From positions 17,137 through 81,136 of the forward strand of contig JAZQCF010000008.1 of assembly GCA_045546075.1 (NCBI GenBank): a stretch of 64,000 nucleotides of DNA. Direction: 5' to 3'. The notes beneath the pieces were generated by a model. That model saw nothing but the letters and a program-made list of their open reading frames with translations. It was not told where the DNA came from and searched no databases. Position 1 is the stretch's first letter. Each line of letters starts with the position of its first letter. Shown here piece by piece: positions 1 through 64,000 of this stretch. Origin of the DNA: Candidatus Enterousia sp. (lineage in GTDB: Bacteria; Pseudomonadota; Alphaproteobacteria; Rs-D84). The position numbers and the translations under genes were made by a program.

Positions 1-1176
1 CTGCGAACCAATATATGTTTTGCGGTGGCCACGGAAATGTGCCTCGTCTGTAACGCCACCCAACGATATGCGGGCGTATTTGCGCCCCAACGCCGCTGCG
101 ATAGATTTACACAGTGATGTTTTGCCAACCCCCGGCGCACCAACCAGGCACAGAATACTGCCCTTGACGGAACCGGTTTTTTTCATCACGGCAATGTGTT
201 CCAGTATGCGTTCTTTGATTGCCTGCATTCCGGAATGTTCACTGTCCAATATTTTACGCGCCGCGTCCAGGTCGATTTCGGCCCGATCTGCGACACCCCA
301 CGGCATAGCCAACAATTCTTCCAGGTATGTTTTAATCAATCCGCCTTCGTTGGACATCGGCGACATATTGCGCATACGTTTCCATTCACTTAATGCCTTT
401 TCTTTGACATCGGTGGGCATATTGGATTTTTCAATCTTTTTGCGCATACTGGTTGTGTCGACCTCTTCATCGTCTTCGCCCATTTCTTTTTGGATTGCGC
501 GCATTTTTTCTTGCAGAATTGCATCACGCCGTCCTTGTTCCATTTGCATACTGATACGGCGGTTTATGTTTTCTTCTACTTTCGATGTTTCGTATATAAT
601 TCTTACACGTTCGAACAGCATCACCATTTTATCATACCAAGACGGTGTAATCAGGATTTTGATTGCTGCATCGGTATCAATTTCTGTGGTCTGCATCACA
701 GAATCAACAAATGCCGGCATTGGATATGTCTGCATCACATTGCGCAGTTTATCAATCTTGAACTTGCGAAATACGGCGGTGTTTTGAATTGTTTCCAAAA
801 TGCGGTCACGCAATAACAGCGTGCGTTCATCCGCCATATCGTCAGCCATCGGGATATATTCTGTTTCGGCCGAAAAGATTCCATTATTGACCGCAATATC
901 GGTCATTTTTACAACATCTGTGGTGCGTACAATCATATGAATTGTGGAATCCGGCATACGCAGAACCTGAACAATTTCACCGATTGTTCCATATTCGTGA
1001 ATATCATCTGGGGTGCCCGGATACGCAATGCTGTGTTGCGGGGCAATTATTACGCGCCCGTGCGCAGAAACCGCGGCCTCGACACAGGCGATGGATGTTT
1101 GATTATCAACATATAATGGCACGGTCATCCCCGGATGCACGACCAAATCACGACAAGGTAAAATATATTCTTTCAT
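1..1176 (-). CDS. lon: Lon protease, N-terminal ~390 aa (rest lies beyond window start)
   Basis: Reverse translation from ATG at 1176 gives MKEYILPCRDLVVHPGMTVPLYV... and runs into Walker A LVGAPGVGKTSL and HRKTYIGSQ at the window edge. It is open at position 1, so it is absent from the ORF track. The + strand ORFs here are antisense artefacts. Confidence 0.9.
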   Translation of the reverse strand, partial: MKEYILPCRDLVVHPGMTVPLYVDNQTSIACVEAAVSAHGRVIIAPQHSIAYPGTPDDIHEYGTIGEIVQVLRMPDSTIHMIVRTTDVVKMTDIAVNNGIFSAETEYIPMADDMADERTLLLRDRILETIQNTAVFRKFKIDKLRNVMQTYPMPAFVDSVMQTTEIDTDAAIKILITPSWYDKMVMLFERVRIIYETSKVEENINRRISMQMEQGRRDAILQEKMRAIQKEMGEDDEEVDTTSMRKKIEKSNMPTDVKEKALSEWKRMRNMSPMSNEGGLIKTYLEELLAMPWGVADRAEIDLDAARKILDSEHSGMQAIKERILEHIAVMKKTGSVKGSILCLVGAPGVGKTSLCKSIAAALGRKYARISLGGVTDEAHFRGHRKTYIGSQ

Positions 1177-1220
1177 AGCAAGATAAATATAAACTATTTT
1201 TACGACTTTTCAAGGGTAAT

Positions 1221-1248
1221 AAAAAATCCCCAGACTTTGGGGATTTTC
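1221..1248 (-). terminator. Intrinsic terminator after small membrane protein gene
   Basis: Hairpin ATCCCC(A)...GGGGAT followed by a T-run on the minus strand. Confidence 0.6.
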
Positions 1249-1269
1249 AACATATCTGTCCGTATGTCT

Positions 1270-1497
1270 TTAGCGACGACGACCGTTAAAACCGTGTTGT
1301 GCATTGCCGCCCGAACGCTTTGACAGATAGCGTGCCGCAATGATAACCAGCCATTCCAACGCCAATAATCCTAAAAATGCAAATTTCCCTTCGGCAATCG
1401 CAACCCATCCAAGGACGTAAACCAACTGGGCCACAAAAGATGTATATAATACTACGAACATACCGCCAAAAAATACTTTTTTAATTTTTCCTAACAT
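1270..1497 (-). CDS. Small hydrophobic membrane protein (75 aa)
   Basis: Internal start MLGKIKKVFFGGMFVVLYTSF... with AAGG upstream and two hydrophobic segments. The longer ORF-track start at 1599 would overlap the tmRNA gene. Confidence 0.5.
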   Translation of the reverse strand: MLGKIKKVFFGGMFVVLYTSFVAQLVYVLGWVAIAEGKFAFLGLLALEWLVIIAARYLSKRSGGNAQHGFNGRRR

Positions 1498-1526
1498 TTT
1501 ATTACCTTTTTGTTCCTGTTTATGTT

Positions 1527-1836
1527 TTTCAAAATACCGGGTTTCTGGTGCCAGGCACCCGGCCGGCCCCGCAAAAAGCCAAACGGATATAACCAACAAT
1601 CGCCAATTATATCCAACCTATCTATTAGGCAGCCATTGCAAGACGAACATTATCGTTCGCATTCATTTTTTTATTGGTCTTTAACGACACCACGTCGAAT
1701 TCAGCCATTTGCCTTTATCACGTCTGTCGAAACTTATACACCCCCCATATTTTTCTTGGTGGAGGTGCCGGGTACCGCCCCCGGGTCCAAAACGTCTATT
1801 CCACAACGGGTTCAGAATTATCATCACATACGTGAT
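1527..1836 (-). ncRNA. ssrA: Circularly permuted (two-piece) tmRNA gene
   Basis: The minus strand reads ...GGACCCGGGGGCGGTACCCGGCACCTCCACCA. This is a T-arm-like hairpin CCGGG/CCCGG abutting the acceptor 3' strand CACCTCC, then A and CCA at 1757-1759. After a 10-nt spacer comes GGGGGGTGTATAAGTTTCGAC (5' acceptor strand giving a G3:U70 pair, plus the TTCGAC box). A tag frame and a 3' hairpin with T-run near 1527-1560 follow. The ends are approximate. Confidence 0.75.
1625..1660 (-). other. tmRNA tag reading frame ANDNVRLAMAA with double stop
   Basis: GCG AAC GAT AAT GTT CGT CTT GCA ATG GCT GCC TAA TAG on the minus strand. The ANDN... start and ...AA end are typical of alphaproteobacterial tags. 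Confidence 0.7.
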
Positions 1837-1842
1837 ATAACG

Positions 1843-1870
1843 ATTATAATCTTTATACTGGAAATTGCAA
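1843..1870 (-). promoter_or_regulatory. Sigma70-like promoter for ssrA
   Basis: TTGCAA (1865-1870), 16-nt spacer, TATAAT (1843-1848) on the minus strand. Confidence 0.5.
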
Positions 1871-1878
1871 GTTTTTAA

Positions 1879-3643
<1,765 letters not shown>

Positions 3644-3705
3644 TTGTTTTGCTTTTTGCATAAACACCTGTTATCATTTGAGCACTTTAATCCAAGGAGA
3701 AAAAT

Positions 3706-4329
3706 ATGAACTCATTAAAAGGCACCAGAACCGAAAAAAACCTGTTGATTGCATTTGCCGGCGAATCCCAGGCGCGCAATCGTTATTCTTTCTTTGCGTC
3801 CCGTGCCAAGGACGAAGGGTACCAGGCAATCGGTAAAATATTTCTTGAGACCGCAGAACAAGAACGCGAACACGCATCCCGCCTGTTCAAGTTTCTGGAA
3901 GGCGGCGCTATCGAGATAACCGCGTCTTTCCCGGCGGGCAAAATAGGCACAACATTGGAAAACTTACAGGCGGCGGCATATGGCGAACACGAAGAAAACA
4001 CCGATATGTATCCGCGTTTTGCGCAAATTGCGGCCGAAGAAGGTTTTGATTCTATCGCTGAAATATTAAAGAATATTGGCCTTGCCGAACGGTATCATGA
4101 ATCGCGCTTTCGTGCGCTGGCCGATGCGATTGAAAACGGTACATTGTTCAAACAGGATAAAATCGTTATGTGGCGTTGCACAAATTGCGGTATGTGGCAC
4201 ATTGGAACCGAGGCCCCAACCGTTTGCCCGGCGTGCCTGCATGCCCAGGGTTATTTTATAAGCGAAGGCACAATTTCCCGTTGTGACACAAACGAAGGTT
4301 TCTGTGAATACGCAAAAATTGATGATTAG
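3706..4329 (+). CDS. rbr: Rubrerythrin
   Basis: LKGTRTEKNLLIAFAGESQARNRY, EHAS/EHEE di-iron ligand motifs, and a C-terminal rubredoxin-like CTNCG...CPAC. Confidence 0.85.
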   Translation: MNSLKGTRTEKNLLIAFAGESQARNRYSFFASRAKDEGYQAIGKIFLETAEQEREHASRLFKFLEGGAIEITASFPAGKIGTTLENLQAAAYGEHEENTDMYPRFAQIAAEEGFDSIAEILKNIGLAERYHESRFRALADAIENGTLFKQDKIVMWRCTNCGMWHIGTEAPTVCPACLHAQGYFISEGTISRCDTNEGFCEYAKIDD

Positions 4330-4350
4330 TATTGAATATAAAAATAAAAG

Positions 4351-4378
4351 AACCGGCGCAGAAATGCGCCGGTTTTTT
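4351..4378. terminator. Bidirectional intrinsic terminator
   Basis: AACCGGCGCA-GAAA-TGCGCCGGTT followed by TTTT, with an A-run on the other side. Confidence 0.7.
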
Positions 4379-4379
4379 A

Positions 4380-4694
4380 CTATCTTTCAATTCCAAACTG
4401 TTTCATAATCTGTTGTGCCTGGGCGACCTTTTGTTTTAATGTTTTTTTGCTGCTTTCGTATTGATTAAATCCGCCAACGCTAACGCCACCTTTGCCGTCG
4501 GATTTCAGTTTTGTTTCATCCAATTTTTCAAATGCCTTGGTTAAATTTTCTTTTTCTTTACCAGACTTCATTTTATCCAGATATTCTGCTATGATGTGTG
4601 TGGCATCTTCATACTCGTCAATCAGTGTCTGTTTGCCCGATAATTTGTTTATGCCATTACGCAGTGCCAAAGCAAGTTTTCTTTTATCGACCAT
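4380..4694 (-). CDS. Hypothetical protein (104 aa, Lys/Glu-rich)
   Basis: ORF lying between two terminators; no motif recognised. Confidence 0.45.
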   Translation of the reverse strand: MVDKRKLALALRNGINKLSGKQTLIDEYEDATHIIAEYLDKMKSGKEKENLTKAFEKLDETKLKSDGKGGVSVGGFNQYESSKKTLKQKVAQAQQIMKQFGIER

Positions 4695-4760
4695 CTTGTA
4701 TCTCCTCGTTTTAGTCAGGGAAAATTATACCACAAAACACTAATAAAGTCAACACAATAT

Positions 4761-4785
4761 AAAAGGCGCAATTTGCGCCGGTTTT
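4761..4785 (-). terminator. Intrinsic terminator
   Basis: GGCGCA-ATT-TGCGCC hairpin with flanking A/T runs. Confidence 0.6.
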
Positions 4786-4786
4786 G

Positions 4787-5521
4787 TTATCTTGATTTTT
4801 GGCTGGACATATAATTGCGCAAATTGTTTGCGTATCTGTTCACTTTTCTTTGCACTTTTGTCGGCATGGTTTCAATATCAAATGTATCCAGAATTTTTTG
4901 TGCATCAAACGGGTGTTTCTTTAAGTGTCCCAGTATAATATTTTGTGCGACATTTATGTCTGTGACAGATTCAGGATTCTGCATCATTTTATCAAACAGT
5001 CCGGGGTTATATTTAGAAATATATTGTATTAAAATTCTTTCCAATTTTTCACAGTTGATTTGGTCGGTTAAATCCAATTGGTAATCTGATTCCTTTAAAT
5101 ATCTGCTGGTGGCATTGCGTATTTGGAATATATCGTCTTTCATCCATTTGTTTACCCTAGGGGTGATATAAATACTCCACCCAAATGCCATACATACAAA
5201 AAAAGCAGATATACTGCTGCAGACGGCACGTGCCGGTTCAGAAAGTTTTTCTTGGTTGATACCACATAGTGCCAAAGGAATACATGATATCAGCGGCCAC
5301 ACCCATTGATTCAACAAACCCGACCGCACCATCAAAAACGGGGGCAGGCTTTCCGCCCGTTTTCTCTCTCTCGCCACGCGTTTTGCTTCGGCCTTGTCCG
5401 CTTTTTCCATTGCCCTTGCCACGCGTTCTTGTTCTTGTTTTACTATTCGTTCTTGTTCGGCGTTGTATCCTGGAAAGGCCTGTTTTGTTGTATTATTGTT
5501 CATATTGTACTCCTTAATCAT
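4787..5521 (-). CDS. Hypothetical membrane protein (244 aa; start may be 5503)
   Basis: Charged N-terminus (KQEQERVARAMEKADKAEAKR), then two hydrophobic segments. Confidence 0.5.
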   Translation of the reverse strand: MIKEYNMNNNTTKQAFPGYNAEQERIVKQEQERVARAMEKADKAEAKRVARERKRAESLPPFLMVRSGLLNQWVWPLISCIPLALCGINQEKLSEPARAVCSSISAFFVCMAFGWSIYITPRVNKWMKDDIFQIRNATSRYLKESDYQLDLTDQINCEKLERILIQYISKYNPGLFDKMMQNPESVTDINVAQNIILGHLKKHPFDAQKILDTFDIETMPTKVQRKVNRYANNLRNYMSSQKSR

Positions 5522-5963
5522 TTTTAATTTCTAATTCGTCCAAGAATCGGTCCAGTTTGCGCAAAGAACTGTTTTGGCAACCACGCCCACGCCAAGACAA
5601 AATTTCTTCGCCGGTTTTCTGGTCTGCGATTGAAACGCTAAATTTCCACCACCAAAAACCGTTAAACACGCACCACCACGGCATAAAAGATTCGGTACTG
5701 TATCCAGCACGAAAGATATATTGGGTGTCTGCCGGTAAAACAGTTGTTTTGCTACTGCTTAAACCGTCTTCTGATTTTTTCTGTTTCCCGATGCGAACAT
5801 CATATCCGCGTTTTTCAAGATGTTCTTTGATTGCGCGTTCAAGTCCAGTGCCGGCGGGGTCCGCTTGAATAATTGCGCCCGGTTCCATTGTGTTTGGTTT
5901 GATGTAAACACTGTTACACGCGGTCATTAAAATCAGGGAAAATAAAACGATAATTTTCTTCAT
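5514..5963 (-). CDS. Putative lipoprotein (149 aa)
   Basis: Internal start MKKIIVLFSLILMTAC gives a lipobox (LMTAC). The ORF-track start at 6035 would run into tRNA-derived repeats. Confidence 0.55.
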   Translation of the reverse strand: MKKIIVLFSLILMTACNSVYIKPNTMEPGAIIQADPAGTGLERAIKEHLEKRGYDVRIGKQKKSEDGLSSSKTTVLPADTQYIFRAGYSTESFMPWWCVFNGFWWWKFSVSIADQKTGEEILSWRGRGCQNSSLRKLDRFLDELEIKND

Positions 5964-5998
5964 CGTAACTCCAAATACGTGGCGCGAACAAAATCGCG

Positions 5999-6017
5999 TG
6001 GCGCACCCGGCGCGATT
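5999..6017 (-). repeat. 19-nt duplicate of the tRNA-Arg 3' end
   Basis: TGGCGCACCCGGCGCGATT is identical to 6163-6181. A further partial copy (AAATCGCGTGGCGCAC) lies at 6104-6119. Confidence 0.75.
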
Positions 6018-6162
6018 GTTCGCTTCGCTTACCACTCGTAAGGCGCGAACTGCGCGTTTTCACGCTTGTTCTTGCCAACTATCGTGTCGAACGCGGCGCG
6101 TTCAAATCGCGTGGCGCACAACAACAAATTCAAATTATCACTTCGTGATAATTTAAATTTAT

Positions 6163-6239
6163 TGGCGCACCCGGCGCGATTCGAACGCGCAATCCCCGCC
6201 TTCGGAGGGCGATGCTCTATCCAGTTAAGCCACGGGTGC
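6163..6239 (-). tRNA. tRNA-Arg (anticodon CCG)
   Basis: GCACCCG acceptor, anticodon arm TCGCC-CTCCGAA-GGCGG, T arm GCGCG-TTCGAAT-CGCGC, CCA encoded. Confidence 0.9.
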
Positions 6240-6288
6240 GTGTGCCAGTCCATATTATATTTGTTATTGTCCAAATTGCAAGCATAAA

Positions 6289-7008
6289 TCAACGCGAACA
6301 TTTGCGTGGATGAATCATATTGCATATGGATTTGAAGCGTTTGCGGTCTATGTCTTGGCCGCTGATTTTTCCCCAATGTTTTACCAGTCCCCAAAAATCA
6401 GTTTTCGAACAATAACACGGGTATTTTACGGCCACAGATGCCAAAAATGTATTCAATGTCGTCATAGATACCGATGCCATATCTAACAGTCCGGCGAATT
6501 CCCATCGCGGCCCCAGCAAAATGTTCCCTGCATGTAAATCATTGTGATACAGTTTCATTGGTATATCGAAAATTTTGTTTGCTATAAAATCTTGATGTGA
6601 ATTGAACATATTATGCGACATTTTCTGGATCGGGATGTTCACATTTGATATTTTATAAACCACGTCCATTGCATCACAGTATATTGAAAAAATCAAATCG
6701 CGCGGCAATCCCAATTTAATCCATTCGGCCAGCGTTTTATTCGGGTTATATTCGTATGTGGTAAAGAACAATCCGTCATAATTTGCAATTTTTATATTCG
6801 GCACGCAAATATCGTTTTTGCGCAGTTTTTCAGAAACATATCGGTCATGACGACAAACAGATTCTTTATCAAATTTACACACGATTTTTTTCTTTGGCGT
6901 GTGCGCAATCAGTATATTTGAATTTATCCCCAAAACATCCGGTTCTGTTATGTCATAAACGCCGGGAAAAGTATTTTTTATTGCCTTAACAAATTTTGGG
7001 TTTTTCAT
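6289..7008 (-). CDS. Phosphotransferase (APH/choline-kinase-like) family protein
   Basis: Catalytic-loop-like motif LYHNDLHAGNILL followed by LLDM. Confidence 0.55.
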   Translation of the reverse strand: MKNPKFVKAIKNTFPGVYDITEPDVLGINSNILIAHTPKKKIVCKFDKESVCRHDRYVSEKLRKNDICVPNIKIANYDGLFFTTYEYNPNKTLAEWIKLGLPRDLIFSIYCDAMDVVYKISNVNIPIQKMSHNMFNSHQDFIANKIFDIPMKLYHNDLHAGNILLGPRWEFAGLLDMASVSMTTLNTFLASVAVKYPCYCSKTDFWGLVKHWGKISGQDIDRKRFKSICNMIHPRKCSR

Positions 7009-7011
7009 ATT

Positions 7012-8086
7012 TTAATATCCACCTTGCAACAGACTTAACATAAAACCGTCCAAATCCCCATCCAACACGGCCCCAGAATCCGCTGTTTCAAATCCGGTGC
7101 GAACGTCTTTGACCAACTGGTACGGATACAATACATAGTTTCGAATCTGGCTGCCCCACTCAATTTTTTTCTGGGCGGCCTTGGCGGCATCTTCTTCGGC
7201 GGCGCGTTTTTTTAATTCCAGTTCATACAATCGCGACCGCAGCATTTTCATCGCCATATCTTTGTTTTGAAATTGGCTGCGTTCGTTTTGGCACGTAACG
7301 ACAATTCCGGTTGGAATATGGGTTATACGAACGGCACTGTCGGTTTTGTTTACGTGTTGCCCGCCCGCGCCCGATGAACGATATGTGTCAATGCGCAAAT
7401 CTTTATCATTTATTTCAATTTGTATGGAATCATCAACATCCGGCCACACGTCCACAGACGCAAAACTGGTTTGGCGTTTGCCGTTCGCATTAAAAGGCGA
7501 AATTCGCACCAACCGATGCACCCCGATTTCATTGCGCAACCATCCATACGCGCGTTCGCCGACAATTCGCATTGTAATACTTTTTATTCCCGCGGTGTCG
7601 CCTTCGTGTTCTTCAACCACCTCTACCGCAAAGTTATGGCGTTCGGCCCAACGGGTATACATGCGGGTCAGCATTTGCGCCCAATCTTGGGCCTCGGTTC
7701 CACCGGCACCGGCCTGGATAAACAAAAATGCGTCGTTGCCGTCCGCCGGATTACTGAACAAAGTAATATATTTTGCGTGTTGCACGCGCGCCGCCAATTT
7801 TTCAATGCCGTCTATGACATCGGCATCATCGGGGGCAATCGCATACAGTTCGGCAATGTTTTTATATTCATCATCCATCGCGACAAATTCGTTCAGTTCG
7901 CGTTCCAATGCGGATTTTTTCTGTAATAACGCGCGTGCCGCGTCCGGGTTATCCCATAAATCGGGGGCCAAAGATTTTTCTGTTATATCGGCAATTTGTT
8001 CCCGTAATTTATCGGGGTCAAAGAAACCCCCGAATTGCAATCAGGTTATCGTTGATTTCATTCAAAACTTCGTTTGGTAAAATCAT
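7012..8086 (-). CDS. prfB: Peptide chain release factor 2, with programmed +1 frameshift
   Basis: Frame 0 reads MILPNEVLNEINDNLIAIRGFL and stops at TGA (8018-8020). The +1 frame continues DPDKLREQ...GAGGTEAQDW...SGAGGQHVNKTDSAVR (GGQ motif). Confidence 0.92.
8017..8031 (-). promoter_or_regulatory. RF2 autoregulatory frameshift site
   Basis: GGGGG T TT CTT TGA C: an internal SD-like element upstream of the CTT-TGA-C slippery site. Confidence 0.85.
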
Positions 8087-8185
8087 ATTTTGATATTACC
8101 ATCAAAAATTGTAAAATCAACCATAAATCAAGTGTTGCGTTTTTTATTCATCTGTGATAAAATCATTCCTAAGAGAGAGGTTTCA

Positions 8186-9430
8186 ATGAAACATTTATTC
8201 AAAATACTTGGACCAATTTGTGCATGTGTTGTCGGTGCATCTGCGTATGGGGTATCGGCGGGAACGGTTGCGAATAATGCCGCCCGTGGCATTATAAATC
8301 CAACTGTGGCGATTGGCACGGCGGGAACGCTGCGCGGGAACCAGGGATTGGCCAACGCATATAAACAAAATATGCGTAATACGTATTATATGGTAAATGT
8401 TCCCGACGTGGACAGTGCGTGCCGCACCAAAATCGATAAATGTTTAACCGATTATTGTGGTGATATAACCGTTGTCCCGGGCCAGGTTTCTGGTCGTTGT
8501 GCATACGCCACGGAAAGTGAATTATATAATTATGTCTTGTTGTGTCTGCGTAATGATACATCAATGTTGTTGCCGAACTATGCGGCGGGAACCAAGATGG
8601 GTGTGGGTGGCGTGAATACGGCGGCACACCTGTGTCCATCCTATGTCCAACAAGAATTAATGGCGTGGCTTTCTATGTCAAATATGGCGAACGAATTAAC
8701 CAAGGCACATTCGCCCCAGTGCCTGCAACGTCGCCAGGAATTAGAGGCCGCATTATCGTGTCACGCGGTTGCGTTGGCATATGGTAACGAAACATCCAGT
8801 ATGTTAATGTCGCAATTAACTGATTTTTGTGGCGCGGGCGTTCCGGGTGGTTCGGCCGAAATGGTTTCGCGTTTTGCGAACGCCGGAAACGTCGGGGCAA
8901 ATATTTGGGGCTGGGCGGAAAAGATTGTTAGCCTGGATATGAACAAAAAGGCGGCTGATTGGGAAACGGCGGTTGATGCGGTATTGGCATCATATACGAA
9001 TCGTATGAATTTGGCGTGTGGTGAAGATATGCAATTAAATTTGCCGGCGCGTGACAGTTCGAATAATAATTCTGGCCTGCAAACGGCGGCGGCGATTGCG
9101 GCAACTGTGGCATTCCCGGATACACAAAAAAAAACTAACAACGATGCCGTAAAGTCGGGAATGTTTTTGGAAATAAAATCCCGCCAAGAAATCTATGATT
9201 ATCCAACCGCAAATACCGTGGTCCAGGCGGGATTAACAAATTCTGTCCTGACACAAAATGCGTTCTTTACCCCATCCCAAATGGATGATATGCAAAACGC
9301 GTACAAGGCGGGGACAAATGTATTCATCTTGCGCGACAGCACGCGTTGCTTTATTGTTCCGGTTGCGGAAATGACGGCGGCGGAAAAATCTATGGTTGCG
9401 CAACAATTCGGCACATGTATTTATAAGTAG
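8186..9430 (+). CDS. Secreted cysteine-rich hypothetical protein (414 aa)
   Basis: GAGAGG RBS, signal-like MKHLFKILGPICACVVGASAYG, many Cys; no family recognised. Confidence 0.55.
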   Translation: MKHLFKILGPICACVVGASAYGVSAGTVANNAARGIINPTVAIGTAGTLRGNQGLANAYKQNMRNTYYMVNVPDVDSACRTKIDKCLTDYCGDITVVPGQVSGRCAYATESELYNYVLLCLRNDTSMLLPNYAAGTKMGVGGVNTAAHLCPSYVQQELMAWLSMSNMANELTKAHSPQCLQRRQELEAALSCHAVALAYGNETSSMLMSQLTDFCGAGVPGGSAEMVSRFANAGNVGANIWGWAEKIVSLDMNKKAADWETAVDAVLASYTNRMNLACGEDMQLNLPARDSSNNNSGLQTAAAIAATVAFPDTQKKTNNDAVKSGMFLEIKSRQEIYDYPTANTVVQAGLTNSVLTQNAFFTPSQMDDMQNAYKAGTNVFILRDSTRCFIVPVAEMTAAEKSMVAQQFGTCIYK

Positions 9431-9475
9431 TGGGAATCAATTATTTATGTTCGCGCGCCTGCGCGCACCAATTCC

Positions 9476-9542
9476 CTGCGGGGCAAGTCTCGCCTTTGGC
9501 TCGACTGGGTACCGCCCTTCGGCGGTATGACGGGTATCTGGA
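9476..9542. repeat. Left inverted repeat of GIY-YIG cassette
   Basis: Its reverse complement is TCCAGATACCCGTCATACCGCCGAAGGGCGGTACCCAG..., with an internal hairpin TACCGCC-GAAG-GGCGGTA. Confidence 0.8.
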
Positions 9543-9572
9543 AATTTTCTATTTTTTTCAAACCATCTGGAA

Positions 9573-9896
9573 TTATTCTTCAAATGGGGCAAATCCGTAT
9601 TCGGCCAAGATACCGTTATATAAATCGTACCAATTTGGATTTTTTTCTATTATCAATCGAATTTTCCAATTACGGTGCCATTCTTTTAATTGACGTTCGC
9701 GTGCGACCATATTTTCCAGGCTGTCATACCATTCCACATATACTAATTTATCAAGATTGTGTCTTGCGGTAAAACTTTTTGGATAAATTTTCTTTTTATG
9801 TTCATACACACGTTGAATTATATTTGACGTGGAACCGATATACAATGTTCCATTTCTTTTATTCGTCATAATATAAACGCAACCACCATCTTTCAT
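9573..9896 (-). CDS. GIY-YIG nuclease superfamily protein (UPF0213/YhbQ-like, 107 aa)
   Basis: VYIMTNKRNGTLYIGSTSNIIQRVYEHK (GIY...YIG), then RERQLKEW. Confidence 0.8.
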   Translation of the reverse strand: MKDGGCVYIMTNKRNGTLYIGSTSNIIQRVYEHKKKIYPKSFTARHNLDKLVYVEWYDSLENMVARERQLKEWHRNWKIRLIIEKNPNWYDLYNGILAEYGFAPFEE

Positions 9897-9947
9897 AAAG
9901 CGAATACTAAGATAAATAAAACAAATTTCAATAAGTAAAAATATTGT

Positions 9948-10015
9948 TCCAGATACCCGTCATCCCGGCGAAGGCCGGGACCCAGGCCGAGCGATAGCGA
10001 GGACTTGCGTCGCAG
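9948..10015. repeat. Right inverted repeat of GIY-YIG cassette
   Basis: TCCAGATACCCGTCATCCCGGCGAAGGCCGGGACCCAG..., with a compensated hairpin TCCCGGC-GAAG-GCCGGGA. A partial extra copy CGTCATCCCG lies at 10028-10037. Confidence 0.8.
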
Positions 10016-10047
10016 ACATTCATATTTCGTCATCCCGAATTTTTTTG

Positions 10048-10077
10048 TTTGGAATAAAAACCGATTCGTGTTATAAT
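10048..10077 (+). promoter_or_regulatory. Promoter of paralog F1
   Basis: TTTGGA, 18-nt spacer, TATAAT. The spacer and start region (CCGATTCGTGTT...GAACCAAT) are homologous to the promoters at 18033 and 51494. Confidence 0.5.
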
Positions 10078-10146
10078 GCGTTGAACCAATTTGAGGATTT
10101 TGGCTCACAGTGATTAAGACTCATACAAAAGAAAGGAGAAACCACT

Positions 10147-10971
10147 ATGAGAATCAAATCCTCGATAATGATTGGTGTGCTGGTGTCGGTTATGACATTA
10201 TGCGCGGCATTCGCGGACAGCGTTGTTACATCCAAATCATATGTTGATGCGCAAGACGCATTAAAGCAAGATAAAATCACCGCCGGGACCAGGGGCAGTG
10301 TTGTTACATATGCAGGCGAGGTTGGTGGTTATGCGCAATTTGGTGAGATGCGGGTTAATGATAGTTCTTTTGAGTTAGGTTCAAGTGTTAACGAGCTGGC
10401 TACGACTGGTCTATTGGTACCTCCGTATCAGCTTTTAGAAGATATAAGTGTAATCAATTCTAATGAAGTTCTCGTGCGTGCTGTACATGCTGGTGGGTCT
10501 TATGTTGAAGGTTTGGCGATTTTTTCGTCGGACGGGACATATAACGCCGGTACAGATGCCGATAAATTGGCAACAATGGGCGCGGTAATGGCCAGTATGG
10601 CGGCATCCGGATCGCAACCGGCATTATCCGGAACCAATGGTGCAATCGTCACATATGGTAATGCCCCCGGCGTGACGGGTGAGCGTAAGATTTTGTCAGA
10701 ATGGTATCAACCATTCGTTCCAGGCGTAACCGCAGGCAATGGCGATCATCTTGTTGATGCACAAAGTGTGATGGGTGTTGTATACACCATTGGAAATCGA
10801 CCCATCAGCGTGATGGAATGTGCGGATGGTGAAAATGTATCGGATGAGGACTGTATGTTGTGGCATATTTCACAAAGACACGTCTTATCATGGCCATCAA
10901 ATGCTGGTTATCAACGCTCTCCGTTTATCAATAGTAGTGAATTCCCATCATATGAACCGTATAATCCATAA
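10147..10971 (+). CDS. Secreted YVD/CLLW-family protein, paralog F1 (274 aa)
   Basis: Signal peptide ending AFA, then TSKSYVDAQDALKQDKITAG..VVTY, TMGAV, and C-terminal CMLW. Confidence 0.7.
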   Translation: MRIKSSIMIGVLVSVMTLCAAFADSVVTSKSYVDAQDALKQDKITAGTRGSVVTYAGEVGGYAQFGEMRVNDSSFELGSSVNELATTGLLVPPYQLLEDISVINSNEVLVRAVHAGGSYVEGLAIFSSDGTYNAGTDADKLATMGAVMASMAASGSQPALSGTNGAIVTYGNAPGVTGERKILSEWYQPFVPGVTAGNGDHLVDAQSVMGVVYTIGNRPISVMECADGENVSDEDCMLWHISQRHVLSWPSNAGYQRSPFINSSEFPSYEPYNP

Positions 10972-10989
10972 TAAAAATAATTATGACCC

Positions 10990-11024
10990 ATGTCCGTTTT
11001 CTTTTGAAAACGGACATTTTTTTT
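10990..11024 (+). terminator. Intrinsic terminator
   Basis: ATGTCCGTTTT...AAAACGGACAT followed by T8. Confidence 0.85.
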
Positions 11025-11041
11025 GATATAATGTATGTGCT

Positions 11042-12196
11042 ATGAAAATATCAAGACGTTGCCTTTTGCAAATCACGGGTGTTGGGGTCGTGGTCGCGGG
11101 CGTGTTTCCGCGTATGGCGTTCGCCGCCCGAAATTCTTTGAAATCTATGCGCACGGGGGTTCAGCCAAACGGCAAAACGCGTCTGGTTGTTGAAACCGCG
11201 ATGCGTCCGTCATATACGTTGGTCTATGGCGAAAATACTTTGACGGTAAAATTATCAAACACGACCGGAAATAATTCTGTGTCGGCGAAATTGGCATCTG
11301 GAACCTTGGTTAAATCTGTGTCGCAAACACAAATTGGTGACGCGTTGAACATTGTTGCAGAACTGCGCAAACCAATCGCGGAAATTCCCAAGAACCAAAT
11401 AATGATTTTGGAACCCAACGGCGATAACGATTATCGGCTTGTTCTGGATTTTGTCGCGGGCGCGGGTACAAAAACAACCGCGGCCGCCGCGTCAACAACA
11501 AATAATTCAACCGCAACACGTAAACGCATAATTGTCCTGGACCCCGGACACGGCGGCAAAGATCCGGGCTGTATCGGGCGTGGCGGAACCAAGGAAAAAA
11601 CGGTTGTATTGTCGGTTGGCCGAAAATTGCGCACGGCATTACAAAATGCCGGATTCGCGGTGTATATGACGCGCGCGGATGATACATACCTGAAATTGGC
11701 GGAACGCGCGGCGATTGCGGAACGGAAAAAGGCGGATTTGTTTATATCTATTCACGCGAACGCGAACCCAAGTCGCAGTATGAAAGGTTTTTCAATTTAT
11801 ACTCTGTCCGAAAAGGCATCTGACGAAGAGGCGCAAAAACTGGCGGATTCTGAAAACGCCGCGGACAAGATTGATGTTTCCGGGTTCGAAAGTTTTTCCA
11901 AGGATATTCGTGTCGCACTGTCCGCGTTGCAACAACACGCGGTTGCGGAGATGAGTGAAGAATACGCAAACGGCTGCGCGCGCGCATTTAACCGCGCCGG
12001 CATCACGCAACAACCCGGGCCCGCCGTGCGGCACGCACCGTTGGCGGTGTTGCGGTCAACGGTTCCGGGGGCGTTAATTGAATGTGGGCACCTGTCGAAT
12101 TCGGCGGAAGAAAAATTGTTGAAAAGTTCTGCGCACCAGGATAAATTGGTTGCCGCAATCGTCCGTTCTATAAAAAATTATGATTTTGAGGTATAA
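11042..12196 (+). CDS. N-acetylmuramoyl-L-alanine amidase (AmiC-like, Tat signal)
   Basis: Twin-arginine-like SRRCLL, then VLDPGHGGKDPG and ISIHANA amidase_3 motifs. Confidence 0.85.
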   Translation: MKISRRCLLQITGVGVVVAGVFPRMAFAARNSLKSMRTGVQPNGKTRLVVETAMRPSYTLVYGENTLTVKLSNTTGNNSVSAKLASGTLVKSVSQTQIGDALNIVAELRKPIAEIPKNQIMILEPNGDNDYRLVLDFVAGAGTKTTAAAASTTNNSTATRKRIIVLDPGHGGKDPGCIGRGGTKEKTVVLSVGRKLRTALQNAGFAVYMTRADDTYLKLAERAAIAERKKADLFISIHANANPSRSMKGFSIYTLSEKASDEEAQKLADSENAADKIDVSGFESFSKDIRVALSALQQHAVAEMSEEYANGCARAFNRAGITQQPGPAVRHAPLAVLRSTVPGALIECGHLSNSAEEKLLKSSAHQDKLVAAIVRSIKNYDFEV

Positions 12197-12219
12197 AAAA
12201 TCCGCATTCGCGGATTTTT
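12197..12219 (+). terminator. Intrinsic terminator
   Basis: AAAATCCGC-ATTC-GCGGATTTT. Confidence 0.7.
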
Positions 12220-12231
12220 AAGATTTTATCC

Positions 12232-12322
12232 TGGCGGAGATAGGGGGATTCGAACCCTCGATACAGTTTCCTGTATACGCGATTTCGAGTCGCGCGCATT
12301 CAACCAGCTCTGCCATATCTCC
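12232..12322 (-). tRNA. tRNA-Ser (anticodon CGA)
   Basis: GGAGATA acceptor, anticodon arm CGCGA-CTCGAAA-TCGCG, long variable arm, GGGTTCGAATCCC T arm, CCA encoded. Confidence 0.9.
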
Positions 12323-12468
12323 GGTGCGTGCATTATACATGCGTATAAATATTTTGCAAGACCAAAGTTTTCATTTTATGCCTCTAAAAATGTATTTTCT
12401 GCTACTTGAATTGTGATGCGTTTTTGACTATAATATTTGTGTGAATAATTGAACCAAAGGGGGCGAAT

Positions 12469-13248
12469 ATGATGAAAAACAACGCCACAAACATAAATAA
12501 TATTGATAATATGCGCCATATGATACGCACGATGATGAACGGTGCGCAATGGAACGCGATTAAGAAAGACCAGGCGCGTGCCGTTGCCGGAAAAATAGAA
12601 GACGACAAATGCGGCCGTTTTGCAGACTATTTGACGGACCGGTTTATTGATGTGTGCCGTGACCGCGCAATCAGTGCACGGTTCAGTAATTGGGAAAAAT
12701 TATCGGGTGATGATAAAATAAAACTTGCGGCCGATATTGTTCGCGTGTTGCTTATGAAAATCTGTACGGATATGACCAACGGTCGTGTCACGATTTATAA
12801 TCACGCGGGTTTGGCGGATGATTTTGATAAAACTGTGCGTCCCGATATGTCCAAAATGCCCAAGATTTCGGTTCGTGCCGCAAATGACGGCCTGATGGGT
12901 GTGTCGAACAAGGGCGTGATGTCTATCAATACAAATTGGGCGTTTTATCAAAAAAGTCCAACATATTTCCTTATGGACCTGCGTCACGAGGTTATGCATA
13001 TTGTTGATATGTTCATCCCGGAAATAAGTCCGTTGAACCCGGATGTGCGCCGTCGCGCGGCATTGTTCTATGTTGACCCGCGTGATGATTTTGGGTTATA
13101 TACATCAAATCCGTTGGAATTAAATGCAAATCTGCACCGGCGCGAATATGGTGAAAAAATCCGGTCTATGTTGACAGGGTTGGAAATTGAGCGTATCCGC
13201 GCGATGAATCCAAACCTGATGGGCATGGGGCGTGTGCGGGGGCGGTAA
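12469..13248 (+). CDS. Hypothetical protein with HExxH motif (259 aa)
   Basis: GGGGG RBS. LRHEVMHIVD is a possible zinc-metallopeptidase motif. No family recognised. Confidence 0.5.
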   Translation: MMKNNATNINNIDNMRHMIRTMMNGAQWNAIKKDQARAVAGKIEDDKCGRFADYLTDRFIDVCRDRAISARFSNWEKLSGDDKIKLAADIVRVLLMKICTDMTNGRVTIYNHAGLADDFDKTVRPDMSKMPKISVRAANDGLMGVSNKGVMSINTNWAFYQKSPTYFLMDLRHEVMHIVDMFIPEISPLNPDVRRRAALFYVDPRDDFGLYTSNPLELNANLHRREYGEKIRSMLTGLEIERIRAMNPNLMGMGRVRGR

Positions 13249-13593
13249 ATGTCTGGTTTTTATGACAGTGTTTATGAAATTGTTGCAAAAATTCCGCCCG
13301 GCCGTGTGGTGACATTTGGTCAAATTGCGCGTATGTTGGGACGGCCAAAAATGGCGCGATTTGTGGGCTATGCATCAAACAATCAAAAAAGTTGGCACCT
13401 GCCTTGGCATCGTGTTGTTTTCAAAGATGGCAGCCTTTGCAGCGAGCAATTTTTTGAACAATCATACAGGGCGTTAAAGGCCGAAGGTGTAAAATTTACG
13501 CGGGATAAACGTGTCAAGATGGATGAATTTCAATGGCACCCGGAAAGTGAATCTGCGCCGGCGGATATTCGTGATTGGCCATTAAAGTTCTAA
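13249..13593 (+). CDS. Alkyltransferase-like protein (MGMT DNA-binding domain with active-site Cys replaced by Trp)
   Basis: VYEIVAKIPPGRVVTFGQIA...LPWHRVV, where MGMT has PCHRV. Confidence 0.75.
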   Translation: MSGFYDSVYEIVAKIPPGRVVTFGQIARMLGRPKMARFVGYASNNQKSWHLPWHRVVFKDGSLCSEQFFEQSYRALKAEGVKFTRDKRVKMDEFQWHPESESAPADIRDWPLKF

Positions 13594-13596
13594 TAC

Positions 13597-13624
13597 AAAA
13601 CGGATGCGTTTGCATCCGTTTTTC
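13597..13624. terminator. Bidirectional intrinsic terminator
   Basis: AAAACGGATGC-GTTT-GCATCCGTTTT. Confidence 0.75.
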
Positions 13625-14384
13625 ATTCTTTTTTTCGTGTCTTGCGCTTTTTATCATCCCCGATATACTTACGATTTGTGATTTTGTTCAAAATCGCTTC
13701 GGGGCTTAAAGATTTGAATTGCAAAAACCAATTCCGGCCACCGCCTGATTTTATGCGCGTGTTCGCACCTGTGGCGGTGTTTGGTGCGGGGACAATAACG
13801 TCTTCGCCCGGAATCCATTCGGCCGGGGTTGCGATACGAAATGCGTCGCTGGTCTGTAACGCAATCAGTGTGCGTTTAATTTCGGTTATATTGCGCCCAA
13901 CGGCCTTTGGATAGTACATAATCGCGCGAATTGTGCCACGCGGGTCAATTATAAAGACCGCACGAACGGTGTCCGTATTGCCCGATGCATCGTGAATCAT
14001 ACCATACAGGCGTGCGACCGCGCCTGCGTTATCGGCAACAATCGGGAATTGAATTTCCATATTTTTCCATTCTTGAAACATTATGTCGTGTTTAATCGCT
14101 TGAATCCACGCGATGTGCGAAGAATTCGAATCAACCGACAATCCCAACAGTTCAGTGTTCAGCGCACTGAATTCTTGTGCCATAGATTGAAAGGTCATAA
14201 ACTCGGTCGTGCACACGGGCGTAAAATCGCCCGGATGCGAAAAGAATATAACCCATTTCCCACGATAATCGTGCGGAAAGTGCACATAGCCATTTGTTGT
14301 ATTTGCGCCAAATTCTGGTGCGATATCACCAATGTTTGGCATACGCACACATTCACAATCGTCTTCATATAAAAAATCTTTCAT
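13623..14384 (-). CDS. Peroxiredoxin (Prx6/1-Cys-like) with Lys-rich tail
   Basis: WVIFFSHPGDFTPVCTTE peroxidatic-Cys motif. The gene ends with TGA. Confidence 0.85.
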   Translation of the reverse strand: MKDFLYEDDCECVRMPNIGDIAPEFGANTTNGYVHFPHDYRGKWVIFFSHPGDFTPVCTTEFMTFQSMAQEFSALNTELLGLSVDSNSSHIAWIQAIKHDIMFQEWKNMEIQFPIVADNAGAVARLYGMIHDASGNTDTVRAVFIIDPRGTIRAIMYYPKAVGRNITEIKRTLIALQTSDAFRIATPAEWIPGEDVIVPAPNTATGANTRIKSGGGRNWFLQFKSLSPEAILNKITNRKYIGDDKKRKTRKKE

Positions 14385-14465
14385 AGAATACCCCCTTTTT
14401 TACGGATGTATAATAAAATATTTGATAATCAATTTCCCCAAGACTGTATTCCCACGCGTATAAAA

Positions 14466-14487
14466 TTAAAAAAGGGCCGATGGCCCA
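14466..14487 (-). terminator. Intrinsic terminator ending the smpB 3' UTR
   Basis: GGGCC-ATC-GGCCC followed by T6 on the minus strand. Confidence 0.55.
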
Positions 14488-14630
14488 ATAAAATTAAACT
14501 AAGATTTCATCATTCGCACGCGGTCTTTTTCCCATTCGCGTATAATTCCCCTTCTTATAAAGAAAGGGGGGGGACCGCGGGACGCGGTGGGGTAGTTGTC
14601 GCCCAAAGGGCGATGCGCTTTGCGCCGTTT

Positions 14631-14668
14631 CACTAACCACTATCCACTTACACTAACCACTAACACTA
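14631..14668 (-). repeat. Heptamer-type stop-rich repeat (TAGTGGT-like) overlapping the smpB stop codon
   Basis: Minus strand: TAG TGTTAGTGGTTAGTGTAAGTGGATAGTGGTTAGTG. The same core recurs at 51468, 53602, 59944 and 60068. Confidence 0.75.
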
Positions 14669-15133
14669 GTGTTTCATCAACCGTGCTTTATCTTTTTCCC
14701 ATTCGCGGCGTTTTATTGTTTCCCGTTTGTCGGTGCGGTTTTTGCCAAACCCAACCCCCAGTAATACCTTTAATTTTCCGTGATTGTTAAAATACAGTTT
14801 TAACGGAAATATGGTTGCCCCTTTCTCGTTCAATTTGCCGATTAAACGATTTATCTGGGCCCGGTGCAGTAATAATTGACGCGGGCGGCGTTCATCAAAA
14901 TTTATATATCGCGCCGCGGTTGGTAAACGCTGAATTTCGACACCGGTCAAGAACAAATTGCCGCCGCGGTTTTGGACGAACCCATCTACAATCGTAACCA
15001 AACCATATCGCACAGATTTAATTTCCGCACCCGTCAGGGCGATTCCGGCCTCGATAGTGTCTTCCACAGTATAATTGAACCGCGCCTTGCGGTTTTCGGA
15101 AACGGCACCAAATTTTATCATATTCCGTGGCAT
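14666..15133 (-). CDS. smpB: SsrA-binding protein
   Basis: NRKARFNYTVEDTIEAGIALTGAEIKSVR... Confidence 0.9.
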   Translation of the reverse strand: MPRNMIKFGAVSENRKARFNYTVEDTIEAGIALTGAEIKSVRYGLVTIVDGFVQNRGGNLFLTGVEIQRLPTAARYINFDERRPRQLLLHRAQINRLIGKLNEKGATIFPLKLYFNNHGKLKVLLGVGFGKNRTDKRETIKRREWEKDKARLMKH

Positions 15134-15134
15134 A

Positions 15135-15899
15135 TTAAATCTTTATTTTTGGATACAAACGTTTTGTGTTTTCAACAACTATATCACAGAATTTTTCAAA
15201 TGGTACATTTTTTATTCCGGCAACAACGCGCGCCGTCTCTGTCACAAATGCGGGTTCGCACACGCGCCCGCGATATGGCACCGGGGCGCAGTACGGGGAA
15301 TCTGTTTCAACAACAATGCGGTCCAATGGGATTTTTGAAAAAGTTTCCCGAATATCGGTGGCATTTTTGAATGTTAAAATGCCACTTGCGGAAAAATAAA
15401 AACCGCGCTTTAACATCTTGTCCGCCAATCCCCATCCGGATGTAAAGCAATGCATAACACCACGTACATCCGGAAAATCGGCCAATATGGCGGCTGTATC
15501 ATCTTCGGCATCGCGCGTATGAATCGCCACCGGCAAACCGACGCGCCGCGCCATTTCTAATTGTTCGGTAAACAGTTTTATTTGCGCGTCACGGTCGGGT
15601 ACATTGTCGCCGTGATAGTCCAATCCAATTTCCCCAACGCCGACAACGCGCGGATGCATCAAAATTTCATTGGTAATATAATCCGCCGCGCTGCATCCCG
15701 CGTGTTCGGGATGAATTCCAATGGTTGCAAATATATTATTGTGCGTTTCTGCTAATTTAATTGCGGCCGGAACGTCGATGGGATCGGCGGTCGGGCATAT
15801 TATAACGCTCACGCCCGCGGCATTTGCGCGCGCAATAACCGCGTCCACCCCCGCCGCATCTATTTCATAGGTCAAATGACAATGGGAATCTATAAGCAC
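15135..15899 (-). CDS. tatD: TatD-family metal-dependent deoxyribonuclease
   Basis: MLIDSHCHL, GEIGLDYH, VETDSPY. Confidence 0.85.
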   Translation of the reverse strand: MLIDSHCHLTYEIDAAGVDAVIARANAAGVSVIICPTADPIDVPAAIKLAETHNNIFATIGIHPEHAGCSAADYITNEILMHPRVVGVGEIGLDYHGDNVPDRDAQIKLFTEQLEMARRVGLPVAIHTRDAEDDTAAILADFPDVRGVMHCFTSGWGLADKMLKRGFYFSASGILTFKNATDIRETFSKIPLDRIVVETDSPYCAPVPYRGRVCEPAFVTETARVVAGIKNVPFEKFCDIVVENTKRLYPKIKI

Positions 15900-16789
15900 T
15901 TTTTAATCTCTTGTATAATTTTGAATATCGCGATTTCTGGTTCCAGGTTTATTCGCCCAATATCTGCGATTGCGCGCGCCGCAACCGGATACAGTTCCGC
16001 CAAATTAAAATGTGCGATTGCATCCAACAGTATCCCATACAATTCGGGATAGGGTGCAATTTGGCGCGCCAAACCCATTGCGTCGGTTTCGGTGGAATTT
16101 TTGTGCTCTATAACCTTAATTAATTCCGCATAGATTTCATCACCGCCCGATTGTTTAATTCCCGCAATGCGCCCAAAAGACCCATTGGCAAGGCGCAAAG
16201 TTTCATCGTCCACGGAATCTTCTGGCATAAACCGCGCGCACAGCCGCCGCAACACATCCATCGACAGTGGGCGCATTTTTTCAACCCGGGCGCGCGAACG
16301 CACCGTCGGCAACACGGCAGACAACTGGTGTGTTACCAACAAAAACAAAGTCTTGGCGGATGGTTCTTCCAATAATTTCAAAATTGCGTTTTCGGCGGCA
16401 ACCGTCAATTCATCGATTGAATCAATCAGCACCACACGCCATTCGCCCGACATAGACGACATCTGCATTTTTTCAATCGCGGCCCGCACAGTATAAACCG
16501 AAATAGATTTCCCATCGGTTTTCAATTTACCGTCTTTATCAATGTTGCGGTCCATATCAATAATAAAGAAATCACCAACATTGCCATAAACCATTTTTGC
16601 GATTTTATATGCCAATGTGGCCTTGCCAATACCACGTGGCCCGGTCAGCATCCAAACCGGATGAATCGGGTGCGCATCGCGCGCATTCCACGCGGCCAAA
16701 AATGCGTTCATTGTCGCGTCGTGCCCAATAACATTGTCATTATCCATCGGGTGCGGAAATTCGTAAAGATTTGTTTTCTTTTTTGCCAT
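15890..16789 (-). CDS. holB: DNA polymerase III subunit delta'
   Basis: LTGPRGIGKATLAYKIA, LLKLLEEP, TVRSR. Confidence 0.8.
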   Translation of the reverse strand: MAKKKTNLYEFPHPMDNDNVIGHDATMNAFLAAWNARDAHPIHPVWMLTGPRGIGKATLAYKIAKMVYGNVGDFFIIDMDRNIDKDGKLKTDGKSISVYTVRAAIEKMQMSSMSGEWRVVLIDSIDELTVAAENAILKLLEEPSAKTLFLLVTHQLSAVLPTVRSRARVEKMRPLSMDVLRRLCARFMPEDSVDDETLRLANGSFGRIAGIKQSGGDEIYAELIKVIEHKNSTETDAMGLARQIAPYPELYGILLDAIAHFNLAELYPVAARAIADIGRINLEPEIAIFKIIQEIKKCL

Positions 16790-16790
16790 T

Positions 16791-17975
16791 TTATTTACCG
16801 AAAATCATAACCATAATATTTTTCCACGCGCGTCCAAAGAATTGAATTTTTGACACTTTGTTTTTCGCAACCAGTTTTCCACGCGCAATCACGCGCCCAT
16901 TTTGTTCTGCGATAATTTCGCCCAACGTGTCGCCAACGCGTACCGGCGCGGCAACCGGGTCATTGTATCGTGCCAATACACGCACCCCGCGTAAACCGGC
17001 ATCTTTGCCGGTTGTAACCGCAAATGTCTTGTCAACGGTTGCAACAACGGTGTCCGCCCGCCCGTACCAAACGGGCACATTTGTCACATCGTCGCCCGGG
17101 CGATAGAACACGCGTGTTGCGGTGGTTGTGAACCCGTGGGTCAGCAATTTTTTCATCTCGGCCGCCAACCCATCGTGTCCTTTGCCGTTAAATCCGTTTA
17201 TAACCCCGATTAAGCGACGACCGCCGGATGTGGCACTGGCCACCATACCATAGCCGCCTTTGTCCGTATGCCCGGTCTTTAATCCATCCGCCCCCGGCAT
17301 AATAAACAGCAATTTATTATAGTTCACTGTATGTGTCCGTCCCCAATCGCGGCACCAATCGGTCTTATAATCATTAAATTCAAACCGTTTCGTTGCGAAC
17401 ATAGGGTATAAATCCGGATAGTCTGCGATTAAATGATACGCCAGTGTTGCCAATTCCCGACTTGTCATCAAATTGTTTGGATTGGGCAATCCCGACGCAT
17501 TCCCAAATGTAGATTGTGGCATACCGATTGCGCGCGCCTTGGATTGCATCATTTCTGTAAATTTAACCTCGGTCCCCGCCAAAGATTCGGCAACAACAAC
17601 GGATGCATCACCCCCAGATAAAACGATTAATCCCAAAATCACATCACGCACACTAATTGTTTGCCCGGCGGACAGGCAAATCTTGCTTGCCGGGTACCAT
17701 TCGGGTTTTTGATAGTCCGCATTTTCGCCAACGGTTAATTTATCGTCCAAGGACAGTTCGCCGGATTTAATTTTATCGAACAACACCGCCAACGTCATCA
17801 GTTTCAGCATCGAAGACGGTGGCATCAGTGTATCGGCCGCCTTGGTCACAATTTCGGCACCGGAATCATAGTCAATTAAAAACGCGGATTTTGCGGTTGT
17901 CTTGAATTCTGCCGCGCCCGCGGTCGTGGTTGCGGCAACGATAAACGATAAAATCGTGGGATAAATCTTTTTCAT
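16791..17975 (-). CDS. D-alanyl-D-alanine carboxypeptidase (PBP5/6-like, peptidase S11)
   Basis: Signal peptide, SSMLK (SxxK) and KTGHT motifs. Confidence 0.85.
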   Translation of the reverse strand: MKKIYPTILSFIVAATTTAGAAEFKTTAKSAFLIDYDSGAEIVTKAADTLMPPSSMLKLMTLAVLFDKIKSGELSLDDKLTVGENADYQKPEWYPASKICLSAGQTISVRDVILGLIVLSGGDASVVVAESLAGTEVKFTEMMQSKARAIGMPQSTFGNASGLPNPNNLMTSRELATLAYHLIADYPDLYPMFATKRFEFNDYKTDWCRDWGRTHTVNYNKLLFIMPGADGLKTGHTDKGGYGMVASATSGGRRLIGVINGFNGKGHDGLAAEMKKLLTHGFTTTATRVFYRPGDDVTNVPVWYGRADTVVATVDKTFAVTTGKDAGLRGVRVLARYNDPVAAPVRVGDTLGEIIAEQNGRVIARGKLVAKNKVSKIQFFGRAWKNIMVMIFGK

Positions 17976-18032
17976 ACCTTTATCATAACAACAAGATTTT
18001 TCATTTCAAACAGATTTTTTATAAAAATGCGC

Positions 18033-18062
18033 TTGACCCCGATTGTGCATTTTTGATAAAGT
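18033..18062 (+). promoter_or_regulatory. Promoter of leader copy 1 / F2
   Basis: TTGACC, 18-nt spacer, TAAAGT. Homologous to 23943 and 51494. Confidence 0.55.
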
Positions 18063-18067
18063 GTATT

Positions 18068-18290
18068 TGAACACGGATGGGAATCCGGTTCGGGGCCCTG
18101 AGAAGCCCATACTATCCGGTGCCAAGGACATCGTAATTCCACGATTTCCATTTTTTGGCATCGATATATTCCCCGAATTTGTTGGTTCGGGGTGCGGTGG
18201 TTATATAACAGGCATTGCCGAAGCCCACTGGGATTACTGATAGTATGATTTCTCAACGCCCCGACCGTCATTTCCATTGACGGTTCTTTT
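18068..18290 (+). promoter_or_regulatory. Structured 5' leader copy 1 (candidate riboswitch/attenuator) with terminator 18264-18290
   Basis: One of three homologous leaders with covarying hairpins (18119-18161, 18171-18192). An antiterminator segment overlaps the terminator ACCGTCA...TGACGGT-TCTTTT. The TSS is inferred. Confidence 0.6.
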
Positions 18291-18318
18291 ACACCAAAAT
18301 GGAAAGGGGGAGTACACA

Positions 18319-19074
18319 ATGCACAAAAAATTACTGTTCGGTTTAATCGGCGCGATTGTTGCAACAAACGCATTTGCGAACCAAATTGTCACAAGTCAAA
18401 CATACGTTGATAATATGGACGCATTAAAACAAGATAAAATTACCGCCGGTACCACAGGGGCGGTTGTCACATATAATGGCGAGATAGACGGTCAGGCACA
18501 ATTCAGCGAGCAGGCGATTTATGATGGTACAACAACATATGATGCCACGACAGATGCGAATAAACTTGTTACCGCCGGGGCGGTATCAAATATGGCACCG
18601 GCATTACCAACCGGAACGGCAAACGCCGCGGTTACATACGATGCCAACGGTAATATTGGCGGCGAACGGGGGATTTGGTCCTATGATTATCAATTTTATG
18701 GAGGCAGTGTCGACTATATGCAATCTTTTAAAGATAATTTAACTACGCTCGATAGTGTTAGAAGCGCGCTAGATTATGTGTCAACGGATATAACCAGTGT
18801 TATGCCGAATGGGGATAGTGCAACCAGAATGCTACCGGTGTTTAGGAACGACTATGATTCGCAGTATTCTAATAAAGATAAGTTTTGGAAAGTGATGATT
18901 ACAAATTCAATCAACGGGGAAAATAAGTGGGATACGTATAATTTAATTCCAAGTCTTATGGCGGTAAATGCGGGGTTGGATACCAAACAATCCAAAAAGG
19001 TTTGTGTCCGTTGGTTGCCAGATGTCGTCGAACAAACGGATGAAACCTGCCTGTTGTGGGATTTGCCGGACTAG
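18319..19074 (+). CDS. Secreted YVD/CLLW-family protein, paralog F2 (251 aa)
   Basis: GGGGGAG RBS, signal ending AFA, VTSQTYVDNMDALKQDKITAG..VVTY, TAGAV, C-terminal CLLW. Confidence 0.7.
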   Translation: MHKKLLFGLIGAIVATNAFANQIVTSQTYVDNMDALKQDKITAGTTGAVVTYNGEIDGQAQFSEQAIYDGTTTYDATTDANKLVTAGAVSNMAPALPTGTANAAVTYDANGNIGGERGIWSYDYQFYGGSVDYMQSFKDNLTTLDSVRSALDYVSTDITSVMPNGDSATRMLPVFRNDYDSQYSNKDKFWKVMITNSINGENKWDTYNLIPSLMAVNAGLDTKQSKKVCVRWLPDVVEQTDETCLLWDLPD

Positions 19075-20318
19075 ACGCGCGTTCCAATCAATACCCCACC
19101 ATCCGTGCCTGTGATTTTTATATCGCAAATTGTGCGGGCGGGAATTGGTGCGCCGGAAATGCGTACCGGAATGTCGTCCGGTGTGCGCGCCATATTGTTT
19201 GATTCCACCATAACCGATGTCCGCGTCCCGACCAAGCCCGCCATAAATTCGCGCATATTTTCCGCCGCCGCATCGGTTATGATTTTAACGCGCCGTTTTG
19301 ATTCACTGCGCGGAACCTGGTTTTCCATTTCCGCCGCAACTGTGCCGGGGCGGGGCGAATACGGAAACGCGTGAACACGAATTGGTTTTAATTCGCGCAC
19401 CAATGATAAGGTTTCGTTAAATAATTCGTCTGTTTCCCCCGGAAAACCACAGATTATATCCCAACCGAAACTAACCCGGCTGGCCGCCAGTTTTACCAAT
19501 TCGCGTACCGTGTCCGCCGTGTGCCGCCGCCGCATCGCCCGCAAAATTGTATTTGAACCCGACTGCATAGAAAGATGCAGGTGCGGCATAAAACGTGCAT
19601 CGGTTTTCATCATTTCAATAATGTCACGAATAATCGGTACCGCCGGGTCAACCGAAGAGAGTCTCAACCGCCGTAACCCCGGCACATCATCTAATAACCG
19701 CCGGCACAGGTCATTTAACAAAAATGGCCGGCCATCATAATTCTTAATATATGATGCCGCATCTACACCGGTCAGGACAATTTCCCCAAATCCGTCCTTG
19801 GTCGCGCGGCATACGTCCGCCAATATATCATCGTATTCAAATGACACCGCCGGCCCCCGCAACAGGCGCGTCACACAATATGTGCAATCGTGATTGCAAC
19901 CATTTTGAACCTGGACAAACTTTTTCGATAATTCTGTGGTGCCGTCAAAGTTTCCCGCGAACGAATTGCCGCGTGTGCAGTCAGCCGACGCGCCCAAATA
20001 TGCACTCGGGTTCATCTTTTGCGCGTTGGGAATAACAACCGTGCCGGGAATTTTTTGAAACATTTCCGGGTTGCGTGTCGCGCCGCACCCGGTCACAAAG
20101 ATTGTCATGCCGGGATTTTCGCGTGCAATTTTTCGCACCGTTTGGCCACATTGACGTTCGGCTTCCCCGGTGACGGAACAAGTATTCACAACAACGCCGC
20201 AAATTCCGTGCGCCGCCAACATATTTTTTATCTTTTCGCATTCCAACGCGTTCAGCCGGCAACCGAAAGACAAAGTTTTTATATCATTTTTATCATTTTC
20301 TACTTGCATTTTTACCAT
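19071..20318 (-). CDS. mtaB: Radical-SAM methylthiotransferase (MiaB/MtaB family)
   Basis: FGCRLN N-terminal domain and CNHDCTYC radical-SAM cluster. Its stop overlaps the F2 stop (CTAG). Confidence 0.75.
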   Translation of the reverse strand: MVKMQVENDKNDIKTLSFGCRLNALECEKIKNMLAAHGICGVVVNTCSVTGEAERQCGQTVRKIARENPGMTIFVTGCGATRNPEMFQKIPGTVVIPNAQKMNPSAYLGASADCTRGNSFAGNFDGTTELSKKFVQVQNGCNHDCTYCVTRLLRGPAVSFEYDDILADVCRATKDGFGEIVLTGVDAASYIKNYDGRPFLLNDLCRRLLDDVPGLRRLRLSSVDPAVPIIRDIIEMMKTDARFMPHLHLSMQSGSNTILRAMRRRHTADTVRELVKLAASRVSFGWDIICGFPGETDELFNETLSLVRELKPIRVHAFPYSPRPGTVAAEMENQVPRSESKRRVKIITDAAAENMREFMAGLVGTRTSVMVESNNMARTPDDIPVRISGAPIPARTICDIKITGTDGGVLIGTRV

Positions 20319-20368
20319 CCTTGGGGCATTATAGCGAGACGAAAATATATTTCAACAAAGGATTTATA

Positions 20369-20758
20369 ATGGCACGTACAACAAATTCTGACACATTACC
20401 ATTTGTGGAAAGCAGATATGAACTGGGGATGCTGGCATCTCAGCGGGTTCGCGATTTGAACGGTGGGGCCACACCGGTTGTGGAACGTGGAAACGACAAA
20501 CCAACGGTGACGGCGCTGCGCGAAATTGCAAGTGGAAAATTAGATGTCGCAAATTTGCGTCACGAATTTGTGCAATCTTACAAAGAAACACCGGTTGTTG
20601 AAAATGCCGAAGAAACGCTTGAAGTCAACAGCGTTGACCCGGCACTGCGCGAAATTGACGCGGAATTGGAAGAATCATTGGTGACCGAAGACCCGGTTGA
20701 TGCCGCCGATTTGGTTGCCGAAGATGTCGCCGACGATGATTCGGGTGACGACGAATAA
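20369..20758 (+). CDS. rpoZ: RNA polymerase omega subunit with acidic tail
   Basis: SRYELGMLASQRVRDL core and a C-terminal D/E-rich extension. Confidence 0.75.
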   Translation: MARTTNSDTLPFVESRYELGMLASQRVRDLNGGATPVVERGNDKPTVTALREIASGKLDVANLRHEFVQSYKETPVVENAEETLEVNSVDPALREIDAELEESLVTEDPVDAADLVAEDVADDDSGDDE

Positions 20759-20770
20759 ATAACTGAATCC

Positions 20771-20861
20771 GGAGATGTCGCATAGTTGGTCTAGTGCGCC
20801 ACATTGGAAATGTGGTATACGGGCAACCGTATCAAGGGTTCGAATCCCTTCATCTCCGCCA
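20771..20861 (+). tRNA. tRNA-Ser (anticodon GGA)
   Basis: GGAGATG acceptor, anticodon arm CCACA-TTGGAAA-TGTGG, long variable arm, GGGTTCGAATCCC, CCA encoded. Confidence 0.9.
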
Positions 20862-20869
20862 CAAAAATC

Positions 20870-20896
20870 AAACGCCCATTTGGGCGTTTTGTTTTT
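20870..20896 (+). terminator. Intrinsic terminator after tRNA-Ser
   Basis: AAACGCCCA-TTT-GGGCGTTT followed by TGTTTTT. Confidence 0.7.
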
Positions 20897-21004
20897 GTGT
20901 TGTCGATTCCGGGATTCGAACCCGGGGTTAAGGGTTCGAACCGCAGCCGAAAGGCAGACGAGAGTCGGCCGGTGAGCAAAGCGAATGAGGCAAGGTGGCG
21001 AAGC

Positions 21005-21023
21005 AATCCCTTCATCTCCGCCA
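21005..21023 (+). repeat. 19-nt direct duplicate of tRNA-Ser(GGA) 3' end
   Basis: AATCCCTTCATCTCCGCCA is identical to 20843-20861. Confidence 0.8.
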
Positions 21024-21029
21024 GAATAA

Positions 21030-21068
21030 AATCTTAAAAATCCGCGACTGCGGATTTTTTGATTTTAT
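21030..21068 (+). repeat. 39-nt direct repeat (copy 1) containing a terminator hairpin
   Basis: AATCTTAAAAATCCGCGACTGCGGATTTTTTGATTTTAT is identical to 21202-21240. Confidence 0.85.
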
Positions 21069-21069
21069 A

Positions 21070-21086
21070 GGCGGAGATGAAGGGAT
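21070..21086 (-). repeat. Inverted copy of tRNA-Ser(GGA) 3' end
   Basis: GGCGGAGATGAAGGGAT is the reverse complement of ATCCCTTCATCTCCGCC. Confidence 0.75.
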
Positions 21087-21201
21087 GTGTGCGAGCGCAG
21101 CGCAGCACACAATCCGCGAATAAACAATTAGAAAAATCATAAAAATCGCCGGAACAAGATTTTTATAGATTTTAATTATTGTTTATCAAGACAACCAATT
21201 T

Positions 21202-21240
21202 AATCTTAAAAATCCGCGACTGCGGATTTTTTGATTTTAT
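21202..21240 (+). repeat. 39-nt direct repeat (copy 2)
   Basis: Identical to 21030-21068. Confidence 0.85.
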
Positions 21241-21329
21241 GTTTTGGAAATTCTTGGTAAAAAATCCACTTGCCCGGTGCGGGGAAAATCTGTATCATAG
21301 ATTCCCGTAGAGCAGGGGAACAATTTATT

Positions 21330-23936
21330 ATGAAATATCGTGGATTGACCGCCGCCGCGGTCACGCAAAGTCGCGAAAAATATGGCGCAAACACTATGCC
21401 GGAACCACATGCGAAAACCGCATGGGAATTTTTATTGGATGTGTTTCGCGATAAAATAAACATTATTTTATTGATAATGACGATTATATTCGCGGTCCTT
21501 GCGATATTGGGCTTTGGCGAATTAACCGAGGCATTGGGTATCGGGGCGGTCTTGGTTATTGTATGTGTTGTAAATGTTATTACCCACCTGCGCGCGCAAC
21601 ACAGTACCATCGAACTGCGTCGCCGCGCATCAAAACAGATGTGCAATGTCGTGCGTGCCGGACGCGTGCGCAACATAGACAGCACAGAAATCGTCGTTGG
21701 CGATATAGTTTTAATTTCGGCGGGCGAAACAATTCCGGCCGATGGATATATCGTATCGGGACATGTGGAAGTAAATAATTCCGTCCTTAATGGCGAAAGT
21801 GATGAAGTTCATAAATCACCGGTTGCAAATTTCAAGTATAACCGCGATGCCACCGTGACGGCGGATGATTATACCGATGCGAATCATGTCTTTGCGGGAA
21901 CAACGGTTCATGGCGGCGGGGGCGCAATGATTGTGACGCGCGTTGGCATGGACACCGAAAATGCAAAAATCTTGCGCGCGGTCGGCGATGTCCGCGAAGT
22001 AAAAACGACATTACAATTACAACTGGACCGGGTTGCGCGTGTAATTGGAAAATTTGGTGCGATATGTGCGATTGTGGTTGCGGCGTGTATGATAATATTT
22101 CACCTGGTCGCGTCCAATGCGCACGGCGTTGGGAACATTGTTTATATTGTTGTGTCGGCGATAACACTGGCATTGACGATTTTTGTTGCCGCCGTTCCCG
22201 AAGGACTGCCGTTTATCATAGAAATCATTACATCCCAAAATGCACACAAAATGACACGGGCGAATCTGTTGGCAAAAAATCCCCATAAAATCCCAGAGGC
22301 CGGAAATATACAATTACTCTGTACCGACAAAACCGGCACGATTACATTTGGCCGTATGCAGCCGGTTGCAAATTACCTTGGCGATGGGACAAATGTCGGG
22401 TTTGCGGTCCGGTCGATTGGTGCCACGGCCGAAATTGCGAATAATATCGTCCTGAACGGGCGTGCAATGTTGGATGCAAACGGCAATATAGTCGGCGGAA
22501 ACACGACGGAAAGGGCGCTGTTCGGGGCAATGAATTTAACTGCGCACCGCATCGCAACCATTCGCCGCGAAAATCATATCGTTGCAAAAATCCCATTCGC
22601 CAGTGCACATAAATTTTCGGCCACAACCGTGCGCGGTCCAAACGGCACGCGAACATATGTTATGGCGGCCCCAGAAATCATATTGGCGCACGCGAACCGG
22701 TATATTGATACGGATGGTGCGGTTCATTCTATGCGCGGGTCCAAGGTAAAACGTTTAATGGTGTCAAATGCGCGCCGTGCGATGCGTGTAATTGCAACCG
22801 CGTATTATGATGGCGCAATATCGGGTAATGCCGTGCCAGACAATTTGGTCTTTATTGCGTTGTCCATTATGCGGGACGAAGTTCGCCCCGGTGTCGCCGA
22901 TGTGGTTGGCGCGATGCATGAATCGGGTGTTCGTGTTATGATGATAACGGGCGATAATTTGGAAACCGCGCGGGTTATCGCAACGGAATCGGGCATCATA
23001 TCAAACGACCAAGACATCGCAATATCGGCCACCGAATTTGATGCTTTGCCGGATGCGCGGGCGCGTCGAATGTTGCCCAAGATATCTGTGATTGCGCGTG
23101 CAACACCATACACTAAATTGCGCATGGTTGAATTGGCGCGTATGGATGGAATAAGTATAGGTATGTGTGGCGACGGCACGAACGATGCGCCGGCACTGCG
23201 CGCCGCCGATGTGGGCTTTGCCATGGGCGACAGTACCGATGTATGCAAAGGCGCAAGCGATATAATCATTGTCGATAATAATTTTATATCTATCGCGAAC
23301 AGTATTTTGATGGGGCGCACATTTATGCATAATGTGGTTGGATTTTTGCGGTTTCAATTACCGATAAACTTTATCTTGGTCGCGGTCAGCATTCTGTTCC
23401 CGCTGTTTTTAGGCTTTGATGCGATAATGGCGGTCCAGATTTTGATTATAAACATTATTATCGACAGTTTGAATTCTTTGGCATTTGGTGGCGAAGCGGC
23501 ACGACCCGAATATATGCGCGAACCCGTGCATGGTAAAAATTCGCCATTGATTACGCGTGAAACATTGCGCGGTGTTATTTGGACAACGGTGGTCGGCGTG
23601 TTCATAGTGTCCATTACCACAACGCCGGCGGCAATGCGTTTGTTTGGCAATGCGGACGTGGCGTTGTCGGCCCGTTTCGCATTGATAATTATTGTTGCGA
23701 TGTTAAATGGTTTTTGCGTGCGTGCGCCGGGGTATAATATATTTTCGGGATTGCGTGCGAACCCAATGTTTGTGGCGGTGGCGGCGTTTGTGTTTGTGGG
23801 AACATACCTGTGCGTGACATTTGGTGGCGCGGCATTACACCTGACCCCAATGGGGTGGGAACAATGGTTTGTTGTTGCGGGATTGGGACTGTGCGTTGTT
23901 CCATTAAATATGCTTTATAAAAGAATCTTTCGATAA
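21330..23936 (+). CDS. P-type cation-transporting ATPase (Ca2+/P2-type-like)
   Basis: AGGGGAA RBS, CTDKTGTIT phosphorylation site, MITGDN, GDGTNDAPAL, multiple TM segments. Confidence 0.85.
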   Translation: MKYRGLTAAAVTQSREKYGANTMPEPHAKTAWEFLLDVFRDKINIILLIMTIIFAVLAILGFGELTEALGIGAVLVIVCVVNVITHLRAQHSTIELRRRASKQMCNVVRAGRVRNIDSTEIVVGDIVLISAGETIPADGYIVSGHVEVNNSVLNGESDEVHKSPVANFKYNRDATVTADDYTDANHVFAGTTVHGGGGAMIVTRVGMDTENAKILRAVGDVREVKTTLQLQLDRVARVIGKFGAICAIVVAACMIIFHLVASNAHGVGNIVYIVVSAITLALTIFVAAVPEGLPFIIEIITSQNAHKMTRANLLAKNPHKIPEAGNIQLLCTDKTGTITFGRMQPVANYLGDGTNVGFAVRSIGATAEIANNIVLNGRAMLDANGNIVGGNTTERALFGAMNLTAHRIATIRRENHIVAKIPFASAHKFSATTVRGPNGTRTYVMAAPEIILAHANRYIDTDGAVHSMRGSKVKRLMVSNARRAMRVIATAYYDGAISGNAVPDNLVFIALSIMRDEVRPGVADVVGAMHESGVRVMMITGDNLETARVIATESGIISNDQDIAISATEFDALPDARARRMLPKISVIARATPYTKLRMVELARMDGISIGMCGDGTNDAPALRAADVGFAMGDSTDVCKGASDIIIVDNNFISIANSILMGRTFMHNVVGFLRFQLPINFILVAVSILFPLFLGFDAIMAVQILIINIIIDSLNSLAFGGEAARPEYMREPVHGKNSPLITRETLRGVIWTTVVGVFIVSITTTPAAMRLFGNADVALSARFALIIIVAMLNGFCVRAPGYNIFSGLRANPMFVAVAAFVFVGTYLCVTFGGAALHLTPMGWEQWFVVAGLGLCVVPLNMLYKRIFR

Positions 23937-23942
23937 AAGTCC

Positions 23943-23971
23943 TTGACCGGGATATGCGTTTTTGATAGAAT
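23943..23971 (+). promoter_or_regulatory. Promoter of leader copy 2 / F3
   Basis: TTGACC, 17-nt spacer, TAGAAT. Confidence 0.6.
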
Positions 23972-23977
23972 AGCAAA

Positions 23978-24190
23978 TGAATCGGATGGGAATCCGTTTC
24001 GGGGCTGTAGCAGGCCTATGTGTATCCGGTGCAATGCATCGTAATCCGTTGCGATTTCCGTGTTTTTGCACCGCAATATTACCCCAATAGTGGTTGGGGT
24101 GCCGGTGGTGTATATATAAATATCATCGGGATCGTTGATACACATGATTTGCTAACACCCCGACCGTCAATTCCCATTGACGGTTGTTTT
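23978..24190 (+). promoter_or_regulatory. Structured 5' leader copy 2 (candidate riboswitch/attenuator) with terminator 24163-24190
   Basis: Homologous to 18068-18290, with hairpins 24028-24072 and 24082-24099. A 10-bp alternative helix GGTTGGGGTG:CACCCCGACC overlaps the terminator stem. Confidence 0.6.
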
Positions 24191-24212
24191 ATACCAAAAA
24201 AGAGGGAATTCA

Positions 24213-25097
24213 ATGAGCAAAAAATTACTTTTCGCCATAATCGCGACAATTTGTACCACCACCGCATTCGCAGATTCAAAAACTATAACGACCCAGGATT
24301 ATGTAGATACAAATTTCCAAACAAAGATTCCCGCTACATCATCAGATCTTGAATGGGTAACAAAAACTTTGGTGGCAACAACGGACACCGCCGGTCAAGT
24401 TGAACAAATAGGGGTTTATAGTTCTGATCTAGAAGATTACGGTGGTAGTAGTTATTTGCCACAATACAATTTGGATATTAATAGTTTCAACATGATTAAC
24501 AATGTTATTCCTACATATGCAAGTACGTATATGGATAAAGAGCAGCTTCGGCTTGATATGTATGGGAATATGCAAATACGAATTCCCAGAAGTGGTGAAA
24601 TAGTATACGAATATGGGGTTGGCGACAATGGTCCCTATACAAGTTCGTTAACAATGACTACTTGGAATAATCCTTGGTGGTTGCGTAATGATGTCAAAGG
24701 GACCGGTTTGGTTACCAAAACAAGTACCGATGGCGGTGTTGGTGAACGTCAAATTATTGAAACGGCGGATGTTGCAAATTATGGGACCGGCACCGCCACC
24801 GAACAACAAATTCAAGAAATATCTATTCCCACAATGGGGGCGGTTATGGCGGCAATTTCAAATAATACCCCCTCATTACCAACGGGGACGGCGGGAAATG
24901 TCGTCACATATAACGCATCCGGTCAAATCGGTGGTTCGGTTGCAACATATAACGGTTCGACCACATACAACGCATCAACCGATGCATCGAAAATCGCGGT
25001 TATGTCCGCGGTGCAACGCAAAATGACCTGTGCGCAGTATGTTCAAAATGCCGCAGAAACACCGGAAAACTGCCTGTTATGGAACGTGCTAGATTAA
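24213..25097 (+). CDS. Secreted YVD/CLLW-family protein, paralog F3 (294 aa)
   Basis: Signal ending AFA, TTQDYVDTNFQTKI, NVVTYNASGQIGG, TMGAV, C-terminal TC...NCLLW. Confidence 0.7.
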   Translation: MSKKLLFAIIATICTTTAFADSKTITTQDYVDTNFQTKIPATSSDLEWVTKTLVATTDTAGQVEQIGVYSSDLEDYGGSSYLPQYNLDINSFNMINNVIPTYASTYMDKEQLRLDMYGNMQIRIPRSGEIVYEYGVGDNGPYTSSLTMTTWNNPWWLRNDVKGTGLVTKTSTDGGVGERQIIETADVANYGTGTATEQQIQEISIPTMGAVMAAISNNTPSLPTGTAGNVVTYNASGQIGGSVATYNGSTTYNASTDASKIAVMSAVQRKMTCAQYVQNAAETPENCLLWNVLD

Positions 25098-25103
25098 AAA
25101 AAT

Positions 25104-25272
25104 TCCAGATAATTGTCATCCCGCGGCATCGGGCCCCGCAAAATTTGAAAAAAATTTTGTGGGTGGTCTAACGCGGGATCTCGTCAGTATCGTCGTGAAT
25201 CAAAGAGATCCCGGCCTGAATCACCCACAAAATGCGTTCGCATTTTTCGGGGCCCGATGCCGCCGGGATGAC
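25104..25272. repeat. MITE-like nested palindrome (four-way-junction architecture) sharing its terminus with the GIY-YIG cassette
   Basis: It starts TCCAGATAATTGTCATCCCG (compare TCCAGATACCCGTCATCCCG at 9948). The 24/25-nt outer arms 25115-25138 and 25248-25272 enclose three internal hairpins. Confidence 0.75.
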
Positions 25273-25284
25273 GGCCTGTTTTTG

Positions 25285-25304
25285 CGGGCACGTGTCCGTT
25301 TTTT
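25285..25304 (+). terminator. Probable terminator of F3 transcript
   Basis: CGGG-CACGTG-TCCG followed by T6. Confidence 0.45.
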
Positions 25305-25336
25305 GTTCGACACCCCGTCACCCCGTTTATCGAATA

Positions 25337-25365
25337 TTGACAAAAATAAATTTATGTATTATAAT
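25337..25365 (+). promoter_or_regulatory. Consensus sigma70 promoter
   Basis: TTGACA, exactly 17-nt spacer, TATAAT. Confidence 0.7.
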
Positions 25366-25388
25366 AATTGTCCAATAAAGGTATTATA

Positions 25389-26435
25389 ATGCGTAAAATG
25401 TGTATTTTTTGCGGGCATCGGCCGGTGGACAAGAATAAAGAACACGTTATTCCACAATGGCTTATTCGTGCCACGGGGCGGGCGGGTTCGCCGATTGTTG
25501 ACGGCCCGGACAAAAAGATTGGGTTTATGTCGTTCACTATGCCGGCATGTACCGCGTGTAATGAACGGTATTCCAAATTAGAACTTGCAACCAAGGGCGT
25601 TATGGAAAAGATTTTTGCCGGCGCGTCCGTCAATGCCGCGGAAATCAACACATTACTTGATTGGTTTGACAAGGTTCGCGTGGGATTGTGGCTGGCGAAC
25701 GCGTATTTGAATCCAAAAATGTATGATTTTCAACCGAAAATCGCCATAGACACACGTGTTGGCAAACTGGACCGCGCATTGATTGTGGAAAAGATAGATA
25801 TGCCGGCATCCGACAAGGGAATTTTAATTGAAGGCATTTATTCGCCAATATTCATATATTCTCCGTCGGTTTTTCAAATGTTGATAAATAATTATTCTTT
25901 TACCAGTGCGTCCAGTATAAATCTGGTGTCGCCGCGGTTGGGGTTCCCGATGCTGGCCAATGTTGCGGTGGTATCCAGTGGTCGAACCAGTGCAAATATA
26001 CAATCCACGCGTGAAAAAATCTTGCGCCCGGTTATCAAAGAATTTGAACCAAATCGCAATCAAATTGTGTTTTATCAACCGATGTTCACGCAATACCAAT
26101 CGTTACCACAATTTGATACAAAATATGTGCGCGAACATTCATTGGACTTTGCATCCGGCCGGGGCGGAATATTTTACAGCCGCGGCACCCACACAACGGT
26201 CAACTATATGTCGCCGACGGACAGTGTTCGTATAAACCCGCCGATGTATCCAAACAATGACCAAGAATTGAACGGTATTTATCGGCGTATGTATGAAATG
26301 CAGGTGTCTGTGAACAATATGCCAATAAAATTCGATACAGGTGACAAAAATGTTGATGCCAAATTGGCAATGTTGCGCCGTGAAAAATCTGATTTTGTGT
26401 CGAACTTTGTCAAAGATAAGTTTAATGGCCGGTAA
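25389..26435 (+). CDS. HNH-nuclease-domain fusion protein (348 aa)
   Basis: N-terminus CIFCG...KNKEHVIPQWL...CTACNERY (CxxC-H-N-CxxCN HNH pattern), then ~280 aa of unknown domain. The start was chosen downstream of the promoter -10. Confidence 0.6.
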   Translation: MRKMCIFCGHRPVDKNKEHVIPQWLIRATGRAGSPIVDGPDKKIGFMSFTMPACTACNERYSKLELATKGVMEKIFAGASVNAAEINTLLDWFDKVRVGLWLANAYLNPKMYDFQPKIAIDTRVGKLDRALIVEKIDMPASDKGILIEGIYSPIFIYSPSVFQMLINNYSFTSASSINLVSPRLGFPMLANVAVVSSGRTSANIQSTREKILRPVIKEFEPNRNQIVFYQPMFTQYQSLPQFDTKYVREHSLDFASGRGGIFYSRGTHTTVNYMSPTDSVRINPPMYPNNDQELNGIYRRMYEMQVSVNNMPIKFDTGDKNVDAKLAMLRREKSDFVSNFVKDKFNGR

Positions 26436-26448
26436 TATACGATTTTCC

Positions 26449-26477
26449 TTGATTTTTCAAAATAAATGGTATAGTAT
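26449..26477 (+). promoter_or_regulatory. Promoter of rpsD
   Basis: TTGATT, 17-nt spacer, TAGTAT, leaving a ~115-nt leader. Confidence 0.5.
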
Positions 26478-26592
26478 GGCATCCGCTGGATAATATTTCA
26501 GGACTGATTAAGGCGCGGTGCGTTTTGGTCCCGCGGTCGATAAGGTTCCTGTCAAACGTCCGGCACAATAAAAAACCAAAAGGATTATAAAA

Positions 26593-27225
26593 ATGGCAAG
26601 AGATGGGGCAAAACGTAATACCCGTAAATTGAAAATTGGCCGCCGTTTGGGTGTCAACCTGTGGGGCCAGGCAAAATCACCGTTTAACAAACGCAAATAT
26701 AAACCGGGCCAGCATGGACCAACTTCGCGTGGCGGCAATATGACCGATTACGCAAAACAGATGCGTGCAAAACAGACCCTGAAAGGTTATTATGGCAATA
26801 TCGGTGAAAAGAAGTTCCGTGCATATTATCTGGAAGCGGACAATATGAAAGGCGACACACCGGATAACTTGATTGGTTTGTTGGAACGCCGTTTGGACGC
26901 GGTTGTATATCGTGCAAAATTTGCACCGACGGTTTTCTCGGCACGTCAGTTGGTAAGCCACGGTCATATCTATGTCAACGATAAACGCGTGAAAATTGCA
27001 TCTTACCAGGTTAAACCGGGCGATGTTATCACGGTCAGTGACAAGGCAAAACAAATGCCGTTGGTCGTTTTGGCGTTGGAATCGGGCGAACGCAATACAC
27101 CGGACTATATCAATTTGGATTCTGCGAACTTTGTCGCAACATACACACGCGTTCCGGCATTTGCAGATGTTCCGTATCCGGTTCAAATGTCCCCAGAATT
27201 GGTCGTCGAATTTTATTCACGTTAA
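26593..27225 (+). CDS. rpsD: 30S ribosomal protein S4
   Basis: [19 protein letters not shown]...S4 domain [14 protein letters not shown]. Confidence 0.92.
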
Positions 27226-27247
27226 TTTTGGAAACGAAACAAAATTC

Positions 27248-27273
27248 AAAATCCGCCGTTTGGCGGATTTTTC
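27248..27273 (+). terminator. Intrinsic terminator
   Basis: AAAATCCGCC-GTTT-GGCGGATTTTT. Confidence 0.8.
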
Positions 27274-27330
27274 TTTGATTTTCAATTCAATTCGTTGTAT
27301 AATAACGCAAACAAAATAAAAGATTACAAA

Positions 27331-28335
27331 ATGTCGGATAACAAGATTTTTTTGTCGGGTATAAAACCCACTGGAACCGTACATTTGGGCAACTATATTG
27401 GTATGCTGTCCCAAATGCGCGATATATCGCACGAACACAAAACGGTTATGTTTATTGCGGATTTGCACGCGCTGAATATGATGCGCGATGCGAATGCGGT
27501 GCGCGAACACACATACGAAATCGCCGCGATTATTATATCTATGGGTTTTAATATGAACAATGTCTTGATGTTTCGGCAATCGGATGTACCGGCCGTGTGC
27601 GAATTGTCAACGATGCTGACCAATGTCACGCCCAAGGGTTTAATGGACCGCGCCCATTCGTATAAGGCCGCGATTGATAAAAACATCGCCGCCGGGAACG
27701 ATGCGGATTTTGGGGTGAATATGGGGTTGTACACTTACCCAATTTTGATGGCGGCGGATATATTGCTTTATGGTGCGGATGTTGTGCCCGTCGGTGCAGA
27801 CCAAAAACAACACGTGGAATTTGCACGCGACATTGCGGGTCATTTCAATACAATATACGGCAATGTATTCCGGTTGCCCGAACCCCAGATTATGCCAGAT
27901 GCCGGAATTATACCGGGATTGGATGGCCGGAAAATGAGTAAATCTTATGATAACATTATTCCGCTTATGGCCCCCAGTGCCGAATTGAAAAAGCGTGTTA
28001 TGCGCATAATCACCGACAGCAAAACACCCGACGAATCCAAAGACCCGGATGAATCTACGATATATATGCTTTACCGGCATTTTGCAACCGCGGCGGAATC
28101 GGCCGATTTTGCGGAAAAATTCCGTGCCGGCGGTATGGGATATGGCACGGCGAAGACAATCCTGTTTGAAAAATTGGATTCTGTGTTATCACCAATGCGG
28201 GCCCAATATGAATATTTGATGGCAAATCGCAATGAATTGGACAATGCGTTGTCGAACGGTGCAGAAATTGCGCGCCGTATCGCGGACAAGACCATGTCAC
28301 GCGTGCGCCATGTAATGTTGGGAACAAAAAAATAA
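27331..28335 (+). CDS. trpS: Tryptophan--tRNA ligase
   Basis: SGIKPTGTVHLGNYIG (HIGH-like), VPVGADQKQH, KMSKS. Confidence 0.9.
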   Translation: MSDNKIFLSGIKPTGTVHLGNYIGMLSQMRDISHEHKTVMFIADLHALNMMRDANAVREHTYEIAAIIISMGFNMNNVLMFRQSDVPAVCELSTMLTNVTPKGLMDRAHSYKAAIDKNIAAGNDADFGVNMGLYTYPILMAADILLYGADVVPVGADQKQHVEFARDIAGHFNTIYGNVFRLPEPQIMPDAGIIPGLDGRKMSKSYDNIIPLMAPSAELKKRVMRIITDSKTPDESKDPDESTIYMLYRHFATAAESADFAEKFRAGGMGYGTAKTILFEKLDSVLSPMRAQYEYLMANRNELDNALSNGAEIARRIADKTMSRVRHVMLGTKK

Positions 28336-28357
28336 TTAAAAAGCAAGGAGAGAGCAA

Positions 28358-29086
28358 ATGAACAACAAAACAATTGGAATAATCGCGTGCGCGTTGTGCG
28401 TGTTGGTGTTGGGTTGGGGCGCGGTGAATCGATTGGCCGAACCCCGAACGATAAGTGTAAATGGCGAATGTTTGACATCTGCGCCCAAGGACAGAACCGC
28501 AATCACAATTCGGGTCAGTGTCACGGATAAAAGCGCGGCGAAATCTATGAAGGCGGCATCATCCAAGGTCGCAGAAATCAACAAATACCTTAAAACACTG
28601 GATGTCCAGGTTCAAACCAGTGAATTTAATTCATACGAAAAAAACGAATGGAATCCAACAACGCACAAGTCTGATTTTGTGGGCATTGAAACAAATATCG
28701 CACTGGATGTTTCCGCGGCCAGTATTGATACCATTGAAACGGTCTTGACACAATTCGCGGGCCAACCAGATGTGTTTGTGACAAACCTGCGTATGTTCAC
28801 ATCAAGCGAAACAATGAAACCGATTTTGGAATCGTGCCTTGGGACGGCGGTTGAAAATGCGCGTGCCCGTGCGGACGCATTGGCCGCAGGTGTGGGCCGC
28901 CGCGCGGGTAAAATGTTGGCGGCATCCTATGGGACGGGCGGTTCATACGATGTGCGCCCAACGGCAAACTTCCGTATGGCAAAAATGGAAATGGCGGCGG
29001 TCGCAGATTCATATGCCGGTGGCGCAATCACCGGTAAAGATACCGAGGTTTCCGTCACCGTTTCCGCAATATTTGAAATAAAATAA
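28358..29086 (+). CDS. SIMPL/DUF541-like periplasmic protein
   Basis: Signal anchor, then an ISVNGE...APKDRTAITIRV pattern typical of the 26-kDa periplasmic immunogenic protein family (from memory). Confidence 0.6.
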   Translation: MNNKTIGIIACALCVLVLGWGAVNRLAEPRTISVNGECLTSAPKDRTAITIRVSVTDKSAAKSMKAASSKVAEINKYLKTLDVQVQTSEFNSYEKNEWNPTTHKSDFVGIETNIALDVSAASIDTIETVLTQFAGQPDVFVTNLRMFTSSETMKPILESCLGTAVENARARADALAAGVGRRAGKMLAASYGTGGSYDVRPTANFRMAKMEMAAVADSYAGGAITGKDTEVSVTVSAIFEIK

Positions 29087-29087
29087 A

Positions 29088-29999
29088 ATGCAAGAAATCA
29101 TTGATGAATTTACGAACTATTTAATCAAGACGCGTAATTATTCGGGCCATACGGCCACGGCCTATGGGATGGATATTGATGATTTCTGCCGATTCTTTGA
29201 ACGTTTTAATGGTGCGGCGGTCGGTGTGCGTGATTTTGCGCACGCCGACACAATTTGTTTTCGGGCATGGTTGGCGGACCGGCAAAAGCGTGAATTGGCG
29301 TTCAAATCTACGGCGCGCGCATTGTCGGCATTGCGTGGGTTTTATAAATATCTGGCAAAGCATTATGATATAAAAAATGATGCGATTGGTTTAATATCTT
29401 CACCACGAATTCCAAAAAAATTATCCAAGGCAATAGATGCCGGTGATGTTGCCGATATGGCGGGTGCAATACGTGTTGTTGATGGGGGTGAACCATGGAT
29501 TGCGGCGCGTGATTGGGCGTTGGTAACATTGCTGTTTGGGTGCGGGTTACGCATATCTGAGGCATTGGCATTAAAAAATCGCGATGTCGCACATGCGCCG
29601 GAATCACTGCGCATTTTGGGCAAGGGGTCCAAGGAACGCATAGTTCCCGTGTTACCGGCGGTGAATACGGCGATAAAAAAATATATGGATGTGCGTCCAT
29701 GCGGAAATGCACCGGATGATGAATTGTTTCGCAGTGTTCGGGGCCTGCCCATGTCGGCACGTATGGCGGAAAAAGTCATTGAAAAATTGCGTGCGTATTT
29801 GCAATTACCGGACTATGTGACACCACACGCGTTACGCCATACCTTTGCGACCGTGTTATTGGCAGATGGCGCGGATTTGCGCAGTCTGCAAGAATTACTG
29901 GGACATTCATCACTTTCTACAACGCAATTATATACCAAGGTAAATATGGCGGAAATTATGGATATTTATGAACATTGTCATCCACGCGCCGGGGAATAA
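29088..29999 (+). CDS. XerC/XerD-family tyrosine recombinase
   Basis: ARDWALVTLLFGCGLRISE, HALRHTFAT, LLGHSSLSTTQLYT. Confidence 0.85.
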   Translation: MQEIIDEFTNYLIKTRNYSGHTATAYGMDIDDFCRFFERFNGAAVGVRDFAHADTICFRAWLADRQKRELAFKSTARALSALRGFYKYLAKHYDIKNDAIGLISSPRIPKKLSKAIDAGDVADMAGAIRVVDGGEPWIAARDWALVTLLFGCGLRISEALALKNRDVAHAPESLRILGKGSKERIVPVLPAVNTAIKKYMDVRPCGNAPDDELFRSVRGLPMSARMAEKVIEKLRAYLQLPDYVTPHALRHTFATVLLADGADLRSLQELLGHSSLSTTQLYTKVNMAEIMDIYEHCHPRAGE

Positions 30000-30161
30000 A
30001 AATAAATTGATTTGTATATTCATCTGTGCAAACATATAAATATGCTAATTCGTTTTATCAATTTTTACTGTTGTTGTTAAATTATTTTTTTGCAAACATA
30101 TTGTTTGCCAATTTTTAATATATCTGTTATTATATCAACGCTAATATATAAGGATTTTGTT

Positions 30162-31589
30162 ATGCAAATAAGACTTTACAACACTATGAGCCGCAAAGTG
30201 GAAGAATTCAAACCATTGGTGCCTGGCCAGGTTAGTTTTTATGGTTGTGGACCGACGGTTTATCACTATGCCCACATTGGTAATATGTTGTGCTTTATTC
30301 GTAACGATTTGCTGCGTCGTATGTTTACCGAGAACGGGTACAAGGTTCATCATGTTATGAATATTACCGATGTTGGCCATTTGACCAGTGACGATGATGA
30401 TTCTGGCGAAGACAAAATGGAAAAGGGCGCGGCGCGTGATAATAAGTCTGTTTGGGATATTGCAAGGTTTTATACAGACAAATTTTTGCGTGATTTTGAT
30501 GATTTGAATAATTTGCGACCAACCGAAATGCCGCATGCAACGGATTTTATTGCCGAACAAATAGAATTGATAAAAAAATTAGAAGATTTGGGTTATACAT
30601 ATGAAATTCCAAACGATGGTATCTATTATGATACATCTAAATTTGCATCATACGGTTTGTTGACCGGCGGTTCCTTGGCGGGTAATCGCGCAGGCGCACG
30701 CGTAGAATTTAATAAATTGAAACGCAACATAACCGATTTTGCGCTTTGGAAATTTTCCCCAAAGGATAAAAAGCGTCAAATGGAATGGGACAGTCCGTGG
30801 GGTGTTGGTTTCCCGGGCTGGCACGCAGAGTGCAGCGCGATGAGTATGAAAATCCTTGGGAATCATTTTGATATTCATACCGGTGGCGAAGATTTGGCGC
30901 GCATCCATCATACAAACGAAATTGCACAATCTGAACCGATAACTGGTGCGCCGTGGGTGCGTTATTGGGTGCATTGGGCGTTTTTAATGGATAAATCTGG
31001 TAAAGAAAAAATGAGCAAATCAAATGGCGAATTTTTAAGCCTTGATGCATTGCGCAATCGCGGTTACGACCCAATAGTATATCGGTATTTTATAACGCTG
31101 GGACATTTTCAAAGTCAACTGGCTTTCTCGTGGGATGCCCTGGATTCTGCGGCAAATGGTTATAAAAACATTGTGCGCAAAGTGGCCGATATACTTGCCA
31201 ATAAATCCGGAAATTTAGACCAGGATTTATATAATACATGGCACGATAGACTGCTGGAACCCGCATCAGACAATTTGAAGACGGCCGAAACATTGGTTGT
31301 GTTTCAAAAATTGTTGAAAGATGGGACCGTAAATAATACAACAAAAATTGCATTGGTTGAATTCATTGACCGATTGCTTGGGTTAAAATTGATAGAACAT
31401 GCGGAAAAATTACACGAAACTGAATCTGTTGTGGCACCGGCGGATGTTCAAGAATTGGCGGATGCGCGGGCGGATGCCAAGAAAAATCGTGACTTTGCAA
31501 CCGCGGACGAATTGCGTGCCAAGATAGATGCGGCGGGTTGGACGGTTATGGACACGCCGGGCGGATTCAAATTGGTTAAAAAGCAATAA
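30162..31589 (+). CDS. cysS: Cysteine--tRNA ligase
   Basis: MQIRLYNTMSRKVEEF, YHYAHIGN (HIGH), KMSKS. Confidence 0.9.
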   Translation: MQIRLYNTMSRKVEEFKPLVPGQVSFYGCGPTVYHYAHIGNMLCFIRNDLLRRMFTENGYKVHHVMNITDVGHLTSDDDDSGEDKMEKGAARDNKSVWDIARFYTDKFLRDFDDLNNLRPTEMPHATDFIAEQIELIKKLEDLGYTYEIPNDGIYYDTSKFASYGLLTGGSLAGNRAGARVEFNKLKRNITDFALWKFSPKDKKRQMEWDSPWGVGFPGWHAECSAMSMKILGNHFDIHTGGEDLARIHHTNEIAQSEPITGAPWVRYWVHWAFLMDKSGKEKMSKSNGEFLSLDALRNRGYDPIVYRYFITLGHFQSQLAFSWDALDSAANGYKNIVRKVADILANKSGNLDQDLYNTWHDRLLEPASDNLKTAETLVVFQKLLKDGTVNNTTKIALVEFIDRLLGLKLIEHAEKLHETESVVAPADVQELADARADAKKNRDFATADELRAKIDAAGWTVMDTPGGFKLVKKQ

Positions 31590-31664
31590 AATATTTTACA
31601 AAAACCGCTTGAATATGACACATTTTGTGCTATATTAAAGCACGTTGCAACAAGAGGATTTTTT

Positions 31665-32210
31665 ATGAATTACCCATATATGCCTAAATCCACTGCACTG
31701 TGGTTGATTGAAAACACGTCTTTAACATTTGAACAAATCGGTGAATTTTGCGGCCTGCATGAACTTGAGGTGAAAAATATTGCGGATGCTGAGGTTCAAA
31801 AGATTCAAGGTTTGGACCCGGTTTTGAATGGGCAACTGACCCGTGAAGACATCAAGAATTGCGAAGCCGACCCATCTGCGCGCCTGACACTGCGCGAAAA
31901 CATTGTTCGTGCACAAAATGCCCAAAACAAAAAGGGTGTGGGTTATACGCCAAAATTACATCGTCAAAACCGTTTGGGCGGAATTTTGTGGATTTTGAAA
32001 AATTGCCCAGAATTGACCGATGGACAAATCGCACGTCTTATGCGCAGTACAAATCCAACGGTTGCATCGGTGCGCAACAAAACACATAAAAATTACAGTG
32101 AAATTCAAATTCAAAGCCCGATAGTATTGGGGTTGCTATCGGAATCTGCATTACATGACGCGGTTGCCAAGGCGGCGCGCAGTGCAGAAAAATCGGGCAA
32201 AAAGAAATAA
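31665..32210 (+). CDS. DUF1013-family protein (alphaproteobacterial)
   Basis: MPKSTALWLIENTSLTFEQIGEFCGLHELEVKNIADAEV matches my memory of the DUF1013 N-terminus. Confidence 0.7.
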   Translation: MNYPYMPKSTALWLIENTSLTFEQIGEFCGLHELEVKNIADAEVQKIQGLDPVLNGQLTREDIKNCEADPSARLTLRENIVRAQNAQNKKGVGYTPKLHRQNRLGGILWILKNCPELTDGQIARLMRSTNPTVASVRNKTHKNYSEIQIQSPIVLGLLSESALHDAVAKAARSAEKSGKKK

Positions 32211-32229
32211 ATTTATCAAACCATAAAAC

Positions 32230-34323
32230 ATGGGGTTTTGGATGTCCAAAAAACTTGATAACGCAACCAAATTGTTGGTAGATTCATTACCGGAAAACCT
32301 GCAAAAATTGGCGACATCGTCGATTGAAAACGGATACTTGTCCCAAATGGATTTCAATGCCGCGGTTGATGCCGATGAAATCCCAGATGACGAGCAGGCC
32401 GAAGTCCAAGAATTCTTTCGCCAAGATTTGGGTTTGGAATTCATTGAAACCGATAATTTTTCCAAAGATTTAGAAAAATACTATGACGAAGATGCCGATG
32501 AAAATGCGGAAAAATATCGCAATTTATTAAATGCGGATGCGGAACAGGTTGACGTTAATGACGAAGATTATGAACATTATGCCAAACAACTGGAACGCAG
32601 TCAAACCGGTACATTGGTGTTGGGTGTCCAAGATTCTGTCCAATCGTATTTGAAACAAATTGGTATGGTGCAATTATTGACCGCCGCAGGCGAGGTTGCC
32701 ATTGCCCAACGTATCGAGGCCGCATCCCGTCTTATGATTTACGGTCTGTGCGAAAGTCCTATGACGATTCAGGCGATGTTGGATTGGTATCAACAACTGC
32801 TGAACGAAGATATTAGATTGCGCTATATTGTTAATCTTGAAGCAATGTATTCATCGGATGCGGAACAAAAATCTTTGGCGGCGATTTCTGAAACCCTGAA
32901 ATCCAAGGGCGTAGACCAGGTTGATGATTTGGACGATGATGATTTAGATGACCTGGAAGAAAGTGTCAGCGATGAAGACGATGATGACACCGATGTTTTG
33001 GATGATGAAGATGGCGACAAAAAAGAAGATACACCACGCGGAACATCCGGTGTGCCTATTCCGGTAATGGAAGAGGCCTTAATGCCAACTGTTTTGGATT
33101 TATTTGCGAAAATTAAACGCACGTTTAATGGAATGCAGAAATTACAGGCCAAGCGTTTGGAAAATCTGCTGACTTCTTCGAAACCGGACGAAGAATTAGA
33201 GGCAAAATATAACAAAATGCGCCTGAATTTGTTCGAGAATGTCAGTAAAATTCGTATGAACGACGACCGCATCGCGGAAATTATGGAAAAATTGACCCAG
33301 CGCGATCAACTGCTTATGGGGCTTGAGGGTAAATTGTTGCGTCTGGCCATGGCGAACAAGATTAAGCGTGAAGATTTCTTGGCGGAATACACCGGCAACG
33401 AATTGAACCGTAATTGGGTTAAAAAATTACTTAAACATAAAAGCACTGTTTGGGTGAATTTTGCGAAAAAGCACGGGGCCGACATAATCAAAATTCAAGA
33501 AGAGATTACGGCAATCGCCGCCGAAACGGGTCAACCGACCGCCGAATATAAAAAGGTTGTGGAACTGGTCCGCCGGGGCCAGGCCGAAGCTGCACGCGCC
33601 AAACGTGAAATGATTGAGGCGAATTTGCGCCTGGTTATCAAATTTGCGAAAAAAAGCAGCAATCGCGGATTGGGATTGGATTTTTCGGATTTGGTCCAAG
33701 ACGGCAATATCGGCCTGATGAAGGCGGTTGATAAATTTGACTATCGTTTGGGAAATAAATTTTCAACATATGCGACAAATTGGATACAACAGGCCATCCT
33801 GCGCAGTATCGCAGATCAGGCCCGCACAATTCGTATCCCGGTGCATATGATTGACAATATTCATAAAATCCAACGCGCATCGCGCCAGTTTATGCATAAA
33901 TATGGCCGTCAGCCGACCGCCGAAGAATTGTCCAAGATTATATACTTGCCGGTGGACAAGATTCACAAGGCAATGAAAGTCAACCTGAAACCGATTTCTT
34001 TGGAGGCCCCCGTTGGCACCGAAGACGACAGTTCGCGTATGGAAATCATTGCAGATGAAACGGCAAAAAATCCGTTCACATCGGCGGCGCAAAAGAATCT
34101 GCGAAAAATTGTTACGCAAATTCTGTCGGAATTGGATCCCAAGGAAGAAACCGTCCTGCGTCAACGTTTCGGGATGAGCACCAACAAAACCAGCACCCTG
34201 GAAGAGGTTGGTGAATACATTGGTGTTACGCGTGAACGCATACGTCAAATTGAACAAAAGGCACTGAATAAGTTAAAGCACCCAACGCGGGCGCGCAAAT
34301 TACGCAGTTTCTTGGAAGATTAA
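32230..34323 (+). CDS. rpoD: RNA polymerase sigma factor RpoD with acidic insertion
   Basis: TYATNWIQQAILRSIADQARTIRIPVHM (region 2), region 4 LEEVGEYIGVTRERIRQIE, and a D/E-rich non-conserved region. Confidence 0.92.
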   Translation: MGFWMSKKLDNATKLLVDSLPENLQKLATSSIENGYLSQMDFNAAVDADEIPDDEQAEVQEFFRQDLGLEFIETDNFSKDLEKYYDEDADENAEKYRNLLNADAEQVDVNDEDYEHYAKQLERSQTGTLVLGVQDSVQSYLKQIGMVQLLTAAGEVAIAQRIEAASRLMIYGLCESPMTIQAMLDWYQQLLNEDIRLRYIVNLEAMYSSDAEQKSLAAISETLKSKGVDQVDDLDDDDLDDLEESVSDEDDDDTDVLDDEDGDKKEDTPRGTSGVPIPVMEEALMPTVLDLFAKIKRTFNGMQKLQAKRLENLLTSSKPDEELEAKYNKMRLNLFENVSKIRMNDDRIAEIMEKLTQRDQLLMGLEGKLLRLAMANKIKREDFLAEYTGNELNRNWVKKLLKHKSTVWVNFAKKHGADIIKIQEEITAIAAETGQPTAEYKKVVELVRRGQAEAARAKREMIEANLRLVIKFAKKSSNRGLGLDFSDLVQDGNIGLMKAVDKFDYRLGNKFSTYATNWIQQAILRSIADQARTIRIPVHMIDNIHKIQRASRQFMHKYGRQPTAEELSKIIYLPVDKIHKAMKVNLKPISLEAPVGTEDDSSRMEIIADETAKNPFTSAAQKNLRKIVTQILSELDPKEETVLRQRFGMSTNKTSTLEEVGEYIGVTRERIRQIEQKALNKLKHPTRARKLRSFLED

Positions 34324-34371
34324 CATAAGGGGGGCGTTTTTTACGCCCCTTGTTAAACCCAGGGGGTAAAT

Positions 34372-35001
34372 ATGAAAAATACAATTTTGTTTTGCACGGG
34401 ACTTTCGGGTTCGGGAAAAACGTATTTTATCAAGAACACTTTACCGGATGGATTGTTCTATAACCTGAAATCTGCGACAACACGCGATATGCGTGTGGGC
34501 GAGGTTGACGGGCGCGAGTATTATTTTCGTGACGAAGCATATTTTGATAACACACCATTGGTTACACGTTTATGGGTGAATCGTGATTTTTGGAAACCGG
34601 GTGACCGGAAATGGTTATATGGTGTTCCCGAGAGCGAGGTTATAAGCCACCTGGGCCAGAATTTTACATATGATGTAATTCAACCGCAATATGTGCGCCA
34701 AATGATAGATTGGTTCAATATGCATGGTTTGGATACATCGTACACGTATAAAATCGCGTGGTTTTTGCCACACAAAAATAACTTTGATGTTGCGGCGGCG
34801 CGCGCAAATATGCCGAACGATATCGCGGTTCGTCGCCAGAACACGTGTGATGCAGGTGATTTTTTGGATGCGGGTATCTGGCCGGATTATATTTTGCGGC
34901 CAATCACGGGCGATATGGATGCGCGTTTGATGCAATATATTGGCGCAGTATATGACGATATGATATGGCACCGTTCCAAAGGAATTTCAAATTCGCGATA
35001 A
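34372..35001 (+). CDS. Divergent guanylate-kinase-like P-loop kinase
   Basis: GLSGSGKT P-loop and SATTRDMRVGEVDGREYYF (Gmk signature-like). The C-terminal half is atypical. Confidence 0.5.
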   Translation: MKNTILFCTGLSGSGKTYFIKNTLPDGLFYNLKSATTRDMRVGEVDGREYYFRDEAYFDNTPLVTRLWVNRDFWKPGDRKWLYGVPESEVISHLGQNFTYDVIQPQYVRQMIDWFNMHGLDTSYTYKIAWFLPHKNNFDVAAARANMPNDIAVRRQNTCDAGDFLDAGIWPDYILRPITGDMDARLMQYIGAVYDDMIWHRSKGISNSR

Positions 35002-35006
35002 AAACA

Positions 35007-35027
35007 CCGCCCATACGGGCGGCTTTT
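35007..35027. terminator. Bidirectional terminator
   Basis: CCGCCC-ATAC-GGGCGG followed by CTTTT. Confidence 0.6.
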
Positions 35028-36102
35028 AATTATCCAACACGCCGGCGTGATACGTGGTGTTGTTGTATGTTAAATTCAAACTGCCGGTGCCGCCGTTGCC
35101 GGCCTCAAGTGGTACATAGCACGTAACGCCGTTTTGCCTAATATTGATTGCCACGGTCGTTACCTTGGTTGCGAACAGTGGAAATGATAAACCGGTACTG
35201 GTTTTTAATTGTGTGGCAAATGAACACAAATCTGGACATGCACCACTATATGCGTGATCACACGCCACCGCATCCGGTTTACAGGCAACACGCGGCGTTG
35301 CCGCGGTACCGCTTGTGCCAGGTTTCCAATAATTTTCATATCCGGTTGTTACTTGTGTTGTCCCGGTTGGACATGTCGTGGCCAACTTGGTATCGTTTTT
35401 GAATATATCTGTCATATTGGATGTGCTTATATTGTTAATACCATCAAATAAGTTATATGGTATATATTCATCCAAATTAGTGCATCCATAGAACATCTCG
35501 TTAAACATTCGTGTTCGTGCGTTTCCATTGATTCCATTAAATAATGTAGATGGAATTGGGCCACGCAGGTTGGTTGCGCCACGAAACGCCGAATAAAATA
35601 ATGGTTGATTCTCTGGGAAAGTAACATTACTTAATGTTGGAAACAAAGCGCCCAAACTGCCCGAAATTCCATACAGGTATTCTGGTGTTGCATAACCACC
35701 ATATACACTGATAACCGCATTTGAAAAACTTGTATCTTTCTTTGGGTATTGGGTAAAATTACCGCTCAATCTAATGGTATAACATTCTTGTGTGTCATAG
35801 AATTTACGTGTAATTGCCATACGGTTATTCAGGTTGTTATTTCCTAATGTTTTGGTTTCTGTGTATCCGTCCCCCCAATCAATATACAAAGTTCCAACTG
35901 CAGAAACATAAAAAGTAAAATCGTCCCCGTCTGATGGGAAATTACATACCTGCATTTCAAATTGTGATGGGACACATGTTGCACCGTTGTTTATCGAAAT
36001 TTCATCGGCTGTGCATGCGACCGCGGGCGCGATATGAAACGCGCCGAAAACACCGACAAATACGAGTGTCGATATACGTAAAAAACGCACAATATTCAAC
36101 AT
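35026..36102 (-). CDS. Secreted repeat protein (BspA/DUF285-like F.GCTNL repeats)
   Basis: Signal peptide, then repeated AFRGATNLRGPIP / MFYGCTNLDEYIP / TDIFKNDTKL units. Confidence 0.5.
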   Translation of the reverse strand: MLNIVRFLRISTLVFVGVFGAFHIAPAVACTADEISINNGATCVPSQFEMQVCNFPSDGDDFTFYVSAVGTLYIDWGDGYTETKTLGNNNLNNRMAITRKFYDTQECYTIRLSGNFTQYPKKDTSFSNAVISVYGGYATPEYLYGISGSLGALFPTLSNVTFPENQPLFYSAFRGATNLRGPIPSTLFNGINGNARTRMFNEMFYGCTNLDEYIPYNLFDGINNISTSNMTDIFKNDTKLATTCPTGTTQVTTGYENYWKPGTSGTAATPRVACKPDAVACDHAYSGACPDLCSFATQLKTSTGLSFPLFATKVTTVAINIRQNGVTCYVPLEAGNGGTGSLNLTYNNTTYHAGVLDN

Positions 36103-36214
36103 ATTAGATTTTTGCTTGTGTTTTCCTTTCCTTATCTCTAATTTAAGGCTAGCAAAAATGCGCCAAACGGCGCAAGTATAAATACATATTTTTTACAATT
36201 TTTTTTTAGATTTT

Positions 36215-38140
36215 TTATAACTGTGCCGCCAGTGCGGAATATATTGTTCCCAAATCTGTTTTGATTAATGCCGCCGACAGTTTATCGGGGTTATCGGTCT
36301 GTTTCGCCGCCGCCAATATTTTATCGAAACTGCGCACAAATTGTGTCGCCTGGGAACGGAAAACAGAATCAGATTTTAATATATCGCGAATTTTTTTCTT
36401 GTCGGCGGCACGGATAATTTTGGCCATCCATTTTGCAAAGATTGTTTTATCGCCGTCGTGATATTTTTTCCAAACTACATCCGGAATTTCGCCACCCATT
36501 GCGCGGGTTAAATCGATTGTTTGTTCATACATCTTGTCAAATTCGCGTGAACCGGCATTGATAAAATCGCGACTGCTGGCGGCCGGTATTGGTGCGGCGG
36601 TTGCGGTTTTAATTGCATCCATTGGCGCGGCGGCGCGTGCAACCATCATTTGTTTGTTCAATGTCTGCATCGTGTCAACGGCGTGCGCATAGTCCGCCAT
36701 TAAATCAATCATTTGCTGACGCGATGTCCCGGCCAGGTTTTCCAACTTTACCGCCGAATCGGCAACCGCAACGGTTGATTTTTCAACTGTGTCGCGTATC
36801 GCGGCGATTTTTTCATCTAATTCGGATACAATTTTGCCAAGGCCGATTCCTGCGTCCCCCGATTGACGTGCCAGTTCGGGCAGGGCGCTGTAATATTTAT
36901 CAATCAATTCGGACAACGGTTTTAATTGCGCCGTCGTTTCAACAGACATATTGATTAACCCCTGGGATTGCCCGGTCAGTTGTGTGTGTGCCGCGTTCAT
37001 TTCTATCAGTGTTTCGCGCACGCCTGTTGCCATGGATTTTACCGATTCGGAAAATGCGTTTGCGGCGGTCTTGGTGTCCTTTAATGTATCGTTTGCGACA
37101 CCGGACACAGTCTTTAATTCATCAACAACATCGCCGGCGAAATCTTTGATTTCATTTTCAAAATGATTGGTCAACCCGGCCAGCTCACTGGAAATTCCGC
37201 GAACTGCGCTTTCTGTTTCGGTGGCACTGGTCATCAATCCTTCGACCGCATCGGTCAGTTTTTTAATCTGTTTTTCAATGGATGATTCCGATAATAACAC
37301 CTGGGCACCGACAACGTTTGCAGTATTGGTCAGTGTGTTCATTTGTGCGGTTAATTGCTTCTTGCTCTGTTTGCCAAATGTATCCAGTTTTGTCAGGTAT
37401 GTGTTTATAATTTTATTATTCTCGCCCAATGTGTTTTCATAATCTGTGGCAGAATTTTTTATTTGATTAAATCCATCAACACTTGATTGGGTCAAACTGG
37501 CTATCTGGCCTTGAATAGTACTGGATTCTTCGGTCATTTTTTGAAACTGTTCTGTGTTAGATTCGAATGCAGTTTTTAATTGCGCCCCAAGGTTCGTGCT
37601 GGCATCGGTCCATTCGGCAATCTTGGTGTCGATTTGTGCAATTTTATCGGTTGAATCGGTTGTTGTTTCCGTTATTTTTGCCAATGTTTGCGCAACGCTT
37701 TCCGCAAACCGGTCGGTTGCATTGGACACCGCGTCCCACGATTCGGATGTAACAACCTGGCTTAATCCAGAAATTGTGTTATCCATACGGCCCGTCATTT
37801 GGACAACGCGTTGAATTGCGTCGTTTGCCACGGTTACCAATTCTTGGTTGCGTTTTTCTAATTCTTCGCGCAGTTTCTGGGCATCGGCAATTTGATTGTT
37901 CATTGTTGCCTGCATATTTTGAAAGCACGCGGCAATTCTTTTGATTTCATCGGCCATTATTACCTGTAATACACGTGATGCATCTGTAATGCGTGCACGG
38001 TCGGGTTGTGTCATAATGGAAACGACCGATTCCATAACACGTTGGGACCTGCGCGATATGAAAAACAGCATAATCATCGCGATAAATGCCAACCCCATAA
38101 CCGATGCACCAACAATTACAAATATATTATTGAAATCCAT
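36215..38140 (-). CDS. Membrane-anchored long coiled-coil protein (641 aa)
   Basis: N-terminal TM segment, ~450 aa of heptad-like Q/T/E-rich sequence, and a conserved-looking C-terminus VWKKYHDGDKTIF...DLGTIYSALAAQL. Confidence 0.55.
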   Translation of the reverse strand: MDFNNIFVIVGASVMGLAFIAMIMLFFISRRSQRVMESVVSIMTQPDRARITDASRVLQVIMADEIKRIAACFQNMQATMNNQIADAQKLREELEKRNQELVTVANDAIQRVVQMTGRMDNTISGLSQVVTSESWDAVSNATDRFAESVAQTLAKITETTTDSTDKIAQIDTKIAEWTDASTNLGAQLKTAFESNTEQFQKMTEESSTIQGQIASLTQSSVDGFNQIKNSATDYENTLGENNKIINTYLTKLDTFGKQSKKQLTAQMNTLTNTANVVGAQVLLSESSIEKQIKKLTDAVEGLMTSATETESAVRGISSELAGLTNHFENEIKDFAGDVVDELKTVSGVANDTLKDTKTAANAFSESVKSMATGVRETLIEMNAAHTQLTGQSQGLINMSVETTAQLKPLSELIDKYYSALPELARQSGDAGIGLGKIVSELDEKIAAIRDTVEKSTVAVADSAVKLENLAGTSRQQMIDLMADYAHAVDTMQTLNKQMMVARAAAPMDAIKTATAAPIPAASSRDFINAGSREFDKMYEQTIDLTRAMGGEIPDVVWKKYHDGDKTIFAKWMAKIIRAADKKKIRDILKSDSVFRSQATQFVRSFDKILAAAKQTDNPDKLSAALIKTDLGTIYSALAAQL

Positions 38141-38228
38141 TTCCTTTGCCCCCCAAAATAATAACAGATATGTTCTTGCAGTTATTGATACTTTATACTA
38201 GAATTTATAGAACAAAGCAAGGACATAA

Positions 38229-40844
38229 ATGATAAAAAAAGACACGCTTTCACCCGAACAAGAAATTGCCGCCGAACCAACACTGAACGTCTGGGTCCAG
38301 GCGAACGCCGGCACCGGCAAAACCAGTGTTCTAACTGCGCGATTGTTGCGTATTTTGTTTCGTGGTGATGAACCGTGCACCGGAATTTTATGTTTAACAT
38401 ATACAAACGCGGCGGCGGGGGAAATGCGCAACCGAATTTTGGCGGCACTGCGCGAATGGGCAATGTCCCAAGATGATGATTTGCGTGAATTACTGGACGG
38501 GGTTTCAACAAACAACCCGCCAACCGATGCCGATATCGCCCACGCACGCGCGATATTCTTCAAATATATTGATAACCCCGATATGTTAAAGATAAAAACA
38601 ATCCACGGTTTCTGTGAAGAGGTTTTACACCGTTTCCCGACCGAGGCAGGTATATCACCATCTTGGTCCCTGATATCGGATGCACCGCAACGCGTGTTGT
38701 TAAACGATGCCTTAAACGATTTAATAAATTCGCCGAAAAATGATGCCCGCACAGTCAGTGCTTTTAATCATATTGTCGGTGTTATGTCGGAATATAAACT
38801 GGACGATTTATTATCAAATATAGAAGGACAATACAAAAACTTTTTTACAGTGAATAATTTTGATAAATACAGGGAATATTTTATTGATACGATTGAAAAA
38901 AAATTAAAAATCAATGATACAAAAAATATCGAAAAAGATGTTAAAAAATTAAAAATCATACTTGAAAACGCAAAAAATGAAAAAAAGCCGACCAAGACAC
39001 TGGAAAAACTTATTTATTTAACTGAAAAATATATTGATAATACAATAGATTTTCAAGAATATAAATCCGCGTATTTAATCAAGGCCGGAACACCGATTCA
39101 AAAGGGTCTGGATTATGAATATTTGTCTGCTGAACGTGAACGTGTTTTGGCGGCAAACGCATATCAAACAAATAAAGAAATTTATATGTCTACAATCGCA
39201 CTGTTTGATTTGTCGGCGGCGTTTGCAAAAAAATATCAAGAATTAAAACAAATTCACAACGTGTTGGATTTTGAAGATTTAATTTTATATACTCATCGTT
39301 TGTTTTCAAACGCGGAAAATATGGGATGGGTTTTATCACAAATGGATTATTCTTTGTCGCATATCTTGGTGGACGAAGCCCAAGATACCGGTCCGCTGCA
39401 ATGGGAATTATTACAAATGTTGGCGGGTGATTTCTTTGCCGAAGGCGACCGGTCCAATTTGCCGCGTTCATTGTTTGTTGTTGGCGACACCAAGCAATCT
39501 ATTTATGGGTTTCAGGGCGCAGATCCTAAGGCGTTTGCCGCAAGTCGCGAACAAATATCTGCCCAGATTCAAAATAATGCACGCCAAATCCGCGAAGTTC
39601 CATTAACGCAAAGTTTTCGTTCGGTTGAACCGATATTAAAAACCGTTGATGTGTTTTTTGATGATGCGGACGTTGCGGCGCGCACGGGTTTTGTAAATAA
39701 CCCGCATAAATGTTTTCGCATTGGTGACAAGGGTATGGTTGAAATTCATAAATTGATTACACCAAACGAAGAAGATACATCAATTATGCGTAAAAAATAT
39801 ATTCGCGCAATCGGCGACAAAATAGAAGCCTTGTTGCAGGGCGGAAAGTATAAACCGCATGATATTATGATTCTTGTTCAAAATCGCAACCCGTTTGCGG
39901 TGCCAATGGCAAATGAATTAAAACGCCGTGGTATTGATGTCGCCGGCAGTGATCGTGTCGTTCTGCCGAACTTTCCGGTTGTGCGCGACCTGATGAATCT
40001 GTTGCGTTTTTGTGTAAATCCGGTTGATGATTATTCGCTTTGTTGTGTGTTAAAAAGCCCAATGTTCAGGTTAAACGATTCTGCGGTTTATAAAATATGT
40101 GCGTTACGAAATGCGGAAAATTCGCGTCGCAGAAAGGCATCCGCCGAATTTACACCTATAAGTATTTTTGAAATATTGAAAAATACAGATGCAGATATTT
40201 ATTCTGTATTACAAGATTTTGCGGAATTATCAAAAACGTGCGGACCATACAGTTTCTTTACATACGTATTAAACAATTATGATATACGAAAAAAATTCAT
40301 AGAATCTTTGGGAACGCAAATAATCGACCCATTGGAAGAATTTATTACTATATGCCTGGCATACGAACGGACGCGCCCCGGTACATTGCGTCATTTTATA
40401 AAATGGTTTATCACCGGCAACAGCGAGATAAAGCGCGATATGGATTCCGGTGCCGGTGTTCGTATCGTTACCATTCACGGCAGTAAAGGTTTGCAATCAG
40501 GCGTTGTGTTTTTAATAGATACAACATCAATGCCTAAATCACATACGATATATGATTTGCCAGACAAAAATATGCCGGTATGGATTTGGGTGCCACATAC
40601 TCCAACCGGATTTAGTCCAGAATTCGCAGATATTCGCGACGCTGCGTTTAATCAAGACATTGAAGAAAGCTATCGTTTGTTATATGTTGCGATGACCCGT
40701 GCGCGCGATGAATTGTATATTTATGGTTTTACGTCGAACAAATCTGCGCCGGAATTATCGTGGCATAATATGTTGTGGAATACATTGCAGAAAAATATAC
40801 CAGTCTTAAATGATACAATCAGGATTTCTAGTTATGACGAATAA
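38229..40844 (+). CDS. addA: AddA/UvrD-type helicase (helicase part of helicase-nuclease)
   Basis: NAGTGKT (Walker A), DEAQDT, VGDTKQSIYGFQGA, TIHGSKGLQ, YVAMTRAR. Confidence 0.8.
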   Translation: MIKKDTLSPEQEIAAEPTLNVWVQANAGTGKTSVLTARLLRILFRGDEPCTGILCLTYTNAAAGEMRNRILAALREWAMSQDDDLRELLDGVSTNNPPTDADIAHARAIFFKYIDNPDMLKIKTIHGFCEEVLHRFPTEAGISPSWSLISDAPQRVLLNDALNDLINSPKNDARTVSAFNHIVGVMSEYKLDDLLSNIEGQYKNFFTVNNFDKYREYFIDTIEKKLKINDTKNIEKDVKKLKIILENAKNEKKPTKTLEKLIYLTEKYIDNTIDFQEYKSAYLIKAGTPIQKGLDYEYLSAERERVLAANAYQTNKEIYMSTIALFDLSAAFAKKYQELKQIHNVLDFEDLILYTHRLFSNAENMGWVLSQMDYSLSHILVDEAQDTGPLQWELLQMLAGDFFAEGDRSNLPRSLFVVGDTKQSIYGFQGADPKAFAASREQISAQIQNNARQIREVPLTQSFRSVEPILKTVDVFFDDADVAARTGFVNNPHKCFRIGDKGMVEIHKLITPNEEDTSIMRKKYIRAIGDKIEALLQGGKYKPHDIMILVQNRNPFAVPMANELKRRGIDVAGSDRVVLPNFPVVRDLMNLLRFCVNPVDDYSLCCVLKSPMFRLNDSAVYKICALRNAENSRRRKASAEFTPISIFEILKNTDADIYSVLQDFAELSKTCGPYSFFTYVLNNYDIRKKFIESLGTQIIDPLEEFITICLAYERTRPGTLRHFIKWFITGNSEIKRDMDSGAGVRIVTIHGSKGLQSGVVFLIDTTSMPKSHTIYDLPDKNMPVWIWVPHTPTGFSPEFADIRDAAFNQDIEESYRLLYVAMTRARDELYIYGFTSNKSAPELSWHNMLWNTLQKNIPVLNDTIRISSYDE

Positions 40845-41280
40845 ATTAAACGATTTAATAAACACAAATTCACACCGGGAATATGCAACCACAACCGGGC
40901 GCACAATGCACGCACAAATGCAGCACGTGTTTTACACCGGCAACGGATGGGTTGGGGCAGACGATGTTATAAAACACATTTCCACAATCCCAGAATTGCG
41001 TGAATATATGGGTCCATTGTCGCGTACCGAGGTTCCTGTTGCGGGGACGATAAATGGAAAATTTATAAGTCGTCGCATAGACAGATTATATGTGAACACG
41101 GATACAAAAAAAGTTGTGATTTTGGATTATAAAACCGACATAAATAAAAAAGTGTTTTTTGAAAAATATCGCGCACAATTAAAAGAATATCGTGAATTGT
41201 TAAAGCAAATTTATAAAGGGTTTGATGTAACCTGTATGATACTGTGGTTAAATGATTTTACACTGGAAAACATAATATAA
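40834..41280 (+). CDS. PD-(D/E)xK nuclease domain protein (detached AddA C-terminal nuclease)
   Basis: RIDRLYV...VVILDYKTD nuclease motif. The ATG lies 11 nt before the addA stop, in the +1 frame. Confidence 0.65.
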   Translation: MTNKLNDLINTNSHREYATTTGRTMHAQMQHVFYTGNGWVGADDVIKHISTIPELREYMGPLSRTEVPVAGTINGKFISRRIDRLYVNTDTKKVVILDYKTDINKKVFFEKYRAQLKEYRELLKQIYKGFDVTCMILWLNDFTLENII

Positions 41281-41297
41281 ATGGGTATAATACGGTT

Positions 41298-42947
41298 ATG
41301 TTAACAAGCCTGAACATTTCTAATATCGTATTGATTGATAAACTGAATCTTGAATTCGGGACGGGATTAAACGTTTTAACCGGTGAAACGGGCGCGGGTA
41401 AAAGTATATTATTGGACGCGCTTGCACTTGCATTGGGCGCACGTTCAGATGTGGGGCTTGTGCGGCACGGCACAGATTTGGCATCGGTTGTGGCAGAATT
41501 TGACACGGCAAATGATAAAATATACGCAATTATGGACGATGCGGGCATTGAACGCGACAGCAATATCATATTGCGACGCACACTTGGGGCGGATGGCAAG
41601 AGTCGCGCGTGGGTCAATGATACGCCGGTGTCAATCAAGACACTTAAATCCATTGGTGACGAATTGGTGTCCGTGCACGGTCAATTCGCAAATCATACAT
41701 TGTTAAACCAGGCGACACATCTTGGGACGCTGGATGATTTTGCCATTAAAAATGATAATAATTTTAATGAATTATTAAATGACATTCATACGATATATCA
41801 CGAATATCATACATTGACACAACGGTTAAAAGAAACCGAAGATTTTATTGCGCGCAACGCGACGGAACAAGAGTACCTTGAACACAATGTTGCGGAATTG
41901 CGCGCATTAAATGTTCGTCCGGGCGAAGAAGAAGAATTGGCAACGCGCCGTGCCGATATGATAAATGCTGAAAAAAACGCGGCAATATTGACCGATGCGG
42001 TAAATGCGATTGGTGCGGGTGGAAATACACTTGATGCCCAGATATTTGCGGTTGCGCATATTTTGGAACGTATAAAAACCGAACCAAATCCATTTGCAGA
42101 ACAGATAGATGCTCTTTATAACGCGGCGGAAATTGTCGCAAATGTCGCGGGCACAATTTCACCGGACGAAATTGACACAGACACGGTCGATTCAATCGAA
42201 GAACGTTTATTTGCTATACGTGCGGCGGCGCGCAAACACCACGTTGCGGCGGATGAATTGCCGGAAAAATTGGCCCAAATGGAATCCCAATTAAATACTA
42301 TAAATAACAGTGATACCGAATTAAAGAAATTGCGCGATGCGGTTAATGTGGCGCGTAAAAAATATGATGTTTGTGCGGCGAAATTGGCCGATGCGCGCCG
42401 GGCGGCGGCGGCGAATATGCGCGAACGCATTTTGCATGAATTACCAGATTTGAAATTGGCAAATGCGGACTTTATGGTTGAATTTTCGCAAATTGCGCCA
42501 TCTGCGTCCGGTACAGACGACGTAACATTTATGATAAAAACAAACCCGGGTATGCCGTTTGCACCATTACACAAATCGGCATCTGGGGGCGAATTGGCAC
42601 GTTTAATGTTGGCAATGCGCGTGGTGTTGGTATCTGGTAACGCGACACATACATTTGTGTTTGATGAAATTGATACGGGAATAAGTGGTGCCACCGCATC
42701 GGCGGTAGGCCAACGATTAAATCGCCTGGCCCGTGGGGCCCAGGCATTGGTTATAACCCATTCGGCCCAGGTTGCAGGATATGCAGACAAACACTTTAAG
42801 ATTGAAAAGACATCCAGTGGCGAAATTACAACCACAAATGTTTATGAAATAACGGGCGAAGAACGGTTAAATGAAATCGCGCGAATAATCAGCGGTGCGG
42901 AAATAACCCCCGAATCATTGGCCACCGCCAAGACATTGATGAAATAA
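41298..42947 (+). CDS. recN: DNA repair protein RecN
   Basis: NVLTGETGAGKSILLDAL, C-terminal ASGGELARLMLA and FDEIDTGISG. Confidence 0.9.
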   Translation: MLTSLNISNIVLIDKLNLEFGTGLNVLTGETGAGKSILLDALALALGARSDVGLVRHGTDLASVVAEFDTANDKIYAIMDDAGIERDSNIILRRTLGADGKSRAWVNDTPVSIKTLKSIGDELVSVHGQFANHTLLNQATHLGTLDDFAIKNDNNFNELLNDIHTIYHEYHTLTQRLKETEDFIARNATEQEYLEHNVAELRALNVRPGEEEELATRRADMINAEKNAAILTDAVNAIGAGGNTLDAQIFAVAHILERIKTEPNPFAEQIDALYNAAEIVANVAGTISPDEIDTDTVDSIEERLFAIRAAARKHHVAADELPEKLAQMESQLNTINNSDTELKKLRDAVNVARKKYDVCAAKLADARRAAAANMRERILHELPDLKLANADFMVEFSQIAPSASGTDDVTFMIKTNPGMPFAPLHKSASGGELARLMLAMRVVLVSGNATHTFVFDEIDTGISGATASAVGQRLNRLARGAQALVITHSAQVAGYADKHFKIEKTSSGEITTTNVYEITGEERLNEIARIISGAEITPESLATAKTLMK

Positions 42948-43142
42948 AAATCGCCCATTTGGGCGTGTTAATTTAATTCATAATCGTGTATTTTTGCCCA
43001 ATAACCCGTATAAATCATTTTATTGCTCGTGTGTCTTTGAATTGTGATTAAATTGTTGTATCAAATGACGTAATTTTATCGCTCGATATATTTCTAGTAT
43101 ATCAGCTGCGACTGGACGCAGGAAAAACATTTATAAATCCTT

Positions 43143-43168
43143 GATATAAAACACTAAAATTTTAGTGT
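43143..43168 (-). terminator. Terminator of xseA
   Basis: Palindrome ACACTAAAATTTTAGTGT followed by TTTATAT on the minus strand. Confidence 0.5.
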
Positions 43169-43190
43169 AAAAAAACATAAAGACAATTTA

Positions 43191-44426
43191 TTATATGCTT
43201 TTAATTCCGTCTGCAAATTCAATGCTGGCGATTGGGTGTGGGGCATCGACGCTTGATATAATTGCACCATTCGCCGCGCGTGCAATCGCGTATCCGCGCG
43301 CCAAAACATTTTTATAGCCCAATGAATTCAGCATCTGTGCGCTGTGTTCAATTCCACGTTTTATATTTGCCATTTTGTTATTCAATATATCCGGCATCCG
43401 TGCAACAATGTCCATTTTACGACGTGCGTCTGTCATTTTTGCGTTTATAATTATCCCCAATGTGCGCGTAATATCATCCAATCGTTGCGCGCGTTCCATA
43501 ACCATTTGTCGCGGGCTTTTAATGTTTATGTTTTCAACGCGCGTACGGGCATTTGTAATACGTGTTGTAAAGTTTGATGATAAACGATGCCACAGATTAT
43601 CAATTTCTTGGACAAGTGATATTTTTGTTGGAACGACTGCCTCGGCTGCGCCGGTTGGGGTTGGTGCCCGGTGGTCCGCCGCAAAATCAACCAACATCCA
43701 ATCCGGTTCATGTCCAACACCGGTTATAACGGGGATTTCACTGTTTGCGACGGCGCGCACGACAATTTCTTCGGAAAACGGCAACAGGTCTTCCAGCGAA
43801 CCACCCCCACGCGCAACAATTATAACATCAACATTTTTTGCGCGGTTAAAGTATTCCACACCGGCGGCAACTTCGGTCGCCGCGGTTTGTCCCTGAACAG
43901 TGGCAGGGTACAAAATTACACGTACCGGAAATCGTTCGCGTAAACGGTTTTGAATATCTTGGAATGCCGCACCGGTTGGACTTGTCACTACGCCGATTGT
44001 TGTTGGCAGTTTTGGTAATGGCTTCTTGCGCGATGCATCAAACAAACCTTCCGCCGCCAATTTTTGCTTGCGTTCTTCCAGCATTTTAAGAATCGCGCCA
44101 ACACCCGCCATTTCAATACTTGCGGCAACAATTTGATAATTACTGCGCGCCGGATATGTGGTAAGCCGACCGGTAATAACAACCTCCATCCCATCACTTA
44201 ACGCGAAATTTATCGGTGTTCCGCGCCATATAATCACAGACATTGCCGCACCAGAATCTTTGATTGTCATATACATATGTCCCGATGTTGCGCGGGTAAT
44301 TTGGGACAATTCACCGCGAATCTTGATAACCGGGAATGCGGTTTCAACAACATTTTTAAGCAATGCCGACGCGTCGGTCACAGAAAAAATCATATCAGGT
44401 TTTACAAATGGTTCTGGTTTCTGCAT
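43191..44426 (-). CDS. xseA: Exodeoxyribonuclease VII large subunit
   Basis: Length and motifs IRGELSQ (OB fold), VVTSPTGAA, IIVARGGGSLEDL. Confidence 0.88.
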   Translation of the reverse strand: MQKPEPFVKPDMIFSVTDASALLKNVVETAFPVIKIRGELSQITRATSGHMYMTIKDSGAAMSVIIWRGTPINFALSDGMEVVITGRLTTYPARSNYQIVAASIEMAGVGAILKMLEERKQKLAAEGLFDASRKKPLPKLPTTIGVVTSPTGAAFQDIQNRLRERFPVRVILYPATVQGQTAATEVAAGVEYFNRAKNVDVIIVARGGGSLEDLLPFSEEIVVRAVANSEIPVITGVGHEPDWMLVDFAADHRAPTPTGAAEAVVPTKISLVQEIDNLWHRLSSNFTTRITNARTRVENINIKSPRQMVMERAQRLDDITRTLGIIINAKMTDARRKMDIVARMPDILNNKMANIKRGIEHSAQMLNSLGYKNVLARGYAIARAANGAIISSVDAPHPIASIEFADGIKSI

Positions 44427-44436
44427 AACACATACC

Positions 44437-45549
44437 TTATAATTCGGTCAGCGGCCAACGTGGACGTGGTGCAACCGGTTCACGCACGACATTACCAATT
44501 TTGTAATTTTCCAATCCCGCCCAGGCAATCATCGCACCGTTGTCGGTGCAAAGACTCATTGGTGGGGCGGCAAAAATCATATTGTGTTCGTGTGCCAAAT
44601 TTTCCATCGCCGCGCGTATCGCGCTGTTTTTCGCAACACCACCCGCAACCACCAAAGTTTTAGGTTTCGTGTTTAATACGACATCTGTCTTCATTGCGTG
44701 CCCAAGACGGTTTATAATACAATCCACAACCGCCGCCTGGAACGATGCACAGAAATCATTTATAAATTCATCATTATACGGCGCATCTGTGCGCGATAAA
44801 AATGTTCGTGCGGCGGTTTTAATACCACTGAATGAAAAATCACACCCCGGTTTGTCACATAATGGACGCGGAAAATCAAACGCACGCGGATTCCCCAATG
44901 CGGCACGCCGGTCAACAATCGGTCCGCCCGGATACCCCAGTCCCAGCATTTTTGAAACTTTATCGAATGCTTCACCGGCACTGTCGTCCAACGTCTGTCC
45001 AATCAGGTCATATTTACTAACGCCACGCACCAACAAAATCTGGCAATGGCCACCCGATGCCAGCATCAGCAAATATGGAAATTCGACCGTAACCGGGGCC
45101 GCCGAATTGTCCGCCGTTGCCGCGGCAAGGCGCGGAACCAATGCGTGACCTTCCAAATGATTAACGGCAACCAGTGGTTTGCCGGTTGATTGCGCGATAC
45201 CCGTTGCCGCCATCCAACCAACCAAAACACCGCCAATAAGGCCCGGGCCCGCCGTTGCCGCAATAACATCAATATCATCAATCGTCATATTTGCACGATT
45301 CAGTGTTTCGCGAATAACCGTATCAATCGCCAATATATGTGCGCGCGCCGCCAATTCGGGAACAACGCCACCATATTGTTGATGTTCTGGAATTTGCGAA
45401 TAAATAATATGTGCCAATATGTTTTTATTTGAATCGACTATTGCGGCACTGGTTTCATCGCACGAAGATTCAATTCCCAAACAAACGGTGCCGCGTGCCG
45501 CCGCACCCGATGCACCCATATCCATATGAATAATTTTTTCGTCTGTCAT
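44437..45549 (-). CDS. tsaD: tRNA N6-adenosine threonylcarbamoyltransferase
   Basis: CLGIESSCDETSAAIV, HLEGH, GGVAKN. Confidence 0.9.
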   Translation of the reverse strand: MTDEKIIHMDMGASGAAARGTVCLGIESSCDETSAAIVDSNKNILAHIIYSQIPEHQQYGGVVPELAARAHILAIDTVIRETLNRANMTIDDIDVIAATAGPGLIGGVLVGWMAATGIAQSTGKPLVAVNHLEGHALVPRLAAATADNSAAPVTVEFPYLLMLASGGHCQILLVRGVSKYDLIGQTLDDSAGEAFDKVSKMLGLGYPGGPIVDRRAALGNPRAFDFPRPLCDKPGCDFSFSGIKTAARTFLSRTDAPYNDEFINDFCASFQAAVVDCIINRLGHAMKTDVVLNTKPKTLVVAGGVAKNSAIRAAMENLAHEHNMIFAAPPMSLCTDNGAMIAWAGLENYKIGNVVREPVAPRPRWPLTEL

Positions 45550-46241
45550 TTTTTTATTTCCAACAACATTATACCCAAATTATTTTTATTTTCTATCATT
45601 TGGTGTGCATATTCAAGAAAATTCACATCAATCACACGACCACGTCGGCGTGATGCGTGCCGCAAACGTCCATCTGGCATAAGTAAACCCATATGTCGCA
45701 CCGCTAAATCTGTGCCAATTTTATTTTTAATGCCGCCATCACCGCGCACAAACAGGACCACCATTGGACGACGGTCAATCACAATATCCTGCACACGGGA
45801 ATAGGGTATATATTCCAAAATCACAGTTTGTGTTGCAAAGTCTGTGTCAATATTATGGTTTTTCTTGAACCAACTTTTTTTGTCTATTGTAACGGTGCGA
45901 GTGTTGGTGGGGGCATATTTTGCCGAAACATTTTTAACCACCCCGGAATTGTTTTTTATCCAGTCTGTTTCAATAAAATGATTTCTATTTATAAAATCAA
46001 TTTGGCCATTTTTATATCGTATTTGATTCAGTTTTTCTTTGTTTCCATCCGCCAATACGGTTTCCACAAACGTCACACAATCGAACGCATCAAAACGTAT
46101 CAATGGGTCCGCGTCAATTCCAAATTCTTCGCCCAACGGGTCATTTACATATCGGGTGCCCAAATATTCATCGCCAATAAAATATTGATTGTTTTGATAC
46201 GCACATCCCGCCAGTAAAAGCCCCAGCAACACACGCCACAT
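45546..46241 (-). CDS. Lipoprotein, DUF1460-like
   Basis: Lipobox LLLAGC. FDAFDCVTFVETVLA resembles DUF1460 (from memory). Confidence 0.5.
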   Translation of the reverse strand: MWRVLLGLLLAGCAYQNNQYFIGDEYLGTRYVNDPLGEEFGIDADPLIRFDAFDCVTFVETVLADGNKEKLNQIRYKNGQIDFINRNHFIETDWIKNNSGVVKNVSAKYAPTNTRTVTIDKKSWFKKNHNIDTDFATQTVILEYIPYSRVQDIVIDRRPMVVLFVRGDGGIKNKIGTDLAVRHMGLLMPDGRLRHASRRRGRVIDVNFLEYAHQMIENKNNLGIMLLEIKK

Positions 46242-46546
46242 TAGATATTTTCTTTCAGTTGCATACCCATAAAACAGAGTTCTGTTGCGTCACGCACACT
46301 CATATCACCAGAATCCGGCAGTGTCGCCATTTTATCAACACACCGCACCAATATATCAACGTTATCATCGTTTGCGCGCAGTATCTTGACCGCGGACATC
46401 CTGCGTTCAACGGATGCCGCACGCCAATCCTTTAATGTTCCCGATTCCAACGCGGTTGTTTTTTGCGCCCGTATAAAAATAGAAACGGCGAACAATAATG
46501 CAAAAATACCTATGATAAATACCGATATCTTCTTTAATGTTTTCAT
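46241..46546 (-). CDS. Hypothetical membrane-anchored protein (101 aa)
   Basis: N-terminal TM segment; start and stop coupled to neighbouring genes. Confidence 0.45.
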   Translation of the reverse strand: MKTLKKISVFIIGIFALLFAVSIFIRAQKTTALESGTLKDWRAASVERRMSAVKILRANDDNVDILVRCVDKMATLPDSGDMSVRDATELCFMGMQLKENI

Positions 46547-46565
46547 ATTTACACCCCCCTAATAT

Positions 46566-46928
46566 TTATTCGCATCGCACCAACCATGCGTCATAGTCCG
46601 GATTTTGAACCGGATTTTTCCCGGGGTTGTTACGATTCATCCAATTTCCATAAATTTTGGTATCGCCTGATTCTGTGATTTCCACAAACGCATAGAAATT
46701 TTCCGCCTTAAATGGGTCACTTTGTTTACATGCCCGCGCAGTTATATTCAGTTTTTCGAATTGCACACTTTGACCAACGGGAATACTTACGGTCTGGGTT
46801 TTGCCGGCGGCCTTGTTCATAACCTGGATAACCGCAGTGTTGCGATTAGTGTACGCGTTCGCGCCTGTCGCAAAAACCGCACAACAAAGTGAAATTAAAA
46901 AAAATCTTGAAATTTTTATCATACGCAA
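46566..46928 (-). CDS. DUF2155-like secreted protein
   Basis: Signal peptide, VIQVMNKAAGKTQTVSIPVGQSVQFEKLNITARAC...; family assignment from memory. Confidence 0.55.
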   Translation of the reverse strand: MRMIKISRFFLISLCCAVFATGANAYTNRNTAVIQVMNKAAGKTQTVSIPVGQSVQFEKLNITARACKQSDPFKAENFYAFVEITESGDTKIYGNWMNRNNPGKNPVQNPDYDAWLVRCE

Positions 46929-46985
46929 ATACTACCGCCATATTAAATCTATGTCAAATTGAAATTTTTACCAACAACAATATAC

Positions 46986-47115
46986 AAAAAATCCCCGCGT
47001 TTGCGGGGATTTTGAAATAGGCAAAAATTATTTTGCTTCTTTTGCGACCTTTTCGTTCGCGGTTGCGGACAAATCTTCCACAATACGTGCCTTTTTACCG
47101 GACAGTTTGCGCAAA
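46986..47115. repeat. 130-bp direct repeat A (rplS 3' end plus terminator)
   Basis: About 95% identical (6 mismatches) to 48466-48595, at an offset of 1480 bp. Confidence 0.9.
47028..47115 (-). pseudogene. Displaced 3' fragment of rplS
   Basis: Encodes ...[28 protein letters not shown], matching the rplS C-terminus (48508-) but with no upstream gene body. Confidence 0.85.
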
Positions 47116-47348
47116 TTGTTCAACGGAAAAATTCGGAAATTTGCTTGATTATCACTGTCTAAAAGCGGATTTACAAAAAGCCGAACAGGATCTGACCACC
47201 GCAAAGCAAAAATTGCGCAGCAGATTTCCGTTTGCAAAACAGAAGTGAATGTTCAATGTGCTTTTTACAAAAAGGCTAAACTGTAAATAATGTATCTTTT
47301 TGGAAAAAACATTGTATAATTGGTGATGATAATTAAAAAGGACAAAAT

Positions 47349-47576
47349 ATGCCAGAAATAGGAAGTATTTACAAACATTATAAAAACCATCAACTTTATC
47401 AAGTAATTGCCATCGGCAAGCATACAGAAACACTAGAAGATCTTGTGGTTTACAAGGCACTATATAAATCAGATGATTTTCCGTATGGTCAGATATGGTG
47501 CAGACCTTTGAAAATGTGGCAGGAAAATATAAATGGCAAACCAAGATTTGAAAAAATTGAAGACAAAAACCAATAA
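47349..47576 (+). CDS. DUF1653-family protein
   Basis: GSIYKHYKNHQLYQVIAIGKHTETLEDLVVYKALY...WCRPLKMW. Confidence 0.7.
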   Translation: MPEIGSIYKHYKNHQLYQVIAIGKHTETLEDLVVYKALYKSDDFPYGQIWCRPLKMWQENINGKPRFEKIEDKNQ

Positions 47577-47700
47577 AAAGGTACATTATTTACACTTGAG
47601 CCAAAATATAAAACAGGAATTATATTTTTTGTGCCTACAACTTGACAATATATAATTTTTGTATTATTTTTGGTAGTAAATAAGACAAAAGGAGCAAAAT

Positions 47701-48081
47701 ATGCTTGTAAATTTGTATGTGCGTTCGCTTGTAACACGCTGGAAATATGAACGAGCGGGGGAAGTAGCGTCAAATCTTATGGACGAACTACTTAAAGACA
47801 AAGCCCCAAAAGAAAAAAAATTTAGGTTTGTCCGAATGTCTGATGGTCAATCATTTTTTATAGAGGCTCCGGCGCCTGCTAGATGTATTAGCGGAAATTA
47901 TATATGTCCACTTTTTAAACCTGGTTCATCGTGCGGACAACGGGATTGCGACGACTATGAAGTCCAGCACCACTATGCTCGTGCATACAACGTATTCGAA
48001 GAAAGACTTAACAAATACATACAGGCAAAAGAAGCGTTGGACGAACGTTTAAAACGTTTGTATCGCGTATTTGGCAAATAA
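47701..48081 (+). CDS. Hypothetical protein (126 aa)
   Basis: AGGAG RBS; no motif recognised. Confidence 0.45.
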   Translation: MLVNLYVRSLVTRWKYERAGEVASNLMDELLKDKAPKEKKFRFVRMSDGQSFFIEAPAPARCISGNYICPLFKPGSSCGQRDCDDYEVQHHYARAYNVFEERLNKYIQAKEALDERLKRLYRVFGK

Positions 48082-48169
48082 TCATACAAATAAAAACGTC
48101 GGTTAAAAAAATTTTACCTATAAAACCGATTTTATGATATAATTCCCCTGTTGTCACAGGGGGATTTTT

Positions 48170-48460
48170 ATGAAAGAAATAATTGCTTATGCATTTTTAT
48201 CTGTTTATACCATTTTGGAATTTGTTGCCTATATTCCCCAGATTATCAAGATATTAAAGACCCGGCATGCCGATGATTTAAGTTTAACATCTTGGTTCGT
48301 GTGGATCACAACCGATTTGTCTTATTTGGGGTATGTTCTGTTGGAAACGCCCGAGGTTGGTGTGATATTTATCGCCACACTAGATTTGGTATTTATTGTG
48401 ACCGTATTCTTGCTAACCGCATATTATCAAAAACACAACAAACGTAAAAAAAGATGCTAG
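48170..48460 (+). CDS. PQ-loop / SemiSWEET-like 3-TM membrane protein
   Basis: 96 aa, three TM segments, YIPQIIKILKTR PQ motif. Confidence 0.6.
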   Translation: MKEIIAYAFLSVYTILEFVAYIPQIIKILKTRHADDLSLTSWFVWITTDLSYLGYVLLETPEVGVIFIATLDLVFIVTVFLLTAYYQKHNKRKKRC

Positions 48461-48465
48461 CACTA

Positions 48466-48595
48466 AAAAAATCCCCGCATTTGCGGGGATTTTGAAATAG
48501 GCAAAAATTATTTTGCTTCTTTTGCGGTCTTTTCGTTCGCGGTTGCAGACAAATCTTCCACAATACGCGCCTTTTTACCGGACAATTTGCGCAAA
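48466..48595. repeat. 130-bp direct repeat B (functional rplS 3' end plus terminator)
   Basis: Partner of 46986-47115. The terminator is AAAATCCCCGC-ATTT-GCGGGGATTTT. Confidence 0.9.
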
Positions 48596-48906
48596 AAGAA
48601 CAATTTCGCACGACGCACACGGCCGATACGAACCTTTTCAATTTTTTCGATTGCCGGGCTGTACAACGGGAATTTGCGTTCCACACCCACGCCGTATGAT
48701 TCGCGACGAACGGTGAAAGACGCGGTATTACCCATACCACCATCACGTGCAATAACAACGCCTTCGAATAACTGAATACGGAATTTGTCGCCATCTTTGA
48801 TTTTTACATGCACGCGCAGTGTATCACCGGCCTTGAAATTCGGGATTGTTTTACCCGCACGCATTTTTTCAACATTTTGTTGTTCTATTTTTTTTACAAT
48901 GTTCAT
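48508..48906 (-). CDS. rplS: 50S ribosomal protein L19
   Basis: [33 protein letters not shown]. Confidence 0.92.
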
Positions 48907-49592
48907 TTTTTGTTTTCCTTTATTAAGTCCGGTCGACGTTCTTTTGTTATGTCAACCGATTGTTGTTTCCGCCACCGTTCTATATTGCCGTGGTGACCGG
49001 ACAGCAGGACTTCTGGGACACTTTGTCCACGCCATACTGACGGGCGGGTGTATAACGGCCATTCCAGCCCCCCGATTTCGAAACTTTCATTTGCGGTGGC
49101 CTCAATCCCACCACCGACGACATTATCAACCAATCGAACGCAACTGTCAATAAAAACCTGCGCGGCAACTTCACCCCCCGACAGGATATAATCGCCGATT
49201 GATAATTCGGTTATATTATACATATCAATGACGCGTTGGTCAATTCCTTCGTACCGACCACAGAGCAGGGTGTACACCGCATCATCCGGATTCTTTGCGA
49301 ATTCGCGCACCATTTTTTGACAAAGCCTTGGCCCGCGTGGCGAAAAGTATATAATTTGCCCCGGGTTTTTAATAGAATCAATCGCATTGCCCAACACGTC
49401 GGGGCGCATAACCATACCCGCGCCACCGCCGAATTGCGCGTCATCAACACTGCCGTAATCATTTACGGCAAAATCGCGAATATTTATCACATCATAAGAC
49501 CAAATTCCATTTTCCAACGCGCGCCCAACCACCCCGGCACCAAGTGTGCCCGGAAACATTTCTGGGAAAACAGTCAGTATATTAAAGTGCAT
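48903..49592 (-). CDS. trmD: tRNA (guanine37-N1)-methyltransferase
   Basis: [37 protein letters not shown]. Confidence 0.92.
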
Positions 49593-49593
49593 T

Positions 49594-49764
49594 TTATCGT
49601 TGTTTCCCGTGCAGTTTTTCCCAACATTTTTCGCATATTTTGCATACTTCTGTGGCGGGTTTGTCTTCCATTTCTGCCGCCACCGCCGGACACTGGTCTA
49701 ACGGCAAACATTTTTTATTACAACTGGTAAGTATTGAATAAATAAAGTCTTTGAAAACGCCCAT
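49594..49764 (-). CDS. Small Cys-rich ORF (56 aa) wedged between rimM and trmD
   Basis: MGVFKDFIYSILTSCNKKCLPLDQCPAVAAEMEDKPATEVCKICEKCWEKLHGKQR. The ATG lies 3 nt after the rimM stop, and its TAA overlaps the trmD ATG region. It is below the ORF-track size cutoff. Confidence 0.45.
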   Translation of the reverse strand: MGVFKDFIYSILTSCNKKCLPLDQCPAVAAEMEDKPATEVCKICEKCWEKLHGKQR

Positions 49765-49767
49765 TTT

Positions 49768-50232
49768 TTACTCCGTATAAATTATGTTTTTATCAAAGTC
49801 AACGGTTGCGCCACGGAAAGAAACCATATCCCCGTTGTCCAGTTCCATAATATCCCCGGCACCAAAGTTTTGAAAGCATACAACGCGTCCCAATATTTCC
49901 CTGTCACGCACAACCGTCATCCCGACCAGGTCTGCCTGGTAATATTCGCCATCTTTTGATGCCGGCAAAGAATCGCGCATTATGAATAATTCGGTTCCGC
50001 GCAGTGTTTCGGCACTGTTTCGGTCATTAATCCCGTCAATTCGTGCGACAATAACATTTGTGTTTGGAACCCTGCGTACAAAGTGAAAGGCATTGGTTGC
50101 GATATTATTGCCGAACACGGGCAAATTTTTGAAATCGTCCGGTGCGGCGGTAAAGGCCTGAACGCGCACTTCACCCCGTATTCCCTGGGGGGCGACGATT
50201 TTTCCAACCAAGATTTGTTTATTATTTTCCAC
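49768..50232 (-). CDS. rimM: Ribosome maturation factor RimM (GTG start)
   Basis: ILVGKIVAPQGIRGEVRV plus a PRC-barrel C-terminus. Confidence 0.88.
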   Translation of the reverse strand: MENNKQILVGKIVAPQGIRGEVRVQAFTAAPDDFKNLPVFGNNIATNAFHFVRRVPNTNVIVARIDGINDRNSAETLRGTELFIMRDSLPASKDGEYYQADLVGMTVVRDREILGRVVCFQNFGAGDIMELDNGDMVSFRGATVDFDKNIIYTE

Positions 50233-50491
50233 GGTGTTTTTTCTTTAACCAGGTTTTATATCGGGCACAATCAAACCCTTCTTTGTTTATGTTCGGGCAT
50301 TCGGCAAAGAAGTCTTCGCCGGGCGACACAAACATATTTTCCCGAAAACGTATGCCCAAACTTTCGGCAATTTTTTTGCGCGCATCCAATTCGTATTGGA
50401 ATTCCCAGCAATGCGCCCGATCATACGGGCAAATATGGTCGCGAATTTGTTCGGGGGTTGGGTCCGCCATATCAAAATCCTTATCGTTCAT
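50222..50491 (-). CDS. Hypothetical protein (89 aa) inside the rpsP-rimM operon
   Basis: Overlaps rimM by 11 nt and the upstream ORF by 11 nt; four Cys; no family recognised. Confidence 0.5.
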   Translation of the reverse strand: MNDKDFDMADPTPEQIRDHICPYDRAHCWEFQYELDARKKIAESLGIRFRENMFVSPGEDFFAECPNINKEGFDCARYKTWLKKKHRGK

Positions 50492-50729
50492 GCACGCCGG
50501 GTATTTTTAACAATGTTTCCCGGATGTCCAGCAAGTAATCTAATTCATCAATACGGTTTTTGTGTGCATATTGCATCATTGGGCAAAGGTTCATGAAATA
50601 ACTGTCGCGCATAATACGACCAAAATCAACATCATCGAATTTGACAGAATCAAATACGAATCCCAACGCCTTTTGACGCAGGCGCGATGGATATTCATGA
50701 TATGGTTGTTTATGCGCGATGTTATTCAT
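50481..50729 (-). CDS. Hypothetical protein (82 aa) inside the rpsP-rimM operon
   Basis: Starts 13 nt after the rpsP stop; no family recognised. Confidence 0.5.
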   Translation of the reverse strand: MNNIAHKQPYHEYPSRLRQKALGFVFDSVKFDDVDFGRIMRDSYFMNLCPMMQYAHKNRIDELDYLLDIRETLLKIPGVHER

Positions 50730-50742
50730 ATTTCAAACCCAA

Positions 50743-51180
50743 TTATTCTGCGGTTGCGCCTTCGGCCGGGGCCTCCGCTGGGGCCTCTGCTGCGGCCTTG
50801 GCGGCTTCTTCTGCCTTGGCTTTTTCTTCGGCTAACTTGGCCAATTTATCGGCTTTGTCTTTGATTTTCTGCAGTGTCTTTTCGCTTTGCAGGTTTTTCT
50901 TGGTCTGGTTCGGCACAACGCGTTTTGCGACCAAACCGGCGTTTGCCAAGAAACGATACACACGGTCAGACGGCTTTGCGCCCTTGGCCATCCAAGCCTT
51001 GATTTCATCAATTTTCAAAATAACGCGTTTTTCATTATCGCGTGCCAACATTGGGTCATATTTACCAACGACTTCCAGAACATTACCGGAATTACGTGCG
51101 CTGCGTGAATCGACCACAACAATGTGGTAATACGGGCGTTTTTTTGCACCATGACGTGCCAAACGAATAACAGTTGCCAT
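50743..51180 (-). CDS. rpsP: 30S ribosomal protein S16 with Ala/Lys/Glu-rich C-terminal extension
   Basis: MATVIRLARHGAKKRPYYHIVVVDSRSARNSG. Confidence 0.92.
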   Translation of the reverse strand: MATVIRLARHGAKKRPYYHIVVVDSRSARNSGNVLEVVGKYDPMLARDNEKRVILKIDEIKAWMAKGAKPSDRVYRFLANAGLVAKRVVPNQTKKNLQSEKTLQKIKDKADKLAKLAEEKAKAEEAAKAAAEAPAEAPAEGATAE

Positions 51181-51210
51181 ATATTTACTCCTTTTGGGTT
51201 TGTTATTTTA

Positions 51211-51277
51211 TCCCACAAAGCCTTGGCGAAGTGGGAAAACTGTTTTTTATCCACAAAGAAAACCGCCATCAAGGGTG
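51211..51277 (-). promoter_or_regulatory. rpsP 5'-UTR motif shared with rplY leader
   Basis: mRNA sense: CACCCTTGATGG ... TCCCAC-TTCGCCAAGGCTTT-GTGGGA. The same two blocks occur at 60745-60800. Confidence 0.5.
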
Positions 51278-51355
51278 AAACTCACCGGATGATGCTCCTT
51301 GTGCATACCGCACACAGGTTTTATTCAAATGGCAATCTTTGGGATTTGCGCGTCC

Positions 51356-51384
51356 ATTATGTATCAAAAATATTGGAAAGTCAA
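51356..51384 (-). promoter_or_regulatory. Promoter of rpsP operon
   Basis: TTGACT, 17-nt spacer, CATAAT on the minus strand. Confidence 0.55.
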
Positions 51385-51393
51385 GGCGTTTTC

Positions 51394-51420
51394 AAAAATA
51401 ATGCGGGGCGAATGCCCCGC
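51394..51420 (-). terminator. Orphan intrinsic terminator upstream of the rpsP promoter
   Basis: GCGGGGC-ATTC-GCCCCGC followed by ATTATTTTT on the minus strand. Confidence 0.5.
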
Positions 51421-51467
51421 ACACTAACCCATTGTCGCGACGGAGCACACAAAGTGTGCGTAGACGG

Positions 51468-51487
51468 AACTAACACTAACCACTAAT
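51468..51487 (-). repeat. Stop-rich heptamer repeat copy (orphan)
   Basis: Minus strand TTAGTGGTTAGTGTTAGTT, the same 18-nt core as at 53602. Confidence 0.7.
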
Positions 51488-51493
51488 TTTCTC

Positions 51494-51525
51494 TTGACCC
51501 CGAATCGTGTTTTTTGTTAGAATGT
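51494..51525 (+). promoter_or_regulatory. Promoter of leader copy 3 / F4-F5
   Basis: TTGACC, 18-nt spacer, TAGAAT. Confidence 0.6.
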
Positions 51526-51531
51526 ATTTGA

Positions 51532-51730
51532 ACCAATGGGAAGCCATTCTCGGTTCGGGCTGTCGTAGGCCCACATCTTGGACGGCACACAATTTTTTTG
51601 GGTGTGCCAAATACCCCGCCTGTCGGGGTGCCGATGGTTATAATGCGCTGTCAAAAGGCCTATCGGGATCAACTTCCAAGATGTGATTTACGAACACCCC
51701 GACCGTCTGTTTTCCACGACGGTTTATTTA
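51532..51730 (+). promoter_or_regulatory. Structured 5' leader copy 3 (candidate riboswitch/attenuator) with terminator 51702-51730
   Basis: Homologous to copies 1 and 2, with compensated hairpins 51584-51608 and 51614-51628. GTCGGGGTG:CACCCCGAC is an alternative helix. The terminator is ACCGTC...GACGGT-TTATTT. Confidence 0.6.
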
Positions 51731-51774
51731 TACACAAAACAATCCCTGTGAGGGGGAAAGGAGAAAAACAAGCG

Positions 51775-52329
51775 ATGAAAAATTCCAAAATTCTATTATT
51801 TGGCGCGGTGGTGTCGGTATTGACATCGGGCGCATTTGCCGCAACAACAACCCAAACCGTCACGACCCGGGGTTATGTTGATACCGCGGTTGCGACCAAA
51901 CAGAATAAATTATCCGGCACGTCCGGTTATGCCGTCACATACGGCGCAAGCGCGGGTACAACGGATGAACGGCAAATCGTAACATCACTTGGGTCGGACA
52001 CGACGGCGACGACATTGCCGACAACGGGCGCGGTGGTTGCGGGCCTGAACGCTAAACAAAATACATTAAACGGCGCGGCAAACAGTGTTATTACATATAC
52101 CGGCACGGCGGGCGGCACCGGTTCCAAGGGTGTGTACCAGGCATCAGGTTCGTATTCATCCCAAACAAACAATTTGGCCGAGGCCGGACATGTAAACACG
52201 GCGGTTGCGAACGCGTTTAATGCACATTTAACATGCAATACATACGCAACGCCGGGTGATAGCAGCAGTGATTGTTTGCTCTGGAATGTGAACAATTTGT
52301 CGGGCACATATATGCCAGAGAATCAATAA
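51775..52329 (+). CDS. Secreted YVD/CLLW-family protein, paralog F4 (184 aa)
   Basis: GGAG RBS, signal ending AFA, TTRGYVDTAVATKQNKL, AVTYG, TTGAV, LTC...DCLLW. Confidence 0.7.
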   Translation: MKNSKILLFGAVVSVLTSGAFAATTTQTVTTRGYVDTAVATKQNKLSGTSGYAVTYGASAGTTDERQIVTSLGSDTTATTLPTTGAVVAGLNAKQNTLNGAANSVITYTGTAGGTGSKGVYQASGSYSSQTNNLAEAGHVNTAVANAFNAHLTCNTYATPGDSSSDCLLWNVNNLSGTYMPENQ

Positions 52330-52425
52330 CCGTCATACCGATGTAAATCGGTATCTTGTCGGTTCAAGATGCAGATAGGGTATCAGGCGGTTGCAAAGAG
52401 ATCCCGTGTCAAGCACGGGATGACG
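52330..52425. repeat. MITE-like palindromic element between F4 and F5
   Basis: CCGTCATACCGAT-GTAA-ATCGGTATC ... GATCCCGTG-TCAAG-CACGGGATGACG. The termini match the GTCAT(A/C)CCG arms of the GIY-YIG cassette, and it starts at the first nt after the F4 stop. Confidence 0.7.
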
Positions 52426-52442
52426 AAAAAAGGACAGAGAAT

Positions 52443-53459
52443 ATGAAACTATCAAAATACGGTTTTAATGTTGCATTGGCTTTATTATTGGTGCCAGGAA
52501 TTATAGGTTCTGCATTTGCTGACACGGGCACAATAACCAGTCGTGAATATGTTGATGATTTGTTGGATACCAAACAGGCGCAAATTCCTGCATTAAACAC
52601 GAACACAATTGTTACATATGGCACAAGCGATGGAGTGATTGGTCAACAAACGATAGTAACCGCGCTGGGGACGGACGCAACGGCGACAACATCCCCAACC
52701 GCTGGCGCAGTGAATACCGGATTAAGTGCAAAACAAAATATAGCGAACGGTACGGCGAACTATGTTATGACCGGCACCGGCACCGCCGGCACACTCGGCG
52801 AAAAACCGGTCTACAGCGCGACAACAAACTACACAAATGCCTTGGTGACGGCACAAACAATCAACACCGCCGCCATGGACGCCGCCAACAGTGAACTGAC
52901 CTGTATCGATAACGATTGCCTGCTGTGGCAGATTCGCACCACAACCCCATCCGGCCTATCCATACGAATAGATTTTAATCCAGACACAAGTATTAGCGGG
53001 ACATCTGTTTGTTGGCGTAATTTATCTAATGAAGGAAACTATGCAAATTACGATGGTACATGCAGCGCATCAACATTATCATATATTGGGGCCAGTGGAA
53101 GCAAAAGTGGCAAATGGGGGACAGTATTTTCGTATGGAGACGTTAGCGGGATAAGTGTGTGTAGTTCAACAACAAAAAATTCGGTGGGGACAATAGTTGC
53201 CACGGATGCACAGGCAGCGGTATTAGACAGTGAGTATCTTGCACAAACGGGTATCGGACTCGGTGATACGGAATTAAATACAAATTACCATTGTTGGTGT
53301 AAAATGGAAAATCCCGGAACTTCAAAATGGATTTATGTACGGACTTTGAACTATGGTGGTACCAGATGTTCCGATATATGTGTAAATGATTGCGCGCGCG
53401 ATGTACGGGACAATAGTAGTGGCAATTTTAGGACAACCATGTATGGCACGATAAATTAA
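52443..53459 (+). CDS. Secreted YVD/CLLW-family protein, paralog F5 (338 aa) with extra Cys-rich C-terminal domain
   Basis: Signal ending AFA, TSREYVDDLLDTKQAQI, IVTYG, TAGAV, LTC..DCLLW, then ~170 additional aa. Confidence 0.7.
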   Translation: MKLSKYGFNVALALLLVPGIIGSAFADTGTITSREYVDDLLDTKQAQIPALNTNTIVTYGTSDGVIGQQTIVTALGTDATATTSPTAGAVNTGLSAKQNIANGTANYVMTGTGTAGTLGEKPVYSATTNYTNALVTAQTINTAAMDAANSELTCIDNDCLLWQIRTTTPSGLSIRIDFNPDTSISGTSVCWRNLSNEGNYANYDGTCSASTLSYIGASGSKSGKWGTVFSYGDVSGISVCSSTTKNSVGTIVATDAQAAVLDSEYLAQTGIGLGDTELNTNYHCWCKMENPGTSKWIYVRTLNYGGTRCSDICVNDCARDVRDNSSGNFRTTMYGTIN

Positions 53460-53505
53460 CGGATAATTGTTCAAAATAATATGTTTTAATACTATATAAT
53501 TTGGT

Positions 53506-53531
53506 ACCCCGGCATTGTCCGGGGTGTTTTT
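53506..53531 (+). terminator. Terminator of F4-F5 unit
   Basis: ACCCCGG-CATTGT-CCGGGGT followed by GTTTTT. Confidence 0.75.
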
Positions 53532-53570
53532 ATGCAACAATTGCCGTGAATACTGCGCCGTGGTTACATT

Positions 53571-53597
53571 AAAAAGGTTGCCAAACGCAACCTTTTT
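53571..53597. terminator. Terminator of gdh (bidirectional shape)
   Basis: AAAAAGGTTGC-CAAAC-GCAACCTTTTT. Confidence 0.75.
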
Positions 53598-53601
53598 AAA
53601 T

Positions 53602-53624
53602 ACTAACACTAACCACTAACTAAC
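53602..53624 (-). repeat. Stop-rich heptamer repeat overlapping the gdh stop codon
   Basis: Minus strand TGT TAG TTAGTGGTTAGTGTTAGT. Confidence 0.75.
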
Positions 53625-54873
53625 ACCACCCGCGCAGTTTCATTGCCGTTGCAACGCGTTTAATGGAATACATATATGCGGCCTCGCGCATAGATACATT
53701 ATATTCACATTTTATTTTATAAATCGCATCAAATGCGGTAATCATCGCATGGCGTTCTTTGTCTTCAACCTCGCTTTCCGGCCAATAATAACCATAACGA
53801 TTTTGCACCCATTCAAAGTACGAAACCGTCACGCCACCGGCGTTCGCTAAAATATCTGGCACAATCATAACGCCGCGTGCGGCCAATATTTCTTCGCCGT
53901 CCAGTGTGGTTGGACCGTTTGCGCCTTCGACAATTAAATTGGTTTTAATCAACGGCGCGGTGTCTTTGTTGATGGTGTTTTCCATCGCGCACGGCGACAA
54001 CACATCCACATCCAGACCCCAAAATTCATCGGCGGAAATAACCCGTGCACCCGGGAAATCCTTGATTGACCCCGCGTTTTTGTTTTTATATTCCATCAAT
54101 GCATCAATGTCCAAGCCCGCATCATTAAACAGGATTGTATTCCATTCCGCAATCGCAACAATTTTTGCGCCCATATCCGCCGCGCATTTGGCGGTAAAAG
54201 ACCCAACGTTGCCAAAACCCTGAATCGCAATGCGCGCGCCATTTATATCTTTGTTCAATGTCTTTAATGCGGATGCGATTGTAATCGCAATGCCCAAACC
54301 CGTCGCACGCGTGCGTCCCAACGAACCATTTAATTCAACCGGTTTTCCGGTAAATGTGCCAAACGAATTGTCGCCCGTCAGTTTTATATATTCGTCAATC
54401 ATCCAAGACATAATTTGCCCGTTTGTGTTGACATCCGGTGCCGGCACATCACACTTTTCGCCCAAAATCGGGTAAATCGCATCAACATATCCACGCGACA
54501 GCCGTTCCAATTCGCCCGCCGACAGTGTTTTCGGGTCAACGATAATGCCACCCTTGCCACCACCATAGGGCAGGCCCGTCACGGCGCATTTGAACGTCAT
54601 CCAAATAGAAAGTGCCGATACTTCGTCACGTGACACCATTGGGTGGAAACGAATTCCGCCTTTGCTTGGACCCAATGCGGTATTATGTTGCGCACGGAAT
54701 CCTGTAAAGGTTTTTATCGAACCATCGTCCATTTTGACCGGAATTTGCACCTCTACGATGCGTGCCGGATTTTTAAGAATTTCATATACGTTCGGTTCCA
54801 TTCCCAATTTATCACACGCCGATTTAACGCGCGCCTGGGCGGCAACCAAAGGGTTCAAATTTTCAACTGACAT
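53620..54873 (-). CDS. Glutamate dehydrogenase (Glu/Leu/Phe/Val dehydrogenase family)
   Basis: PSKGGIRFHP active-site Lys region and GFGNVG dinucleotide fold. Confidence 0.9.
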   Translation of the reverse strand: MSVENLNPLVAAQARVKSACDKLGMEPNVYEILKNPARIVEVQIPVKMDDGSIKTFTGFRAQHNTALGPSKGGIRFHPMVSRDEVSALSIWMTFKCAVTGLPYGGGKGGIIVDPKTLSAGELERLSRGYVDAIYPILGEKCDVPAPDVNTNGQIMSWMIDEYIKLTGDNSFGTFTGKPVELNGSLGRTRATGLGIAITIASALKTLNKDINGARIAIQGFGNVGSFTAKCAADMGAKIVAIAEWNTILFNDAGLDIDALMEYKNKNAGSIKDFPGARVISADEFWGLDVDVLSPCAMENTINKDTAPLIKTNLIVEGANGPTTLDGEEILAARGVMIVPDILANAGGVTVSYFEWVQNRYGYYWPESEVEDKERHAMITAFDAIYKIKCEYNVSMREAAYMYSIKRVATAMKLRGWC

Positions 54874-54988
54874 TTTTATTTCTCCTGGTTAAAAACATAA
54901 TTACGGTATACGACCAAATACACAAAAAATCAAATATAAAAATTTCTGGACAATTCCACAGACAAAGTATAGAATACGAACACTGTTT

Positions 54989-55062
54989 GCGGGCGTGGTA
55001 TAATGGCAGCACGAAAGCTTCCCAAGCTTTAGACGAGGGTTCGATTCCCTTCGCCCGCACCA
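54989..55062 (+). tRNA. tRNA-Gly (anticodon CCC)
   Basis: GCGGGCG acceptor, anticodon arm AAAGC-TTCCCAA-GCTTT, T arm GAGGGTTCGATTCCCTT, CCA encoded. Confidence 0.85.
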
Positions 55063-55074
55063 AGATTCAATATT

Positions 55075-55560
55075 TTATCTGTTACGACCTTTGTTATAAA
55101 TAGAAATATCCACGCCTGAACCACCATTTATGCGAACGTGTTTGCGGCGTTTGTCCCCAGAATTATCATATTTATTCTTGCGTGATTTTCCGCCCGAACG
55201 TGAACCGTTCTTTTTATGATTTTTCATCATTTGTTCTAACAATTCTGGGTCAATATGACAAAAATATGTTTCATCGGTTTCGTCGCCCTTGGCAACATTG
55301 CACCATGTATGCATCGGTTGCAGATTGCCGATTTGTGTTGGACCGCCCCTGGATTCTGCGATAACGTGATCCCACGAAAAATCGTCCATATTAAATATCG
55401 GTTTACCACATGCCGCGCACTTTGGTAATTCTCCACGTACTATCAAGATTTTTAACAAACTTTTAACCTCGGCCGGGGTCAAAGACTTCCAATACTTTAA
55501 TATGCCACCCAATATGGCCTGAACTTCATTTTCTGTCATATCGTTATACCGTTTTTTCAT
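55075..55560 (-). CDS. HNH endonuclease with basic tail
   Basis: CAACGKPI...WDHVIAESRGGPTQIGNLQPMHTWCNVAKG. Its end lies 12 nt from the tRNA-Gly 3' end. Confidence 0.75.
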   Translation of the reverse strand: MKKRYNDMTENEVQAILGGILKYWKSLTPAEVKSLLKILIVRGELPKCAACGKPIFNMDDFSWDHVIAESRGGPTQIGNLQPMHTWCNVAKGDETDETYFCHIDPELLEQMMKNHKKNGSRSGGKSRKNKYDNSGDKRRKHVRINGGSGVDISIYNKGRNR

Positions 55561-56735
55561 TATTTTTTTGTTGGAATTTGCAGTAATTGATCCGTTAGAA
55601 TTAAATCCGGATTTTCAATATTATTGCGTTCGGCAATTATACTGAACAATACGCCGCGACGCAGAAAATTCCGCGCAATAATCCACAAACAATCGCCACG
55701 GCGCACCGTATAAAACGTGTCATTATCACCCGTCATTTCTGGCATAATAAAGTTATGGTTTACTGTCGCAATCGTTTGGCCATCACCATCGTGCAGACGA
55801 ACCGTAAGATTGTATTCTTGACCCGGCTTTAATTCACCAACATCGGCCCCAAGTCCAAAATGTTTGTAATCTGACACGCGCGCGAAACCCATATATTTAT
55901 CATTCAATGACAAAGATACGCGCAACCGCGGCAACGCATCACCTGTTACAATTATGCGCCCAGTATCCAGATAATCTATTTTTGACACAACCAAATCGCC
56001 ATCTTTCAAAATTGACGGGGACTGTAAAACACGACTGCCGTCACGGGTCATAAGCAACGATACAGAATTGCGATAGTCTGCATCTGACACGTACAGAAAA
56101 ACCTTGTCCGCAGATTTCATCTTGGGTTCCACCCCCATCAAAGACAATGTGTAATTTCCCGGCGTTAACCCATTTGCCGGCGCATAGACAAATTCACCGT
56201 TTTCGTTTGTGCGCTCGGTTGCGACAATCTTGTTATTAATCAATATTGAAATATTTTTATTTGGTTGCCAACGGCCGGCAACAACGATGCCGTTTTCTTT
56301 GATACGAACGATATCAAACGTTGGAATATCCGCCGGTTCAATAACGTTTTTAACCGTGTCACGGGACACGGTTTCAACAGGCACAGGATTCGCATTTAAC
56401 ACAACAATTCGTTGTGGTGTTCCAATTCGAATAAATATAACCCAAATTGCAACGAATAATACTATTAACGCACACAATATCGGGAACCAATATTCACGCA
56501 ATACAGATTTTTTTTCATCATTGTTATCACGTGGCGCACGTTCACGTTTCACAACTACAGTTTTTTCGGGTTCTTGGTCGCGTGAAAATACATTAACAGA
56601 TTTTAAGAAACGGCGCGTAAAATTACGCCGGCGCGACAACCAACTGTTTTGCTGGGCGATAGCCTCGTCAATCATATTGTCGGTTGAACGTTTTGTCTTG
56701 CCCATAACGGCCGTGTTATTGTTTGCCATAATCAT
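55560..56735 (-). CDS. LysM-domain membrane protein
   Basis: N-terminal TM segment and a C-terminal LysM YTVRRGDCLWIIARNF...NPDLILTDQLLQIP. Confidence 0.75.
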   Translation of the reverse strand: MIMANNNTAVMGKTKRSTDNMIDEAIAQQNSWLSRRRNFTRRFLKSVNVFSRDQEPEKTVVVKRERAPRDNNDEKKSVLREYWFPILCALIVLFVAIWVIFIRIGTPQRIVVLNANPVPVETVSRDTVKNVIEPADIPTFDIVRIKENGIVVAGRWQPNKNISILINNKIVATERTNENGEFVYAPANGLTPGNYTLSLMGVEPKMKSADKVFLYVSDADYRNSVSLLMTRDGSRVLQSPSILKDGDLVVSKIDYLDTGRIIVTGDALPRLRVSLSLNDKYMGFARVSDYKHFGLGADVGELKPGQEYNLTVRLHDGDGQTIATVNHNFIMPEMTGDNDTFYTVRRGDCLWIIARNFLRRGVLFSIIAERNNIENPDLILTDQLLQIPTKK

Positions 56736-56833
56736 TATCTCCTAAGGATAGTTTTTCTAATGGACAAAATAGCATAAAAATGTTTTCTTTGTCAACTTAT
56801 TTATGATATAATCTTGGAATAAATGGGGGCAAT

Positions 56834-57913
56834 ATGAAACGTATAGGAATTATGACCACGGGTGGCGATTGCAGCGGCCTGAACACAGTGATAAATCGTA
56901 TTGTTTTGGGTGCATCCAATCGTGGATGGCGCACATTTGGTATTATTGATGGCACGGACGGCCTGTGTCATATGCCGGCAAATGCGATTGAATTAACAAC
57001 TGAATCCATACCTGTTGAAAACGCGCGCCTGGCCGGCAGTTTTCTGCACAATGGAAATTCCGGCATTATGAATTTCGAAACCGCGGTCAAGATGGGACGA
57101 CTTGCAACCTTTAACAAGAATTTGAAACGTTCGCTTGCCGGATTAAAATTGGACGCATTGATTTTAATTGGTGGCAACGGCAGTTTTTCACTTGCATATA
57201 AAAACAATGATATTTATAACAATCTGTCATTGGTATGTATTCCAAAAACTATCGATTTTGATATACCACTGACCGACCGGACAATCGGTTTTGATACGGC
57301 GGTAAACGAATTGGTTAAATACTGTGACCAGGTTTTATTAACCGCACGCAGTCATCATCGTTGGTTTGTTGTTCAAACAATGGGACGTGAATGTGGACGA
57401 TTGGCATTGAACGCAGGTGTCGCGGTTGGCGCAGATGCGATTATTGTGCCAGAAATAAAATTTAATATTCCCGATTTGGTTCAGCATATTAAATGCGTTG
57501 GGCGCGATTATGGAATTATTATGGTGGCCGAAGGCATTACAATTCGTGGGCATTCGGGCCGCCCGGCCGATATGATATCGCGCGCGTTAACGAACGCAGG
57601 TATTGTGAATCGCGCCGCTTTTCCGGACTATATTCAACGCGCCGGCGACACGACTGCGGCGGACAGAATTACCGCAACAAAAATGGTGACCTGTGCATTG
57701 GATGCGATTGAAAATGGCGAAACAAATGTTATGACGGCATTGCGTGGTGGTGAATGTGTAACGGTTCCATTGGCGGAATTTTATGCGTCGGGCGATATTG
57801 CACGTGACCCAAATATTCCAGATTTGTGCACATCAAACGCATACATTGAACCGGACGATCCGTTGTTGGATGCCGCGGCGGCAATGAACATTTACATCGG
57901 TGAAATGAAATAA
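56834..57913 (+). CDS. 6-phosphofructokinase (ATP- or PPi-dependent; not resolved)
   Basis: IGIMTTGGDCSGLN, IGGNGS, PKTIDFD, MGRECG. Confidence 0.85.
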   Translation: MKRIGIMTTGGDCSGLNTVINRIVLGASNRGWRTFGIIDGTDGLCHMPANAIELTTESIPVENARLAGSFLHNGNSGIMNFETAVKMGRLATFNKNLKRSLAGLKLDALILIGGNGSFSLAYKNNDIYNNLSLVCIPKTIDFDIPLTDRTIGFDTAVNELVKYCDQVLLTARSHHRWFVVQTMGRECGRLALNAGVAVGADAIIVPEIKFNIPDLVQHIKCVGRDYGIIMVAEGITIRGHSGRPADMISRALTNAGIVNRAAFPDYIQRAGDTTAADRITATKMVTCALDAIENGETNVMTALRGGECVTVPLAEFYASGDIARDPNIPDLCTSNAYIEPDDPLLDAAAAMNIYIGEMK

Positions 57914-57918
57914 AAAAA

Positions 57919-57940
57919 ATACGGGGCGTTTGCCCCGTAT
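57919..57940. terminator. Bidirectional terminator between pfk and dnaK
   Basis: ATACGGGGC-GTTT-GCCCCGTAT with an A-run upstream and a T-rich stretch downstream. Confidence 0.75.
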
Positions 57941-57959
57941 TATAAGTATTAAATACCGA

Positions 57960-59858
57960 TTATTTCTTTTCAGAAAAATCTGCGTCACGCGCGTCATTGG
58001 GTTTATTGTCATCCGCACCGTTTGCGCCACCGGCATTTTGTGCCGCCTGTTGCGCCTTGTAGACGGCTTCGCCCAATTTCATGGCTTTTTCGCTTAACGC
58101 ATCGGTTTTTGCTTTCAGGCTTTCTGCCGTCGCGTCAGTTTTTGCCAATTCGTCCGCCAAATCTTTCTTGGCGTTTTCAATCGCAGATTTTTCATCGGCC
58201 GAAATTTTATCGCCGTGTTCTTTTAACGATTTTTCAATCGCAAAGATTGCGGTTTCGGCGGCATTTTTTGCCTCGGCCAATTCGCGTTTCTTTTTATCTG
58301 CATCGGCATTTGCGGCGGCTTCGTCAACCATACGCTTGATTTCTTCTTCGCTTAATCCACCATCGGATTTGATTGAAATCGCCTGTTCTTTGCCTGTGCC
58401 TTTATCTTTGGCCGACACGTGAACGATGCCGTTTGCGTCGATATCAAAAGACACTTCGATTTGCGGCATACCACGCGGGGCCGGTGCGATGCCTTCCAAA
58501 TTGAATTGGCCAAGCAATTTATTGTCTGCGGCCATATCGCGTTCGCCTTGGAATACACGAATTGTCACGGCCGATTGGTTGTCTTCGGCGGTTGAAAAGA
58601 CCTGGGACTTTTTGGTTGGAATTGTTGTGTTCCGGTCAATAAGGCGCGTGAACACACCACCCAATGTTTCAATACCCAACGACAGCGGTGTCACATCCAA
58701 CAACAAAACGTCTTTTACATCGCCTTTTAACACACCACCCTGAATTGCGGCACCCATTGCGACAACTTCGTCCGGGTTCACGCCCTTGTGCGGTTCGCGG
58801 CCAAAGAATTCTTTGACGGTTTCCACAACTTTTGGCATACGGGTTTGACCACCGACCAAGATAACTTCGTTGATTTGTGATTTTTCGATACCCGCATCCG
58901 CCAATGCCTTGCGACACGGTTCGATTGTTTTTTGAATCAAATCATCAACCAAAGATTCCAATTTCGCGCGCGTCAAAGTTGTATTGAAATGTTTTGGACC
59001 CGACGCGTCTGCGGTCAAAAAGGGCAGGTTGATTTCCGTCGAAGTCTTGGACGACAGTTCGATTTTTGCCTTTTCTGCGGCTTCTTTCAAACGTTGCAGT
59101 GCCAATTTATCGCCCGACAAATCAATACCTGTTTGTGATTTGAATTCTTCGATTAAATATTTCAAAACGCGCGCATCGAAATCCGAACCACCCAGGGCCG
59201 TATCACCATTGGTCGATTTCACTTCGAATACGCCGTCAACGATTTCCAACACCGACACATCGAATGTTCCACCACCAAGGTCATAGACAACAATCGTTCC
59301 GTCTTTGTTTTTGTCCAAACCATAGGCCAACGCGGCCGCCGTCGGTTCGTTCACAATACGCAACACGTTCAAGCCTGCAATACGCCCCGCGTCTTTGGTT
59401 GCCTGGCGTTGAGAATCGTTAAAATATGCCGGAACGGTAATAACCGCATCGGTCACCGTTTCACCCAAATAACTTTCTGCGTCTTTTTTCAGTTTTGCCA
59501 AAACCATAGCCGAAATCTGGGATGGCGCATATTTTTTGCCGTCAATTTCAACCCATGCGTCGCCATTATCGCCGGCAACAATTTTATACGGCACGCGCGC
59601 CATAATTTCACGAACGGCGGGACTGTCGAAACGTAATCCCATCAAACGTTTAATTTCATAGATAGTGTTTTCTGGATTGGTTACCGCCTGGTTCTTGGCG
59701 GTAACACCAACCAGTTGTTCGCCATTCGATGTAATTGCGACAACGGACGGTGTGGTGCGTCCACCTTCGGCGTTTTCAATAATTTTCGGGTCATTTCCGT
59801 CCATAAATGCCATGGCGGAATTTGTTGTTCCCAAATCGATACCTAATACTTTTGCCAT
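57960..59858 (-). CDS. dnaK: Chaperone DnaK
   Basis: [33 protein letters not shown]. Confidence 0.95.
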
Positions 59859-59897
59859 TTTTATTTACTCCTTGGTATAAATCTTTTCGTATGCCAA

Positions 59898-59927
59898 AGA
59901 TATAGTTACCCCAAAACCGATTTCAAG
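59898..59927 (-). promoter_or_regulatory. Putative sigma32 (RpoH) promoter of dnaK
   Basis: CTTGAAA, 15-nt spacer, CTATATCT on the minus strand, resembling the alphaproteobacterial heat-shock consensus CTTG-N-CTATNT. Confidence 0.5.
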
Positions 59928-59943
59928 ACCATAGGAATAAAAT

Positions 59944-60099
59944 TTAGTGGTTAGTGGATAGTGTTAGCGGTTGGTGATTAGTCCGTCACGACCGCTGCGC
60001 GGCGGGCCGCGACGGGTGTTAATGTGTGATGATTAGTAAAAATATGAAACGGCGCATTTGCGCCGTTCACTAATCACTAACACTAACCACTTGCCACTA
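59944..60099. repeat. Complete inverted pair of stop-rich heptamer repeats around a GC-rich core and the rplY terminator
   Basis: Left arm TTAGTGGTTAGTGGATAGTGTTAGCGGTTGGTGATTAGT (59944-59982). Right arm CACTAATCACTAACACTAACCACTTGCCACTA (60068-60099) overlaps the rplY stop. Confidence 0.75.
60037..60067 (-). terminator. Terminator of rplY
   Basis: AACGGCGCA-AAT-GCGCCGTT followed by TCATATTTTT on the minus strand. A near-identical hairpin follows smpB at 14611-14630. Confidence 0.7.
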
Positions 60100-60723
60100 T
60101 TTTTTGGCGGGTGCCGCCGCGGCCGCAGGTGCCGCCGCCGGTTTTTTCGCATCGGCTTCTTCTGGCATTTTACCACCAATGGTGGCGAACGCCAATTCCG
60201 CCTGGTGCAGACCCAAAGACACACCGTCCGGCAATTTCAAATCAGAACCGTGAACCGTATCACCAATGGTCAAATCGGCCAAATCCAAAACGATTTTTTC
60301 CGGCAATTTATCAACCAACGCGACAACCGAAACCTTGCGCACCGCAAAGTTCAAAACGCCGCCCAATTTCAAACCGCGAGAATTTTCTGCATTGATGATT
60401 TCAACCGGAACAGACACACAAACCGGCTTTTTAACATCGATGCGTTTGAAGTCAACATGGATAATACGGTCGGTCACCGGATGATATTGAATATCCATCA
60501 ACATCGCGTCTTCTTTACCGTTCTTGGTTGTAATATTGAAAAGTTTTGTCCGCAACGCCGGAATCACAGATATTGGTGCAAAATCACGACCGGAAATTTC
60601 AATCGCGATTGGTTCTTTCTTTTCACCATAGATAACGGCGGGGATGTTTTTATTGTTACGAATTGCACGTGCGGCCCCCTTGCCGGCAACATTGCGAATT
60701 TCTGCATTTAATTGAATTGCCAT
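60097..60723 (-). CDS. rplY: 50S ribosomal protein L25 / general stress protein Ctc
   Basis: LNAEIRNVAGKGAARAIRNNKNIPAVIYG... plus an Ala/Pro/Lys tail. Confidence 0.9.
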   Translation of the reverse strand: MAIQLNAEIRNVAGKGAARAIRNNKNIPAVIYGEKKEPIAIEISGRDFAPISVIPALRTKLFNITTKNGKEDAMLMDIQYHPVTDRIIHVDFKRIDVKKPVCVSVPVEIINAENSRGLKLGGVLNFAVRKVSVVALVDKLPEKIVLDLADLTIGDTVHGSDLKLPDGVSLGLHQAELAFATIGGKMPEEADAKKPAAAPAAAAAPAKK

Positions 60724-60744
60724 TTTTAGTTCCTTTTTTGCTTG

Positions 60745-60805
60745 TCCCCCAAAGCCTTGGCGACGGGGGATTGTTACGTTTCACGCAACCTCCAAGGGTG
60801 TTGCG
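60745..60805 (-). promoter_or_regulatory. rplY 5'-UTR motif shared with rpsP leader
   Basis: mRNA sense: hairpin CGCAAC-ACCCTTGGAG-GTTGCG, then TCCCCC-GTCGCCAAGGCTTT-GGGGGA. The loop sequences CCTTGG and CCAAGG are complementary. Confidence 0.5.
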
Positions 60806-60813
60806 CGGACGGT

Positions 60814-60842
60814 ATTATGTAATAAAACAAACGAAAAATCAA
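60814..60842 (-). promoter_or_regulatory. Promoter of rplY
   Basis: TTGATT, 17-nt spacer, CATAAT on the minus strand. Confidence 0.55.
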
Positions 60843-60848
60843 GTTATT

Positions 60849-61325
60849 TTATATAATATGCTGATTCATTTCCCACTTTAACTTTTCCAAAGTGATATTG
60901 CGCAAGATATTGTATTCGCGCGTCTTGGATGGTTCTAATAACAAATTATGTCCAACCTGGGGCGCAGGCGCAATCTGGACCACATCTGGTGCCGACATAA
61001 TATTAAGACATTTTTCACCTATGTGTTGATTGTATATCCTTATAATATCGCGATTTGGCGAAACATCCAATACTACAACAATTTCATAGGGATGTTCAGA
61101 GTATGCTTTATCCCCAACCCATGTTAGTTTATTAGCGTCGCCACGCAAATGTCCAATGGCGCCGAATGCGTTCAATTTTCCACGAACCGTCACCCAGGTT
61201 TCCGTATAGGCCACAGGGCTTTGCGGGTCAGTTGAAATGGTCTTTATCACTTTATACACCCCTCTTGCATCAATTGCATCGGTCAACAAAATACGTTCAT
61301 CTTGAAATAAATTTGTCTTAGACAT
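60849..61325 (-). CDS. Hypothetical protein (158 aa)
   Basis: GAGAGGTG RBS before MSKTNLFQDERILL; no motif recognised. Confidence 0.5.
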   Translation of the reverse strand: MSKTNLFQDERILLTDAIDARGVYKVIKTISTDPQSPVAYTETWVTVRGKLNAFGAIGHLRGDANKLTWVGDKAYSEHPYEIVVVLDVSPNRDIIRIYNQHIGEKCLNIMSAPDVVQIAPAPQVGHNLLLEPSKTREYNILRNITLEKLKWEMNQHII

Positions 61326-61385
61326 AATATCACCTCTCTGGTTGTTCTCAGGCAATAATATAGACAAAAAACACAAAAAGTCAAG

Positions 61386-61940
61386 TTATATTTTACGCAA
61401 AATCAAGAATCGCGCCCGACCATATTTTTTATCCCGCAAAACATCCCATTTTGTTTCATCGGGGGAATATGGCACATTTGATTCAATTTCTTGGACGACA
61501 ACGGTGCCGGCACGCGCACGTTCCGCCAATTTTGCAACGAAATCAATACCCAATTCCGGATTCGCATACGGCGGGTCAACAAAGACCAAATTTATATCAT
61601 TGGCATAATTTTTAATTACCTTGGCCGCATCAGTATTTACAATACGGATACGATTTGCCGCAATACCATTGGTGTTTTTTCTTATGGTTTTGATTGATTC
61701 GACCGAAACATCGGTAAAAACGGCCGTGGGATCCGGGTAACGGGACAATATTTCCAATCCCAATGCCCCAGACCCGGCAAACGCATCCCACACAACAATT
61801 TTATCATCAAACGACAAAAATTCGGCCAACATATTAAATATCGCCACGCGCGCCAGGTTTTGTGTCGGCCGCGCGCCAGGGGGCAAAAATAACTTTCGCC
61901 CACGATACACCCCAGAAATAATTTGCAATTTTGAATCCAT
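61386..61940 (-). CDS. rsmD: 16S rRNA (guanine966-N2)-methyltransferase RsmD
   Basis: ISGVYRGRKL..PPGARPT, DAFAGSGALGLE, FVDPPY. Confidence 0.85.
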   Translation of the reverse strand: MDSKLQIISGVYRGRKLFLPPGARPTQNLARVAIFNMLAEFLSFDDKIVVWDAFAGSGALGLEILSRYPDPTAVFTDVSVESIKTIRKNTNGIAANRIRIVNTDAAKVIKNYANDINLVFVDPPYANPELGIDFVAKLAERARAGTVVVQEIESNVPYSPDETKWDVLRDKKYGRARFLILRKI

Positions 61941-61958
61941 ATGATAAATTTTACAACC

Positions 61959-62405
61959 ATGAACATAATGAAGCAAGTTTTTAATTTGGCACGGCGCGCC
62001 GGCAACGCGGGCGATGTGCCGATTGGCGCGGTGATTGTCCGTGACGGGAAAATTATTGCCCGGGGGGAAAACCTGGTCCAAAGAAAACAAAACCCAACAC
62101 TGCACGCAGAAATCGTTGCGATAAACCGCGCGTGTAAAAAATTGGGGACAAAATTCTTGGACGACTGTGATATTTATGTGTCATTGGAACCGTGCGCAAT
62201 GTGTGCGACCGCGATATCTTTTGCGCGCATACGCAACATATACTTTGCGGCAACGGACGAAAAGGGTGGTGGAATTACCGCGAACGCGCGCGTGTTTGAA
62301 AACGACAGACACCTGTGGCACCCAAACATAGTCCAAATGCCGGAATACGCGGACGCATCCGCCAAATTACTGCGCGAATTTTTTGCCGAACGCCGCAAAC
62401 AATAA
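61959..62405 (+). CDS. tadA: tRNA-specific adenosine deaminase
   Basis: HAEIVAI and PCAMCATAI zinc motifs. The start could be 61941, 61959 or 61968. Confidence 0.85.
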   Translation: MNIMKQVFNLARRAGNAGDVPIGAVIVRDGKIIARGENLVQRKQNPTLHAEIVAINRACKKLGTKFLDDCDIYVSLEPCAMCATAISFARIRNIYFAATDEKGGGITANARVFENDRHLWHPNIVQMPEYADASAKLLREFFAERRKQ

Positions 62406-62427
62406 CCATAATAACAAAAGGAAAAAT

Positions 62428-62988
62428 ATGTCAAAGAACTTAACACCTGTGGAAAAATTTACCGCAATGGAAGAAAAACGAATGTTTAACGAATATATTG
62501 TTGCAGATTATAACTGTCGCAAGCGTGGCACCGTTACTGTAACACTGGTCCCAACCTATGCGACCGATGCACCAAAACAAATTACACTGGATGACCATTT
62601 GAACGCCCGCAAGAAAATGTTAGATACGGACAGTTGTATATGGAACATTGGTTCCTTGGTCACTTTAACCAAAGATGGAAAAATCAAACCGGTTAAATAC
62701 GATATGCGTAAATGCGACACTATGTTGGTCACCGGCACCCAATACACGGGTGATATAACCAAAGAATTGTATTTGGTTGGTAAAAAGTTTGGCAACGCAG
62801 TATTGTTTATTCGTGATGAACCAATGTATTTATGGCATCAAAAATTCTATGGAACCGAACGTGGCGATATCGTATTGGTTCGCCCCACCAACCAAGAATA
62901 TGAACCGGTGAACACTCACGAAATCCTGCGGAATTTCACAATGGAAGAACAGATGCGCGCTTTTTTTCAATCGCAACACCAACGGTAA
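62428..62988 (+). CDS. Hypothetical protein (186 aa)
   Basis: AAGGAAAAA RBS; no motif recognised. Confidence 0.5.
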   Translation: MSKNLTPVEKFTAMEEKRMFNEYIVADYNCRKRGTVTVTLVPTYATDAPKQITLDDHLNARKKMLDTDSCIWNIGSLVTLTKDGKIKPVKYDMRKCDTMLVTGTQYTGDITKELYLVGKKFGNAVLFIRDEPMYLWHQKFYGTERGDIVLVRPTNQEYEPVNTHEILRNFTMEEQMRAFFQSQHQR

Positions 62989-63004
62989 AAAAAAATAAAA
63001 TAAA

Positions 63005-63022
63005 CGCGGGGTTTCGCCCCGC
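63005..63022. terminator. Bidirectional terminator
   Basis: GCGGGG-TTTC-GCCCCGC with A/T runs on both sides. Confidence 0.7.
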
Positions 63023-63029
63023 ATAATTT

Positions 63030-63644
63030 TTAATTTGCAACATTCCATAACAAGCAGTTTACGTCGGTATGGTCGGCACCATCCACCCATTGTGCACAGG
63101 TCATTTTATTTTGTTTGGAACTTATTGCTGTATAAACAGCGCCATCGGTTGGAATATCGGTCCCGCCATTTGCAACGGTGGTTACGATTTTCTTAACCCC
63201 CGGTTCACCCACACCAATGCCATATGTCACCAATGAACCGTTCGGATAAGCTGTTTCGTTATTTTTCCTAAGAGAATCTTGTTTATTTCTCCACAAATCC
63301 TCTATCGCATCCGCCACCAGTGTAACAGTTGGCACAACGGTATCGTAATCCCGACCTTCAGTTTCTTTATCTAAAAATCTTAATTTGGATTCATTGAATT
63401 CCTCTACTGTATAACTGTCCAAAATACCAATTTTGTTTCCTGTTAATTCCCCGTCATAATAAGAAACCAACGCAGGCAATGAATCATAACTTGTTTCAAC
63501 ATAGCCCGTTGTGATTTTATCTTGTTTTGTTTCCAGCGCGTTATCAACATATTGTCGTGATGTCACGGTTGATGTTGTATCTGCAAAAACTGAATTTATC
63601 GCGATTATTGATGCGATTGCACCAAGTAATAATTTTTTGCTCAT
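63030..63644 (-). CDS. Secreted YVD/CLLW-family protein, paralog F6 (204 aa)
   Basis: AAGGGGAA RBS, signal ending VFA, VTSRQYVDNALETKQDKITTG, LVTYG, TDGAV, KMTC...NCLLW. Confidence 0.7.
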   Translation of the reverse strand: MSKKLLLGAIASIIAINSVFADTTSTVTSRQYVDNALETKQDKITTGYVETSYDSLPALVSYYDGELTGNKIGILDSYTVEEFNESKLRFLDKETEGRDYDTVVPTVTLVADAIEDLWRNKQDSLRKNNETAYPNGSLVTYGIGVGEPGVKKIVTTVANGGTDIPTDGAVYTAISSKQNKMTCAQWVDGADHTDVNCLLWNVAN

Positions 63645-63674
63645 ATATTCCCCTTTATTCCTATGGTTAAAAGT

Positions 63675-63702
63675 GTAACAAAAACGAACGTTTTTTGTAA
63701 CC
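63675..63702. promoter_or_regulatory. 27-nt palindromic site 1 upstream of F6
   Basis: GTAACAAAAACGAACGTTTTTTGTAACC, near-identical to 63783-63809. Confidence 0.4.
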
Positions 63703-63782
63703 AGTCTAAAATGAATTTTTGTCAATTAAAAATGGCGGATTTCTGCCATTTTCTATAATTTGAAAAACATCAAAAAAACACT

Positions 63783-63809
63783 GGACAAAAACGTTCGTTT
63801 TTTGTGACC
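63783..63809. promoter_or_regulatory. 27-nt palindromic site 2 upstream of F6
   Basis: GGACAAAAACGTTCGTTTTTTGTGACC, 108 bp from site 1. Confidence 0.4.
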
Positions 63810-63820
63810 GGTTTTTTACA

Positions 63821-63844
63821 TAAAAACCGCGGAAATCCGCGGTT
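63821..63844 (-). terminator. Terminator of gpmI
   Basis: AACCGCGG-ATTT-CCGCGGTT followed by TTTTT on the minus strand. Confidence 0.7.
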
Positions 63845-63853
63845 AATTATTTT

Positions 63854-64000
63854 TTATATCAACGATTTTCCGGTCATATCAAGGGGCTTTGGCACGCCCA
63901 ACAATTTTAATATCGTTGGCGCAACATCGGCCAATCCACCGTTTTTAATCTTTTTGTATTTTGGTTCGCCAACCATAATCGCGCGAACCTTGTTGTTGGT
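63854..64000 (-). CDS. gpmI: 2,3-bisphosphoglycerate-independent phosphoglycerate mutase, C-terminal 48 aa (partial)
   Basis: Reverse translation gives ...[29 protein letters not shown], which matches the GpmI C-terminus. It is open at the window end. Confidence 0.75.

Follow-up and report, generated by a model that had tools for sequence, protein, structure and literature searches.

A conserved leader RNA upstream of predicted envelope genes in Rs-D84 Alphaproteobacteria: a candidate transcription attenuator with a putative relative of the sRNA-Xcc1 junction

The sRNA-Xcc1 family (Rfam RF02221) consists of an 87-nt RNA that folds as a three-way junction and is found in integron cassettes, plasmids and phages of Proteobacteria. 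It has been described as a trans-acting small RNA, and a discrete transcript has been detected in Xylella. In Xanthomonas integrons it lies upstream of symE, and in the APSE phage it lies upstream of an ORF6N gene. A search of the sRNA-Xcc1 literature found no proposal of a cis mechanism.

Two groups of cis-acting leaders are also close to the RNA described here. In riboswitches such as the pbuE adenine, ZTP and fluoride ones, an intrinsic terminator is overlapped by the 3' strand of P1 or of a pseudoknot. The EAR and put elements and the RfaH/UpxY/LoaP leaders bring about processive antitermination of surface-polysaccharide operons.

The leader that is the subject of this report occupies positions 23943-24212 of the 64-kb window (the whole stretch of Candidatus Enterousia DNA that was analysed), upstream of gene F3. 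It is a real, strongly conserved and previously uncatalogued folded RNA of approximately 215 nt; Rfam 15 holds no family for it, and literature searches on Enterousia, Rs-D84 and sRNA-Xcc1 combined with riboswitch returned no description. We consider it rather probable that this segment belongs to a family of cis-acting leader RNAs that gate the transcription of envelope and secreted-protein genes at an intrinsic terminator. With the pbuE adenine, ZTP and fluoride riboswitches the leader shares its layout: a promoter, a co-varying aptamer-like fold, a terminator that shares a few nucleotides of the closing helix, a Shine-Dalgarno site and a gene. As in transcriptional riboswitches, an upstream strand competes for the 5' strand of P1 and, as with second-messenger riboswitches, the leader is present in multiple copies within a genome. 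Unlike most riboswitches, it is much larger and has two long-range helices that are copy-specific in sequence; unlike the transcriptional ones, it has a regulon that concerns the cell surface and no metabolic pathway, and no Rfam 15 riboswitch model matches it. Like the EAR, put and RfaH/UpxY/LoaP leaders, which overcome terminators, it is cis-acting and located 5' of cell-surface genes; it differs from them in lacking any sequence or structure match, in having its terminator fused to the fold and in its often monocistronic targets.

Leader copies in the window and in Rs-D84 genomes

The leader upstream of F3 (copy 2) is one of three in the window (Table 1). In a promoter scan, its promoter matches at 10 of 12 positions and has a TG extension in the spacer, which would place the transcription start at approximately 23977-23979. 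The first-pass annotation had credited this copy with the best promoter spacing of the three and had reported the same architecture in copy 1. Both statements hold: the spacer is 17 nt, compared with 18 nt in copies 1 and 3 (9/12 and 10/12 promoter matches, respectively), and all three copies align over their full length with a mean column identity of 72%. The 10-bp helix formed by GGTTGGGGTG and CACCCCGACC can be read directly from the sequence, its single G-U pair being U24095-G24162, and the terminator stem of ACCGTCAA (24163-24170) and TTGACGGT (24177-24184), followed by TGTTTT (24185-24190), is likewise as first annotated. A terminator scan lengthens this stem to 11 pairs (24161-24186). 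Folded alone, the terminator hairpin has an energy of -14.8 kcal/mol (z = -6.0); the value for the complete copy 2 leader is -91.5 kcal/mol (z = -6.0). Copies 1 and 3, whose U-tracts are interrupted, do not pass the terminator scan.

Table 1. Positions of the leader copies and of the elements of copy 2 in the window.
Feature	Position	Strand	Details
Leader copy 1	18033-18318	+	Promoter 18033-18062; D2 18184-18269 (66.3 bits); gene ATG 18319
Leader copy 3	51494-51774	+	Promoter 51494-51523; D2 51620-51707 (66.6 bits); gene ATG 51775
Copy 2 promoter, sigma-70-type	23943-23971	+	-35 TTGACC 23943-23948; 17-nt spacer; -10 TAGAAT 23966-23971
H1 hairpin	23979-24000	+	GAAUCGGAU-GGGA-AUCCGUUUC; extreme 5' end of transcript; read from sequence
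H2 hairpin	24002-24017	+	Stem 24002-24006/24013-24017; loop GUAGCA 24007-24012
H3	24027-24073	+	Outer stem CGGUGCAA (24027-24034)/UUGCACCG (24066-24073); fold prediction
seg2	24080-24087	+	UACCCCAA; candidate anti-P1 (anti-antiterminator); pairs with 24094-24101, in the P1 5' strand
D2	24091-24168	+	Covariance-model match, 67.2 bits, E = 6e-14
P1 of D2	24092-24101/24156-24165	+	The alternative helix of the first-pass annotation
P2 of D2	24102-24109/24122-24129	+	
P3 of D2	24130-34/24145-49	+	Formal arm; conflicts with K1 and K2
D2 junction	24150-24155	+	UGCUAA
K1	24008-24012/24150-24154	+	UAGCA with UGCUA
K2	24018-24026/24137-24145	+	AUGUGUAUC with GAUACACAU; 9 Watson-Crick pairs
Intrinsic terminator	24161-24190	+	Stem 24161-24171/24176-24186; loop UCCC; U-tract 24187-24190
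Shine-Dalgarno site and gene F3	24202-25097	+	GAGGGA 24202-24207; ATG 24213; stop 25095-25097

The predicted product of F3 is 294 aa long, begins with a signal peptide and carries TTQDYVD as its N-terminal motif. An exact-protein look-up returned no record for it, and Pfam and PHROG searches with the three window proteins encoded downstream of leaders, including that of F3, assigned no family. The copy 2 U-tract and the F3 start codon are 22 nt apart; as this is too little space for a second promoter, F3 must be reached by read-through of the terminator.

A covariance model (R1) was built for the conserved 3' domain of the leader, D2, and was used to search both the window and the family. The model, made from relatives, finds exactly three matches in the window, all on the + strand, with scores of 66-67 bits (E ~1e-13). 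A search of the whole window with Rfam at gathering score returned tmRNA and tRNAs only (the window also carries an alphaproteobacterial permuted tmRNA), and permissive Rfam scans of copies 2 and 1 gave nothing above noise.

To collect relatives, one genome per species was scanned for a 19-base pattern that represents the conserved 3' portion of the leader, yielding at least 116 stretches. Among the matches listed, 113 of 118 have the partner helix strand upstream and the other 5, in unrelated phyla, are chance occurrences; at least 113 loci, spread over about 64 MAG assemblies, are represented. Nearly all hosts among these matches are Candidatus Enterousia or uncultured gut or rumen Alphaproteobacteria or Rickettsiales, and the host clade of the leader family is the order Rs-D84. 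Members of this order are uncultured, have genomes of about 0.75-1.0 Mb and are thought to be dependent on partners (PMC12306168). The R1 search gave 102 matches in the first 100 fetched loci, some of them missed by the pattern, and another 17 when the other loci were searched. At least 4-8 copies are present in single MAGs; there are several distinct ones per genome of roughly 0.9 Mb and at least 8 in one MAG. The nearest relative of the window among the matches listed is the rumen MAG RUG14636, in which leader L113 is the orthologue of copy 2. One locus (L090) has a D2 copy without the 5' domain, located directly after a tRNA gene. A scan of viral contigs (IMG/VR) with the leader pattern gave two matches; as neither was confirmed by the covariance model, the leader is not phage-borne in IMG/VR.

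The proteins encoded downstream of the leaders are frequently exported. A strict signal-peptide heuristic accepts 68 of 104 distinct proteins, and visual inspection adds another dozen or so exported or membrane proteins. At least 25 share an N-terminal T..YVD....KQDKI motif, including the products of the three window genes. When 86 of these proteins were scanned against Pfam, most had no family; the matches obtained were to outer-membrane beta-barrels, Opacity/OprF, autotransporter, PagL and Listeria-Bacteroides repeats, together with several glycosyltransferases, RgpF, a pyruvyl transferase and a nuclease. Judged by these predictions, the leader-borne genes appear mostly to encode exported or envelope proteins and to form a coherent set.

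Architecture and covariation of the leader

The first-pass annotation had proposed the 10-bp helix as a free-standing antiterminator. It is instead stem P1 of a conserved three-way-junction domain, D2; the proposal is supported in part, by the compensatory changes that keep the helix and by its overlap with the 5' arm of the terminator. The 78-nt P1-closed domain of copy 2 has the three-way junction as its MFE structure (-33.2 kcal/mol, z = -3.8). In an alignment of 107 sequences, P1 pairs GUCGGGGNG with CNCCCCGAC. The family P2 is 8 bp in length and, in about two thirds of members, includes a small distal hairpin and an internal loop, UAUAnAA/AAAG; the P2 of copy 2 has no distal hairpin. Family P3 pairs GRRUCA with UGAUUU, and the junction strand takes the form U-NNN-AA.

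Covariation within D2 is extensive. In the model-based family alignment, 98% of cells are paired, compared with 86% in shuffles and 33-47% with slid partners; double changes occur in 16 of 25 pairs, and none of 500 shuffles reaches any of the observed measures. The variable P1 pair is U-A in 40 sequences, A-U in 27, G-U in 28 and U-G in 3. Because the search pattern fixes the P1 3' strand and the first terminator bases, variation at these positions is under-sampled. Matches independent of the pattern, only 7 in number, add further compensation in P1 (GGGUAU/AUACCC in L021 and GGGGAU/AUCCCC in L088). The P1 helix is not a chance complement; it has been maintained in evolution through compensatory changes.

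The 140 nt located 5' of D2 are likewise conserved in the family. Here the first-pass annotation, whose promoter, helix and terminator are retained, had missed H1, H2, H3, the long-range pairings K1 and K2, and the competitor strand seg2. In 99 of 109 distinct leaders H1 is preceded, at a distance of 4-19 nt, by a TAnnnT box resembling a -10 element, which is also visible in the consensus. H1 has the family form GAAyC...GGGA...GGUUC, and its stem co-varies (C-G 40, G-C 19 and A-U 19 at one pair; A-U 59 and G-C 29 at the next). H2, of the form GGGCU-GUnnnA-AGCCC followed by a 7-11-nt linker, also co-varies (C-G 96/U-A 5; G-C 95/A-U 8). The outer stem of H3 encloses a conserved GCAUCGUAAUCC and a variable inner hairpin, with covariation at G-C 69/A-U 15/G-U 14 and U-A 61/U-G 24/C-G 11.

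A CCCYGA segment is present upstream of D2 in nearly all leaders; in copy 2 it corresponds to seg2, which together with the P1 5' strand forms a local hairpin (24080-24101) of -12.7 kcal/mol. The potential for this pairing is universal, with a mean duplex energy in the family of -12.8 kcal/mol compared with -7.7 kcal/mol when shuffled, and the energy does not depend on the cognate partner. Compensation between seg2 and P1 is sparse: CCCCAA occurs with GUUGGGG four times, copy 2 being one of these, and the other cases are CCCCGAU/AUCGGGG, CCCCGAA/UUCGGGG and GCCUGAC/GUCGGGU. Three further candidate interactions in this part of the leader were tried and rejected. For a pseudoknot between the H1 GGGA loop and seg2, leaders with non-GGG loops still have CCC in seg2; the variable P1 position does not co-vary with the base 5' of seg2, the base present being the best choice in just 26 of 106 leaders; and pairing of the 5' UCGGGG at the H1/H2 boundary with the P1 3' strand, as in the MFE fold of the whole leader, clashes with the co-varying H2 stem.

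Two long-range helices connect the 5' part of the leader with D2. K1 joins a triplet of the H2 loop to the junction triplet of D2; the two are complementary in 106 of 108 distinct leaders, using 16 different triplet pairs, while shuffles average 18 matches. In K2, the linker that follows H2 pairs with the "P3 loop" and with the UG of UGAUUU; 103 of 109 leaders have a maximal run of 7-11 Watson-Crick pairs here, compared with an average of 3.7 for permuted partners. In copy 2, the duplex energies are approximately -12.7 kcal/mol for K2 and -5.6 kcal/mol for K1; K2 is nested with the seg2 hairpin and pseudoknotted with P1. An unbiased mutual-information scan of the concatenated alignment places K1, K2, the P1 pair and P2 pairs at its top ranks. 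An additional co-varying pair is found between the last base of the H2 5' strand and the first base after P2 (U-A 76, C-G 12, U-G 2, C-A 2). Identity of the leader as a T-box was considered and rejected: there is no Rfam match, and the variable junction triplet that such a reading would call upon is the one paired in cis with the H2 loop in K1.

P3 was not retained as a firm helix. Because K1, K2 and the additional pair (U/C43-A/G156) make use of its nucleotides, and because it shows A/G-U variation only, with compensatory change absent, P3 would be an alternative state or be missing from the mature fold.

Comparison with sRNA-Xcc1

Consensus-like D2 members with a long P2 match the sRNA-Xcc1 model over its full length at 36-41 bits, with E values down to 2e-6. 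The best scores among relatives are 41.3, 39.4 and 36.5 bits, all under the gathering score of 53, and none of the three window copies gives a match; for copies 1 and 2 this holds even at E < 10. Two true sRNA-Xcc1 members, from a Pseudomonas aeruginosa plasmid and an Aeromonas caviae record, score about 72 bits with the same model. The reciprocal search succeeds as well: the D2 model finds both true members over their full length, at 27.8 and 21.7 bits, and the D2 family aligns to sRNA-Xcc1 model positions 1-87.

The likeness extends to individual elements. At family level, both RNAs have a 9-bp G-rich P1 (GUCGGGAG/CUCCCGAC in the Pseudomonas member and GUCGGGGAG/CUCCCCGAC here), a P2 in which a (U)AUACAA / GAA-AAAG internal loop is accompanied by a small distal hairpin, and a P3 (a formal one in D2) followed by a 6-nt junction ending in AAC; in the two true members the P1 sequence, the internal loop and the AAC junction agree with D2. 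In contrast to sRNA-Xcc1, D2 is just the 3' third of a leader of approximately 215 nt that also contains H1-H3; the junction strand and "P3 loop" are tied up in the co-varying K1 and K2; and a separate canonical terminator follows D2. The hosts and regulons differ also, being chromosomal envelope genes of Rs-D84 here and toxin or antirepressor genes of mobile elements for sRNA-Xcc1. From these sequence comparisons, D2 appears best described as a divergent, sub-threshold relative of the Xcc1 junction, placed inside a much larger leader.

Each of the two true members immediately precedes a BRO/ORF6N-type gene. In the Pseudomonas member, P3 (CCUCUGCUUGG) and the RBS region (CCAAGCAGAGG) of its BRO gene are complementary, and in the Aeromonas member a hairpin overlaps the 3' end of P1. 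The genomic context, both here and in these two members, argues for a cis role.

Transcription attenuation and alternative explanations

A hairpin is found 3' of D2 in all 106 leaders examined (mean -12.7 kcal/mol, 7-14 stem pairs), and at least 5 U are present within the 9 nt after it in 90 of 106. Its stem co-varies in matches that the pattern did not select (ACCGCC/GGCGGU, ACCAUC/GAUGGU, ACCACC/GGUGGU). In 77 of 106 leaders the terminator takes 3 nt (GAC) of the 9-nt P1 3' strand; in copy 2 the overlap is 5 nt, 24161-24165 being common to the P1 3' strand and the terminator 5' arm. The family start codon lies 37-50 nt past the pattern end, terminator included, and the approximately 15-25 nt between U-tract and start codon fit a Shine-Dalgarno site only.

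For copy 2, nested energies are -61.1 kcal/mol for the seg2 hairpin with the full terminator, -58.4 kcal/mol for full P1 and -57.2 kcal/mol for a 7-bp P1 together with a 9-bp terminator; the alternative states are thus predicted to be near-isoenergetic, and the few shared nucleotides would settle whether the basal pairs of the terminator form. In such a model, a shortened P1 and the full terminator could coexist, stacked on one another. Because the overlap is small (3 nt in most members) and this coexistence state is feasible, P1 may leave termination unhindered. Antitermination by P1 is nevertheless plausible on these energies, and competition between P1 and the terminator is the most economical reading.

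Several features expected of an attenuator are present: an upstream promoter, a terminator that directly precedes the Shine-Dalgarno site and the start codon and leaves no space for another promoter, and a structured putative sensor domain with covariation. The leader probably decides on read-through into the gene, and we read it best as a riboswitch-like or factor-dependent transcription attenuator with a hypothetical effector. In the ON state, an effector (a small ligand, an ion or a protein) would stabilise the complete fold with a fully zipped P1, which would bar the basal terminator pairs so that RNA polymerase reads through. In the OFF state, seg2 would capture the P1 5' strand, the terminator would form and an RNA of approximately 210 nt would be released. 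Both the polarity of this scheme (ON upon binding) and the kind of effector are guesswork; the regulon is broad, as would suit a protein factor or a global signal no less than a metabolite.

The leader could alternatively be an independent small-RNA gene, specifying an Xcc1-like trans-acting RNA of approximately 210 nt, with the downstream gene expressed because the terminator leaks constitutively. In favour are a promoter and a terminator that belong to the unit itself, the description of its closest Rfam family as trans-acting with a discrete transcript in Xylella, and the D2 copy of L090, which stands without the 5' domain right after a tRNA gene. We nonetheless regard this explanation as unlikely. 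The leader always lies on the strand of the ORF and directly precedes it, nothing but a Shine-Dalgarno site separating the terminator from the start codon; the K1 triplet and K2 sequence of each copy are its own and find their match in cis only; several distinct copies are present per genome of roughly 0.9 Mb, at least 8 in one MAG; and the bona fide Xcc1 members themselves are directly upstream of genes. That the gene must be transcribed from the leader promoter through the terminator is the chief reason to favour conditional attenuation over a free-standing small-RNA gene.

We think it improbable that the leader is a processive-antitermination element, either put/EAR-like or a loading site for a NusG/RfaH-like paralogue, that renders polymerase resistant to this and later terminators. 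Cell-surface and polysaccharide genes, which make up the regulon here, are the classic clientele of RfaH, UpxY, LoaP and EAR, and the leader RNA is large and pseudoknotted. Against it, there is no Rfam match to EAR or any other antitermination RNA, many of the targets are single short genes, and the terminator is fused to P1 with a fixed 3-nt overlap, a hallmark of structure competition and not of polymerase modification.

A comparably small probability is given to control of translation, mRNA stability or localisation by the structure, through C-rich strands that mask the Shine-Dalgarno site or through a 5' stabiliser. Downstream Shine-Dalgarno regions are G-rich (GGGG/GAGGGA) and pair with the CCCC strand in some predicted folds (e.g. 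L001), and the complementarity between P3 and the BRO gene RBS in the Pseudomonas sRNA-Xcc1 member points the same way. However, this Shine-Dalgarno-CCCC pairing is not consistently predicted, and a terminator hairpin with a co-varying stem and a U-rich tail is present in essentially all members.

Trp-type attenuation through ribosome stalling on a leader peptide, which the repeated UCGGGG/CCCCGA segments and their 1:2 / 2:3 / 3:4-like chain resemble, is hardly credible, since the transcript begins at H1 without a Shine-Dalgarno site, an ATG occupies the would-be start triplet in only 22 of 109 leaders, a Shine-Dalgarno site with an ATG ORF of at least 8 codons is found in 2 of 45 parsable leaders, the stems co-vary at the RNA level and a conserved leader ORF with a ribosome-binding site is absent from the family.

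Returning to conditional attenuation, we suggest, as a tentative extension, that the leader may represent the aptamer and expression platform of a new riboswitch class, or else a new RNA-protein antitermination system, built on an Xcc1-junction core, that places much of the Rs-D84 envelope proteome under one signal. If this is true, the "trans-acting sRNA" Xcc1 family, catalogued since 2011 without a mechanism, would be recast as a cis-regulatory sensor domain. The link to Xcc1 provides a testable hypothesis, namely a 5'-UTR switch before symE, BRO or ORF6N genes, and a large, covariation-rich RNA with two copy-specific pseudoknot-type helices is a good target for structure and ligand work. 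For the Rs-D84 bacteria, the leader family would be a compact means of global control of the cell surface, encompassing outer-membrane proteins, surface fibres and the enzymes of LPS and polysaccharide synthesis.

An isolated pair in the leader and the junction on its own

In the family alignment of leader relatives from Rs-D84/Enterousia MAGs, the last base of the 5' strand of hairpin H2 co-varies with the first base after P2 of D2, the three-way-junction domain in the 3' part of the leader (U-A 76, C-G 12, U-G 2 and C-A 2). The pair, whose equivalents in leader copy 2 are U24006 and G24130, is isolated, lying within no modelled helix; its covariation points to a compact tertiary junction.

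At L090, a locus outside the window, the D2 junction and terminator occur without the 5' domain (hairpins H1, H2 and H3) at 440-532 (and 691-782), directly 3' of a tRNA gene, and a complete leader lies 150 nt downstream. The junction is therefore able to stand alone, as in sRNA-Xcc1 (Rfam RF02221), a related junction RNA. In a bona fide sRNA-Xcc1 member at plasmid locus L119, the P3 arm (CCUCUGCUUGG) shows perfect complementarity to CCAAGCAGAGG, a stretch that spans the Shine-Dalgarno site of a BRO-family gene 40 nt downstream. This complementarity suggests that Xcc1 acts there in cis as a translational switch.

Surroundings of leader copy 2

From the P-type ATPase stop codon to the start of the copy 2 leader promoter is 7 nt, and no terminator intervenes (window 23936-23943); transcription of the ATPase gene possibly runs on into the leader. 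The interval that separates a tRNA (20771-20858) from the ATPase gene contains both copies of the palindromic repeat.

Features in the window and at L119
Feature	Location	Strand	Score or remark
Two-piece (permuted) alphaproteobacterial tmRNA	1533-1874	-	167.9 bits
Paralogous secreted-protein genes (three)	18319-19074, 24213-25097, 51775-52329		signal peptide, common motifs
Palindromic, terminator-like repeat (AAAAATCCGCGACTGCGGATTTTTT)	21025-21068, 21197-21240		two 44-nt copies, 95% identical
P-type ATPase gene	21270-23936
Direct repeat, 130 nt	46986-47115, 48466-48595		two copies, 95% identical, 1480 nt apart
sRNA-Xcc1	L119 1498-1620 (Pseudomonas aeruginosa plasmid NZ_CP093017.1)		72.6 bits

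Secreted proteins downstream of the leaders

All three secreted paralogues have T/S/G-rich repeats and two shared motifs, T(S/T)QxYVD...KQ(D/N)K at the N-terminus and C...C-L-L-W-(N/D) at the C-terminus. Pfam and PHROG assign no family to any of them. The N-terminal motif is also found in at least 25 leader-associated genes of other MAGs. The three proteins may be surface fibres.

What the first reader, a model, noticed from the sequence alone, without database searches (positions are those of the whole stretch)
51494..51774. Leader copy 3 (before the F4-F5 tandem): the most divergent copy, supplying the compensatory changes
The primary sequence differs most here: there is a GCCATTC insertion after GGGAA, a shortened hairpin A, and a different terminator loop. 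Every helix is nevertheless retained through compensating substitutions (GGCACAC/GTGTGCC, CCCCG/CGGGG, ACCGTC/GACGGT), and the CACCCCGACCGTC box is identical. That pattern is what selection on RNA structure predicts, rather than a recent duplication.
Basis: seen in the sequence. Interest (0 to 1): 0.7.

Follow-up and report, generated by a model that had tools for sequence, protein, structure and literature searches.

The report
Structured leader RNA before surface-protein genes
The flagged region is a real copy of a roughly 245-base folded RNA leader, absent from Rfam, that ends in a transcription terminator and precedes highly variable secreted-protein genes in uncultured rumen-type Alphaproteobacteria; it probably works as an on/off switch whose trigger is unknown.

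Summary
Window 51494-51774 is the most divergent of three paralogous leaders (68-69% identical to the copies at 18033-18318 and 23943-24212). Each has a sigma-70 promoter, about 245 nt of structured RNA and a hairpin plus U-tract about 45 nt before a secreted-protein gene.

In a structure-guided comparison, copy 3 differs from copies 1 and 2 by 18 and 16 compensatory pairs, against 1 and 2 lost pairs.

Thirty-odd further distinct leaders from metagenomes support the fold. 92-96% of pair cells are standard pairs, against 33-49% in slid controls. 33-34 pairs carry double changes, and 0 of 500 shuffles reach the observed values.

- an 8-10 bp helix (P2) that closes a junction of three hairpins;
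- a hairpin-loop triplet that is the exact reverse complement of a triplet about 125 nt downstream in every leader examined. This is either a pseudoknot or an alternative closing helix.

No Rfam 15 family matches, and the downstream proteins match no curated protein family.

Best reading: a new family of terminator-coupled sensor leader (riboswitch-like or protein-dependent attenuator) controlling a variable surface-protein repertoire. The effector and the exact switching pairings are inferred, not shown.

The parts
51494..51523 (+). Promoter of leader copy 3: -35 TTGACC (51494-99), 18-nt spacer, TG-extended -10 TAGAAT (51518-23). The predicted transcript starts just before the 5' hairpin.
   Evidence: 10 of 12 matches, TG present. 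The same elements are conserved in the 33-leader alignment.
51530..51556 (+). P0, the 5'-terminal hairpin: GAACC/GGTTC base, CTC bulge, AATGG/CCATT top, loop GAAG. It is 7 nt longer than in copies 1 and 2.
   Evidence: P0 pairs covary in 33 leaders (helices 1-2). The orthologue L064 has a GAAA loop.
51557..51572 (+). S1, a local hairpin: GGGC (51557-60) / GCCC (51569-72). Its 8-nt loop carries TCGTAG (51563-68).
   Evidence: S1 cells are 97.7-100% paired, with GGAC/GUCC and GGGU/ACCC double changes.
51688..51693 (+). S2, 3' strand TTACGA, pairing with the S1 loop TCGTAG (51563-68). This is either a pseudoknot or the middle of an alternative closing helix.
   Evidence: The triplet is the exact reverse complement in 33 of 33 leaders, with 9 triplet types; a tenth type occurs in L046b. 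98% of cells are paired although this helix was not part of the covariance model.
51573..51582 (+). P2, 5' strand ACATCTTGGA. It pairs with 51675-51684.
   Evidence: 99% paired; 8 of 9 pairs covary.
51675..51684 (+). P2, 3' strand TCCAAGATGT. P2 closes the junction that holds hairpins A, B and C.
   Evidence: duplex energy of a leader's own strands -11.3 kcal/mol, against -3.5 +/- 2.1 when strands from different leaders are combined.
51584..51608 (+). Hairpin A, the short form: GGCACAC / GTGTGCC with an 11-nt loop.
   Evidence: The outer stem covaries in homologues (helix 4). About 60 nt with a conserved GCAUCGUAAUCC interior in most other leaders.
51612..51630 (+). Hairpin B: TACCCCG / CGGGGTG. 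The 3' arm GTCGGGGTG (51622-30) is also complementary to the box CACCCCGAC.
   Evidence: (helix 10). GGGGTG is invariant in 33 leaders.
51631..51666 (+). Hairpin C: CCGATGG / CCTATCGG, with an AU-rich interior.
   Evidence: helix 12 and helix 6; 7 of 8 pairs covary.
51695..51707 (+). Box CACCCCGACCGTC. It is unpaired in the pseudoknot fold. It is complementary to the 5' GGTTCGGG(G) and to the hairpin B 3' arm. Its last 7 nt form the terminator's 5' arm.
51701..51731 (+). Intrinsic terminator: GACCGTC (51701-07), loop TGTTTTCCAC, GACGGTT (51718-24), then the U-tract TTTATTTAT.
   Evidence: The stem covaries in L046b (ACTGTC/GACAGT). The simple scanner did not report it; I attribute this to the 10-nt loop exceeding the scanner's limit of 8.
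51775..52329 (+). F4: a 184-aa secreted protein (signal peptide, TRGYVD..KQNK module, C-terminal CLLW). The ribosome-binding site GGGGGAAAGGAG lies at 51752-63.
   Evidence: No match in Pfam, NCBIfam or PHROGs.
52443..53459 (+). F5: a 338-aa paralogous secreted protein, probably co-transcribed with F4. No promoter or U-tract terminator lies in the 113-nt gap.
18033..18318 (+). Leader copy 1, upstream of F1 (18319-19074).
   Evidence: core 18089-18263, 111.8 bits.
23943..24212 (+). Leader copy 2, upstream of F2 (24213-25097).
   Evidence: core 23998-24162, 170 bits.

Best explanation
The region is one member of a previously uncatalogued family of cis-acting 5' leader RNAs that control transcription read-through into genes for secreted, highly variable surface proteins.

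What is shown or read directly from sequence:
- A sigma-70 promoter starts the transcript at a 5' hairpin (P0).
- A compact core follows. A small hairpin (S1) has a loop that pairs with a strand about 125 nt downstream (S2). An 8-10 bp helix (P2) closes a junction carrying hairpins A, B and C.
- A C-rich box (CACCCCGACC) follows the core and runs into a hairpin plus U-tract terminator about 45 nt before the start codon.
- No promoter lies between the terminator and the gene, so the gene is expressed only by read-through.

What is inferred:
- When the core is fully folded (S1 and S2 formed, P0 and hairpin B closed), the box has no partner, the terminator forms and transcription stops.
- When S1 is not held, one of two G-rich strands captures CCCCGACC. 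These strands are GGUUCGGGG at the P0/S1 border and GGUCGGGGUG of hairpin B. Capture removes the terminator's 5' arm and transcription reads through.
- An effector that stabilises or destabilises the core sets the balance. I lean slightly towards a small ligand (riboswitch) over a dedicated RNA-binding protein. Its identity is unknown.
For: Structure:
- Covariation is strong on an unguided alignment, on a covariance-model alignment and in RNAalifold's own prediction (24 of 48 pairs with compensatory change).
- The triplet complementarity holds in 33 of 33 leaders.
- P2 strands from the same leader pair far better than strands combined from different leaders.
- The G.U versus A.C asymmetry fixes the strand.

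Cis-regulatory role:
- The promoter is conserved.
- The terminator is present in the minimum-free-energy fold of 25 of 33 leaders, and its stem covaries where the search pattern did not fix it (L046b).
- The start codon lies 40-55 nt after the box in most loci, with a ribosome-binding site directly after the U-tract.
- Nearly all downstream genes encode signal-peptide proteins. 34 of about 45 loci carry the same F family, and one carries a GT2-like glycosyltransferase.
- L004 has a leader identical to copy 1 although its protein is only 71% identical. The orthologue of copy 3 in another metagenome keeps every helix.

Switch:
- S1 and the long-range GGGG:CCCC pairing exclude each other. S1 is the one kept by double changes.
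- In transcripts truncated before the terminator's 3' arm, the 5' arm pairs with the P0 3' strand in 16 of 33 leaders.
- For copies 1 and 3 that fold lies within 1-2 kcal/mol of the terminator fold.
- GGGGUG of hairpin B is invariant beyond what hairpin B needs.
- A divergent leader type (L005, L065) changes box, hairpin B and loop pairing together: CCUCCAACC with GGUUGGAGG, and UAACGAC/GUCGUUA against UCAAGAC/GUCUUGA.
Against: - No experiment or transcript data are available. Termination, read-through and any ligand are all unproven.
- The box and the terminator 5' arm were fixed by my metagenome search pattern, so their invariance in that set carries no information.
- The hairpin B-to-box antiterminator is about 12 kcal/mol less stable than the terminator fold in RNAfold.
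- RNAfold cannot score the pseudoknot, so the relative stability of the proposed states is unknown.
- The alternative in which P0 pairs with the terminator region still places a helix directly before the U-tract. It might terminate as well.
- The regulated genes are not metabolic, so they give no hint of a ligand.
- No conserved neighbouring regulator gene was found.
- The divergent L005 type is not recognised by the covariance model. Its relation to this family rests on architecture and context only.
Confidence: 0.6

Rival explanations
1. Protein-dependent attenuation. The conserved core is the binding site of a trans-encoded RNA-binding protein or a NusG-like antiterminator that decides between termination and read-through, so that the variable surface-protein genes are regulated together. 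No small ligand is involved.
For: - The regulated genes form a surface-protein regulon rather than a metabolic pathway.
- Many paralogues in related genomes use what look like invertible promoters instead of the leader. Elsewhere (Bacteroides capsule loci, from my own knowledge) that kind of system is combined with leader-specific antitermination factors.
- Long conserved stretches such as GCAUCGUAAUCC in hairpin A and GUAUAUAUA in hairpin C could be protein contacts.
Against: - No conserved regulator gene lies next to the leaders in about 45 loci.
- Hairpin A, with its conserved interior, is dispensable in copy 3 and six other leaders.
- A roughly 165-nt pseudoknotted multi-helix core is larger than typical protein-binding attenuator sites (from my own knowledge).
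Confidence: 0.28
2. There is no sensing. The element is a constitutive structured 5' UTR or a stand-alone small RNA. It gives a fixed partial termination, or stabilises the mRNA through a 5' hairpin and compact fold. Terminated transcripts may act in trans.
For: - The 5'-terminal hairpin and very stable fold (z = -5.3) are typical of stabilising leaders.
- The terminator fold is the minimum-free-energy fold in most leaders.
- Terminated leaders of about 200 nt would be discrete RNAs.
Against: - A stabiliser would not need a pseudoknot with strict loop-triplet complementarity, a conserved box that mimics the hairpin B 5' arm, or mutually exclusive covarying pairings.
- A strong terminator 45 nt before the start codon with no downstream promoter would simply silence the gene.
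Confidence: 0.1
3. The element is a neutral repeat, either a recently duplicated upstream region or a DNA-level recombination cassette border, with no RNA-level function. Alternatively, the structure belongs to the opposite strand.
For: - The leader travels with exchangeable F-gene cassettes (L004 against copy 1; L065 against L002).
- A resolvase gene sits next to one locus.
- The minus strand folds about as well thermodynamically.
Against: - Compensatory changes outnumber disruptive ones about 10 to 1, and 0 of 500 shuffles reach the observed covariation.
- G.U exceeds A.C 203 to 25 on the + strand.
- The promoter, the U-tract and the gene all lie on the + strand.
Confidence: 0.02

Closest known systems
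Terminator-coupled riboswitches (for example SAM-I, and c-di-GMP-I/II, which control adhesin and pilus genes)
   Same: - A 5' leader with a multi-helix, pseudoknot-containing conserved core supported by covariation.
- An intrinsic terminator directly downstream.
- A strand next to the terminator's 5' arm that has alternative partners.
- The c-di-GMP classes also regulate surface proteins (from my own knowledge).
   Different: - No Rfam 15 covariance model matches any of the three copies, even at E up to 1-10.
- No ligand is known or suggested by gene context.
- No GGDEF motif was seen in the 393 kb held.
- The distribution appears limited to one lineage of uncultured Alphaproteobacteria.
Cobalamin riboswitch kissing-loop expression platform
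   Same: A loop on the sensor side is complementary to the loop of the regulatory hairpin. Here the top of P0 (AUGGGAAU) matches the top of the terminator (AUUCCCAU or AUUUCCAU), with z below -1.64 in 17 of 35 leaders and covarying cases.
   Different: - The partner here is a terminator, not a hairpin holding a ribosome-binding site.
- The complementary stretch includes stem nucleotides, so it may mean strand exchange rather than a kissing contact.
- It is absent in about half of the leaders.
- There is no sequence or structure homology. The comparison rests on my own knowledge.
Classical multi-segment attenuators and protein- or tRNA-dependent leaders (trp 1-2-3-4, PyrR, BglG/SacY RAT, T-box, EAR/LoaP, Bacteroides UpxY leaders)
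   Same: - Repeated mutually complementary segments: CGGGG, CCCCG, CGGGGUG, CACCCCG.
- A terminator whose 5' arm can be captured.
- Like the Bacteroides UpxY leaders, it is linked to a variable surface repertoire.
   Different: - There is no conserved leader peptide. The only ATG-led frame stops after 10-34 codons at different places in the three copies and has no ribosome-binding site (read from the sequences).
- There is no T-box or other Rfam match.
- No cognate regulator gene lies in the loci.

Membership tests
Any described RNA family (Rfam 15, 4227 covariance models, including all riboswitch classes, T-box, EAR and leader families) | A covariance-model match at or near the family's gathering score | tested here: not met
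   (whole window, gathering score): only tmRNA and tRNAs matched. Searches (51400-51800, E up to 10; 17950-24300, E up to 1): nothing overlaps any leader copy.
Riboswitch (generic) | A conserved structured aptamer domain supported by covariation, located in a 5' UTR | tested here: met
   promoter; gene start 40-55 nt after the element.
Riboswitch (generic) | An expression platform with mutually exclusive terminator and antiterminator pairings | tested here: inconclusive
   The terminator is present. Two candidate competitors exist for its 5' arm, and S1 excludes the GGGG:CCCC pairing. The box was fixed by the search pattern, and no energy model for the pseudoknot was available.
Riboswitch (generic) | Direct, specific binding of a small-molecule or ion ligand by the RNA | not testable with these tools
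   This needs in-line probing, SHAPE or ITC with candidate ligands.
Intrinsic (Rho-independent) terminator | A G+C-rich stem directly followed by a U-tract on the transcribed strand | tested here: met
   GACCGTC-N10-GACGGTT followed by TTTATTTAT at 51701-51731. The stem is 96% paired in 33 leaders (helix 13) and covaries in L046b. The simple scanner did not report it; I attribute this to the loop exceeding the scanner's limit of 8 nt.
Leader-peptide (ribosome-mediated) attenuator | A conserved short ORF with a ribosome-binding site inside the leader, overlapping segment 1 | tested here: not met
   The only ATG, in the P0 loop, opens frames of 19, 34 and 10 codons in copies 1, 2 and 3, with no ribosome-binding site (sequences). 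The substitution pattern is compensatory rather than codon-like.
c-di-GMP-I / c-di-GMP-II riboswitch | A match to RF01051 or RF01786, and c-di-GMP signalling genes in the organism | tested here: not met
   No covariance-model match. No GG[DE]EF motif in the 393 kb of window plus related loci; this is only a partial genome sample.

The most novel reading that the evidence does not exclude
This is a new riboswitch class. Its pseudoknotted core binds an unidentified small signal, such as a second messenger or a host- or rumen-derived metabolite. It toggles between a local hairpin (S1) and capture of the box to gate a terminator. In that way it couples an environmental cue to which members of a hypervariable, cassette-exchanging surface-protein repertoire are expressed in uncultured Alphaproteobacteria.
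Probability: 0.3. Interest if true: 0.8.

Novelty: new variant of a known kind. Interest (0 to 1): 0.62.

Why it matters
- Orphan structured leaders with this level of covariation support are the usual source of new riboswitch classes or new RNA-protein regulatory pairs.
- This leader controls genes that are not metabolic. They encode a fast-evolving family of secreted proteins with no recognised domain. Paralogues of that family in related genomes appear to use invertible promoters instead.
- If a ligand or factor is found, it would show how an uncultured, small-genome rumen bacterium decides which surface proteins to display.
- It would also add a sensor architecture in which a hairpin-loop pseudoknot competes with capture of a terminator arm.
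- Practically, the model and alignments made here (R1, A5, A8) allow the family to be annotated in rumen metagenomes.

Tried and rejected
- Rfam at relaxed thresholds on all three copies found nothing.
- Exact-protein look-ups of window proteins found the source genome is not on record.
- Pfam, NCBIfam and PHROGs on F1, F2, F4 and F5 gave no family.
- The AlphaFold2 model of F1 with a 29-sequence alignment had pLDDT 62 and pTM 0.31. This was too poor for a fold search, so none was run.
- Literature searches by topic and by sequence motif returned only unrelated papers and primer matches.
- The hairpin B-to-box antiterminator was considered as the sole switch. RNAfold puts it about 12 kcal/mol above the terminator fold, so it is kept only as one of two candidates.
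- Leader-peptide attenuation was rejected: there is no conserved ORF.
- c-di-GMP as the ligand has no supporting evidence.
- A locally encoded regulator was not found.
- The weak nhmmer hit at window 63883-63961 (E = 0.19) was rejected as noise.
- The covariance model does not detect the L005/L065 leader type or the L016 element. They are not counted as family members in the statistics.
- No conserved genes other than the F family lie next to the leaders, apart from syntenic housekeeping genes.

Full report
**1. What is at the coordinates**

Window 51494-51774 holds four things in order:
- a sigma-70 promoter, TTGACC-18-TG-n-TAGAAT, at 51494-51523;
- about 200 nt of G+C-balanced sequence;
- a hairpin plus U-tract at 51701-51731;
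- a ribosome-binding site and the ATG of a 184-aa signal-peptide protein, F4, at 51775.

F5 (52443-53459) follows F4. The gap between them has no promoter and no U-tract terminator.

Two paralogous leaders lie at 18033-18318, before F1, and at 23943-24212, before F2. Identities are 0.76 for copy 1 against copy 2, 0.69 for copy 1 against copy 3 and 0.68 for copy 2 against copy 3. Copy 3 is therefore the most divergent.

- a 7-nt longer 5' hairpin;
- a hairpin A reduced to 7 bp;
- a different terminator loop.

Two details need correcting. The box CACCCCGACCGTC is identical only to copy 2; copy 1 has one A-to-G change. Two of the three cited 'compensating' helices, CCCCG/CGGGG and ACCGTC/GACGGT, do not vary among the copies.

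**2. The fold**

The order of elements from 5' to 3' is:
- P0, the 5'-terminal hairpin;
- S1, a 4-bp hairpin (GGGC/GCCY) with an 8-nt loop;
- P2, an 8-10 bp helix that closes a junction;
- hairpin A, which is long in most leaders and short in copy 3;
- hairpin B (CCCCR/YGGGG);
- hairpin C;
- the 3' strand of P2;
- GA, then UU-NNN-A, which pairs with the S1 loop (S2);
- AAC and the box RCCCCGACC;
- the terminator.

For copy 3 the coordinates are given in the parts list.

RNAalifold, run without guidance on 33 sequences, recovers P0, the triplet helix, P2, B, C and the terminator. Because it cannot draw pseudoknots, it pairs the 5' GGG with the box CCC instead of forming S1.

**3.

I aligned the three copies helix by helix and classified each pair.

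| Comparison | Compensatory | One side changed, pair kept | Lost |
|---|---|---|---|
| Copy 3 vs copy 1 | 18 | 4 | 1 |
| Copy 3 vs copy 2 | 16 | 4 | 2 |

Copy 1 against copy 2 gives 11 compensatory pairs. The alignment is my own, and the five P0 changes depend on counting from the loop. Independent data were therefore needed.

**4. Homologues**

The downstream proteins form a family of at least 112 clusters. All named members come from uncultured Alphaproteobacteria MAGs.

A scan of species-representative genomes returned 18 loci. Most of their record titles name rumen MAGs (RUG14636, RUG585, RUG774, RUG10747), and three MAGs are named as from goat reticulum or water-buffalo rumen (RGIG3338, RGIG8245, RGIG8116). 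The window also carries an alpha-type two-piece tmRNA.

Only two of those 18 loci have a leader:
- L006, which is 95% identical to copy 1;
- L005, a much more divergent type.

A metagenome scan with TGATTTNNNAACRCCCCGACCGTC returned 41 loci. Together with the window copies, L004 and L006, these give 34 distinct full-length leaders that are 61-95% identical to the window copies. A profile search added two leaders that do not match the exact pattern, L063b and L046b.

**5. Covariation**

On the plain MAFFT alignment A5, using a structure derived from copy 2:
- 91.8% of 1928 pair cells are standard pairs, against 35-49% when partners are slid by 1-3 columns;
- 34 of 62 pairs carry double changes;
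- there are 246 double-change cells, against 36-58 in the slid controls;
- 0 of 500 column shuffles reach the observed value on any of the five measures.

The 3' triplet is the exact reverse complement of the loop triplet in 33 of 33 leaders, with nine triplet types. L046b adds a tenth, AAG/CUU.

P2 was tested separately. A leader's own strands form 8-10 contiguous pairs in 28 of 33 leaders, with a duplex energy of -11.3 kcal/mol. Strands taken from different leaders give -3.5 +/- 2.1 kcal/mol.

A covariance model of the core, R1, has 166 positions. On its alignment A8:
- 96.1% of cells pair;
- 33 of 38 pairs covary;
- P2 is 99% paired;
- S2 is 98% paired, although S2 was not part of the model.

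G.U cells outnumber A.C cells 203 to 25. The folded molecule is therefore the + strand RNA, even though both strands fold equally well in energy terms.

**6. Two pairings that exclude each other**

The 5' GGG(G)C can form S1, or it can pair with the box CCCC. S1 is the pairing preserved by double changes:
- GGAC/GUCC in L043 and L057, which creates an A.C mismatch in the long-range alternative;
- GGGU/ACCC in L063, L053 and L025;
- U.G in L063b and L046b.

S1 cells are 100% paired in A8.

If S1 and S2 form together, the RNA is an H-type pseudoknot and the box stays single-stranded next to the terminator.

**7. The expression platform (inference)**

The box CACCCCGACC is complementary to two strands:
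- GGUUCGGGG, which spans the P0 3' arm and the start of S1 (9 bp with one bulge);
- GGUCGGGGUG, the hairpin B 3' arm (9-10 bp).

Either pairing removes the first 2-3 nt of the terminator's 5' arm.

RNAfold gives the following:
- The terminator is in the minimum-free-energy fold of 25 of 33 leaders.
- The hairpin B-to-box fold is about 12 kcal/mol less stable.
- The fold in which P0 opens and its 3' arm extends the closing helix lies within 1-2 kcal/mol of the terminator fold for copies 1 and 3.
- That same fold is the minimum-free-energy fold of transcripts truncated before the terminator's 3' arm in 16 of 33 leaders.

GGGGUG of hairpin B is invariant although its UG is unpaired within hairpin B in most leaders.

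The top of P0 (AUGGGAAU) is complementary to the top of the terminator (AUUCCCAU or AUUUCCAU) more often than shuffled loops allow. Mean z is -1.57, and 17 of 35 leaders fall below -1.64. Matched changes occur in L047, L055 and L060. Whether this reflects a loop-loop contact or a full strand exchange is unresolved.

The divergent L005/L065 type keeps the whole architecture. It changes box (CCUCCAACC), hairpin B (CUCCAACC/GGUUGGAG) and the loop pairing (UAACGAC/GUCGUUA against UCAAGAC/GUCUUGA) together. R1 does not score it, so I treat it as supporting evidence only.

**8. What it controls**

Downstream genes are nearly always signal-peptide proteins:
- Most carry the N-terminal T-S-x-x-Y-V-D...K-Q-D-K module of the F family; 34 of about 45 loci do.
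- Some are other cysteine-rich or repeat-containing secreted proteins.
- One is a GT2-like glycosyltransferase.
- A few are small proteins.

No curated family matches F1, F2, F4 or F5, and the structure prediction was too poor to use.

The leader is conserved while the genes are swapped:
- L004 has a leader identical to copy 1 but a protein only 71% identical.
- L065 and L002 share the same flanking genes and the same leader type but carry different F genes.
- L029 has a copy-3-type leader before an unrelated F gene.
- L064, from a bioreactor metagenome, is the syntenic orthologue of copy 3. It keeps all helices and has a GAAA loop on P0.

**9. Verdict**

The helix list was incomplete.

The element is a real structured cis-acting leader RNA. 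It matches no Rfam 15 family, and I found no paper describing it. It most likely gates an intrinsic terminator.

The effector and the exact competing pairings are inferred. A protein-dependent mechanism is nearly as likely as a small-ligand one.

Noticed in passing
L007, L010, L013, L014 (RUG14636); L008, L018 (RUG585); L009, L011, L021 (RGIG3338); L020 (RGIG8116). About 30-200 nt upstream of the F-gene start at 1501.: These F-family paralogues have no structured leader. They are instead preceded by a roughly 100-130 bp segment flanked by inverted repeats (AAACCAAGGTTT ... AAACCTTGGTTT, or two copies of a repeat built around AAAGGTACCTTTTTGT). This looks like an invertible promoter, that is, a phase-variation switch. 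L015 and L016 show only one copy of the repeat.
   Followed up: partly
L065:164-763 (-), next to the leader at about 900-1130: A resolvase-family (PF00239) recombinase gene lies divergently next to a leader plus F-gene locus. Its flanking genes (RNase T, UvrD) are the same as in L001/L002, but the F gene differs. This suggests cassette exchange or inversion at the locus.
   Followed up: no
L004:5640-5910 compared with window 18041-18311: The leader is 100% identical to copy 1 while the encoded F1 homologue is only 71% identical. The N- and C-termini are conserved and the middle is replaced, which points to mosaic, recombining surface-protein genes behind a conserved leader.
   Followed up: partly
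L016:2832-2984 (-): A weak profile hit (E = 3e-5) has a hairpin-B-like CCCGA/TCGGGGTG and a CACCCCGAG box, but a different terminator and no matching loop triplet. The covariance model does not recognise it. It may be a degenerate or distant relative.
   Followed up: partly
window 1533-1874 (-): A two-piece (permuted) alpha-type tmRNA (RF01849, 167.9 bits). This is consistent with an alphaproteobacterial origin for the window.
   Followed up: no
window 46986-47115 and 48466-48595: A 130-nt direct repeat, 95% identical. It comprises the 3' end of the ribosomal protein L19 gene (rplS, 48508-48906, minus strand) and its terminator AAAAAATCCCCGC-TTTGCGGGGATTTT, duplicated 1.5 kb away.
   Followed up: partly
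window 21025-21068 and 21197-21240: A 44-nt direct repeat, 95% identical, containing a hairpin (AAAAATCCGCGACTGCGGATTTTT). It lies between a tRNA with a long variable arm (20771-20858) and an 888-aa ORF.
   Followed up: no
window 52337-52356 and 52402-52421: Two 8-bp hairpins (ATACCGAT-GTAA-ATCGGTAT and ATCCCGTG-TCAA-GCACGGGAT) lie in the F4-F5 gap without U-tracts. Their function is unknown.
   Followed up: no
L028:58-1000 (+) and L049 (-), downstream of their leaders: Two leaders precede genes outside the F family: a GT2-like glycosyltransferase (MKISVIIPVYNAEKYIEQTL...), and a 51-aa protein followed by a lactate/malate-dehydrogenase-like gene. The regulon therefore extends slightly beyond secreted proteins.
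   Followed up: no
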